Assembly (NCBI GenBank): GCA_034723415.1
Contig: JAYEOX010000135.1
Span: 1-35,410, forward strand
DNA length: 35,410 bases
Direction of reading: 5' to 3'
Origin: Fidelibacterota bacterium
GTDB lineage: Bacteria > Fidelibacterota > Fidelibacteria > Fidelibacterales > Fidelibacteraceae
The notes below the pieces were generated by a model. The model did no database searches and was not told the DNA's origin. It worked only from the letters and a program-made list of their open reading frames with translations. The translations under genes were made by a program, and so were the position numbers. How positions within the stretch are numbered: the first letter of the stretch is position 1; each line of letters opens with the position of its first letter. Shown here in pieces: positions 1 through 35,410 of this stretch.

Positions 1-24
1 TATAACTTTACAACCTTAAAATAT

Positions 25-588
25 CTAATATGATTCATCTCGCCATTTATAAATTTTCCATTCATCATTTTTTTTCTTAACAAATTCGTAATTAGCCGTG
101 CCTTCGATGACGATTTCATCTCCCAAATTCAACTCAAATGTTTTTGAAACCGTTGCACTATTAGCTTGCGAAAATAGAGTATCTTGCTGAACAATTAATG
201 AATCATCAACGAAATATGAAAAATTACTATCCAAAGTAGAATTCCAAATCAAATTTATATGGGAAAATGCTCGAAAAATTCTCCCTGTCGTTTTCAATTC
301 AACTTCCAAAAGCCAAGAATCATAATGTCCACTTCCGCCATTATCATCTGCATTATAATAAATAAATACAAAATCAGAATCAAATAAATTTGAATAAATT
401 AAACTATCACGATAAATATATGAATATTGAAAATTCTCCAAAACATCATTTGGTGTTGCCAAAAATCTGTTAAAAATCATTCGTTCATCAGTGAAATTTT
501 TTAATTGTGGTGCAAAAATATTTTTACAACTCACTTGAAAAATTAATACTAAAATAAAAAATACAAATATTTTATTTTTTTTAATCAT
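25..588 (-). CDS. Hypothetical lipoprotein (possible NTF2/SnoaL-like fold)
   Basis: ORF 25..597 with ATG at 588. Signal peptide with a lipobox-like QVS-C. C-terminal WKIYKWRD parallels the WVIYYFED end of the neighbouring ORF. Confidence 0.7.
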   Translation of the reverse strand: MIKKNKIFVFFILVLIFQVSCKNIFAPQLKNFTDERMIFNRFLATPNDVLENFQYSYIYRDSLIYSNLFDSDFVFIYYNADDNGGSGHYDSWLLEVELKTTGRIFRAFSHINLIWNSTLDSNFSYFVDDSLIVQQDTLFSQANSATVSKTFELNLGDEIVIEGTANYEFVKKKNDEWKIYKWRDESY

Positions 589-597
589 AATAAGCAA

Positions 598-1182
598 TTA
601 AAAATATTCTTTTAAATCTGTCCAATTTGGTAATACTTCAGAAATGGAAATATCTTCAAAATAGTATATTACCCAATAATTTTGCGGGTTCTTCATCAAC
701 ATAATATTTGCCGAACCAATAAATTTATTATTCAAATTGTCATAATCATGATGAATCTTAATCTCATATTCTATATTATACTGAACCGAGTCGCCAAAAC
801 TATTCAACTTAATTTTATCTAAAATATTCATTTGAAAAATCGAATCTTTAGAACAAGATGACAAAATATTTTGAAAAAAAACTAACTCCTCCACTCTTCC
901 CCAATTTAAAAATTTATCGGGATTGTCAACAGTCGCAGTCGGAATAAAAATAAATTTTACTCCGTTATTACTTGCAGAATCTGAGAAACATTTTATATAA
1001 CTATCGTATTCTCTATATTGAAAAGCATCCGTCATATTTTCAAAAACCGTGTTTGATTCTGTCGGCAATTCCCAATGAATATCTGATGGATTAATTGGTT
1101 TTTCATTTTCTCTAAATAGTTGTTCACAAGAAAAAATAGTAATCAAAAACACTATAACAAATATTTTAGGAACACTTTTCAT
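598..1182 (-). CDS. Hypothetical lipoprotein, probable distant paralog of 25..588
   Basis: 194-aa ORF with hydrophobic N-terminus and IFS-C lipobox. TESNTVFENM resembles TPNDVLENF in the adjacent ORF. Confidence 0.7.
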   Translation of the reverse strand: MKSVPKIFVIVFLITIFSCEQLFRENEKPINPSDIHWELPTESNTVFENMTDAFQYREYDSYIKCFSDSASNNGVKFIFIPTATVDNPDKFLNWGRVEELVFFQNILSSCSKDSIFQMNILDKIKLNSFGDSVQYNIEYEIKIHHDYDNLNNKFIGSANIMLMKNPQNYWVIYYFEDISISEVLPNWTDLKEYF

Positions 1183-1189
1183 TTATATT

Positions 1190-2344
1190 TTAATCAGTTA
1201 AATATTTTTTCAGAATATCAACTTTATCTGTTTTTTCCCAAGAAAAATTTTCTTCTGCCCTACCAAAATGGCCATAAGCTGATGTCTTTTTATAAATTGG
1301 TTTTTTGAGATCAAGATGCTCTATTATCTCATATGGTTTCAATGGAAATTCTGCACGAATAATTCTTGCCAATTCATCTTCATCAATTTTTCCAGTTCCA
1401 AATGTGTCAATAAATAATGAAACTGGCTCGGCTTCGCCAATAGAATATGCCAATTCAACTTCACACTTTTTCGCAATGCCACTTGCTACAATATTTTTTG
1501 CAATATATCTTGCCATATATGCCCCTGACCTATCAACTTTCGATGGATCTTTTCCGGAAAATGCACCGCCACCATGACGAGAATATCCGCCATAAGTATC
1601 AACAATAATTTTTCTACCCGTTAATCCTGCATCTGCCATCGGTCCACCTGTTTCAAATCTTCCCGTGGCATTTATATAATATTTAGTTTCATCATCAATC
1701 CATTTACCTAAAATCGGTTGAATTACGAATTCTTTAATATCTTTCTTTAGATCTTCATTTTTGATATATTTCTTATGATGAATTGCAATCACAACTGAAC
1801 TAACTCGCTTGGGAATACCGTTTTCATATTCTACAGTCACTTGACTTTTGCCATCAGGCAATGCCCAATCAACTATTTTCTTTTTTCTTATCTCTGTTAA
1901 TCTGTGTGCTAATTTATGTGCAAGTATAATCGGAAGTGGCATCAATTCTTTTGTCTCATCACAAGCAAATCCAAACATCAAACCTTGGTCTCCTGCTCCC
2001 TGTTCATGATTTTCATATTCATTTACTCCGCTTGCAATATCTCCACTTTGCTCATCAACTGAAACCATCACCGAACAATTTTTACTATCCAATCCGGCTT
2101 CTCTATTGTTATATCCAATTTCATCTAAAGTTTCTCTAACAATTTTATTTATCGGAACATAACATTCAGTTGAAATTTCTCCAACTACCATTATCATACC
2201 TGTAGTAGCCAGTGTCTCACAAGCCACTCGTGCATTCGGATCTTCATTTAAAATTGCATCTAAAATCGAATCTGATATTTTATCACATACCTTATCCGGA
2301 TGTCCTTCTGTTACTGATTCTGATGTAAAATAGTACTTACTCAT
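1190..2344 (-). CDS. metK: S-adenosylmethionine synthetase
   Basis: Motifs [33 protein letters not shown] and [16 protein letters not shown]. Likely start is the second ATG (2344), after an AGGAG RBS. Confidence 0.98.
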
Positions 2345-2365
2345 TCTTTTTTCTCCTGTCATTTT

Positions 2366-3340
2366 TTATTCAGAAATTACTGAATTATCACCAATACTCA
2401 ATGAAGATAATTTCCCTTCTAATATTACCGCTTCACCAATAATTGATTTGTTCATTAATTTGCTTGATATTGTTGTATTTTTATTTATTATAGAATTTGA
2501 AATAATGCTATTTTTTATTTCTACACTTTTTCCCAATGATACATTAGGTCCAATAATAGAATCGGATATTTTTACATTTTCTTCTATGAATACATTTTCT
2601 TTTATTATTGAATTTGGAAATTGCTTATCCGTTTTTGATATTTTAGATAACAGATAATTATTTGTTGAAAGTAATGTCTCTTCAGTTCCACAATCATACC
2701 AATCATCAATCTGCATCGCTCTAATATTTTCGCCTTCGTCAATCATAATCTGAAGTGCATCGGTTATCTGATATTCGCCACGAGTTTTTATATCTTCGTC
2801 AATCAATTTCTCTATCGCATTCTTTAGAAGTTTCTGACTGCGAACAAGATAAATTCCTGCAATTGCCAAGTCGCTTTTTGGATTGTCCGGTTTTTCTACC
2901 ATTCTTGTTATATTCTCTTCTGAATCTGTTTCTACAATTCCAAATCTCTGGGGATTATCGACTTTCACTACTGCCATAATATTTTTATCTTTAACGGCTA
3001 ATTTTTTATAATCCGTCTCTATAATTGTATCGCCAAGAATAATTAAAGCGGATTCTTCACTATCATCTAATCCTTGCAAAATCGCATGTCCAAGTCCTTT
3101 CATCTCTTTCTGCAATGGGAATTTGCATTCAATAGAATAATTATCATTAAAATACTTTTCAACTACTTCATGCATATAACCGACAATTATTGAAAGTTCC
3201 GTAATTCCGGCATCAATTAATCTGTCAATAATATGTGCAATTATTGGTTTCCCTGCAATATTTAACATCACTTTGGGATTTGTAAAAGTATGTGGTCGTA
3301 ATCTCGTTCCAACTCCTGCCGCAGGAATTATTGCTTTCAT
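2366..3340 (-). CDS. Sugar-phosphate nucleotidyltransferase (glucose-1-phosphate thymidylyltransferase-like) with C-terminal left-handed beta-helix
   Basis: AAGVGTRLRPHT..PK, VEKP, GEYQITDA and WYDCG motifs, plus hexapeptide repeats at the C-terminus. Confidence 0.9.
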   Translation of the reverse strand: MKAIIPAAGVGTRLRPHTFTNPKVMLNIAGKPIIAHIIDRLIDAGITELSIIVGYMHEVVEKYFNDNYSIECKFPLQKEMKGLGHAILQGLDDSEESALIILGDTIIETDYKKLAVKDKNIMAVVKVDNPQRFGIVETDSEENITRMVEKPDNPKSDLAIAGIYLVRSQKLLKNAIEKLIDEDIKTRGEYQITDALQIMIDEGENIRAMQIDDWYDCGTEETLLSTNNYLLSKISKTDKQFPNSIIKENVFIEENVKISDSIIGPNVSLGKSVEIKNSIISNSIINKNTTISSKLMNKSIIGEAVILEGKLSSLSIGDNSVISE

Positions 3341-3404
3341 TTATCTCTCCTTCTATTTTGAAATTCTATATCTATAAATTTTCTTCATATTATAATTCTT
3401 ATCA

Positions 3405-4388
3405 TTATTCAAAATCACCTTTAAATCTCTCATCATTCATTGTTGAAACATTTTTCTTTGCTTTCATTTTATTTATTAATTTTTCCTGTAATTCTTTAGA
3501 GGGATCTTCTCCATATAATTTCTGCAAATATCTTAACGCAATTGTTTCTATAATTACCGTAATATTTTTTCCGGGATAAATTGGTAACTTTATGAAAGGA
3601 ATGTCAATACCTAATATTTTACTATATTCATCCTGTAATCCAAATCTTTCATATTCTTTATTAACATTCCAACGATGTAATTCAACATGTTGTTCAATCC
3701 TTTTTCTTGCTCTGACTGCTCTGATTCCAAATGCTTTTCTTACATTTACAATACCTAGTCCTCTGACTTCAAGTGTATTTTGTAGCAGTTCTTCTCCATA
3801 ACCCATGATAATTCTATCATCTGTTTTTTCTATATTTACAATATCATCGGCAACTAATCTATGTCCGCGTTCAACAAGATCAAGAGCAATTTCACTTTTA
3901 CCAATACCACTTTTACCTGTAAGCAATATTCCGGCACCGTAAACATCAATAAGACCTCCATGAAATATAGTCCGAGGAGCTAATTCCTTATATAAATATG
4001 AACCGACCAATTTCATAAAACGCATTATCTTCATTTGAGTTTTCATTATCGGGACTTTATACTTATTGGCAATTTCTACTATTATTGGTGGGATTTCATT
4101 TACTTCAATAAAAACTATACATGGAATATGAAAAGAAAACATTCTTTCAAAAACTGATTGTAAGGCCATTGAAGAAATAGAAAATAAATACTTTAATTCC
4201 TTTTCACTTATTACCTGTATATTATCAACAGAAAAATTCTCCCAATATCCTGTCAACTCCAATCCGGGAATATTCAATTTCGGAGAAGAAATAACTGTTT
4301 CCGCTCCTATAGGATTATTTATGTATTTTAAATTAGTCCTATTTTCTATATCATCATAAAATTTTTGGATGTTTAATTTTTTACTCAT
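3405..4388 (-). CDS. hprK: HPr(Ser) kinase/phosphorylase
   Basis: Walker A GKSGIGKSE, HRLVADD and the LEVRGLGIVN signature. Confidence 0.96.
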   Translation of the reverse strand: MSKKLNIQKFYDDIENRTNLKYINNPIGAETVISSPKLNIPGLELTGYWENFSVDNIQVISEKELKYLFSISSMALQSVFERMFSFHIPCIVFIEVNEIPPIIVEIANKYKVPIMKTQMKIMRFMKLVGSYLYKELAPRTIFHGGLIDVYGAGILLTGKSGIGKSEIALDLVERGHRLVADDIVNIEKTDDRIIMGYGEELLQNTLEVRGLGIVNVRKAFGIRAVRARKRIEQHVELHRWNVNKEYERFGLQDEYSKILGIDIPFIKLPIYPGKNITVIIETIALRYLQKLYGEDPSKELQEKLINKMKAKKNVSTMNDERFKGDFE

Positions 4389-4391
4389 AAT

Positions 4392-4679
4392 TTATTGTCT
4401 TAATTTTTCTTTATATTTTTTTAATTGTCTTACCATTTTCCCTATGGCTTCGTCTATTGCTTTCGTTTCCTCATCTGCTTTTTGTTTAATAACTAATTGC
4501 TTTTTCGGAACATTAACAATTATTTCAACACCATGTTGAGAATGCGCTTCCACCTCTAAAATTACCTGTGCATCTATTATTCTATCATAAATTTTTGATA
4601 ACCGTCCCATCTCAATTTCAATATATTCTTTTAAATTATCCGATAAATCGATATGTCTTGCAGTTATTTCAATTTTCAT
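4392..4679 (-). CDS. hpf: Ribosome hibernation promoting factor / RaiA family (short form)
   Basis: MKIEITARH..LKEYIE and QLKKYKEK motifs. Start probably at 4679 after GGAGGAG. Typical position between xerC and hprK. Confidence 0.9.
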   Translation of the reverse strand: MKIEITARHIDLSDNLKEYIEIEMGRLSKIYDRIIDAQVILEVEAHSQHGVEIIVNVPKKQLVIKQKADEETKAIDEAIGKMVRQLKKYKEKLRQ

Positions 4680-4776
4680 ATTCTCCTCCATTTTTTTTAT
4701 TAATTTTCATTACCTTTACAATTTCCTCATTGTTATAATATAATAATTATTATTACATTAATTTCTATTTAATTTA

Positions 4777-5685
4777 TTAATCTGCACGTGGATGAGCTTG
4801 TTTATAAGATTTTAATAAATGTTTCATTTTAATATGAGTATAAATTTGGGTTGATGACAAACTTGAATGACCCAATAAAGCTCTCACTGACTCCAAATCC
4901 GCACCATTATCTAATAGTTGCGTTGCAAATGAGTGACGCAACACATGTGGACTATTTTTTTTGCTTCCTTTTGACACAACCCTTAAATATTTCTCAATTC
5001 TATATTGGACCGAGCGATTTGTAATTCTCCTATTTCGAGACGAAATAAATAGCGGACTTCCATTTGTGAAATTCCCATACTTTTCCTTTCTGAATATGAA
5101 ATATTTTTCAACTGCATTTATTGCATGTTTTCCCAATGGCAACACTCTCTCTTTGTTTCCTTTACCAATTACAGTTACCAATCCACTATAAAGATCTAAA
5201 TCATTGATATTCAAACCAACTAACTCACTAAGCCGAATTCCTGCACCATAAAATACTTCTAAAATCGCAAGATCACGACTATGAATAAAATTATCTGCCT
5301 TATTTATCTCGAAAATTTCCTTTGTTTGCTCTTCACTCAATCCGGTTGGTAATGACTTTGATATTTTCGGCGATCTTATCGCATAACAAGGATTAACTTT
5401 TATCCATTCATTTTTCATGACAAATTTGAAAAATGATTTTAATGTGGCTAATTTTCTAGCAATTGATCTCGGTGAATATTTCTTTTCCGATAACATTCCT
5501 AAAAAATGTCTAACTGTAAACTTATCAACATCTTTAATATATATTTTGGGTTTTGAAAAATATTCTGTACAAAATAAATGGAATTGGTTTAAATCTTCAT
5601 CATAAGAATTTTGAGTATAAAATGAATATTTTCTTACATTTTTTAGATATTTTATAAATTTCTCTTTTACTTTATTAAAATCCAT
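4777..5685 (-). CDS. xerC: Tyrosine recombinase XerC
   Basis: Full catalytic set: GIRLSEL, GKGNKER, HVLRHSFAT, LLGHSSLSSTQIYTH. C-terminal AHPRA and housekeeping context. Confidence 0.9.
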   Translation of the reverse strand: MDFNKVKEKFIKYLKNVRKYSFYTQNSYDEDLNQFHLFCTEYFSKPKIYIKDVDKFTVRHFLGMLSEKKYSPRSIARKLATLKSFFKFVMKNEWIKVNPCYAIRSPKISKSLPTGLSEEQTKEIFEINKADNFIHSRDLAILEVFYGAGIRLSELVGLNINDLDLYSGLVTVIGKGNKERVLPLGKHAINAVEKYFIFRKEKYGNFTNGSPLFISSRNRRITNRSVQYRIEKYLRVVSKGSKKNSPHVLRHSFATQLLDNGADLESVRALLGHSSLSSTQIYTHIKMKHLLKSYKQAHPRAD

Positions 5686-5768
5686 TTAAATACCTTGTAA
5701 GTTTTTCTAATCATTTAAAAAATTTTATAACCATGTTTTAAATTATAATTTTTCTAATACAAATTCAA

Positions 5769-6788
5769 CTATTTTAATTCTTTTTTCATAATCGAAATAA
5801 CATTTTTGATATCATCGGGAATTGGAGCAGTTAATTTCATAATTTTGTCAGTTGTCGGGTAAGTAAATTCCATTTGGTAGCTATGTAATGCCTGTCTTTT
5901 AATATTATCCATTACTTCAATGGCAATTTTTCTATGTCTCGGATTAAGTGTTTTTAAGCGTTTAATTCTACCACCATAATCTGTATCACCAAGAATAGGA
6001 TGATTGATATTAGAAAAATGCACACGAATTTGATGAGTCCTACCTGTAATGATCCGTATTTTTACTAAGCTCATAAATTCATATTCTTCCAATACTTCAT
6101 AATGTGTTTCAGCATATTTACCTCTTTCCGAACCATTAGAAACGACTGTAAATTTTTGTCTGTTGGATTTACTTCTTCCGATTTTATTAATTATTTTACC
6201 GGATTTCTCTTTTAATTTTCCCCAAACTAAAGCAAGATAATGTTTATTTATTTCTCTCTTTTCAAATTTCTTCGCCATCAAATTATGAGCAATATTATTC
6301 TTTGCAGCAATAATAATTCCAGAAGTATTTTTATCTAATCTATGAACAATTCCAGGCCGATATTCTCCACCTACATTAGATAATGTTGTGCAATGATGAG
6401 CCAGCGCATTTACCAAAGTTCCAGTGCGATTTCCTACTCCTGGATGAACAACTAAACCTGGAGGTTTATTTATTACAATAAGATCATCGTCTTCATAAAT
6501 AAAATCCAATGGAATATTTTCCGGCTCAACTTGCAATCTTTTTAATCGCGGAATTTTAACAGTTATAATATCATCTTTCTTAATTTTTGTTGAAGGTTTT
6601 TTTATATTTTCATCATTTCTTATTATTAAATTCCGTTCAATTAATTCCTGAACTTTTGTACGTGAAATACCACTGATCTGCGTAGTAATAAATACATCAA
6701 TACGCATCAGCTTTGTTTTTTTGGGGACTACTATTTTAAAAGTTTGAGTTTCTACTGTCTCTTGATAGAGTAGATCTTTTAAATTCAT
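5769..6788 (-). CDS. rluD: RluA/RluD-family 23S rRNA pseudouridine synthase
   Basis: N-terminal S4 domain, NKPPGLVVHP, catalytic HRLDKNTSG and TGRTHQIRVH. Confidence 0.9.
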   Translation of the reverse strand: MNLKDLLYQETVETQTFKIVVPKKTKLMRIDVFITTQISGISRTKVQELIERNLIIRNDENIKKPSTKIKKDDIITVKIPRLKRLQVEPENIPLDFIYEDDDLIVINKPPGLVVHPGVGNRTGTLVNALAHHCTTLSNVGGEYRPGIVHRLDKNTSGIIIAAKNNIAHNLMAKKFEKREINKHYLALVWGKLKEKSGKIINKIGRSKSNRQKFTVVSNGSERGKYAETHYEVLEEYEFMSLVKIRIITGRTHQIRVHFSNINHPILGDTDYGGRIKRLKTLNPRHRKIAIEVMDNIKRQALHSYQMEFTYPTTDKIMKLTAPIPDDIKNVISIMKKELK

Positions 6789-6870
6789 ATATTTAAATAA
6801 TTATGATATATTTTTTCTTTCATTATTGAATATTTTACAAAATTTATTTTTTAATTTCAATATTTATACT

Positions 6871-6903
6871 AAACTCCCGAAGTTTTTAAAACTTCGGAAG
6901 TTT
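6871..6903. repeat. REP-like palindromic hairpin downstream of pnp; may also act as a terminator
   Basis: AAACTCCCGAAGTTTTTAAAACTTCGGAAGTTT is a near-perfect inverted repeat. A half-copy AAACTTCCAAAGTTT lies at 23395. Confidence 0.65.
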
Positions 6904-6924
6904 AATAATATAAAATTATTTTAT

Positions 6925-9063
6925 TTATCTACGATTTCTATCTCTATTAAAACTTTTTCTTTTATTTTCAAATCCTTCCGGTTTCTCAGTTAATCGTTTC
7001 ATACTTAATTTTAATTTCCCTTGTGGATTGGTATCAAATAATTTTACTTTTACTTTATCACCGGTTTTTAAGACATCTGTAACTTTTTCAACTCGTTCCC
7101 ATTTTAATTCTGATATATGAACCAATCCTTCAACACCAGGTAAGATTTCAACAAAAGCACCAAAATCCAAAATATTTTTTACTTCGCCTTCATAAGTTTT
7201 GCCTATTTCCGGCTCTTCAATAATCGCTAATATCATATCTTCTGCTTCTTTTGCCGCTTTACTATCGTTAGAAAATATATTTACACTTCCTTCATTTTCA
7301 TCTTGATCTATATCTATTTCAACACCGGTTTTTGCAACAATCTCCTTGATCATTTTGCCGGATGGACCAATAATTGCACCAATTTTATCTACAGGGACTT
7401 TAATTGATTTAATTCTTGGAGCATATTTATTTAACTCTTTTCTCGGTTCAATCAATGTTTCCTTCATTTTATTAAGAATATGTATTCTGCCTTCACGAGC
7501 TTGTTCCAAAGCAGCTTCCATTCTCTCAAAAGACAATCCTTTAATTTTTAAATCCATTTGAATTGCTGTAATTCCATCTTCTGTTCCGGTAACTTTAAAA
7601 TCCATATCTCCATAATGATCTTCTTCACCCAAAATATCAGATAATACTACAAACTCATCACCATCAGTAATCATTCCCATTGCTATTCCACTCACCATTT
7701 TCTTTATATTTATTCCGGCATCCATTAAGGATAGAGATCCGCCACAAACCGATGCCATTGAAGAGGAACCGTTTGATTCTAAAATATCACTAACAACACG
7801 AATTGTATAAGGAAATTTATCCTTGTGAGGAATCATATATTTCAATGCTCTTTCTGCTAAATTTCCATGTCCGATCTCTCTACGACTAACGCTGAATCTC
7901 ATTCTTGTTTCACCGGTTGCAAATGGTGGAAAATTATATTGCAACATATATTGCTTATCAGCTGAGCCATCAATGTTATCTAACATTTGTGTATCTTTAG
8001 TTGACCCTAAAGTTGTAACCACAAGTGCTTGTGTTTCACCACGAGTAAATAGTGCTGAACCGTGTGTCCTTGGTAATAATGAAACTTCCGAAGTAATTTT
8101 TCTAATTTCATTCGGTTTCCTACTATCAATTCTGATCTTATCTTTTAATATTCTTGTCCTGACTTTTTCCTTAACTCTATCATTGACAATATTTTTTATT
8201 CCCGAGCTTTTTTCTTCATAATCTTCACCATATTTCTCTTCTAATTCATCGAATATTTTTTTAGTTAATTCAACTCTTTCATTTTTATTGTCATTTTGAA
8301 TTAATTTATCGATCTTGCCTTCTGCAATTTCAAGAACTTCTTTCTTTAATTCATCATCTTCTTCGATCTCAGGTTTCTCTCTTTTTTTAGGATTAATTTC
8401 TGCGATCAATTCCTCTTGTAAATCGATTGTTTCAACTATGGAGTTATGAGCTTTTTTCATTACTTCTATGAATTCTTTTTCTGAAATTTCCTTTGCTTCT
8501 CCTTCAACCATATTTATGGAATCACGAGATCCTGCAATTATCATTTCAACATCGCCTTCTTCAATTTCATCAAACATTGGATTTACAATCAATTCCCCAT
8601 CTTTTCTTCCCATTCTTACTGTAGAAACCGGGCCGTCAAATGGAATATCAGAAATAGATAATGCAGTAGTAGCAGCGATTGCTCCTAAAATATCAGGTTG
8701 ATTTGAACCATCATAAGATAAAATACTTACCATTACCTGAGTTTCATAATACCAATTTTTTGGTAAAAGTGGTCTTATCTGTCTATCTATTAATCTTGCA
8801 CTTAAAACTTCTCTTTCCGAAGGTCTTCCCTCTCTTTTTATAAATCCACCGGGAATCTTCCCACCGGCATAAAATTTTTCTCTATAATCAACAGACAACG
8901 GAATGAAATCAGCTCCTTCTCTCATTGTCTTATTTGCTACTACAGTTGCCATTACTATTGTTTCACCTGCTTGAGCAAGAATAGCGCCATCTGCTTGTTT
9001 TGCCATTTTTCCAGTTTCAAGTGAAATCAATTTTCCATTTATCTCTTTTTGCTTTTTTATCAA
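6925..9063 (-). CDS. pnp: Polyribonucleotide nucleotidyltransferase (PNPase)
   Basis: Two RNase PH domains (RREIGHG, ESNGSSSMAS, GDMDFKV) plus KH and S1 domains. TTG start with AGGAG RBS. Confidence 0.98.
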   Translation of the reverse strand: MIKKQKEINGKLISLETGKMAKQADGAILAQAGETIVMATVVANKTMREGADFIPLSVDYREKFYAGGKIPGGFIKREGRPSEREVLSARLIDRQIRPLLPKNWYYETQVMVSILSYDGSNQPDILGAIAATTALSISDIPFDGPVSTVRMGRKDGELIVNPMFDEIEEGDVEMIIAGSRDSINMVEGEAKEISEKEFIEVMKKAHNSIVETIDLQEELIAEINPKKREKPEIEEDDELKKEVLEIAEGKIDKLIQNDNKNERVELTKKIFDELEEKYGEDYEEKSSGIKNIVNDRVKEKVRTRILKDKIRIDSRKPNEIRKITSEVSLLPRTHGSALFTRGETQALVVTTLGSTKDTQMLDNIDGSADKQYMLQYNFPPFATGETRMRFSVSRREIGHGNLAERALKYMIPHKDKFPYTIRVVSDILESNGSSSMASVCGGSLSLMDAGINIKKMVSGIAMGMITDGDEFVVLSDILGEEDHYGDMDFKVTGTEDGITAIQMDLKIKGLSFERMEAALEQAREGRIHILNKMKETLIEPRKELNKYAPRIKSIKVPVDKIGAIIGPSGKMIKEIVAKTGVEIDIDQDENEGSVNIFSNDSKAAKEAEDMILAIIEEPEIGKTYEGEVKNILDFGAFVEILPGVEGLVHISELKWERVEKVTDVLKTGDKVKVKLFDTNPQGKLKLSMKRLTEKPEGFENKRKSFNRDRNRR

Positions 9064-9118
9064 AATTTCTCCTTTATTAAAGCATTTGTAAAATAATTAT
9101 CAAATAAGAATACTAATC

Positions 9119-9394
9119 TTATTTTCTTATACCTAACTTTTTAATTAATTTGTTATAATCGTTCTGCCCTTCTTTTTTCATCACATATTTCAATAATCTT
9201 TTCCTTTTACCAATTAAAATCAATAAAGCTCTACGATTATGATTATCTTTTTTGTTTAACTTTAAATGTGCTGATAAATCTTTTATGCGTTGAGTTAACA
9301 TCGCAATTTGAACTTCCGGGCTACCTGTATCACCATTTTTTTTACCGTATTCTTTTACCATTTCTTCTTTTTGTGTTTTTGTTAATGTTGTCAT
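9119..9394 (-). CDS. rpsO: 30S ribosomal protein S15
   Basis: DTGSPEVQIAMLT and KLGIRK motifs. Located directly upstream of pnp. Confidence 0.97.
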   Translation of the reverse strand: MTTLTKTQKEEMVKEYGKKNGDTGSPEVQIAMLTQRIKDLSAHLKLNKKDNHNRRALLILIGKRKRLLKYVMKKEGQNDYNKLIKKLGIRK

Positions 9395-9474
9395 TTAAAA
9401 CTCCTTTGTTTTCTTTTTCAAATAAAAAGTTTTCTGTATTTAAATATCAATACACTTCTAACTTCTTAATATGA

Positions 9475-10413
9475 TTATTTTCTGTGAATAAAATATCTCT
9501 CACAATCACTGTTATCATTTGTTAATTGCTCACTGAACTGGTTTGCATTTTTATATATCCTTTCATTTCTTAACCAAGAATGAAATTTTATTTCAATTTC
9601 TTCACCATTAATATTTTTAATATTCCCATTGATGATATGAACTTCAATTGACAAACCTTTATCATTAAATGTTGGATTATAACCAACATTGCACATTCCA
9701 TTATAGATGTCATTATTAATTGATATTTCAACACAATATGCTCCAATCTTTGGTATGATCTTTTGGGATGATATCGGCTCTAAATTTAATGTGGGAAAAC
9801 CTAAATTCCTTCCTCTTTGTTTTCCAGAAATAATTTTACCTTTTAAAGTATATTTTCTTCCTAGAATATAATTCACTTTATCCATTTCACCGGTGGCTAA
9901 TAGGCGTCTTAGATTTGTGCTGCTTATATTATAACCATTATTTTCCAATTTTTCAATAACTTTTATTCCAAATTGGTGTTTTCTGCTTAATTTATTTAAT
10001 AATTTCGCATTACCATCATTATTTTTTCCAAAAGTATGTGTAGAACCTAAAATAATTTTTTTAACATCAATATATTTCAATATTATTTTTTCAATAAAAT
10101 CCCTTGAGGATACTTCAGCAAATTCCTTATTAAATGATTGAATTACAAACATATCTAATTTTGTTTCTGAAAGTATTTTTTTCTTTTCATTTAATGTAAT
10201 TATAAGTTTCATATCTTCTTTCTCAGATTGAAAAAATTCCCTGGGTGATGGATTAAAAGTTATCAAAATACTTTTCACATTTAATCGTTTTGACTCTTCT
10301 AATAAAGAATTAATAACCTTTTGATGTCCTAAATGTATCCCATCAAAATTCCCAACTGCAACAACTGCAGCGACTTTATTTTTAATATTATTTATATTAT
10401 TAATGATTTCCAT
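9475..10413 (-). CDS. ribF: Bifunctional riboflavin kinase/FAD synthetase
   Basis: GNFDGIHLGH, ISST, GRNLGFPTLN, NVGYNPT and IEVH motifs. Confidence 0.96.
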   Translation of the reverse strand: MEIINNINNIKNKVAAVVAVGNFDGIHLGHQKVINSLLEESKRLNVKSILITFNPSPREFFQSEKEDMKLIITLNEKKKILSETKLDMFVIQSFNKEFAEVSSRDFIEKIILKYIDVKKIILGSTHTFGKNNDGNAKLLNKLSRKHQFGIKVIEKLENNGYNISSTNLRRLLATGEMDKVNYILGRKYTLKGKIISGKQRGRNLGFPTLNLEPISSQKIIPKIGAYCVEISINNDIYNGMCNVGYNPTFNDKGLSIEVHIINGNIKNINGEEIEIKFHSWLRNERIYKNANQFSEQLTNDNSDCERYFIHRK

Positions 10414-11054
10414 TTTTCTTCAAACTCTTCAATTTTAAAACTATTATCTATCGAATATTCTCCTATTTTACTTCTCAACAATTCCTTAGCGTGTCCTCCA
10501 CATCCCAATTTTTCACCAATGTTATTTGCCAATACTCTAATGTAAGTTCCTTTTGAACATTCAACTTTTAACTTTAGAATATTATTAATATAACTTAAAA
10601 TATCAATATTATAAATGTTTATTTCTATTGCTTTTCTTTTCACTTCAATGCCTTGTCTTGCATATTTGTATAATCTTTTCCCATTGATTTTTTTAGCAGA
10701 ATACATTGGAGGAATTTGTTTTATTTTTCCTTTAAAAGAATCAATTACATCTTGAATTTGTGTCATAGAATATTTAGAAGTAATATTATTTTCCTTTATT
10801 ATTTTGCCGGTTCTATCCATTGTATCCGTTGAAATCCCTAATGTAATATCAACAATATATTCTTTCTTTGCGTTTTGATGCTCATCTAATTTCTTAGTAT
10901 GTTTTCCAAAACCCAATATTAATAATCCTGTAGCAAATGGATCCAAAGTACCTGCATGACCAACTTTTTTAAATTTTGTTATACCTCTCATTTTTTTCAC
11001 AACATCAAATGAAGTCCAATTAATCGGCTTATTTACTGGAATGGTCATACCCAC
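10392..11054 (-). CDS. truB: tRNA pseudouridine(55) synthase
   Basis: KVGHAGTLDPFATG, PPMYSA and CSKGTYIR motifs. Real start is probably GTG 11054 (or ATG 11048), just after the rbfA stop. Confidence 0.95.
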   Translation of the reverse strand: MGMTIPVNKPINWTSFDVVKKMRGITKFKKVGHAGTLDPFATGLLILGFGKHTKKLDEHQNAKKEYIVDITLGISTDTMDRTGKIIKENNITSKYSMTQIQDVIDSFKGKIKQIPPMYSAKKINGKRLYKYARQGIEVKRKAIEINIYNIDILSYINNILKLKVECSKGTYIRVLANNIGEKLGCGGHAKELLRSKIGEYSIDNSFKIEEFEEKWKSLII

Positions 11055-11058
11055 GACT

Positions 11059-11406
11059 TTATTTTTTAATATCTCGCAATATTTCTTTAATTCTTTCTGC
11101 TTTTTTAAATGATTCATCTTTTTTTATTGTAATTTCCGGAACATTTCTCAAAATTAAATTATCTGCTATCTCTTTTCTTATGCGATTTCGATTCTTTATT
11201 ACTGATTCCAAACACTCTTCTTGTTCAATATCAGTTTGTAAATTAAGAATACTTATATAAATTTTTGCATACTTCAAATCAGGTGAAATATCAACTTTAG
11301 TTAAAGTAATAAATGATTTTTCACATTTGTTAAATGTATTCCTTATAAAGAACTCGCTAACAATATGTTTTATCTCTTCACTTACTTTTTTCTGTCTTCT
11401 ATTCAT
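11059..11406 (-). CDS. rbfA: 30S ribosome-binding factor A
   Basis: ITLTKVDISPDLKYAKIY and LRNVPEI motifs. Lies between infB and truB. Confidence 0.93.
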   Translation of the reverse strand: MNRRQKKVSEEIKHIVSEFFIRNTFNKCEKSFITLTKVDISPDLKYAKIYISILNLQTDIEQEECLESVIKNRNRIRKEIADNLILRNVPEITIKKDESFKKAERIKEILRDIKK

Positions 11407-11409
11407 TTT

Positions 11410-13980
11410 TTATTTACTTTTTAATTTTCTCTTAACTGCTTTTTCTACATAACATTCAATTATGTCATCAATTTTAATATCATTAAAACCATCAATTGTA
11501 ATTCCACATTCGTATCCTTCTGCAACTTCTTTGGCATCATTTTTAAATCTTTTTAGACTAGATAAATACCCGGAAAATATTTTATTACCATCTCGTAATA
11601 TATTAATTGTAGAATTCCTAACCATTTTACCTGAAATAACGGCACAACCAGCAATATCACCAATACGAGAGATTTTAATAATATCACGCACTTCGGCTTT
11701 CCCTACTTCCTGATGAAATCTCTCCGGTTCCAACATCCCTTCCAAAGCTAATTTCACTTCTTCAACAGCATCATAAATGATTGTATAATTTCTGATTTCA
11801 ATATTTAATTCATTTGCTAGATCATTTGCTTGAGAAGTTGCATTTACATGAAATCCAATAATAATTGCATTCGAAGCTGATGCTAAATTAATATCAGTTT
11901 CGGTTATCATTCCCGATCCCTTATGAACAATTTTTACAGCAACTTCTTTGGTTGATAATTTCATAAAAGAATCGGCAAGTGCCTCAATTGAACCATCTGC
12001 ATCCCCTTTAATGATTATTGCAAGTTCTCTTGTTTTCCCTTCAGCAATTTGCCTCCCTATTTCATCAAGAGTTATTATTGATTGTGATCTAAATTCTTGT
12101 TCTCTATGGATCTTTTGTCTTTCACTGGCAATCCTTTTAACAGCTTTCTCATCATCTAAACAAATGAAATTATCTCCGGCTTGTGGCACATTACCAAAAC
12201 CTTGAATTTGGACTGAGTCACTAGGATAAGCAACCTCTAATTTCTCATTTTTATCATTGGTCATTGCTCTTACTCGCCCGGAAGATCTGCCACAAATAAA
12301 AGGATCACCAATTTTTAGAGTTCCCTGTTTAATTAATACAGTAGCAACTGCTCCCAATCCCTTATCTAATTTTGATTCAACAACATTACCTTTAGCATTA
12401 CCTTTTTTAGTCGACTTCAATTCAAGCATTTCTGATTCTAATAAAATAGCGTCTAATAATTTATCAATATTTGTCCCATTTTTTGCTGATATTTCAACTG
12501 ATTGTATCTTTCCACCCCAATCTTCAACTAATATTTTATTTTCCGAAAGTTCTCGCTTAACTTTATCAATATCTGCGTTTGGCTTATCAATTTTATTAAT
12601 AGCAATAATAATTGAAACATCGGATGCTTCTGCATGGCTTATTGCCTCTTTTGTCTGTGGCATAACTCCATCATCAGCAGCTACAACAATAATTGCAATA
12701 TCAGTTATTTTTGCACCTCTTGCTCTCATTGCGGTAAAAGCCTCATGACCAGGTGTATCTATGAAAGTAATTTGTTTCCCATTGTCTAATGTAACTTTAT
12801 AAGCACCAATATGTTGAGTGATTCCGCCTGACTCTTTATCTGCAATATTTGTTTTCTTAATATAATCTAAAATCGATGTTTTACCATGATCTACATGTCC
12901 CAAAACAGATACTATTGGTGCTCTTTCTTCTAAAGATCCATCCTCTATATCCTTTTTCTCTTCAATGATTCCTTCTGTATATTCTTCCATTTTTTTTGCT
13001 TCAAAATCAAATTCAGAACATAAAAGCTCAATTGTATCCCAATCCAATCTTTGATTAATAGAAACCATTAATCCTATTTCCATACATTTAGTAATAACTT
13101 CATTAGCTGTAACATCTAAACGTTTACTTAAATCATCTACACTAATAAATTCTGTCAATTCAAGTATATTATTTTTTTCTTCGGAAATGTTATCAATTTC
13201 TTTTTTTCTTTTTCTCTTTTTTTTCGATTTACCTTGATCTATTTTCGCAAGTGTTGTTTGTAAATTTTTATCCACCGCATGTTGTTCAACTCTTTTTTTA
13301 CGTTTTTTTGATCTTTTACTAACCTTTTCATCTTGCTTATCTTTACTGCTTTTTTTCGCTTTTAATTTCTTTAGACGAGATTTTAATGGAAATACTTGAA
13401 CTCTTTTATTGATTCCCTTATGTTTTTCTTTTAATTTTTGTAACTTTTCTTTTAGTTTATCTTCTTTAATATCTTTGTCTGTTTTTTTAGCTACCTTTTT
13501 TCTTTTCTTATGTTTTTTTGATACGCCCTTTAATTTTTCTTCTTTTTCTAATAACTTTTTTGCTTCTGCTTCTGCTTTTTTCCGCTTTATTGTATCTTCT
13601 TTTTCTTTTTCTTTTTTTCGTTTTTTTTCTAAAATCTCTTCTTCTTCAATTTTTTTCTCATTTTTTAATTCCATTTCTCGTGCTGCTTCTGCCTTTTCTC
13701 GTGCTGCTTCTTCTTTTAATCTCTTTTTTTTCTCCGTTTCCTGTTTATCTTGCAAAGTAGTCGTAAGTTTTTTATCAATTTGAACATTACTAGAATTATC
13801 TTTGAGATCTTTACCAAACTTATCTAATACAATTTTAATAACATCTTCATCTAATGGTTTATTAATTGAAGTTTTAATTTTTTTTGATCTTAAATATGTA
13901 ATAATATCTTTATGAGATATATTCAATTGTTTTGCTAATTGAAAGATTTTTATTCGCTTATTATTTATAGTAACTGGCAT
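11410..13980 (-). CDS. infB: Translation initiation factor IF-2
   Basis: GHVDHGKT, GGITQHIGAY, DTPGHEAF and NKID motifs, with a Lys/Glu-rich N-terminal linker. Confidence 0.98.
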   Translation of the reverse strand: MPVTINNKRIKIFQLAKQLNISHKDIITYLRSKKIKTSINKPLDEDVIKIVLDKFGKDLKDNSSNVQIDKKLTTTLQDKQETEKKKRLKEEAAREKAEAAREMELKNEKKIEEEEILEKKRKKEKEKEDTIKRKKAEAEAKKLLEKEEKLKGVSKKHKKRKKVAKKTDKDIKEDKLKEKLQKLKEKHKGINKRVQVFPLKSRLKKLKAKKSSKDKQDEKVSKRSKKRKKRVEQHAVDKNLQTTLAKIDQGKSKKKRKRKKEIDNISEEKNNILELTEFISVDDLSKRLDVTANEVITKCMEIGLMVSINQRLDWDTIELLCSEFDFEAKKMEEYTEGIIEEKKDIEDGSLEERAPIVSVLGHVDHGKTSILDYIKKTNIADKESGGITQHIGAYKVTLDNGKQITFIDTPGHEAFTAMRARGAKITDIAIIVVAADDGVMPQTKEAISHAEASDVSIIIAINKIDKPNADIDKVKRELSENKILVEDWGGKIQSVEISAKNGTNIDKLLDAILLESEMLELKSTKKGNAKGNVVESKLDKGLGAVATVLIKQGTLKIGDPFICGRSSGRVRAMTNDKNEKLEVAYPSDSVQIQGFGNVPQAGDNFICLDDEKAVKRIASERQKIHREQEFRSQSIITLDEIGRQIAEGKTRELAIIIKGDADGSIEALADSFMKLSTKEVAVKIVHKGSGMITETDINLASASNAIIIGFHVNATSQANDLANELNIEIRNYTIIYDAVEEVKLALEGMLEPERFHQEVGKAEVRDIIKISRIGDIAGCAVISGKMVRNSTINILRDGNKIFSGYLSSLKRFKNDAKEVAEGYECGITIDGFNDIKIDDIIECYVEKAVKRKLKSK

Positions 13981-14012
13981 TAAGAAGCTCCTAATTTATA
14001 CCTATTCTAATT

Positions 14013-15311
14013 TTATTTATTCTGATCCAAATCTAATTCTTTTTCTTCCTCTTCTTCTCTCTTATTTTCTAATGCTTCTTGTATTATTAATTCTAATTTT
14101 TCAAATGTTTTCTCACCAATTCCTTTAATGTTTAATAATTTTTCAGTATCAGTATTTAAGAAATCCGCAACTGTTTCAATTTCTTCATTTTGAAAGGCTT
14201 TTGCTTGTGTGTCAGTAATTGCATCAATATCTTCAAGAAAAATGTCATCACCTTCTAAACGATTATATTCTGATTGACGAATAGCATCAATTTCATAACC
14301 GGTTACTCGTGAAGTAAGATTAATATTTACACCACCGGATCCAATGGCAGTAGCAATTTCCTCATCTTCAAAAACGGCTAAAGCATATTTCCTTTCTTCA
14401 TCAATTTCAATAAAAGATGGTTTCGCAGGTGATAAAGCTCTTGAAATCAATAGTTCGGATTCAACACTATAATTAATAATATCAATATTTTCACCACCTA
14501 CCTCATTAACTATTGTCTTTATTCTATTTCCCTTAATTCCAACACAAGCTCCAACCGGATCAATTCTCTTATCATTTGTTGTTACAACTATTTTACTTCT
14601 TCGCCCTGGTATTCTGGCAATTGTTTTAATTTCTACAATCCCATCATAAATTTCTGGTACTTCCAATTCAAAAAGTCGTCTTAAAAACAATTCATCTGAT
14701 CTCGATATTATTATTTCCGGTCCCTTGCTACTAATTTGCACATCTTTTATTACCGCCTTTATTGTATAACCACGGTAATATCTTTCGGTAGGAATTTGTT
14801 CATTCCTTGGCATTTTTAATTCTATTTTATCATTATTGATAAATACAGTTCCATTTCTTCTTGCCTGATGAATATTACCAACAACAATCTCTCCAATACG
14901 TTTTTCATATTCATTAAATACCTGTTCCCTTTCTATTTCAATGATCTTTTGACTTAATATTTGTTTAGCCGCAGAAATTGACCTTCTTCCAAAAACAGAC
15001 GGGTCAATTATTTTTACAACAACTTCTCCAATTTCTACATCTTCAGAATCGGGCATTTTTATTGCATCAGAAAACGATATCTGTGATACTTCATCATCCA
15101 TATCTTCATCAGCAACTACGTTAAGTTCTTGATATATCTCTATTTCGCCCATCTTTGTATTAACAATAATATCAAAATTATCAACATCACCAAATTTTTT
15201 CCTTATTAGTGATTCAATTACATTTTCAATAATATTACCAACTTTTGCTCTAGGTATATTTTTTTCCTTTGCTAATTCTATAAATGCTTCAATAAGTTTT
15301 TTTTGATCCAA
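14013..15311 (-). CDS. nusA: Transcription termination/antitermination factor NusA
   Basis: S1 and KH domains (ARIPGRRSKI, DPVGACVG, AIGSGGVN) and a C-terminal HhH (IKGIGEKT). TTG start with AGGAG RBS. Confidence 0.97.
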   Translation of the reverse strand: MDQKKLIEAFIELAKEKNIPRAKVGNIIENVIESLIRKKFGDVDNFDIIVNTKMGEIEIYQELNVVADEDMDDEVSQISFSDAIKMPDSEDVEIGEVVVKIIDPSVFGRRSISAAKQILSQKIIEIEREQVFNEYEKRIGEIVVGNIHQARRNGTVFINNDKIELKMPRNEQIPTERYYRGYTIKAVIKDVQISSKGPEIIISRSDELFLRRLFELEVPEIYDGIVEIKTIARIPGRRSKIVVTTNDKRIDPVGACVGIKGNRIKTIVNEVGGENIDIINYSVESELLISRALSPAKPSFIEIDEERKYALAVFEDEEIATAIGSGGVNINLTSRVTGYEIDAIRQSEYNRLEGDDIFLEDIDAITDTQAKAFQNEEIETVADFLNTDTEKLLNIKGIGEKTFEKLELIIQEALENKREEEEEKELDLDQNK

Positions 15312-15326
15312 AACAACAACTCCTAT

Positions 15327-15776
15327 TTACCATTTTAATTTTAATTTTGCATATTTAATTTCGTTATAGTTTAATTCTACTATTTCTTTTTTCTTCTTGT
15401 CTTTTATTTCTAATAATATTTTTTCATTATCAGCTTCTATTATTTTACCTTTTTTTGAACTTCTAATATTTTGATCTTCAAAAAATATTTTTACATTATA
15501 ACCAATATTACGTATAAATTGATATGGTTTTTTCATTTTATTATATAACCCGGGTGATGTTATTTCATAATTATATTTATCACCAATAATATTATCAAAA
15601 TTTTCATCATTTGACAGAGCATGAGAAAAATTTGTCAGCTCATCTAATTTTATACCTTCCTTTTTATCGGCAATGATTTTTATCTTATTGCCAATATTAT
15701 CAATAATTATTTCATCAATAATTATTCCCATTTCCTCCGCTATTTTATTGGCAGATTCTTTTATTTTATCTTTCAT
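15327..15776 (-). CDS. rimP: Ribosome maturation factor RimP
   Basis: YEITSPG motif and position upstream of nusA. Start at ATG 15776 after GAGGGA. Confidence 0.85.
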   Translation of the reverse strand: MKDKIKESANKIAEEMGIIIDEIIIDNIGNKIKIIADKKEGIKLDELTNFSHALSNDENFDNIIGDKYNYEITSPGLYNKMKKPYQFIRNIGYNVKIFFEDQNIRSSKKGKIIEADNEKILLEIKDKKKKEIVELNYNEIKYAKLKLKW

Positions 15777-15793
15777 ACATCCCTCATACAACA

Positions 15794-15815
15794 AAAGTGG
15801 GATATCTCCCACTTT
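15794..15815 (-). promoter_or_regulatory. rimP leader hairpin (attenuator-like)
   Basis: Minus strand reads AAAGTGGGA-GATA-TCCCACTTTT, about 18 nt before the rimP start. This matches the short GUGGG..CCCAC hairpin known upstream of rimP-nusA-infB operons. Confidence 0.75.
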
Positions 15816-15861
15816 ACATTGTATAATATACGAATTATTTTTAGATATCCAAATATTTTAT

Positions 15862-16548
15862 TTAATTATTTTTTAATTCTAATATCATTCTAAATGATTT
15901 AATTCTATCATTTTCTAAATCGCTTAATTTATGTTTGTTCGCAATTTTTGTTATTAACTTATTTGCCTCTTCATATTCTTTGGCTTTTATCAAACATTCA
16001 ATTGATTGAAATGCGTAATCAATTTTCTTAAATTCTAATGGCGTTATCTTATATGCACTTTTATAATTTATCCCTGCTTCAAGAAAATTATCATTATCTT
16101 CATATATTTTTGCCAAACCATTATAAGCAGCACCATTAATTACATTAGCATCACAATTTTTATCTAAATAATCATTAAAATACTTGGTTGCTTCATCAAA
16201 TTTATTTTGATTATAATTTATATACCCTAAATAATATAATGTAAGGTCACTGTATTTTGTGCCGGGAAATAATTCATTTACTTCCTCAAATTTCTTAGTA
16301 GCATTTTTATATTGTTGGCTACTTAAATAAAATTGAGCGATACCAAATTGTCCAGCCGCTTCTTCATTTTTCTTATTTTGTGAATTAAAATAATACCAGC
16401 CAATCAATATTACTAAAATAATTACCAATAAAGATATTATGATAACTTGCTGATTTTGTTTATAAAACCTAAACGATTCATCGATCTTTTCAAAAAATGG
16501 ATCCTTTTTCAATTCTTTCTTCTTTATTTTTTTCCTTGCTTTTAACAT
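15862..16548 (-). CDS. Membrane-anchored tetratricopeptide repeat protein (YfgM-like)
   Basis: Basic N-terminus, one TM helix and TPR repeats. Start at ATG 16548 after GGGAG; the longer ORF call overlaps the tRNA. Confidence 0.8.
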   Translation of the reverse strand: MLKARKKIKKKELKKDPFFEKIDESFRFYKQNQQVIIISLLVIILVILIGWYYFNSQNKKNEEAAGQFGIAQFYLSSQQYKNATKKFEEVNELFPGTKYSDLTLYYLGYINYNQNKFDEATKYFNDYLDKNCDANVINGAAYNGLAKIYEDNDNFLEAGINYKSAYKITPLEFKKIDYAFQSIECLIKAKEYEEANKLITKIANKHKLSDLENDRIKSFRMILELKNN

Positions 16549-16566
16549 ACTTCTCCCTTTTTTAAG

Positions 16567-16640
16567 TACCCCTGGCCCGACTTGAACGGGCGACAACAGC
16601 TTTAGGAAAGCTGTGCTCTATCCACCTGAGCTACAGGGGC
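16567..16640 (-). tRNA. tRNA-Arg (anticodon CCT)
   Basis: GCCCCTGTAGCTCAGGTGGATAGAGCA-CAGCT-TTCCTAA-AGCTG-TTGTC-GCCCG-TTCAAGT-CGGGC-CAGGGGTA folds into a cloverleaf. CCA is not encoded. Confidence 0.96.
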
Positions 16641-16698
16641 TAAATTTCACCTAATATTAACTTATTTTTCAAATAATAACAACCAATTTTCTATACTT

Positions 16699-18462
16699 TT
16701 ACAAAATTAAATTTAAAATACTGCCAACAACCAATGTAGATAACATCATAATCGCTGCAGATTTTGCCATATCTTTAAGGCCTAATTCTTTTAATAACAC
16801 AGTAAATGTTGCAATACAGGGAAAATACATTGTCAATATTACAGAAGAAATTATCATCTGTTTCATAGATAATCCCAATGGAACTAACATTCCCACCGCT
16901 ACATCTTTTCTTAGAAATCCAACAATTAATGCACCAACTGTTTCCTTTGGCAACCCCATCAAACCGGTGATTATTGGACTTACTAAATTCCCCAAAAAAT
17001 CTATTACATGTAAAACATATAAAATATTTATTATTAATACACCTAACAATACATAAGGAACGGCTTCTTTTATAAACCAAACAATTCTCATCCACAATTT
17101 TTTTAATAATGATTTAAAATATGGTATTCTATAAGATGGAATTTCAGTAAATATTTCAGGACTTGTTCCCTTGACAAATTTATTCATTAGAAGACCTAAA
17201 ATGATCCAAACTATGAACAATATTCCAAAAACAATAATAATTGCTTTTACTCCATATTTACCAAGCAATCCAAAAACCATAGCGATCTGTGCCATACAAG
17301 GAACTGCAATAGCCATCAATGTACTGGCAATAAATTTTTCTCTGCGTGTTTCTAATATCCTTGTTGCCAACGCACCCGGAACATTACAACCAATTCCCAA
17401 CAACATCGGTATTATTGCTAACCCATGTATTCCCAATTTATGCATCAAATTATCAACAAGTATTCCTAAACGCGGCAAATAACCGGAATCTTCTAAGAAA
17501 CTTAAAACAAAATAAAATGCAGTTATATATGGCAGTATCATTGCAATTGGAACAAATAATCCGGTGGAAAGCATGCCCATTGAATCTAGATAACTTATCT
17601 CCCCATCTATTACTTGCCCAATCAAAATATCATGTAAAAAACCACTCCCATTAAATAATGCAGATATTTTTAGTAATACAGGTGTCCAAAAATTTTCAAA
17701 CATTGGTTCAAACAAATATGTTATTAATGATTCACCAACTAATCGAATTATTGAAAAAGATAATCCCAAAACAATAATTGCGACAATTAGACCACTCAAC
17801 GGATGAATTGACAAATCACTAAGTTTTTCACCAATTGTATGATGCTTGTGTTTTAATTTCTGAACCTGTTCAACAATTGCACCTATTTGCCCCCACTTAT
17901 TTTTTTCAATAGTATCTTTTGTAGAATTCTTGCTTAACAAATCACTTTTTTTTACATTATGTAAATTATCAACAAGATTTTTTATTCCTTCACCAGTAAT
18001 TCCACAAGTGGTTATCACAGGAACACCTAAAATATTCTCTAATTTTTCTCTATCAATACTTACACCCGTATGACCAGCTTCATCCCAAAAATTTAATACA
18101 ACTATTAAAGGAATATTTTTTTTTATCAACTCGTATGTAAGATTAAGATTCCTTTCTAAATTTGTGGAATCAATTATATTTATAAATATATTTTTATTTT
18201 TTTCTTTTATCGCTTCTTCAAAAATCTTTACTGCAACTTCTTCGGCTTTCATTGTAGGTTCAAGTGAATATATTCCGGGAATATCCACTATTTCCATTTT
18301 ATCATCACCTAATTTTAAATATCCTTTTGTATATTCTACGGTAGTTCCGTGATAATTTGATACAATTACCTTAACACCTGTTAATCTTGAGAATATAGCA
18401 CTTTTACCAACATTGGGATTACCAATCAGCATTAATTTCTTATTATTTAGTTTATCATTCAT
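16699..18462 (-). CDS. feoB: Ferrous iron transporter FeoB (short form)
   Basis: G-domain GNPNVGKS / GTTVE / DIPG / NFWD. Membrane motifs LEDSGYLPR, GIGCNVP and YFPCIAT. Confidence 0.95.
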   Translation of the reverse strand: MNDKLNNKKLMLIGNPNVGKSAIFSRLTGVKVIVSNYHGTTVEYTKGYLKLGDDKMEIVDIPGIYSLEPTMKAEEVAVKIFEEAIKEKNKNIFINIIDSTNLERNLNLTYELIKKNIPLIVVLNFWDEAGHTGVSIDREKLENILGVPVITTCGITGEGIKNLVDNLHNVKKSDLLSKNSTKDTIEKNKWGQIGAIVEQVQKLKHKHHTIGEKLSDLSIHPLSGLIVAIIVLGLSFSIIRLVGESLITYLFEPMFENFWTPVLLKISALFNGSGFLHDILIGQVIDGEISYLDSMGMLSTGLFVPIAMILPYITAFYFVLSFLEDSGYLPRLGILVDNLMHKLGIHGLAIIPMLLGIGCNVPGALATRILETRREKFIASTLMAIAVPCMAQIAMVFGLLGKYGVKAIIIVFGILFIVWIILGLLMNKFVKGTSPEIFTEIPSYRIPYFKSLLKKLWMRIVWFIKEAVPYVLLGVLIINILYVLHVIDFLGNLVSPIITGLMGLPKETVGALIVGFLRKDVAVGMLVPLGLSMKQMIISSVILTMYFPCIATFTVLLKELGLKDMAKSAAIMMLSTLVVGSILNLIL

Positions 18463-18497
18463 AAAGCATATCTAAGTAAAGATCTTTTAATTTGTTT

Positions 18498-18722
18498 TTA
18501 TAATTCTTCCACAATGATTTTTTCTGCCATACCAATACCTAATGCAAAATCTGTATTTCCAATTTTTATTGTAATTGGGCCATTCATAAATTGTGCTGAT
18601 CTTTTCTCTACCAGTGATCCTACTCTCATCCCTAATGCTTCTGCTCTTTTTTTAAACATTATACCACCAGCCAATTTAATTATTCTAACTTTTTTACCAA
18701 TCTTTATTTCTTTTAAATTCAT
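18498..18722 (-). CDS. feoA: FeoA family protein
   Basis: 74 aa with LGMRVGS, GPITIKIG and FALGIGMAEKI. Directly upstream of feoB. Confidence 0.92.
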   Translation of the reverse strand: MNLKEIKIGKKVRIIKLAGGIMFKKRAEALGMRVGSLVEKRSAQFMNGPITIKIGNTDFALGIGMAEKIIVEEL

Positions 18723-18854
18723 AATATCAATCCATTTTTAATTATCTGTAAAGTTAATATAATTATTATTAATTTACAACTATAAAAACGTATATTAAAA
18801 TCAACTCAAAGACATATTTTCTATTAAAATCAAAATTAGTCAAGTTATTTTTAA

Positions 18855-19016
18855 CTTGTAACGGGAAAATTTGTAGAGAAATTAGTTAATGAGAATAAAG
18901 AAGCCGGTTCATATTCTGTGAAGTGGAATGCATCACAATTTAGTTCGGGAATATATTTATACAAAATCCAAGCAAATGAATTTACCGATGTAAACAAATG
19001 TATTCTTTTAAAATAA
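18855..19016 (+). pseudogene. Orphan remnant of a T9SS/Por-type C-terminal sorting domain
   Basis: Translates LVTGKFVEKLVNENKEAGSYSVKWNASQFSSGIYLYKIQANEFTDVNKCILLK*. There is an in-frame stop at 18852 and no start codon. Confidence 0.8.
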
Positions 19017-19120
19017 CTGTCATCTCCTGTTTTTGCAATAGAACATCCAATTTAAAGATTAGATATAATAACTTTTTTGCTAAAAAATAATCCGAATTCG
19101 GAAATTTATTGCCAATATAA

Positions 19121-19212
19121 AAAATCCTGAAGGGATTAAATATAAATAACTGCAGGCGCCAGCCTGTAGAATAAATGACCACACAACAACAAAACTCCGT
19201 AGGAGTTTAACT
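19121..19212 (+). repeat. Three-hairpin REP-like element, copy 1
   Basis: Hairpins AATCCT-GAA-GGGATT, CTGCAGGC-GCCA-GCCTGTAG and AACTCC-GTA-GGAGTT. Confidence 0.75.
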
Positions 19213-19270
19213 ATTATAATTGTCTAATCGTTAGTGAAAATTTTTAATAAAATGAAAAAATATTTATTAC

Positions 19271-19364
19271 AATTTAACTTCTTTGAAGTTGGAATAGTTT
19301 CCATACATTCGTTTTCTACCGATTCCATCGGCAGTTATTAAAATTAATCAACTTCGTTGATTTT
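19271..19364 (-). repeat. Three-hairpin REP-like element, copy 2 (inverted)
   Basis: Reverse complement gives AATCAAC-GAA-GTTGATT, CTGCCGAT-GGA-ATCGGTAG and AACTTC-AAA-GAAGTT. Shares the AATAACTGC and GTAGAA flanks with copy 1. Confidence 0.75.
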
Positions 19365-19550
19365 CATTTTTTGTTTAACGACTTTGTAAGGAACCCCTTA
19401 TTGCATAAAAAAATGTAATAAGTAAAGTTCAATTGACAGAAAATAATTAGCAATTATTTATAAAAATAAATCTTTCATTTTATTAATATTTTTCTTAAAT
19501 TTAGTGATTTAAAAAAAAAGGAAAAAATGAAAAATAAAAAAGGAGAAAAA

Positions 19551-20927
19551 ATGAAAAATTATGATGTGATTATTATTGGCGGCGGCCCATCAGGAATTAT
19601 TGCCGGAGTAACAGGAAAAAAACAAAATGTTGATAAAAGTTTTTTGATGATAAAAGAAGAGGCAAAAGGATTAATCCCATGTGGAATTCCATACATTTTT
19701 CATGATTTAAATGATGTCTCTAAAGATGCAATGGGTCCTAAACCATTTATAGATGCAGGTGGAGATGTTTTGATTGATAAAGTTATCAATATAGATATCA
19801 CAGAAAAAACTTTAAAAACACAAAATAATGACGAATTCAAATATGAAAAATTAGTTTTCGCAACCGGTTCAACACCAACTATTCCCACTTTTATAAAAGG
19901 AAATGATTTGGAAGGTGTAGAATTCATAAAAAAAAGCTATGATTATATTGAAAAACTAAAAAATGAAACTGACGAAGCAAAAAATATTGTGATAGTTGGT
20001 GGAGGATTTATTGGTGTTGAGGTAGCTGAACAGCTTTCCAAATTTAAAGATAAGAATATATCATTAGTAGAAATGGAAGAATTTTGTCTCTATCGTGCAT
20101 TTTCCAAAGATATCGCAAAAAAAGTAGATGAAATTTTACAAAACACAGAGATTAATTTACTAACAAACAATAAAATCGAAGAAATTATTGGTAAAAACGG
20201 TAAAGTAACAAAAGTAAAATTAGTCAATGGGAAAGAAATTGATGCAGATCTTGTAATTTTCTCAATTGGATACAAACCAAATACAGAATTAGCAAAAAAA
20301 TCCGGTTTGGAAATAACAAGTCAAGGAACAATCCGATGTGATAATTATCTCAGAACAAACAAAAAAGATATTTATGCAATAGGTGATTGCAGCCAAACAA
20401 TTGGTTTTATTACAGGAAGAACAGATAATATTATGCTCGCTTCTACGGCTACATCAGAATCAAGAATTTTAGGATATAACTTATTTGAAATAAATCTTAT
20501 TAGAAACTTTATTGGAACATTATCTGTATTTTCTACCGAAATTGGCGGAACGACATTTGCATCAGTTGGAGCAATTGAACAAGAAGCAAAAGCACATAAT
20601 ATTAATTATATTATCGGAAAATTTGAAGATGTAGATAGACATCCGGGAACAATCAAAGATGCAAATAAATTAATGATAAAACTAATCGTATCACCTAAAA
20701 CAGGTAAAATAATCGGTGGTGAACTTTACGGTGGAAAATCAGCTGGTGAAATTATTAATATATTAAGTTTAGCAATTCAAAAAGAAACTACAGTATATGA
20801 ATTAACCTCTCTTCAATTTGGAACTCATCCACTTCTTACTACGGCTCCAACAAAATATGTACTTATTAAAGCAGCTGAAATGGCTATTCTAAACATTAAA
20901 AAAAAGAACTATAAACTAAATCAATAA
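19551..20927 (+). CDS. FAD-dependent NADH oxidase / CoA-disulfide reductase family oxidoreductase
   Basis: GGGPSG FAD motif, single-Cys PCGIPY, ATGS, GGGFIGVE, YAIGD and C-terminal HP. Start at 19551 after AAGGAG. Confidence 0.88.
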   Translation: MKNYDVIIIGGGPSGIIAGVTGKKQNVDKSFLMIKEEAKGLIPCGIPYIFHDLNDVSKDAMGPKPFIDAGGDVLIDKVINIDITEKTLKTQNNDEFKYEKLVFATGSTPTIPTFIKGNDLEGVEFIKKSYDYIEKLKNETDEAKNIVIVGGGFIGVEVAEQLSKFKDKNISLVEMEEFCLYRAFSKDIAKKVDEILQNTEINLLTNNKIEEIIGKNGKVTKVKLVNGKEIDADLVIFSIGYKPNTELAKKSGLEITSQGTIRCDNYLRTNKKDIYAIGDCSQTIGFITGRTDNIMLASTATSESRILGYNLFEINLIRNFIGTLSVFSTEIGGTTFASVGAIEQEAKAHNINYIIGKFEDVDRHPGTIKDANKLMIKLIVSPKTGKIIGGELYGGKSAGEIINILSLAIQKETTVYELTSLQFGTHPLLTTAPTKYVLIKAAEMAILNIKKKNYKLNQ

Positions 20928-20943
20928 TTAATAAGGAGAAAAA

Positions 20944-21972
20944 TTGCAGCAAATAATCCATGTGTTTAAACATGCATTAATGATAACAGGATTCGTTTTT
21001 ACGATGATGTTAATTATTGAATATATTAATGTTCAAACACATGGGTTATGGCAAAGAAATATCTCTAAAAGTATTTGGAAACAATATTTATTGGCAGCTT
21101 TGTTGGGAGCTATTCCCGGATGTTTGGGTGCTTTCACAGCAGTTGCACTTTTTACTCATCGGCTAATTTCACTCGGTGCATTAGTGACGGCAATGATAGC
21201 TACAAGCGGCGATGAAGCATTTGTTATGTTATCAATGTTTCCACAAAAAGCAATTATTTTGACATTTATAATTGTTGTAATAGGAATTTTAGCAGGATTT
21301 ATAACAGACAAACTGCCTTTTTCAAAATCATTTAAGAATAGTTTAAAATCAAACAAATTACCATTGCACAAAGAAGAAAAATGTAAATGCTTACCACAAA
21401 ACCATTTCTTTGAAAATATGAAAACTCCTTCTACACAACGAATTTTGTTGATCGTTATTGTATCGATATTTTTATTAGGTACAGTTATTGGAGAAATTGG
21501 TCCTCAAAAATGGAATTGGATTAAGATCACGATTCTAATTACCTCATTTTTATCACTTTTCATAATTGTTACAGTCCCGGAACATTTTTTGAAAGAGCAT
21601 CTTTGGAATCATATTGTAAAAATTCACATTCCGAGAATATTTTTATGGATATTTGGAACCCTTCTTACAATTCATATTCTCATGCAATTTATTGATGTTC
21701 AATCTTGGATCGCGGGTAATTTGTACTTAGTTCTTTTTATTGCACTTGTTGTTGGTATTATTCCTGAATCCGGTCCGCATTTAATGTTTTTAACATTATT
21801 TGCAAACGGAACAATCCCATTTAGTATTCTACTTGCAAGCTCAATCGTTCAAGATGGACATGGAATGTTACCTCTACTTGCAGAATCAAAAAAGGGATTT
21901 TTTACGGTAAAAGCAATAAATATTGTTTTTGGAGCAGCAGTTGGATTTATTGGTTTATTATTAGGATTTTGA
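20944..21972 (+). CDS. Putative heavy-metal (Mn/As) permease, DUF2899-like
   Basis: Multi-TM protein with GAIPGCLG, ATSGDEAF, IPESGPH and QDGHGMLPLL motifs. TTG start with AAGGAG. Confidence 0.7.
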   Translation: MQQIIHVFKHALMITGFVFTMMLIIEYINVQTHGLWQRNISKSIWKQYLLAALLGAIPGCLGAFTAVALFTHRLISLGALVTAMIATSGDEAFVMLSMFPQKAIILTFIIVVIGILAGFITDKLPFSKSFKNSLKSNKLPLHKEEKCKCLPQNHFFENMKTPSTQRILLIVIVSIFLLGTVIGEIGPQKWNWIKITILITSFLSLFIIVTVPEHFLKEHLWNHIVKIHIPRIFLWIFGTLLTIHILMQFIDVQSWIAGNLYLVLFIALVVGIIPESGPHLMFLTLFANGTIPFSILLASSIVQDGHGMLPLLAESKKGFFTVKAINIVFGAAVGFIGLLLGF

Positions 21973-22164
21973 TCATTAGCAACGAACAAAAAAATAAATT
22001 ATTTAGCAACTAACAAAAAACTAACTAAATCGAACAAAAATTAACTAAAAAATTGAAATTATAACCATCAAGAATACGAAGAATAGTGAGAAATTAACCG
22101 GACTTAAGAATAGCTAATAAAAATACGGCACAAACTATAAATTAATTCTCGGGTATCATTACTT

Positions 22165-23352
22165 ATGAACAAAAATAAAAAATTCCAATCATCAAATGCA
22201 ATAACAATTTCTTTCGCACATTTTACTCATGATCTTTATACATCTTTTTTGGCACCGATGCTTCCTTTGTTAATTAATAAATTTGGAATAAGTCTATCAA
22301 TGGCAGGATTTTTAGATGTTGCTCGAAAATTTCCCGCATTATTTAATCCGTTTATTGGAGTAATGGCGGATAAAACTTCAATTAGATATTTTGTGATTTT
22401 TACTCCGCTAATTACAGGAATTGCAATGAGTTTGCTCGGTGTCGCTCCATCTTATTCCGTTATATTAATTTTACTTTTTGTCGTTGGGATCAGTTCAGCG
22501 GTTTTTCATATTCCCTCGCCTGTAATGATAAAAAATGTATCCGGAAATAAAACGGGAAAGGGAATGAGTTATTTCATGCTTGGTGGAGAAATTGCCAGAA
22601 CTCTCGGTCCACTTTTAATAACCGCATCAATTACGATTTGGGGATTAGAAGGATCTTATAAAGTTATGTTATTGGCTTTCATTTCAACAATATTCTTATA
22701 TATTAAACTGAAAGATATTGAAGTAAACAAAAGTTATAAGAAAAAAAATATAGAATTTAGTCCAAAAGATACATTTAAAAAATTAATCCCTTTTTTTATT
22801 ATAATTACCGGGATTGCTTTATTCCGATCCTCCATGAAAGCCGCTATAACTTTATACTTACCAACTTTTCTCACAAGCAACGGAAAATCTTTATGGCTTG
22901 CAGGAATATCACTCTCTATTCTTCAACTTTCCGGTGCAGTTGGAACATTCTTAGCCGGATCAATTTCAGATAAAATAGGACGAAAATACACTTTGCTAAT
23001 TACTGCAATTGCCAATCCAATTCTTATGTGGGCTTTCATCATTTTAAATGATAGTTTTATGATCCCTATTTTAATTTTAATTGGATTTTTTCTATTTGCT
23101 TCAGGACCGGTTTTGCTTGCTTTAGTTCATGATACGGATTCGGAACATCCCGCTTTTGTAAATAGTATTTATATGACAATCAATTTTGTCATGAGTTCAT
23201 TGATGGTTTTGTTAGTTGGTTTCCTCGGAGATAAAATTGGGTTAATTTATACATATAAAATTTGTGCAATATTGGCAGCCGGTTCAATTCCGTTTATTTT
23301 GTTTTTGCCGAAAAGCATAAAACAAAAACATAAAAGAGTATCATCGAATTAA
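22165..23352 (+). CDS. MFS transporter (Fsr/fosmidomycin-resistance-like)
   Basis: About 12 TM segments, N-terminal HFTHDLY, SAVFHIP and motif A GSISDKIGRK. Confidence 0.85.
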   Translation: MNKNKKFQSSNAITISFAHFTHDLYTSFLAPMLPLLINKFGISLSMAGFLDVARKFPALFNPFIGVMADKTSIRYFVIFTPLITGIAMSLLGVAPSYSVILILLFVVGISSAVFHIPSPVMIKNVSGNKTGKGMSYFMLGGEIARTLGPLLITASITIWGLEGSYKVMLLAFISTIFLYIKLKDIEVNKSYKKKNIEFSPKDTFKKLIPFFIIITGIALFRSSMKAAITLYLPTFLTSNGKSLWLAGISLSILQLSGAVGTFLAGSISDKIGRKYTLLITAIANPILMWAFIILNDSFMIPILILIGFFLFASGPVLLALVHDTDSEHPAFVNSIYMTINFVMSSLMVLLVGFLGDKIGLIYTYKICAILAAGSIPFILFLPKSIKQKHKRVSSN

Positions 23353-23533
23353 TCGAAAGTTATTTAGACACAAATTATAATTGATGTTTGTAATAAACTT
23401 CCAAAGTTTAAAAGTATTTTATCTGATGGTAACTTTATTGTTTTTTATTTCTTATTTTTTTAAACTTCTGAATTTTAATTATAGATTACCAATTCAAATA
23501 TCAAATTTTCATTATTCATTCTCCCTTTCTTGA

Positions 23534-23580
23534 CCTGTGAAATTTAGCTTGCTGAATATTTCACTGGGTTCACTTCTCAC
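23534..23580. repeat. Imperfect hairpin plus a dispersed 20-nt motif
   Basis: Stem CCTGTGAAAT...ATTTCACTGG. TCACTGGGTTCACTTCTCAC recurs with 18/20 identity at 35232. Confidence 0.55.
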
Positions 23581-23682
23581 TTAATAATAACTTTTCTAAA
23601 AATAATGTTTTAATAATGTATTTTTATATTTAAATTATATAATTATATTGAAAGGAAACTCAAAATATAAAAGGGATACAAA

Positions 23683-24399
23683 ATGAAACGCTTAGTAATA
23701 ATTCCAACTTACAACGAAAAAGCAAATATTAAAAAATTGATAACAGATATTCAATCATTAGATATTGAAAATTTAGATGTTTTAATTATTGACGATAATT
23801 CTCCGGATGGAACCGGGAATATTGTTAAAAATATGCAGAAAGAAAGCAATAATATTCTCATTATTGAACGTGAAGGAAAACTTGGACTTGGGACCGCATA
23901 CATTCGTGGTTTTAAATATGCTTTAGAAAATAATTATGATCAAATTGCACAAATGGATGCTGATTATTCTCACGCCCCAAAAGATTTAATAAAATTATTC
24001 AAAGCAGTCGAAAAATATGATTGGGTAATTGGTTCACGTTACAAATCCGGAATAAATGTCGTCAATTGGCCAATGAGTCGTTTAATTCTCAGCTATGGTG
24101 CAAACATTTATTCAAGAATAATTACAGGAATGAAAATTAAAGATGGAACTGCAGGATTCAAATGTTGGAATAGTCGGGTACTTTCAAAAATCAAATTAGA
24201 TGAAGTAAGATCACAAGGATATTCTTTTCAAATAGAGATGAATTTTCGTGCTTGGAAAGCGGGATTTAAATTTCTTGAAGTTCCAATTATCTTTATCGAT
24301 CGTACTTTAGGCGAATCAAAAATGTCAAAAAAAATCGTTCGTGAAGCGATCTTCATGGTCTGGAAATTAAAATACTGGTCAATCACAAAAAAAATATAA
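23683..24399 (+). CDS. Polyprenol monophosphomannose synthase (GT2, DPM1-like)
   Basis: IIPTYNE, DDNSPDGT, KLGLGTAY, MDADYSH, GSRY and GYSFQIEM motifs. Confidence 0.92.
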   Translation: MKRLVIIPTYNEKANIKKLITDIQSLDIENLDVLIIDDNSPDGTGNIVKNMQKESNNILIIEREGKLGLGTAYIRGFKYALENNYDQIAQMDADYSHAPKDLIKLFKAVEKYDWVIGSRYKSGINVVNWPMSRLILSYGANIYSRIITGMKIKDGTAGFKCWNSRVLSKIKLDEVRSQGYSFQIEMNFRAWKAGFKFLEVPIIFIDRTLGESKMSKKIVREAIFMVWKLKYWSITKKI

Positions 24400-24406
24400 T
24401 TCATTT

Positions 24407-26428
24407 ATGAATTCAAATATTGATATTTCAATTATTATTGTTAGTTATAATGTAAAAGAATTTCTACATCAATGTTTACTTTCAATTGAAAAAGCTACAA
24501 ATAATATTTTAACTGAAATTTTTGTTGTCGATAATAATTCAATTGATGGAACATGTGAATTTATTCGTTCAAAATTTCCTAATATAAATTTAATTGCCAA
24601 CAATAAAAATCTAGGTTTTGGGAAGGCAAATAATTTAGCATTACAAAAAGCACAAGGAAAATACACTCTCTTCTTAAATCCTGATACTATTTTACAAGAA
24701 GATACTTTAGAAGTAATGTTGAATTATTTAGAAAAAAACACAAAAGTCGGATTAGCCGGTTGTAAAATTTTAAATTCAGATGGGACATTGCAACTTGCAT
24801 CTCGCAGAAGTTTTCCGTCTCCTTTGACCGCCTTACCAAAACTATTAGGATTAAGTAAAATATTTCCAAAAAATAAATTCTGCGGAAAATATAACCTAAC
24901 CTATCTTGATCCTGAAAAATCTTACAGTGTCGATGCGGTAAGCGGGTCATTTATGTTTTCAAGAACTGAGCTTCTAAAAAAATTAGATGGTTTTGATGAA
25001 ACATTTTTTATGTATGGCGAAGATTTGGATTTATGTTATAGAATAAAAGAGAAAAATTATGAGATCCATTATGTTGCAGATACAACAATTATTCATTATA
25101 AGGGTGAAAGTTCAAAAAATTCTCCTTTTGACAGCATAATAAATTTTTATAAAGCAATGGATATTTTCGTGAAAAAACATTTTTCAACAGGATATTTTCT
25201 ATTAACAACTCTTTTATTACGTCTTGGAATCTTTGGGCACTTGCTTGGAAGATTTTTGGGAAAATTTATCAATATGATAAAAACACCTCTTATTGATTTT
25301 TTATTTATCTATTTATCGTTTATTTTTGCTATTTTAATACGCTTTGATGAGACAAGGTGGTTTTTTGATTATCAACCGGTTATCCTATTATACGCAATCA
25401 TTTATCTTATTTTAGCAGCATTATTCGGGCTTCATAAGAGAAAAAAGATCGATTTTGTAAGAGCTTTTGGTGCAATAATTCTCGGTGGATTAATAAATGG
25501 TTCATTTACATTTTTTATGCCATTTATTGCCTATTCAAGAATTGTTTTTTCCATTTCGTTTTTATTTATACTATTATTTCTTCCCGGCTGGAGAATAATT
25601 TATTATCTGATAATCTATAAAAAAGTACTAAATAAAAGTTATACTAATAGAACTATTATTGTCGGAGCCGGAGATGAGGGGAAACGCATTGCAAAGATCA
25701 TTACAAAAAAACCGGAATTGGGTTACCTTTTTTTAGGTTTCGTAGATAATGATTTTGATGATCCGCAAACAATTTCTACAATAAGTAATTTAACTGAATT
25801 GATAAAAATTAAAAAAATTGAAAATATAATATTCAGTTCGGACAAATTTACAAGTGCCGATATTATGAGATTGATGGGCAAAATCCAACATTTATCTGTG
25901 AATATCAAAATTGTTCCGGAAAACATTAACTTGATCTATGGGAAAATGCACATCGAAAAATTGGAAGATATTTCTATTGTGGATGTTGATTACAATATTT
26001 ACAGACCCATTACAATTTTAATAAAAAGAATATTTGACATTATTTTAGCATCTTTTTTACTATTATTCTCTCCACTGAGTTATCTTGTAAAATTAATTTC
26101 AAAATATAAAACGAACACAATTCAAATTGAAAATTATTCGATTAAAGAATGGCGTTCTCAAAAAAATAATGAAATAAAATTATTTTGGTATCCAATGCTG
26201 ATCTCAATTATTTCAGGAAAAGTATCTTTCGTTGGTGATTTGATACATTTACCCGATAATATTAAAACAAGATTTTACAAACCGGGAATTACCGGATTAA
26301 TTCAAATTGAAAAATTAAAACAAATAACTATGAAAGAGCATCAAAGTTATATAAATTATTATATGAGAAATTACTCTTTGATGATGGATATAGAAATATT
26401 ATTTAAAAGTATAATAAGACAACATTAG
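24407..26428 (+). CDS. GT2 glycosyltransferase fused to a TM region, a Rossmann-like domain and a degenerate bacterial sugar-transferase domain
   Basis: N-terminal IIVSYN, VVDNNS.DG, LNPD and FMYGEDLD. Later IVGAGDEG, KRIFD, SFVG, KPGITG and DIEIL. Confidence 0.88.
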   Translation: MNSNIDISIIIVSYNVKEFLHQCLLSIEKATNNILTEIFVVDNNSIDGTCEFIRSKFPNINLIANNKNLGFGKANNLALQKAQGKYTLFLNPDTILQEDTLEVMLNYLEKNTKVGLAGCKILNSDGTLQLASRRSFPSPLTALPKLLGLSKIFPKNKFCGKYNLTYLDPEKSYSVDAVSGSFMFSRTELLKKLDGFDETFFMYGEDLDLCYRIKEKNYEIHYVADTTIIHYKGESSKNSPFDSIINFYKAMDIFVKKHFSTGYFLLTTLLLRLGIFGHLLGRFLGKFINMIKTPLIDFLFIYLSFIFAILIRFDETRWFFDYQPVILLYAIIYLILAALFGLHKRKKIDFVRAFGAIILGGLINGSFTFFMPFIAYSRIVFSISFLFILLFLPGWRIIYYLIIYKKVLNKSYTNRTIIVGAGDEGKRIAKIITKKPELGYLFLGFVDNDFDDPQTISTISNLTELIKIKKIENIIFSSDKFTSADIMRLMGKIQHLSVNIKIVPENINLIYGKMHIEKLEDISIVDVDYNIYRPITILIKRIFDIILASFLLLFSPLSYLVKLISKYKTNTIQIENYSIKEWRSQKNNEIKLFWYPMLISIISGKVSFVGDLIHLPDNIKTRFYKPGITGLIQIEKLKQITMKEHQSYINYYMRNYSLMMDIEILFKSIIRQH

Positions 26429-26452
26429 AAAATAAAAAAAGTGGAGGGAATT

Positions 26453-27742
26453 ATGAAAAAATTTGTTTTTTTGGTTTTGATTTTAACTTTGGCATTAGTT
26501 GCTGAAGATGAAAATGTAAAAACAGGTTGGAGTTTTGGTGGTGTTCCGGCTGTTGCTTATGACACCGATACGGGTTTTAAATATGGAGCTTTAGCTAATA
26601 TTTATAATTATGGAGACGGTTCAACATACCCTGAATATTTATATTCAATTTATGTTGAATGGTCACGAACAACTAAAGGAAGTGGTGTTAATGAAATATT
26701 TTTTGATTCAAAACACTTACTGCCTAAAGGGATAAGAGTAACAGCAGATCTTTCATATCTTACAGAACAAACACTTGACTTTTACGGATTCAACGGATAT
26801 GAAGCAAAATTTAACTCTGATCTTATTGACGATGATAGTAACAATCCGGATTATATCTCTCGTGTTTATTATAAACATCAAAGAGAATTATTAAAAATTA
26901 CAAGTGATTTTCAAGGACATTTATATAAAAATAATTTATTATGGGTTGGTGGGTTCGGCCATTTTGGAACTGATATTAGTTCAGTCGATATCGATAAATT
27001 AAATGAAGGAACTGACGAAGACGATATGCTGCCGGATACAACTACATTATTTGATGAATATAAAGATAACAATATAATTCCTCAAGATCAAGAAGATGGT
27101 GGTAATACAAATTTTTTAAAATTGGGATTGGTATATGATTCACGCGATAATCAGGCAAATCCGATGCATGGTATTTGGACGGAATTACTTTTTATTACTG
27201 CTCCCGATTTTTTAGGGAATGATTATTCCTATTCACAAATGGTATTTACACATCGACAATATTTTACTATTCTTCCTAAGAAATTATCTTTTGCATATCG
27301 TTTAAGTTATCAAGGAAAACTCACAGGTGAAATGCCATTTTATATGTTGCCTTATATTTTCAGTTCTTATAAAACCGTTGACGGATTAGGTGGGAAGAAA
27401 TCCATTAGAGGAACTTTACGAAATCGTATAATGAGCGACGGATTTGCTTATGGAAATGTTGAATTACGATGGAAATTTTTACGCACTGTTGTATTTGGTC
27501 AAAATTTATATTTGGCAGTAAATCCATTTGTTGATATGGGAATGACTGTAAATAGATATGATGCAAATTATGATGAAGTTAGTAACATAACAGAACAAAA
27601 TGATGAATTACATATTGGCTATGGAATAGGATTGAAAATTGCGTTAAATGAAAATTTTATTATTTCTGTGGATTACGGAATAGCAAAAGACGAACGTGAC
27701 GGAGACAGCGGATTATATATTGGCTTAGATTTTCTGTTTTAA
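26453..27742 (+). CDS. Omp85/BamA-TamA family outer-membrane beta-barrel protein without POTRA domains
   Basis: Signal peptide, YDSRDN, LGGKKSIRG (L6-loop VRG-like) and terminal LDFLF. Confidence 0.82.
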   Translation: MKKFVFLVLILTLALVAEDENVKTGWSFGGVPAVAYDTDTGFKYGALANIYNYGDGSTYPEYLYSIYVEWSRTTKGSGVNEIFFDSKHLLPKGIRVTADLSYLTEQTLDFYGFNGYEAKFNSDLIDDDSNNPDYISRVYYKHQRELLKITSDFQGHLYKNNLLWVGGFGHFGTDISSVDIDKLNEGTDEDDMLPDTTTLFDEYKDNNIIPQDQEDGGNTNFLKLGLVYDSRDNQANPMHGIWTELLFITAPDFLGNDYSYSQMVFTHRQYFTILPKKLSFAYRLSYQGKLTGEMPFYMLPYIFSSYKTVDGLGGKKSIRGTLRNRIMSDGFAYGNVELRWKFLRTVVFGQNLYLAVNPFVDMGMTVNRYDANYDEVSNITEQNDELHIGYGIGLKIALNENFIISVDYGIAKDERDGDSGLYIGLDFLF

Positions 27743-27762
27743 TAATAAAATTTAATATTTTT

Positions 27763-27796
27763 AAAAGCCATATTTTGATAATATGGCTTTTTTTTT
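27763..27796 (+). terminator. Rho-independent terminator
   Basis: AAAAGCCATATT-TTGAT-AATATGGCTTTT followed by a T tract, 20 bp after the Omp85 stop. Confidence 0.85.
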
Positions 27797-27956
27797 GATA
27801 ATTTTGTCTGTAGAATTCAGTGGAGAAAAAAATCAAAATGTTTAGAGTATTGTTTTAATACTTGAAACTTCTCAATAAAATTACTTTTCAAAAAAAATCT
27901 TTGTTTATTTAATTTTTATTATTAAATTGCAATAGTTTTTAAGATGAGAGTAATTA

Positions 27957-28742
27957 ATGAGCGCAAAAATGGAAAATGGAGTGAGATATAAATACAGAGC
28001 GGCTACTCTATTGCCGTATGGTTATTTAGAAAGATTAGATCAAAAGCGATATAGTAAGAACACAATCAATATATATACTGCATATTTCAAAGATTTTGTT
28101 AATGAATTTAGAAATCAGAAACTTTCAACATTGTCAAAGAATAGTATTAATGCTTATATTCTAAAACTAATAAAACAAAATAATATTTCTACATCACAAC
28201 AAAACCAGAGAATCAATGCTATCAAATTTTATTATGAAAAAGTACTTGGAAGAGAAAAGTAATATTATCAGGTTTACCGGCCAAGGAAAGAAAAAAAGTT
28301 ACCGATTGTATTAAGTGAGGATGAGATTATTAACATTATATGTCAAATAGAAAATTTAAAACATAAGTCAATAATATCATTAATATATTCAGCAGGATTT
28401 AGAATCAGCGAAACAATTAATTTGAAACTTACTGATATAGATTCAAAAAGAAATCTCATAACCATTAAAAGTGGAAAAGGGAAAAAAGATCGGATAACCC
28501 TACTATCAGAGACCGTTTTAGAACTCTTAAGAGAATATTATAGCAAGTATAAACCAGATAGCTATCTTTTTCAGGGGCAAAACGGTGGTAAATATTCAGT
28601 AAAAAGTATACAAAATATCTTCAATAAAGCTCTGAAAAAGTCAGGTGTAAAAAAAGAAGCGACAGTTCACACATTGAGACATAGTTTTGCAACTCATTTA
28701 TTAGAGCATGGTACAGATCTAAGGTATATTCAGGAATTATTA
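27957..28742 (+). pseudogene. Integron-like tyrosine recombinase, N-terminal and core part (inactivated)
   Basis: ORFs 27957..28262 and 28422.. are in one frame, split by a single TAA at 28260. Readthrough gives RPRKEKKLPIVLS, YSAGFRISE, GKGKKDR and HTLRHSFATHLLE..IQELL, where homology stops. Confidence 0.9.
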
Positions 28743-29030
28743 TCAGAAAATATAAATATAAGAATTATTGATCTTTATTCTATAAAACCAATTAATAAAG
28801 ATAAATTATTAGAATCTATAAAAGGAATAGATAATATAATAACAGTAGAAGATCATTATCCAGCAGGAGGATTAGGAGAATCTGTAGAATCAGTTTTGTT
28901 TTGCGAGAATAAAAATATTTTTAAAATGGCTGTAGAAAAAATACCAAGAAGCAGTAGTAAAAAAGAGGTTTTAAGTTACGAAAATATATCCAAAAAAGAA
29001 ATTGTTAACAAGGTAGAAAAGATATTATAG
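28743..29030 (+). pseudogene. Transketolase C-terminal fragment fused in frame to the recombinase
   Basis: NIRIIDLYSIKPI and ITVEDHYPAGGLGESV are Transketolase_C signatures. Confidence 0.85.
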
Positions 29031-29033
29031 ATT

Positions 29034-29273
29034 ATGTCAAAAGATTTTAGAACAATTAAAATTTATTGCGAAAAGTGTAATACCCTTTTATACGAATATC
29101 ACAAATATGGTTCTGGTCATTTGGTAAAATGTTTTGTTAATCAAATTAAAAAAGATTATACTAATAAAGAAACGATATGTCCTAATTGCCAGGAAAAGAT
29201 TGCTAGAAAAAGACAATTTCAAGGCAGAGATATTTATAAAATTATTCAAGGTAAGGTTTATGTAAAAAAATAA
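29034..29273 (+). CDS. Small hypothetical protein with two CxxC motifs (putative zinc ribbon)
   Basis: 79 aa with CEKC and CPNC. Starts 3 nt after the transketolase stop. Confidence 0.7.
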   Translation: MSKDFRTIKIYCEKCNTLLYEYHKYGSGHLVKCFVNQIKKDYTNKETICPNCQEKIARKRQFQGRDIYKIIQGKVYVKK

Positions 29274-29299
29274 GAATATTTATTAAATTTAGTATTATA

Positions 29300-29359
29300 A
29301 AAATAGGCATTAATAAAATCATCAGTCCCTTAGATAACTTAAATATAAGGAAAAAATAA
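29300..29359 (+). pseudogene. Detached C-terminal tail of the integron-like recombinase
   Basis: Translates KIGINKIISPLDNLNIRKK*. The 'I.SPLD' tail is typical of integron-type integrases. Confidence 0.75.
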
Positions 29360-29430
29360 ACGAAATACGTCGTATATACAACACCTGTTAGAAAAACAAA
29401 CGAAGTATATCGTATATACAAACGTTAGGC
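29358..29430 (+). other. Putative attI-like recombination site (tandem direct repeat)
   Basis: Two related units: AAACGAAATACGTCGTATATACAACACCT-GTTAGAA and AAACGAAGTATATCGTATATACAAAC-GTTAGGC. The second GTTRRRY core starts the first cassette. Confidence 0.7.
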
Positions 29431-30389
29431 GAAATTTCAGAAGAGGTTATATCAAATGAAAAGTAGAGAGCTTAAATATAGAATAAACTGGCAAGATACA
29501 TGGAAGAAAATGAGGAGCGAGAGAATTAGAAAACTCACAGTAACGTATGACAGGGATTTCCAAATAAAATCTAACGAAGATTTTTCAAATCGTTATAAGT
29601 GGAATGATTACGAATCTGGAAGAAAAGCGGTAAATATATTAGGAGATATTTTAAATAAAGATGCCGAAGTTCTTGAAATCGGTCCTGGTCCCGGAACTTT
29701 AACAGTTCCCCTTTCTGAAAAAGTTAGAAAAATCACTTGTGTAGAGGCTTCAAAGACAAATTTAGAGATCTTAAAGAAAAATTTGAAGGAAAACGGGATT
29801 AAAAACTACGAACTGATAAATGACTATTGGGAAGTAACTAAAATTGGAGATAGGTTTGATTTGGTCGTATGCTCACATTTTCTTTGGCAGGTTGAAGATA
29901 TTGAGGAACATTTGAAAAAAATGGAAAACGCTTCAAAAAAATATTGTGCAGTGATACAACCCTGTGGAAGAGATGAAGTAGTTAAGAAGGCTTTTGAAGA
30001 GATTTGTAAAGAGAGATACACAGGACAATTTGAAGCGGATGCAGAGTATTTTCCTTATGTAATTTTAAGGGAATGGTCAAGATGTTTAGATGTTCGCCAC
30101 TTCGAATATTCCTTTGAACTTAATCTTGAGGAAGGTATTAGGTACATAGCAAGTTACTTGGGAAAATTCATAGACGTTAATGAACAAGTCGCAGATAAGA
30201 TAAAGAGGTTTTTAATAGCCGAAGTGGGCAAACATTGGGTGATAAGAGATAACGCAATTGTTATGTGGTGGAAACCAGGAAAATGAGAGGAACAAAACTT
30301 CGCCTAACAACGGATATGAAGTTTCACTCCCGTTGATTGTTTCACTCAAATTGTTCCCTTCAGTCGCAACTTTTCATATCCGCAAACCG
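29424..30389 (+). mobile_element. Gene cassette 1
   Basis: Starts GTTAGGCGAAAT, and ACTTCGCCTAAC near its end is the reverse complement at 11/12 positions. Contains a single ORF with only a short leader. Confidence 0.85.
29456..30286 (+). CDS. Class I SAM-dependent methyltransferase (cassette cargo)
   Basis: VLEIGPGPG motif I, CVEAS and FDLVVCSH. AGAGG RBS. Confidence 0.88.
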   Translation: MKSRELKYRINWQDTWKKMRSERIRKLTVTYDRDFQIKSNEDFSNRYKWNDYESGRKAVNILGDILNKDAEVLEIGPGPGTLTVPLSEKVRKITCVEASKTNLEILKKNLKENGIKNYELINDYWEVTKIGDRFDLVVCSHFLWQVEDIEEHLKKMENASKKYCAVIQPCGRDEVVKKAFEEICKERYTGQFEADAEYFPYVILREWSRCLDVRHFEYSFELNLEEGIRYIASYLGKFIDVNEQVADKIKRFLIAEVGKHWVIRDNAIVMWWKPGK

Positions 30390-30395
30390 TTAGGT
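30302..30395 (+). other. attC-like site
   Basis: R'' GCCTAAC (30302), inner arm CGGATATGAA pairing with TTCATATCCG, and R' GTTAGGT (30389). 94 bp long, 15 bp after the stop codon. Confidence 0.85.
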
Positions 30396-30477
30396 GAAAT
30401 CGTGAACTATAGGAGTATTAGAAAAATCTATAAAGGCTGGCATAATAAAATAACAATAAGTTAAATGAGGTTATAAA

Positions 30478-31569
30478 ATGAAAAAAATTGGTTTAATAGT
30501 AAATCCTATAGCAGGAATGGGTGGTAGTGTCGGATTAAAAGGGACTGATGGAGAGGCTTACAAAAAGGCATTGGAATTAGGGGCGAAACCAACCACTCCG
30601 CAAAGAATTGAAGAAACACTTTCTTTGGTTAACAGGAAAGATCTTTATTTTATAGTTGCACCCGGTAAAATGGGTGAAAATTTTATTAAAAAATTCGATT
30701 TTAAGTATGAAATAGTATCTAAAATAGGTAAGGAAACAAATGCGGATGATACTAAAAAAATTATTCGTGAGATGGTTGAAAAAGCTATTGATCTTCTGAT
30801 TTTTGTTGGCGGTGATGGCACCGCAAGAGATGTGTACGATATTCTGGGATTAAAAATTCCGGTCGTGGGAATTCCTTCGGGAGTTAAAATGTTCAGTCCT
30901 ATTTTTGCTCTTTCAACTTTTGCTGCTGCAGAAATTATCAATAATGAATCTAAACAACTTATTGAAAAAGAAGTTCTTGATATTGACGAAGAAGCTTTCA
31001 GAGAAGGAAAATTGGGAGCTAAATTATACGGATATTTAAAAGTTCCCAAAAATCCAAACCTATTGCAAGGCAAAAAAGAATCTTCTAATGTTAGTAAACC
31101 GGAAAAAATCAGTAAAGAAGAAATTGCACAATATATTTTTGAAAAAATTGAAAACGATGTGCTTTACATTTTAGGACCCGGAACTACTTTGGAAACTATT
31201 GCCAATAAAATTGGTGTAGAGAAAAGTTTATTAGGCATAGATGCTGTTTGTAACGGAAAATTAGTAGGAAGAGATCTTAACGAAAAAAATTTGATGGATT
31301 TAATTGAAAAATATGATAAAATAAAAATCATTGTTACACCCATTGGTGGGAATGGTTTTATTTTTGGAAGAGCAAGTAAACAATTCACACCGAAAGTCTT
31401 AAAATTAATTGGGAAAGAAAATGTAATTGTTGTTGCAACTGAAGATAAAATCAGTAGATTGGAATGTCTTAGAGTTGATACTGGAGATACTGAAACAGAT
31501 AACAATTTAAAAGGACATTTTAAAGTAATTACCGGATATAAAACAGAAACAATTATTGAAGTAAAATGA
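30478..31569 (+). CDS. ATP-NAD kinase family protein (COG3199-like)
   Basis: NPIAGMGG..GLKGTDG, GGDGTARD, GIPSGVKMFS, GPGTT, GFIFGR and LRVDTGD motifs. Confidence 0.85.
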   Translation: MKKIGLIVNPIAGMGGSVGLKGTDGEAYKKALELGAKPTTPQRIEETLSLVNRKDLYFIVAPGKMGENFIKKFDFKYEIVSKIGKETNADDTKKIIREMVEKAIDLLIFVGGDGTARDVYDILGLKIPVVGIPSGVKMFSPIFALSTFAAAEIINNESKQLIEKEVLDIDEEAFREGKLGAKLYGYLKVPKNPNLLQGKKESSNVSKPEKISKEEIAQYIFEKIENDVLYILGPGTTLETIANKIGVEKSLLGIDAVCNGKLVGRDLNEKNLMDLIEKYDKIKIIVTPIGGNGFIFGRASKQFTPKVLKLIGKENVIVVATEDKISRLECLRVDTGDTETDNNLKGHFKVITGYKTETIIEVK

Positions 31570-32543
31570 TGTTAAAATTTCACATGAATGAAAATCCTTA
31601 TTCACCGGCCAAAAGCATTCAAAAAGCAGCAATAAAAGGATTGGAAAAAATAAACAGATATTCTGAGACAAAATATCTAAATGAATTAAAAAAACTTTTG
31701 GGAACTTATAATAATTTATCTTCCGATCGAGTTGTTTTAAGTCATGGTTCGGATTTGTTATTAAGGGAAATAATCAATATTTTCTCAAAAGATAGGAAAA
31801 TAATTATGGTGAACCCGTCATTTTTCCCCATTGCACAATATGCTTTAAAGCAAGCCAGTAGATTAACAAGAATTCAGATTTCACCTCCTGATTTTAAATT
31901 AGATACTAATCTTTTATTAAACGAGTTGAATGAACCAACACTGTTTATTATTGATAATCCTAATAATCCTACAGGTAAAACTTTGATTGATAATAGCTTC
32001 GCCGAAAAAATCCTTCAAAATAAAAATGCATTACTATTGGTAGATGAGGCATATTATGAATTTTCAGGACAAACTTTTGCAGGACTGATTAAAAAATATC
32101 CCAATCTTGCAATAACAAGAACCATGGATAAGGCTTTTTCATTGGCAGGACTTCGATTGGGTTACCTGTTAATGGGGGATTATTTTAAAAATCATTTTTC
32201 GAACTTCCCGGCTTATCTTTCTATTCCCACTCTCTTTGCTGCGATTGAAGCATTAAAAAGGCCTGAATATATGACAGCAAATGTGAATAAAATCTTGAAT
32301 GAAAAAATAAAAGTAGAAAAAGAACTATTAAAAACAGGAATTAAGGTTTTCTCCGGAAAGACGAATTTCATTTTAATAAAGTCAAAAATTTCTGATTTTG
32401 GTAAAAAACTTATTGATAAAGAAGTTATTATTCGAAATTTGTCTGATGAATGGATATATGGTTATTATCGAATTACTATTGGACTACCCGAAGAAAATAA
32501 TATATTATTATCAGCAATTAAAAAAATATATGACGATGCCTAA
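31566..32543 (+). CDS. PLP-dependent class I/II aminotransferase (HisC/CobD-like)
   Basis: NENPY, NPNNPTG, VDEAYYEF, RTMDKAFSLAGLRLGY and RITIG motifs. ATGA overlap with the upstream gene. Confidence 0.88.
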   Translation: MMLKFHMNENPYSPAKSIQKAAIKGLEKINRYSETKYLNELKKLLGTYNNLSSDRVVLSHGSDLLLREIINIFSKDRKIIMVNPSFFPIAQYALKQASRLTRIQISPPDFKLDTNLLLNELNEPTLFIIDNPNNPTGKTLIDNSFAEKILQNKNALLLVDEAYYEFSGQTFAGLIKKYPNLAITRTMDKAFSLAGLRLGYLLMGDYFKNHFSNFPAYLSIPTLFAAIEALKRPEYMTANVNKILNEKIKVEKELLKTGIKVFSGKTNFILIKSKISDFGKKLIDKEVIIRNLSDEWIYGYYRITIGLPEENNILLSAIKKIYDDA

Positions 32544-32622
32544 AACAGGTAATTTTAACCAACATGCCTATAAATACGATAATTGGTTTGATGGTATTGG
32601 TGGTTATTTAACTGGATTTTAA
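32536..32622 (+). pseudogene. 5' stub of a probable SAM-dependent methyltransferase
   Basis: MPKTGNFNQHAYKYDNWFD resembles the F...A..YD.WF N-terminus of class I methyltransferases. It overlaps the aminotransferase stop and then degenerates. Confidence 0.5.
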
Positions 32623-32698
32623 CATCAAATAAACATCGTAGTAAATTGAAAATTAATCGTTTCAAAATCCCAAACTACGCATAGCCCAACCGTTAATT
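32599..32698 (+). other. 3' half of a degenerate attC-like site
   Basis: Ends ...ACTACGCATAGCCCAACC-GTTAATT, parallel to ...TTCATATCCGCAAACC-GTTAGGT in the intact site. No matching 5' arm is present. Confidence 0.55.
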
Positions 32699-32769
32699 AA
32701 GAAATTATTTATGACTCTAAATCCAATAATTCTTTACTCTATTGGATATTTACAAATTGGTAATAAAAA

Positions 32770-34893
32770 TTACTTTTTCAATCCTAAAATTTTCAACATA
32801 AAAGCATATTCAAGAGCATACTCTTTATAAACTTCAAATCTACCTGATGCTCCACCGTGACCATAATCCATATTTGTTTTTATCAGCAACAGATTATCGT
32901 CGGTTTTTAAATCTCGCAATTTTGCTACCCATTTTGCCGGTTCCCAATATTGAACTTGTGAATCGTGTAATCCGGTTGTAACTAACATATTGGGATATTC
33001 TTTCGCTTCAACATTATCATAAGGTGAATATGACAACATGTAATCGTAATATTTTTTAACATTTGGATTTCCCCATTCATCATATTCTCCTGTTGTTAGT
33101 GGAATACTTTCATCCAACATTGTTGTAACAACATCGACAAATGGAACTTGAGCAATAATTCCCGTATATAAATCAGGTGCCATATTTGAAATAGCTCCAA
33201 CTAATAAGCCACCGGCACTTCCACCCATTGCGAATACTTTTTCAGGTGAAGCATATTTTTCATTTAATAAATATTTTGTGCAATCAATAAAATCATAAAA
33301 AGTATTTTTCTTTTTCAACAATTTCCCATCTTCATACCATTTTCTTCCCATCTCCTGACCGCCACGAATATGAGCAATTGCATAGACAAATCCTCTATCT
33401 AATAAACTTAACCGAACAGTACTAAAATATGCCGGCATACTATTTCCATAAGAACCATAGCCATAAATCAAAAGTGGTGATTTCCCATTTTTCTTGAATC
33501 CTTTTTTATAAACTATAGAAATTGGAACTTTTGTACAATCACGAACGGTAGCAAATATTCGCTCAGTTTGGTAATCATTTTTATCAAAATCTCCAAGAAC
33601 TTCTTCCTCTTTCATTAATTTTTTCTCTTTTGTTATCATATTATAATCATAAATTGAACTTGGAGTAGTCATAGATTCGTATCCATATCGCAAAATATCT
33701 GTATCGCCTTCAGGATTAGTTGAAATCCATAAAGTATAAGGTGATTCTTTAATATCCATTGTGTATTTTTCATCATTTTTGAAATCTATAATTTTTAAAT
33801 ATGGCAAAGCATTTTTAAATTCTTTTACAACTAAATAATTGTTAAATAATTCAAAATCACTTATTAACACATTTTCCCTCGCTGGAATTATATCTTTCCA
33901 ATATTTTTGAGATAAATGATCAATATCTGTTCTGACAATTTTAAAATTCTTTGCATTTTTATTTGTTCTGATATAAAAATATTTGCCAATATGATCAATG
34001 CTATATTCAAGATCTTTTTGTCTCGATTGAAACATTTTTAATTTTCCATCAGGAGTATTTGCATCTAAAATATGATATTCAGCAGATAAAGTTGATTCAG
34101 AACAAAATAGAATATATTTTTGTGATTTGCTCTTAGAAACCGTATGATAAAATGTATTTTCTTTTTCTTCATAAACGATTTTATCGTCTTTTACATTATT
34201 TCCTAAAATATGTTTAACCGTTTTATAAGGACGCAGTGTTTCATCTTTTACATTATAAAAAATTGTTTTGTTGTCATTCGCCCAAACAATATTTCCTGAA
34301 GTATTTGGAATATTATCTCTTAACAATTCACCTGTTCCTAAATCTTTAAATTTTATTGTATATTTTCTTCTACTTAATGTGTCAACCGAATATGCAATAA
34401 TTTTATTGTCCGGACTTACACTAAAATCTGCAATATGAAAATAAGAAAATCCTTTTGCCATTTCATTTTCATTCAATAAAACTTCTTCTTTACTGTCTAA
34501 GTTTTCTTTTTTTCGACAATAAATTGGATGTTCATTCCCTTTTTCATATCTGGAATAATAAAAATATCCATTAAATTTATACGGCACAGATTCATCTTCT
34601 TGTTTGATCCTATTTACCATTTCATTATAAAGTTTTTTCTGCAATTTTTTAGTATCTTTCATCATTGCATCAGTATATTTATTTTCATTTTCCAAATATT
34701 TAATTACCTTTGGATTTTCTCTATCATTTAGCCAATAATAATTATCAATTCTCGTATCATTATGAATTGTGAATTCTTTTTTAATTTTTTCTGCTTTTGG
34801 TGGTGTCATTTTTGATTCCTCTGATTTTTCGCAACTTGCAATAACAAATAGTAAAGTTATTAATCCAATTATTATTTTCGTTACTTGTTTCAT
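32770..34893 (-). CDS. ptrB: Oligopeptidase B (S9A), probable lipoprotein
   Basis: DNYYWL, HIRGGQEMG, catalytic GGSAGG, HDSQV and GHGGASGR. Start at 34893 with an IAS-C lipobox. Confidence 0.95.
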   Translation of the reverse strand: MKQVTKIIIGLITLLFVIASCEKSEESKMTPPKAEKIKKEFTIHNDTRIDNYYWLNDRENPKVIKYLENENKYTDAMMKDTKKLQKKLYNEMVNRIKQEDESVPYKFNGYFYYSRYEKGNEHPIYCRKKENLDSKEEVLLNENEMAKGFSYFHIADFSVSPDNKIIAYSVDTLSRRKYTIKFKDLGTGELLRDNIPNTSGNIVWANDNKTIFYNVKDETLRPYKTVKHILGNNVKDDKIVYEEKENTFYHTVSKSKSQKYILFCSESTLSAEYHILDANTPDGKLKMFQSRQKDLEYSIDHIGKYFYIRTNKNAKNFKIVRTDIDHLSQKYWKDIIPARENVLISDFELFNNYLVVKEFKNALPYLKIIDFKNDEKYTMDIKESPYTLWISTNPEGDTDILRYGYESMTTPSSIYDYNMITKEKKLMKEEEVLGDFDKNDYQTERIFATVRDCTKVPISIVYKKGFKKNGKSPLLIYGYGSYGNSMPAYFSTVRLSLLDRGFVYAIAHIRGGQEMGRKWYEDGKLLKKKNTFYDFIDCTKYLLNEKYASPEKVFAMGGSAGGLLVGAISNMAPDLYTGIIAQVPFVDVVTTMLDESIPLTTGEYDEWGNPNVKKYYDYMLSYSPYDNVEAKEYPNMLVTTGLHDSQVQYWEPAKWVAKLRDLKTDDNLLLIKTNMDYGHGGASGRFEVYKEYALEYAFMLKILGLKK

Positions 34894-35284
34894 TTTAATT
34901 CTCCCATTGAATTGTTTGTAATTAACTATATTAATAATATAGAGCAAAATATTTACTTATACAAATAGAGAATTATTATTATTTTTAATGATTTTTTAAC
35001 TATTTAATAAGGAATAACTATACTATTTAATAAATTTAAAACTTCACAGTAGTTATAATTTTAAAGAAAAAATACTATGGTGGTCTAATGATTGAAATTG
35101 GAATTAAATATTATTATTGATGGCTTTTTTATTGTTTAAAATTTATTACTCTGAACTTCACAAATAGTCATTTGTTATTCGTGGAAATTATTCTCTAATT
35201 TTTAAACCGTTAAAACGGTTATTAAATTCCCTCACCGGGTTCACTTTTCACTGAATCCTATATTTTTATTATTTAGTTTTAAAT

Positions 35285-35410
35285 TTATTTATAAATAGAT
35301 AAAATCGAAGTTGGTGAATGTGTTTGAACATCAGGAGTTTGTTCACGATCCAACATTCCAGCAGTTTCTGACACATTAGATTTGATATAACTTTCTAATT
35401 CCTGTATTGT
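35285..35410 (-). CDS. 3' end of a probable caspase-like (peptidase C14) protein, partial
   Basis: Open frame TIQELESYIKSNVSETAGMLDREQTPDVQTHSPTSILSIYK*. EL..YI...V and QTP match the end of caspase-family domains. Confidence 0.55.
   Translation of the reverse strand, partial: TIQELESYIKSNVSETAGMLDREQTPDVQTHSPTSILSIYK

Follow-up and report, generated by a model that had tools for sequence, protein, structure and literature searches.

Integron integrases are defined in practice by their I2 insertion, and recombinases that lack it are discarded by the tools. For the 'Integron-like' subgroup of tyrosine recombinases, the accessible part of the published classification assigns no cassette arrays to the insertion-less members (PMC8138268). 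An attI site lying 3′ of a co-oriented canonical IntI has been reported in archaea (PMC9668308), and an attI 3′ of a co-oriented integrase in the inverted-integrase group (PMC4889954). XerCD are described, in the part of the source available, as recombining the folded strand of CTX phage without I2 or extrahelical bases (PMC4792948). Finally, recombinase-associated acquired interbacterial defence arrays (rAID-1) have been found in gut Bacteroidales, with repeats that the accessible text calls 'reminiscent of integrons' (10.1101/471110); the mechanism of rAID biogenesis was termed open in 2025 in the available part of PMC12247911. The accessible parts of these last two sources describe no hairpin, crossover point or mechanism for rAID-1, and the literature searched, which mostly excluded subscription papers, held no published description of a rAID mechanism.

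We analysed a window of 35,410 nucleotides from a Fidelibacterota bacterium (contig JAYEOX010000135.1), in which a sequence-only reading had proposed a distinct integron-like platform. That proposal is partly supported: it holds for the recombinase family, but the architecture has been published as rAID-1 (10.1101/471110), the closest system described, the copy in the window is dead, and arrays do not accompany all homologues. The features on which it drew are partly confirmed, and an island of ~5 kb is most likely an inactivated copy of a real integron-like gene-capture platform with a shorter recombinase.

The island and its empty site

The island (27805..32769, no strand assigned) is flanked by the genes for an outer-membrane protein and an oligopeptidase. 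It is absent from the same-genus genome G004, which holds the empty site: the alignment of G004 to the window stops at 27804 and picks up again at 32770, leaving the flanks ~25 nt apart. Reading the sequence confirmed that the parts of the island are all co-oriented, as had been proposed. An Rfam scan of positions 27000–35410 returned two weak matches, both irrelevant. The odd look of the fusion between the recombinase and a transketolase fragment, and the lack of 14 bp at 30392–30405 in four out of four other runs, might point to a chimeric assembly or to an arrangement that arose by chance. This is extremely improbable, given that single contigs from runs X2 (27910–29308) and X4 (27887–29884) bridge the junctions, that the protein database holds a 96%-identical chimeric protein (P0164), and that G004 holds the empty site; the bridging contigs and the database protein rule out an assembly error as the origin of the fusion.

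Inactivation of the recombinase gene

The 5′ part of the tyrosine recombinase gene (27957..28742, + strand) encodes Phage_int_SAM_4 and Phage_integrase domains, and its product is 69% identical to the intact protein of relative G011. The frame is interrupted by a TAA at 28260–28262 (codon 102), seen in contigs of three of the four runs that could be judged. After residues ...IQELL (28742), ~550 bp of foreign, Patescibacteria-like DNA (28743..29291, + strand) displace ~13 recombinase codons; this insert includes a transketolase C-terminal fragment (28743–29033, + strand; PF02780) and a zinc-ribbon-like ORF of 79 aa (29034–29273, + strand), and its named relatives are Patescibacteria proteins (79% and 65%). 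Both lesions appear in assemblies of other runs. Because of the internal TAA and the foreign DNA after 28742, the gene is a double pseudogene. In the G011 homologue, the counterparts of the ~13 lost codons encode the Tyr nucleophile and the second of the catalytic His residues; the window gene thus has neither complete catalytic residues nor an open frame, and no intact copy of it was found in the 94%-complete assembly. The island copy is dead, and its own recombinase cannot drive anything.

Beyond the insert, the 3′ end of the gene survives (29292..29359, + strand). The last 19 codons are kept at 29300–29359, including the original stop (29357–29359); the final 11 residues are identical to the C-terminus of the G011 protein, and the DNA alignment continues through the attI-like site. 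The region upstream of the gene (27876..27960, + strand) is a likely promoter; a consensus scan found 19 promoter-like matches, compared with 15.1 ± 4.0 in shuffled sequences, which is not above chance and gives no clear sign either way of a Pc promoter driving the cassettes. A blastn search showed a 91%-identical copy of this region on contig C59 leading straight into an attI-like site, with no recombinase gene in between.

Class of the recombinase

The catalytic Arg motif and the H-x-x-R motif are 91 residues apart in the window protein, compared with 133 in the IntI-type protein of locus L075. The alignment with VchIntIA (2a3v) splits into query 5–111/chain 94–201 and query 116–159/chain 247–290, and the model TIGR02249 is matched in two pieces, under its 265-bit cut-off; motif spacing, split alignment and divided match all bear out the proposed lack of the IntI insertion. 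The intact homologues reach 243 and 210 bits with TIGR02249, also under the cut-off, and hence do not score as a normal IntI. The archaeal XerA-type model NF040815 was passed (229–238 bits, cut-off 220). A structural model of the G011 protein (pLDDT 91) matches 2a3v with a Z of 23.8 and an rmsd of 3.0 over 267 residues, and is tied in its match to XerA (Z 24.0, rmsd 14.4 over 255). The gene is not an orthologue of housekeeping XerC, XerD or XerA: XerC and XerD are separate genes with 28–29% identity, both being present in G000, and, unlike housekeeping Xer, the window gene is patchy across the lineage and sits in an island. A phage collection yielded only distant integrases, the best rows showing 34–35% identity. 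A quick tree without bootstrap, in which a single canonical IntI stood on a long branch, is silent on ancestry to IntI.

The attI-like site and the methyltransferase cassette

The recombinase gene is followed by an attI-like primary site (29358..29430, + strand), which has a pair of direct repeats at a spacing of 40 bp and ends at the G/TT crossover (29424/29425). The same layout follows the stop in the intact homologues, and an attI profile built without the window found the window site (E 0.001). The earlier placement of an att site directly after the stop is right in that the site follows the original stop, preserved with the 19 last codons of the pseudogene. The 3′ position of the site, thought to set the system apart from the usual IntI, is present but has been reported for canonical IntI in archaea too. 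A local duplication as the origin of the 40-bp repeat was ruled out, as the intact relatives also have the repeat.

Cassette 1 (29425..30389, + strand; 965 bp) carries a class I SAM methyltransferase gene (29456–30286, by Pfam). The complementary cores reported for it, GTTAGGC (29424–29430) and GCCTAAC (30302–30308), proved correct, its ends being complementary at 7 of 7 bases. The methyltransferase gene occurs with the same ends in other neighbourhoods (L137–L139) and with the left end only in L143; in L140 it is a plain operon gene, and in L142 it lies in a cassette with a canonical-looking attC. These occurrences show that the methyltransferase cassette is mobile, with fixed ends.

Hairpin sites and the second cargo unit

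An attC-like hairpin of the short family (30302..30395, + strand) shows an AAC/GTT core, a 2-versus-6-nt spacer and an unbroken 10-bp stem. The full hairpin that had been proposed here was recovered with 76.7 bits by the covariance model R1, built without the window hairpin, compared with 15.4 bits for the next-best match in the window; the 76.7 bits rest on sequence plus an 11-pair stem. Judged by folding energy alone, the hairpin gives a modest signal, with a z of −2.6 on the bottom and −2.1 on the top strand. The stem has no extrahelical base, a result partly built in by a hairpin finder that demands an unbroken stem; the long-family sites have none either, the same finder having scored three canonical control sites poorly. 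The 14 bp at the second junction (30392–30405) are absent from all four other runs.

The further cargo noted by the sequence-only reading consists of two genes (30478..32543, + strand), one of the ATP-NAD-kinase family (30478–31569) and one for a HisC/CobD-like aminotransferase (31566–32543). The unit is not a clean cassette, complementary ends being absent. Among 150 other genomes from the phylum, two contain the kinase gene, with the aminotransferase gene adjoining both times, and no hairpin site was found around the pair in those two genomes.

What had been taken for a half attC at 32557..32698 (+ strand) turned out to be a full-length site of 142 bp from the long (~130-bp) family, which scores 33.8 bits and whose left arm has decayed. 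It gives no folding signal (z +0.4), and intact relatives occur in L149, L151 and L152. The segment shows ~4–10× the contig depth, and in runs X2 and X4 loose ends diverge right after GTT(A) at 32694/32695. The long-family model R2 is mostly a sequence model, its MAFFT/RNAalifold structure misregistering the first stem; it returned no matches in L165, L167, L142 or L075.

Cassette arrays in relatives

Homologues of the recombinase are associated with att sites and variable arrays. An attI-like site follows the recombinase copies of 7 of 10 relatives, and is absent in G001, G031 and G035; the contigs of four of the ten break off no more than 1 nt from the attI GTT, which would be expected if the first cassette varies. 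A loose search pattern, any GTT up to 160 nt from the stop, failed to discriminate between close homologues (13/32) and distant ones (15/45), and alignments were therefore used instead. Among 32 loci at ≥50% identity, many on short contigs, 12 have hairpins: 26 co-oriented hairpins were counted in 129,853 bp downstream, where the opposite strand had 2, and the 164,407 bp upstream had 5 on both strands together. Neighbouring sites were compared as 29 pairs drawn from 12 array regions; in 27 of them, the five bases that follow GTT agree with the complement of the next left core at four or more positions. Mean complementarity of cassette ends was 4.59 as opposed to 2.43 after shuffling (0 of 10,000 shuffles as high), and 8 of 11 stem pairs were changed on both sides (33 cells, compared with 12 in shuffled and 3–9 in slid controls), both statistics being inflated by related sequences. 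In 30 of 32 sites, the more stable fold is that of the bottom strand.

These figures bear on whether the same enzyme and cassettes might simply undergo ordinary double-stranded recombination of the Xer/Cre type, the palindromes being mere inverted binding sites. An enzyme that lacks I2 and passes NF040815, acting on stems without an extrahelical base, would fit such a process. Nevertheless, the arms differ in sequence yet remain paired, they lie 80–190 bp apart across variable loops, and one strand is favoured; this combination indicates conservation of structure rather than of sequence, and makes double-stranded recombination unlikely.

Genome G007 (one contig, 95% complete) contains an intact recombinase gene, an attI and at least five hairpin-bounded units, with no TIGR02249 match over the insertion region. 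An array thus exists there with no IntI elsewhere in the genome to service it. The cassettes could otherwise be divergent attC cassettes moved in trans by a canonical IntI (CALIN), the short recombinase being a neighbour or passenger. Such an origin would account for the canonical IntI fragment found in G010, in the same island as these hairpin sites, for L142, where the cargo gene found in the window and a fragment of an I2-less recombinase both follow canonical-looking attC sites, and for the several attI-headed cassettes of G000 that adjoin no recombinase. It is, however, quite improbable: an IntI over the cut-off was found in none of G000, G007, G010 and G011 (0/4), the attI layout is tied to the stop codon of the I2-less gene family across genomes, and the geometry of the sites is unlike that of canonical sites with extrahelical bases.

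Comparison with integrons, rAID-1 and TnpF

The locus shares with classical integrons the AAC...GTT cores, the two-repeat attI with G/TT crossover, here after the recombinase stop, a bottom-strand folding bias, the fold of 2a3v, and cassettes that are bounded by palindromic sites and have complementary ends (7/7 bases in the window, 27/29 pairs in relatives). It differs in that the window enzyme lacks the IntI-specific insertion of ~40 residues and stays under the TIGR02249 cut-off, and in that window-type sites have an arm offset of +2 to +4 and, apparently, a first stem without a flipped-out base. Single-strand recombination through the bottom strand, with replicative resolution, is a further trait of classical integrons, on which the covariation and the strand bias bear indirectly.

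Like rAID-1, the island has a XerD-like tyrosine recombinase on its 5′ side, co-oriented genes downstream of it, a motif directly after the recombinase stop and intergenic repeats. One criterion for rAID-1 is >44% identity to B. fragilis BF9343_RS08045, for which the recombinase from an immunity-gene array of P. distasonis (L167) served as a stand-in; it is 50% identical to the window protein over 246 residues, has the same spacing of 91, and falls with it in the same eight-row group of the quick tree (support 92, not starred). At least two co-oriented genes of ≤41% GC are also expected, and the window has three (29–35%), which is uninformative in a genome of 30% GC. The attI-like and hairpin sites occupy the places of the rAID-1 motif, after the stop and between genes, although the motif family differs from that of L167. 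In contrast, rAID-1 carries orphan immunity genes in Bacteroidales, whereas the host here lies outside that order and the cargo is metabolic, consisting of methyltransferase, kinase and aminotransferase genes. Window-type sites span 80–190 bp and combine an unbroken stem with a GTT core; in L167 the sites are ~51 bp long, have ATT as their core, and are fitted best by placing a single-base bulge at position 9–11 (7/7). Because of that bulge and core, the family does not use one single site design.

The 'tyrosine-type recombinase' TnpF, which precedes tet(X3) on plasmids of Acinetobacter and on pHH1107, is 59% identical to the window protein and is followed by an attI-like GTT site, tet(X3), and a long-family hairpin's left arm, the latter recognized by eye and given no score by R2. 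TnpF differs in being captured on plasmids, in its shorter N-terminus and in the truncated hairpin.

Proposed mechanism and wider reading

We consider it likely that the island represents, in inactivated form, a platform for integron-like cassette capture whose recombinase belongs to the rAID-1/TnpF family. In intact copies, an I2-less tyrosine recombinase of ~280 aa, encoded directly upstream of its own double-stranded attI, would recombine attI with the bottom strand of the cassette hairpin, folded and single-stranded, and in this way insert circular gene cassettes at G/TT; one strand exchange would be followed by replicative resolution. The strand would probably be chosen through the asymmetric 2–4-nt spacer bulge and G–T wobbles, not through flipped-out bases. 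We infer that the methyltransferase cassette was the last captured in the window copy, and that the nonsense change and the foreign DNA over the catalytic His/Tyr codons later destroyed the enzyme, which would have frozen the locus. The literature searched contained no recombination assay of these enzymes; use of a folded strand without I2 is a likeness to XerCD and CTX phage, as far as the accessible text goes (PMC4792948).

With somewhat less confidence, though still on balance in favour, a second widespread class of integron may be proposed, with an I2-less integrase and folded single-stranded sites bearing an asymmetric bulge. rAID-1 would be its gut branch; it might have supplied tet(X3) as a first cassette, swap cargo with canonical integrons, and spread recombinase-less attI satellites round the chromosome that are served in trans, as either a Xer-to-IntI intermediate or a parallel invention. 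If the I2-less family captures cassettes, lineages regarded as integron-poor contain a large gene-capture system that has gone unnoticed; rAID biogenesis would gain a concrete, testable model, and tet(X3) a candidate route out of its source. The pairing of no I2 with no flipped-out base makes the origin of integron recombination testable, and the window copy adds a documented enzyme death, an empty site and a traceable cassette. The cargo of the G007 array is phage-defence-like (Abi_alpha, SIR2, AAA+HNH).

The island and its recombinase

The outer-membrane and oligopeptidase genes of the window almost adjoin in the aligned genome of a member of the same genus (G004), so the sequence between them (27805-32769) is an insertion. 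The recombinase gene comes first in this island and is followed by an attI-like site, the methyltransferase gene, a hairpin of 94 bp, the kinase-aminotransferase pair and a second att-like site; all lie on the + strand, which bears out the co-orientation proposed in the sequence-only reading. Elsewhere in the window, between housekeeping regions, positions 16699-23352 hold genes named by eye as FeoB/FeoA-like iron uptake, FAD oxidoreductase-like, membrane protein and MFS-like transporter genes, with a long ORF-poor gap at ∼18740-19530.

The window copy of the recombinase is dead and the island inactive. The gene has a TAA at codon 102, and beyond 28742 its reading turns into a transketolase fragment. 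Comparison with an intact, 69%-identical protein from a relative (G011) showed the final 19 codons and the stop to be retained at 29300-29359; ∼13 codons, among them those of the second catalytic His and the Tyr, have thus given way to ∼550 bp of foreign DNA. Among named proteins, the relatives of the two inserted pieces come from Patescibacteria (79% and 65%), and two further transketolases, not named, outscore them. When contigs from four brine-metagenome runs, all from one study, were compared, the recombinase-insert junction was bridged in two. The TAA was present in three runs, since the listed differences explain every mismatch in their stop-covering contigs; that of the fourth run has one unlisted mismatch. 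No intact copy of this recombinase was found in the G000 assembly (1.94 Mb, 94% complete, 30% GC), of which the window is contig C135; it does contain XerC, XerD and two short C-terminal stubs (C43:2-106 and 2265-2402). A stub of the same family, also without the rest of the gene, lies in the island of a relative (G010; locus L176).

The absence of the IntI-specific I2 insertion, as originally proposed, was confirmed. The Arg-to-His spacing is 91 in the window recombinase versus 133 in the sole IntI-type protein among the loci, and chain residues 202-246 of the VchIntIA structure (2a3v) are skipped in the match. When intact homologues were compared with the integron integrase model TIGR02249, they scored 243 and 210 bits, in two pieces each, below the cut-off of 265; they passed the archaeal XerA-type model NF040815. 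For the predicted structure of the G011 protein (pLDDT 91), XerA and VchIntIA tied as the closest structures. Among proteins P0015-P0163, most close homologues have 350-730 aa, with N-terminal extensions missing from the ∼280-aa form of the window. The recombinase of another relative, of the same phylum (G031), closely resembles that of a Neomarinimicrobiota record (L005), which points to Marinisomatota as the probable phylum.

Recombination sites

The attI-like site said to follow the recombinase directly does follow the surviving original stop, 29300-29359 being the last codons. The 40-bp repeat after the stop is the usual attI layout of the family; classical attI also contains direct repeats. 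The layout was present after the recombinase in seven of the 10 relatives compared (copies at 53-75% identity), and was not found after the copies of the other three (G001, G031 and G035). In four of the 10, the GTT of attI is the contig end. In G000, attI-like sites without any recombinase gene were seen at C4:1085-1143, C66:3066-3142, C118:444-503, C59:16898-16957 and C47:∼4080 (the last by motif only). Those on C4 and C66 each stand at the start of a complete cassette whose ends are perfectly complementary, which suggests satellite platforms that are served in trans.

The hairpin at 30302-30395 is a member of a short family that also occurs 3′ of insertion-less recombinases in two other loci (L009 and L062). 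A covariance model built from 11 other members scored it at 76.7 bits (with the core pairs shifted by one column), a test that is held-out yet not independent because some members were recovered by likeness to the window site. The bottom strand is the stabler fold in 30 of 32 sites, and the apparent lack of flipped-out bases in the stems is partly a product of the hairpin finder. The 14 bases at 30392-30405 resemble a cassette start directly 3′ of the hairpin GTT and are missing from all four metagenome runs; they could be the stub of a cassette lost from G000, or their absence could reflect a deletion in the metagenome populations.

The second att-like site (32557-32698, + strand), formerly read as half an attC, is instead a decayed site of a ∼130-bp family, of which G000 has five intact copies at other places. 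The metagenome runs show it as a community repeat, with continuations that diverge directly after GTT(A). Nor could the cargo after the hairpin be kept as a further cassette: the ends of the kinase-aminotransferase pair in the island do not match, and the pair is rare in the phylum (2/150 other genomes); it is therefore treated as decayed or otherwise captured cargo.

Cassettes and arrays

Judged from their sequence contexts, the cassettes move. Among all seven loci from other DNA with the methyltransferase gene (L137-L143), it has the same ends, another hairpin interior and other neighbours in L137-L139, counted as one case because the three contigs are near-identical. It is preceded by another hairpin in L143; in L142 it lies inside a two-gene cassette bounded by canonical-looking attC sites, in L140 it is a plain operon gene, and L141 has only its 3′ half. 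At L142:4468-7921, the position after the methyltransferase+MFS cassette is taken by the gene of an insertion-less recombinase, which a transposase-like ORF interrupts; here the canonical and insertion-less systems may share cargo, and the insertion-less enzyme may travel as a cassette.

Homologues were expected to have att sites and variable arrays, and the single-contig genome of a relative (G007) contains an intact recombinase and attI together with at least five units bounded by hairpins, whose cargo is defence-like. Cassette ends match in 27 of 29 neighbouring pairs and the stem of the short-family hairpin covaries, both statistics being inflated by related sequences. Less probably, a canonical IntI would be responsible instead of the insertion-less recombinase: the G010 island contains a canonical IntI fragment. 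Cury et al. dismissed insertion-less recombinases near attC (PMC4889954). In G007, which has an array, no IntI was found. Recombination by the insertion-less enzyme is putative, read from the anatomy of the loci. More hairpin clusters lie far from the only recombinase copy of G007 (C1:1104788-1107423, 1135637-1139731 and 1832344-1839646).

The recombinase stop was in view at 77 of 80 loci. At the 32 with at least 50% identity, 26 hairpins were found downstream in the same orientation, spread over 12 loci (two of the hairpins, at offset 0, are doubtful); the 45 more distant loci had four, of which three belong to a single insertion-less array. At L056:114-3652 (Pirellulaceae), an insertion-less recombinase with a long C-terminal extension shows the classical divergent layout: six unbroken-stem hairpins, whose cassette ends match, are on the opposite strand and upstream of it. 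Loci such as L050-L055 are presumably IS91-linked.

Possible mechanism and relation to known systems

The site anatomy makes it probable that the recombinase would pair double-stranded attI with the folded bottom strand of the hairpin at G/TT, the crossover point, where a single strand exchange would take place, the junction then being resolved by replication. I2 and extrahelical bases would be dispensable, because folded-strand recombination of the CTX phage needs neither (PMC4792948).

Ross et al. described rAID-1, found in 226 of 423 Bacteroidales genomes, as an XerD-family recombinase with co-oriented genes and integron-like repeats behind it (10.1101/471110); according to a follow-up from 2025, its biogenesis is undefined (PMC12247911). 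The recombinase of a P. distasonis immunity-gene array is 50% identical to that of the window, whose host, in contrast, lies outside Bacteroidales. Short rAID-like sites carry a bulge, unlike the unbroken stems of the window family, which the finder favours. Given its integron-like working, its place outside integrons by the IntI test and its rAID-like recombinase, the system is, on sequence grounds, a non-Bacteroidales variant of the rAID-1 kind. The distinct integron-like platform first proposed is real as a cassette-capture system (attI, arrays, no IntI in G007), but it has already been partly described as rAID-1, and the window copy is inactive (TAA, lost His and Tyr). TnpF, encoded upstream of tet(X3), is 59% identical to the window recombinase; on an Acinetobacter plasmid (L165:5052-7200), tet(X3) is flanked by an attI-like site that follows TnpF and, on its other side, by the left arm of a hairpin of the long family.
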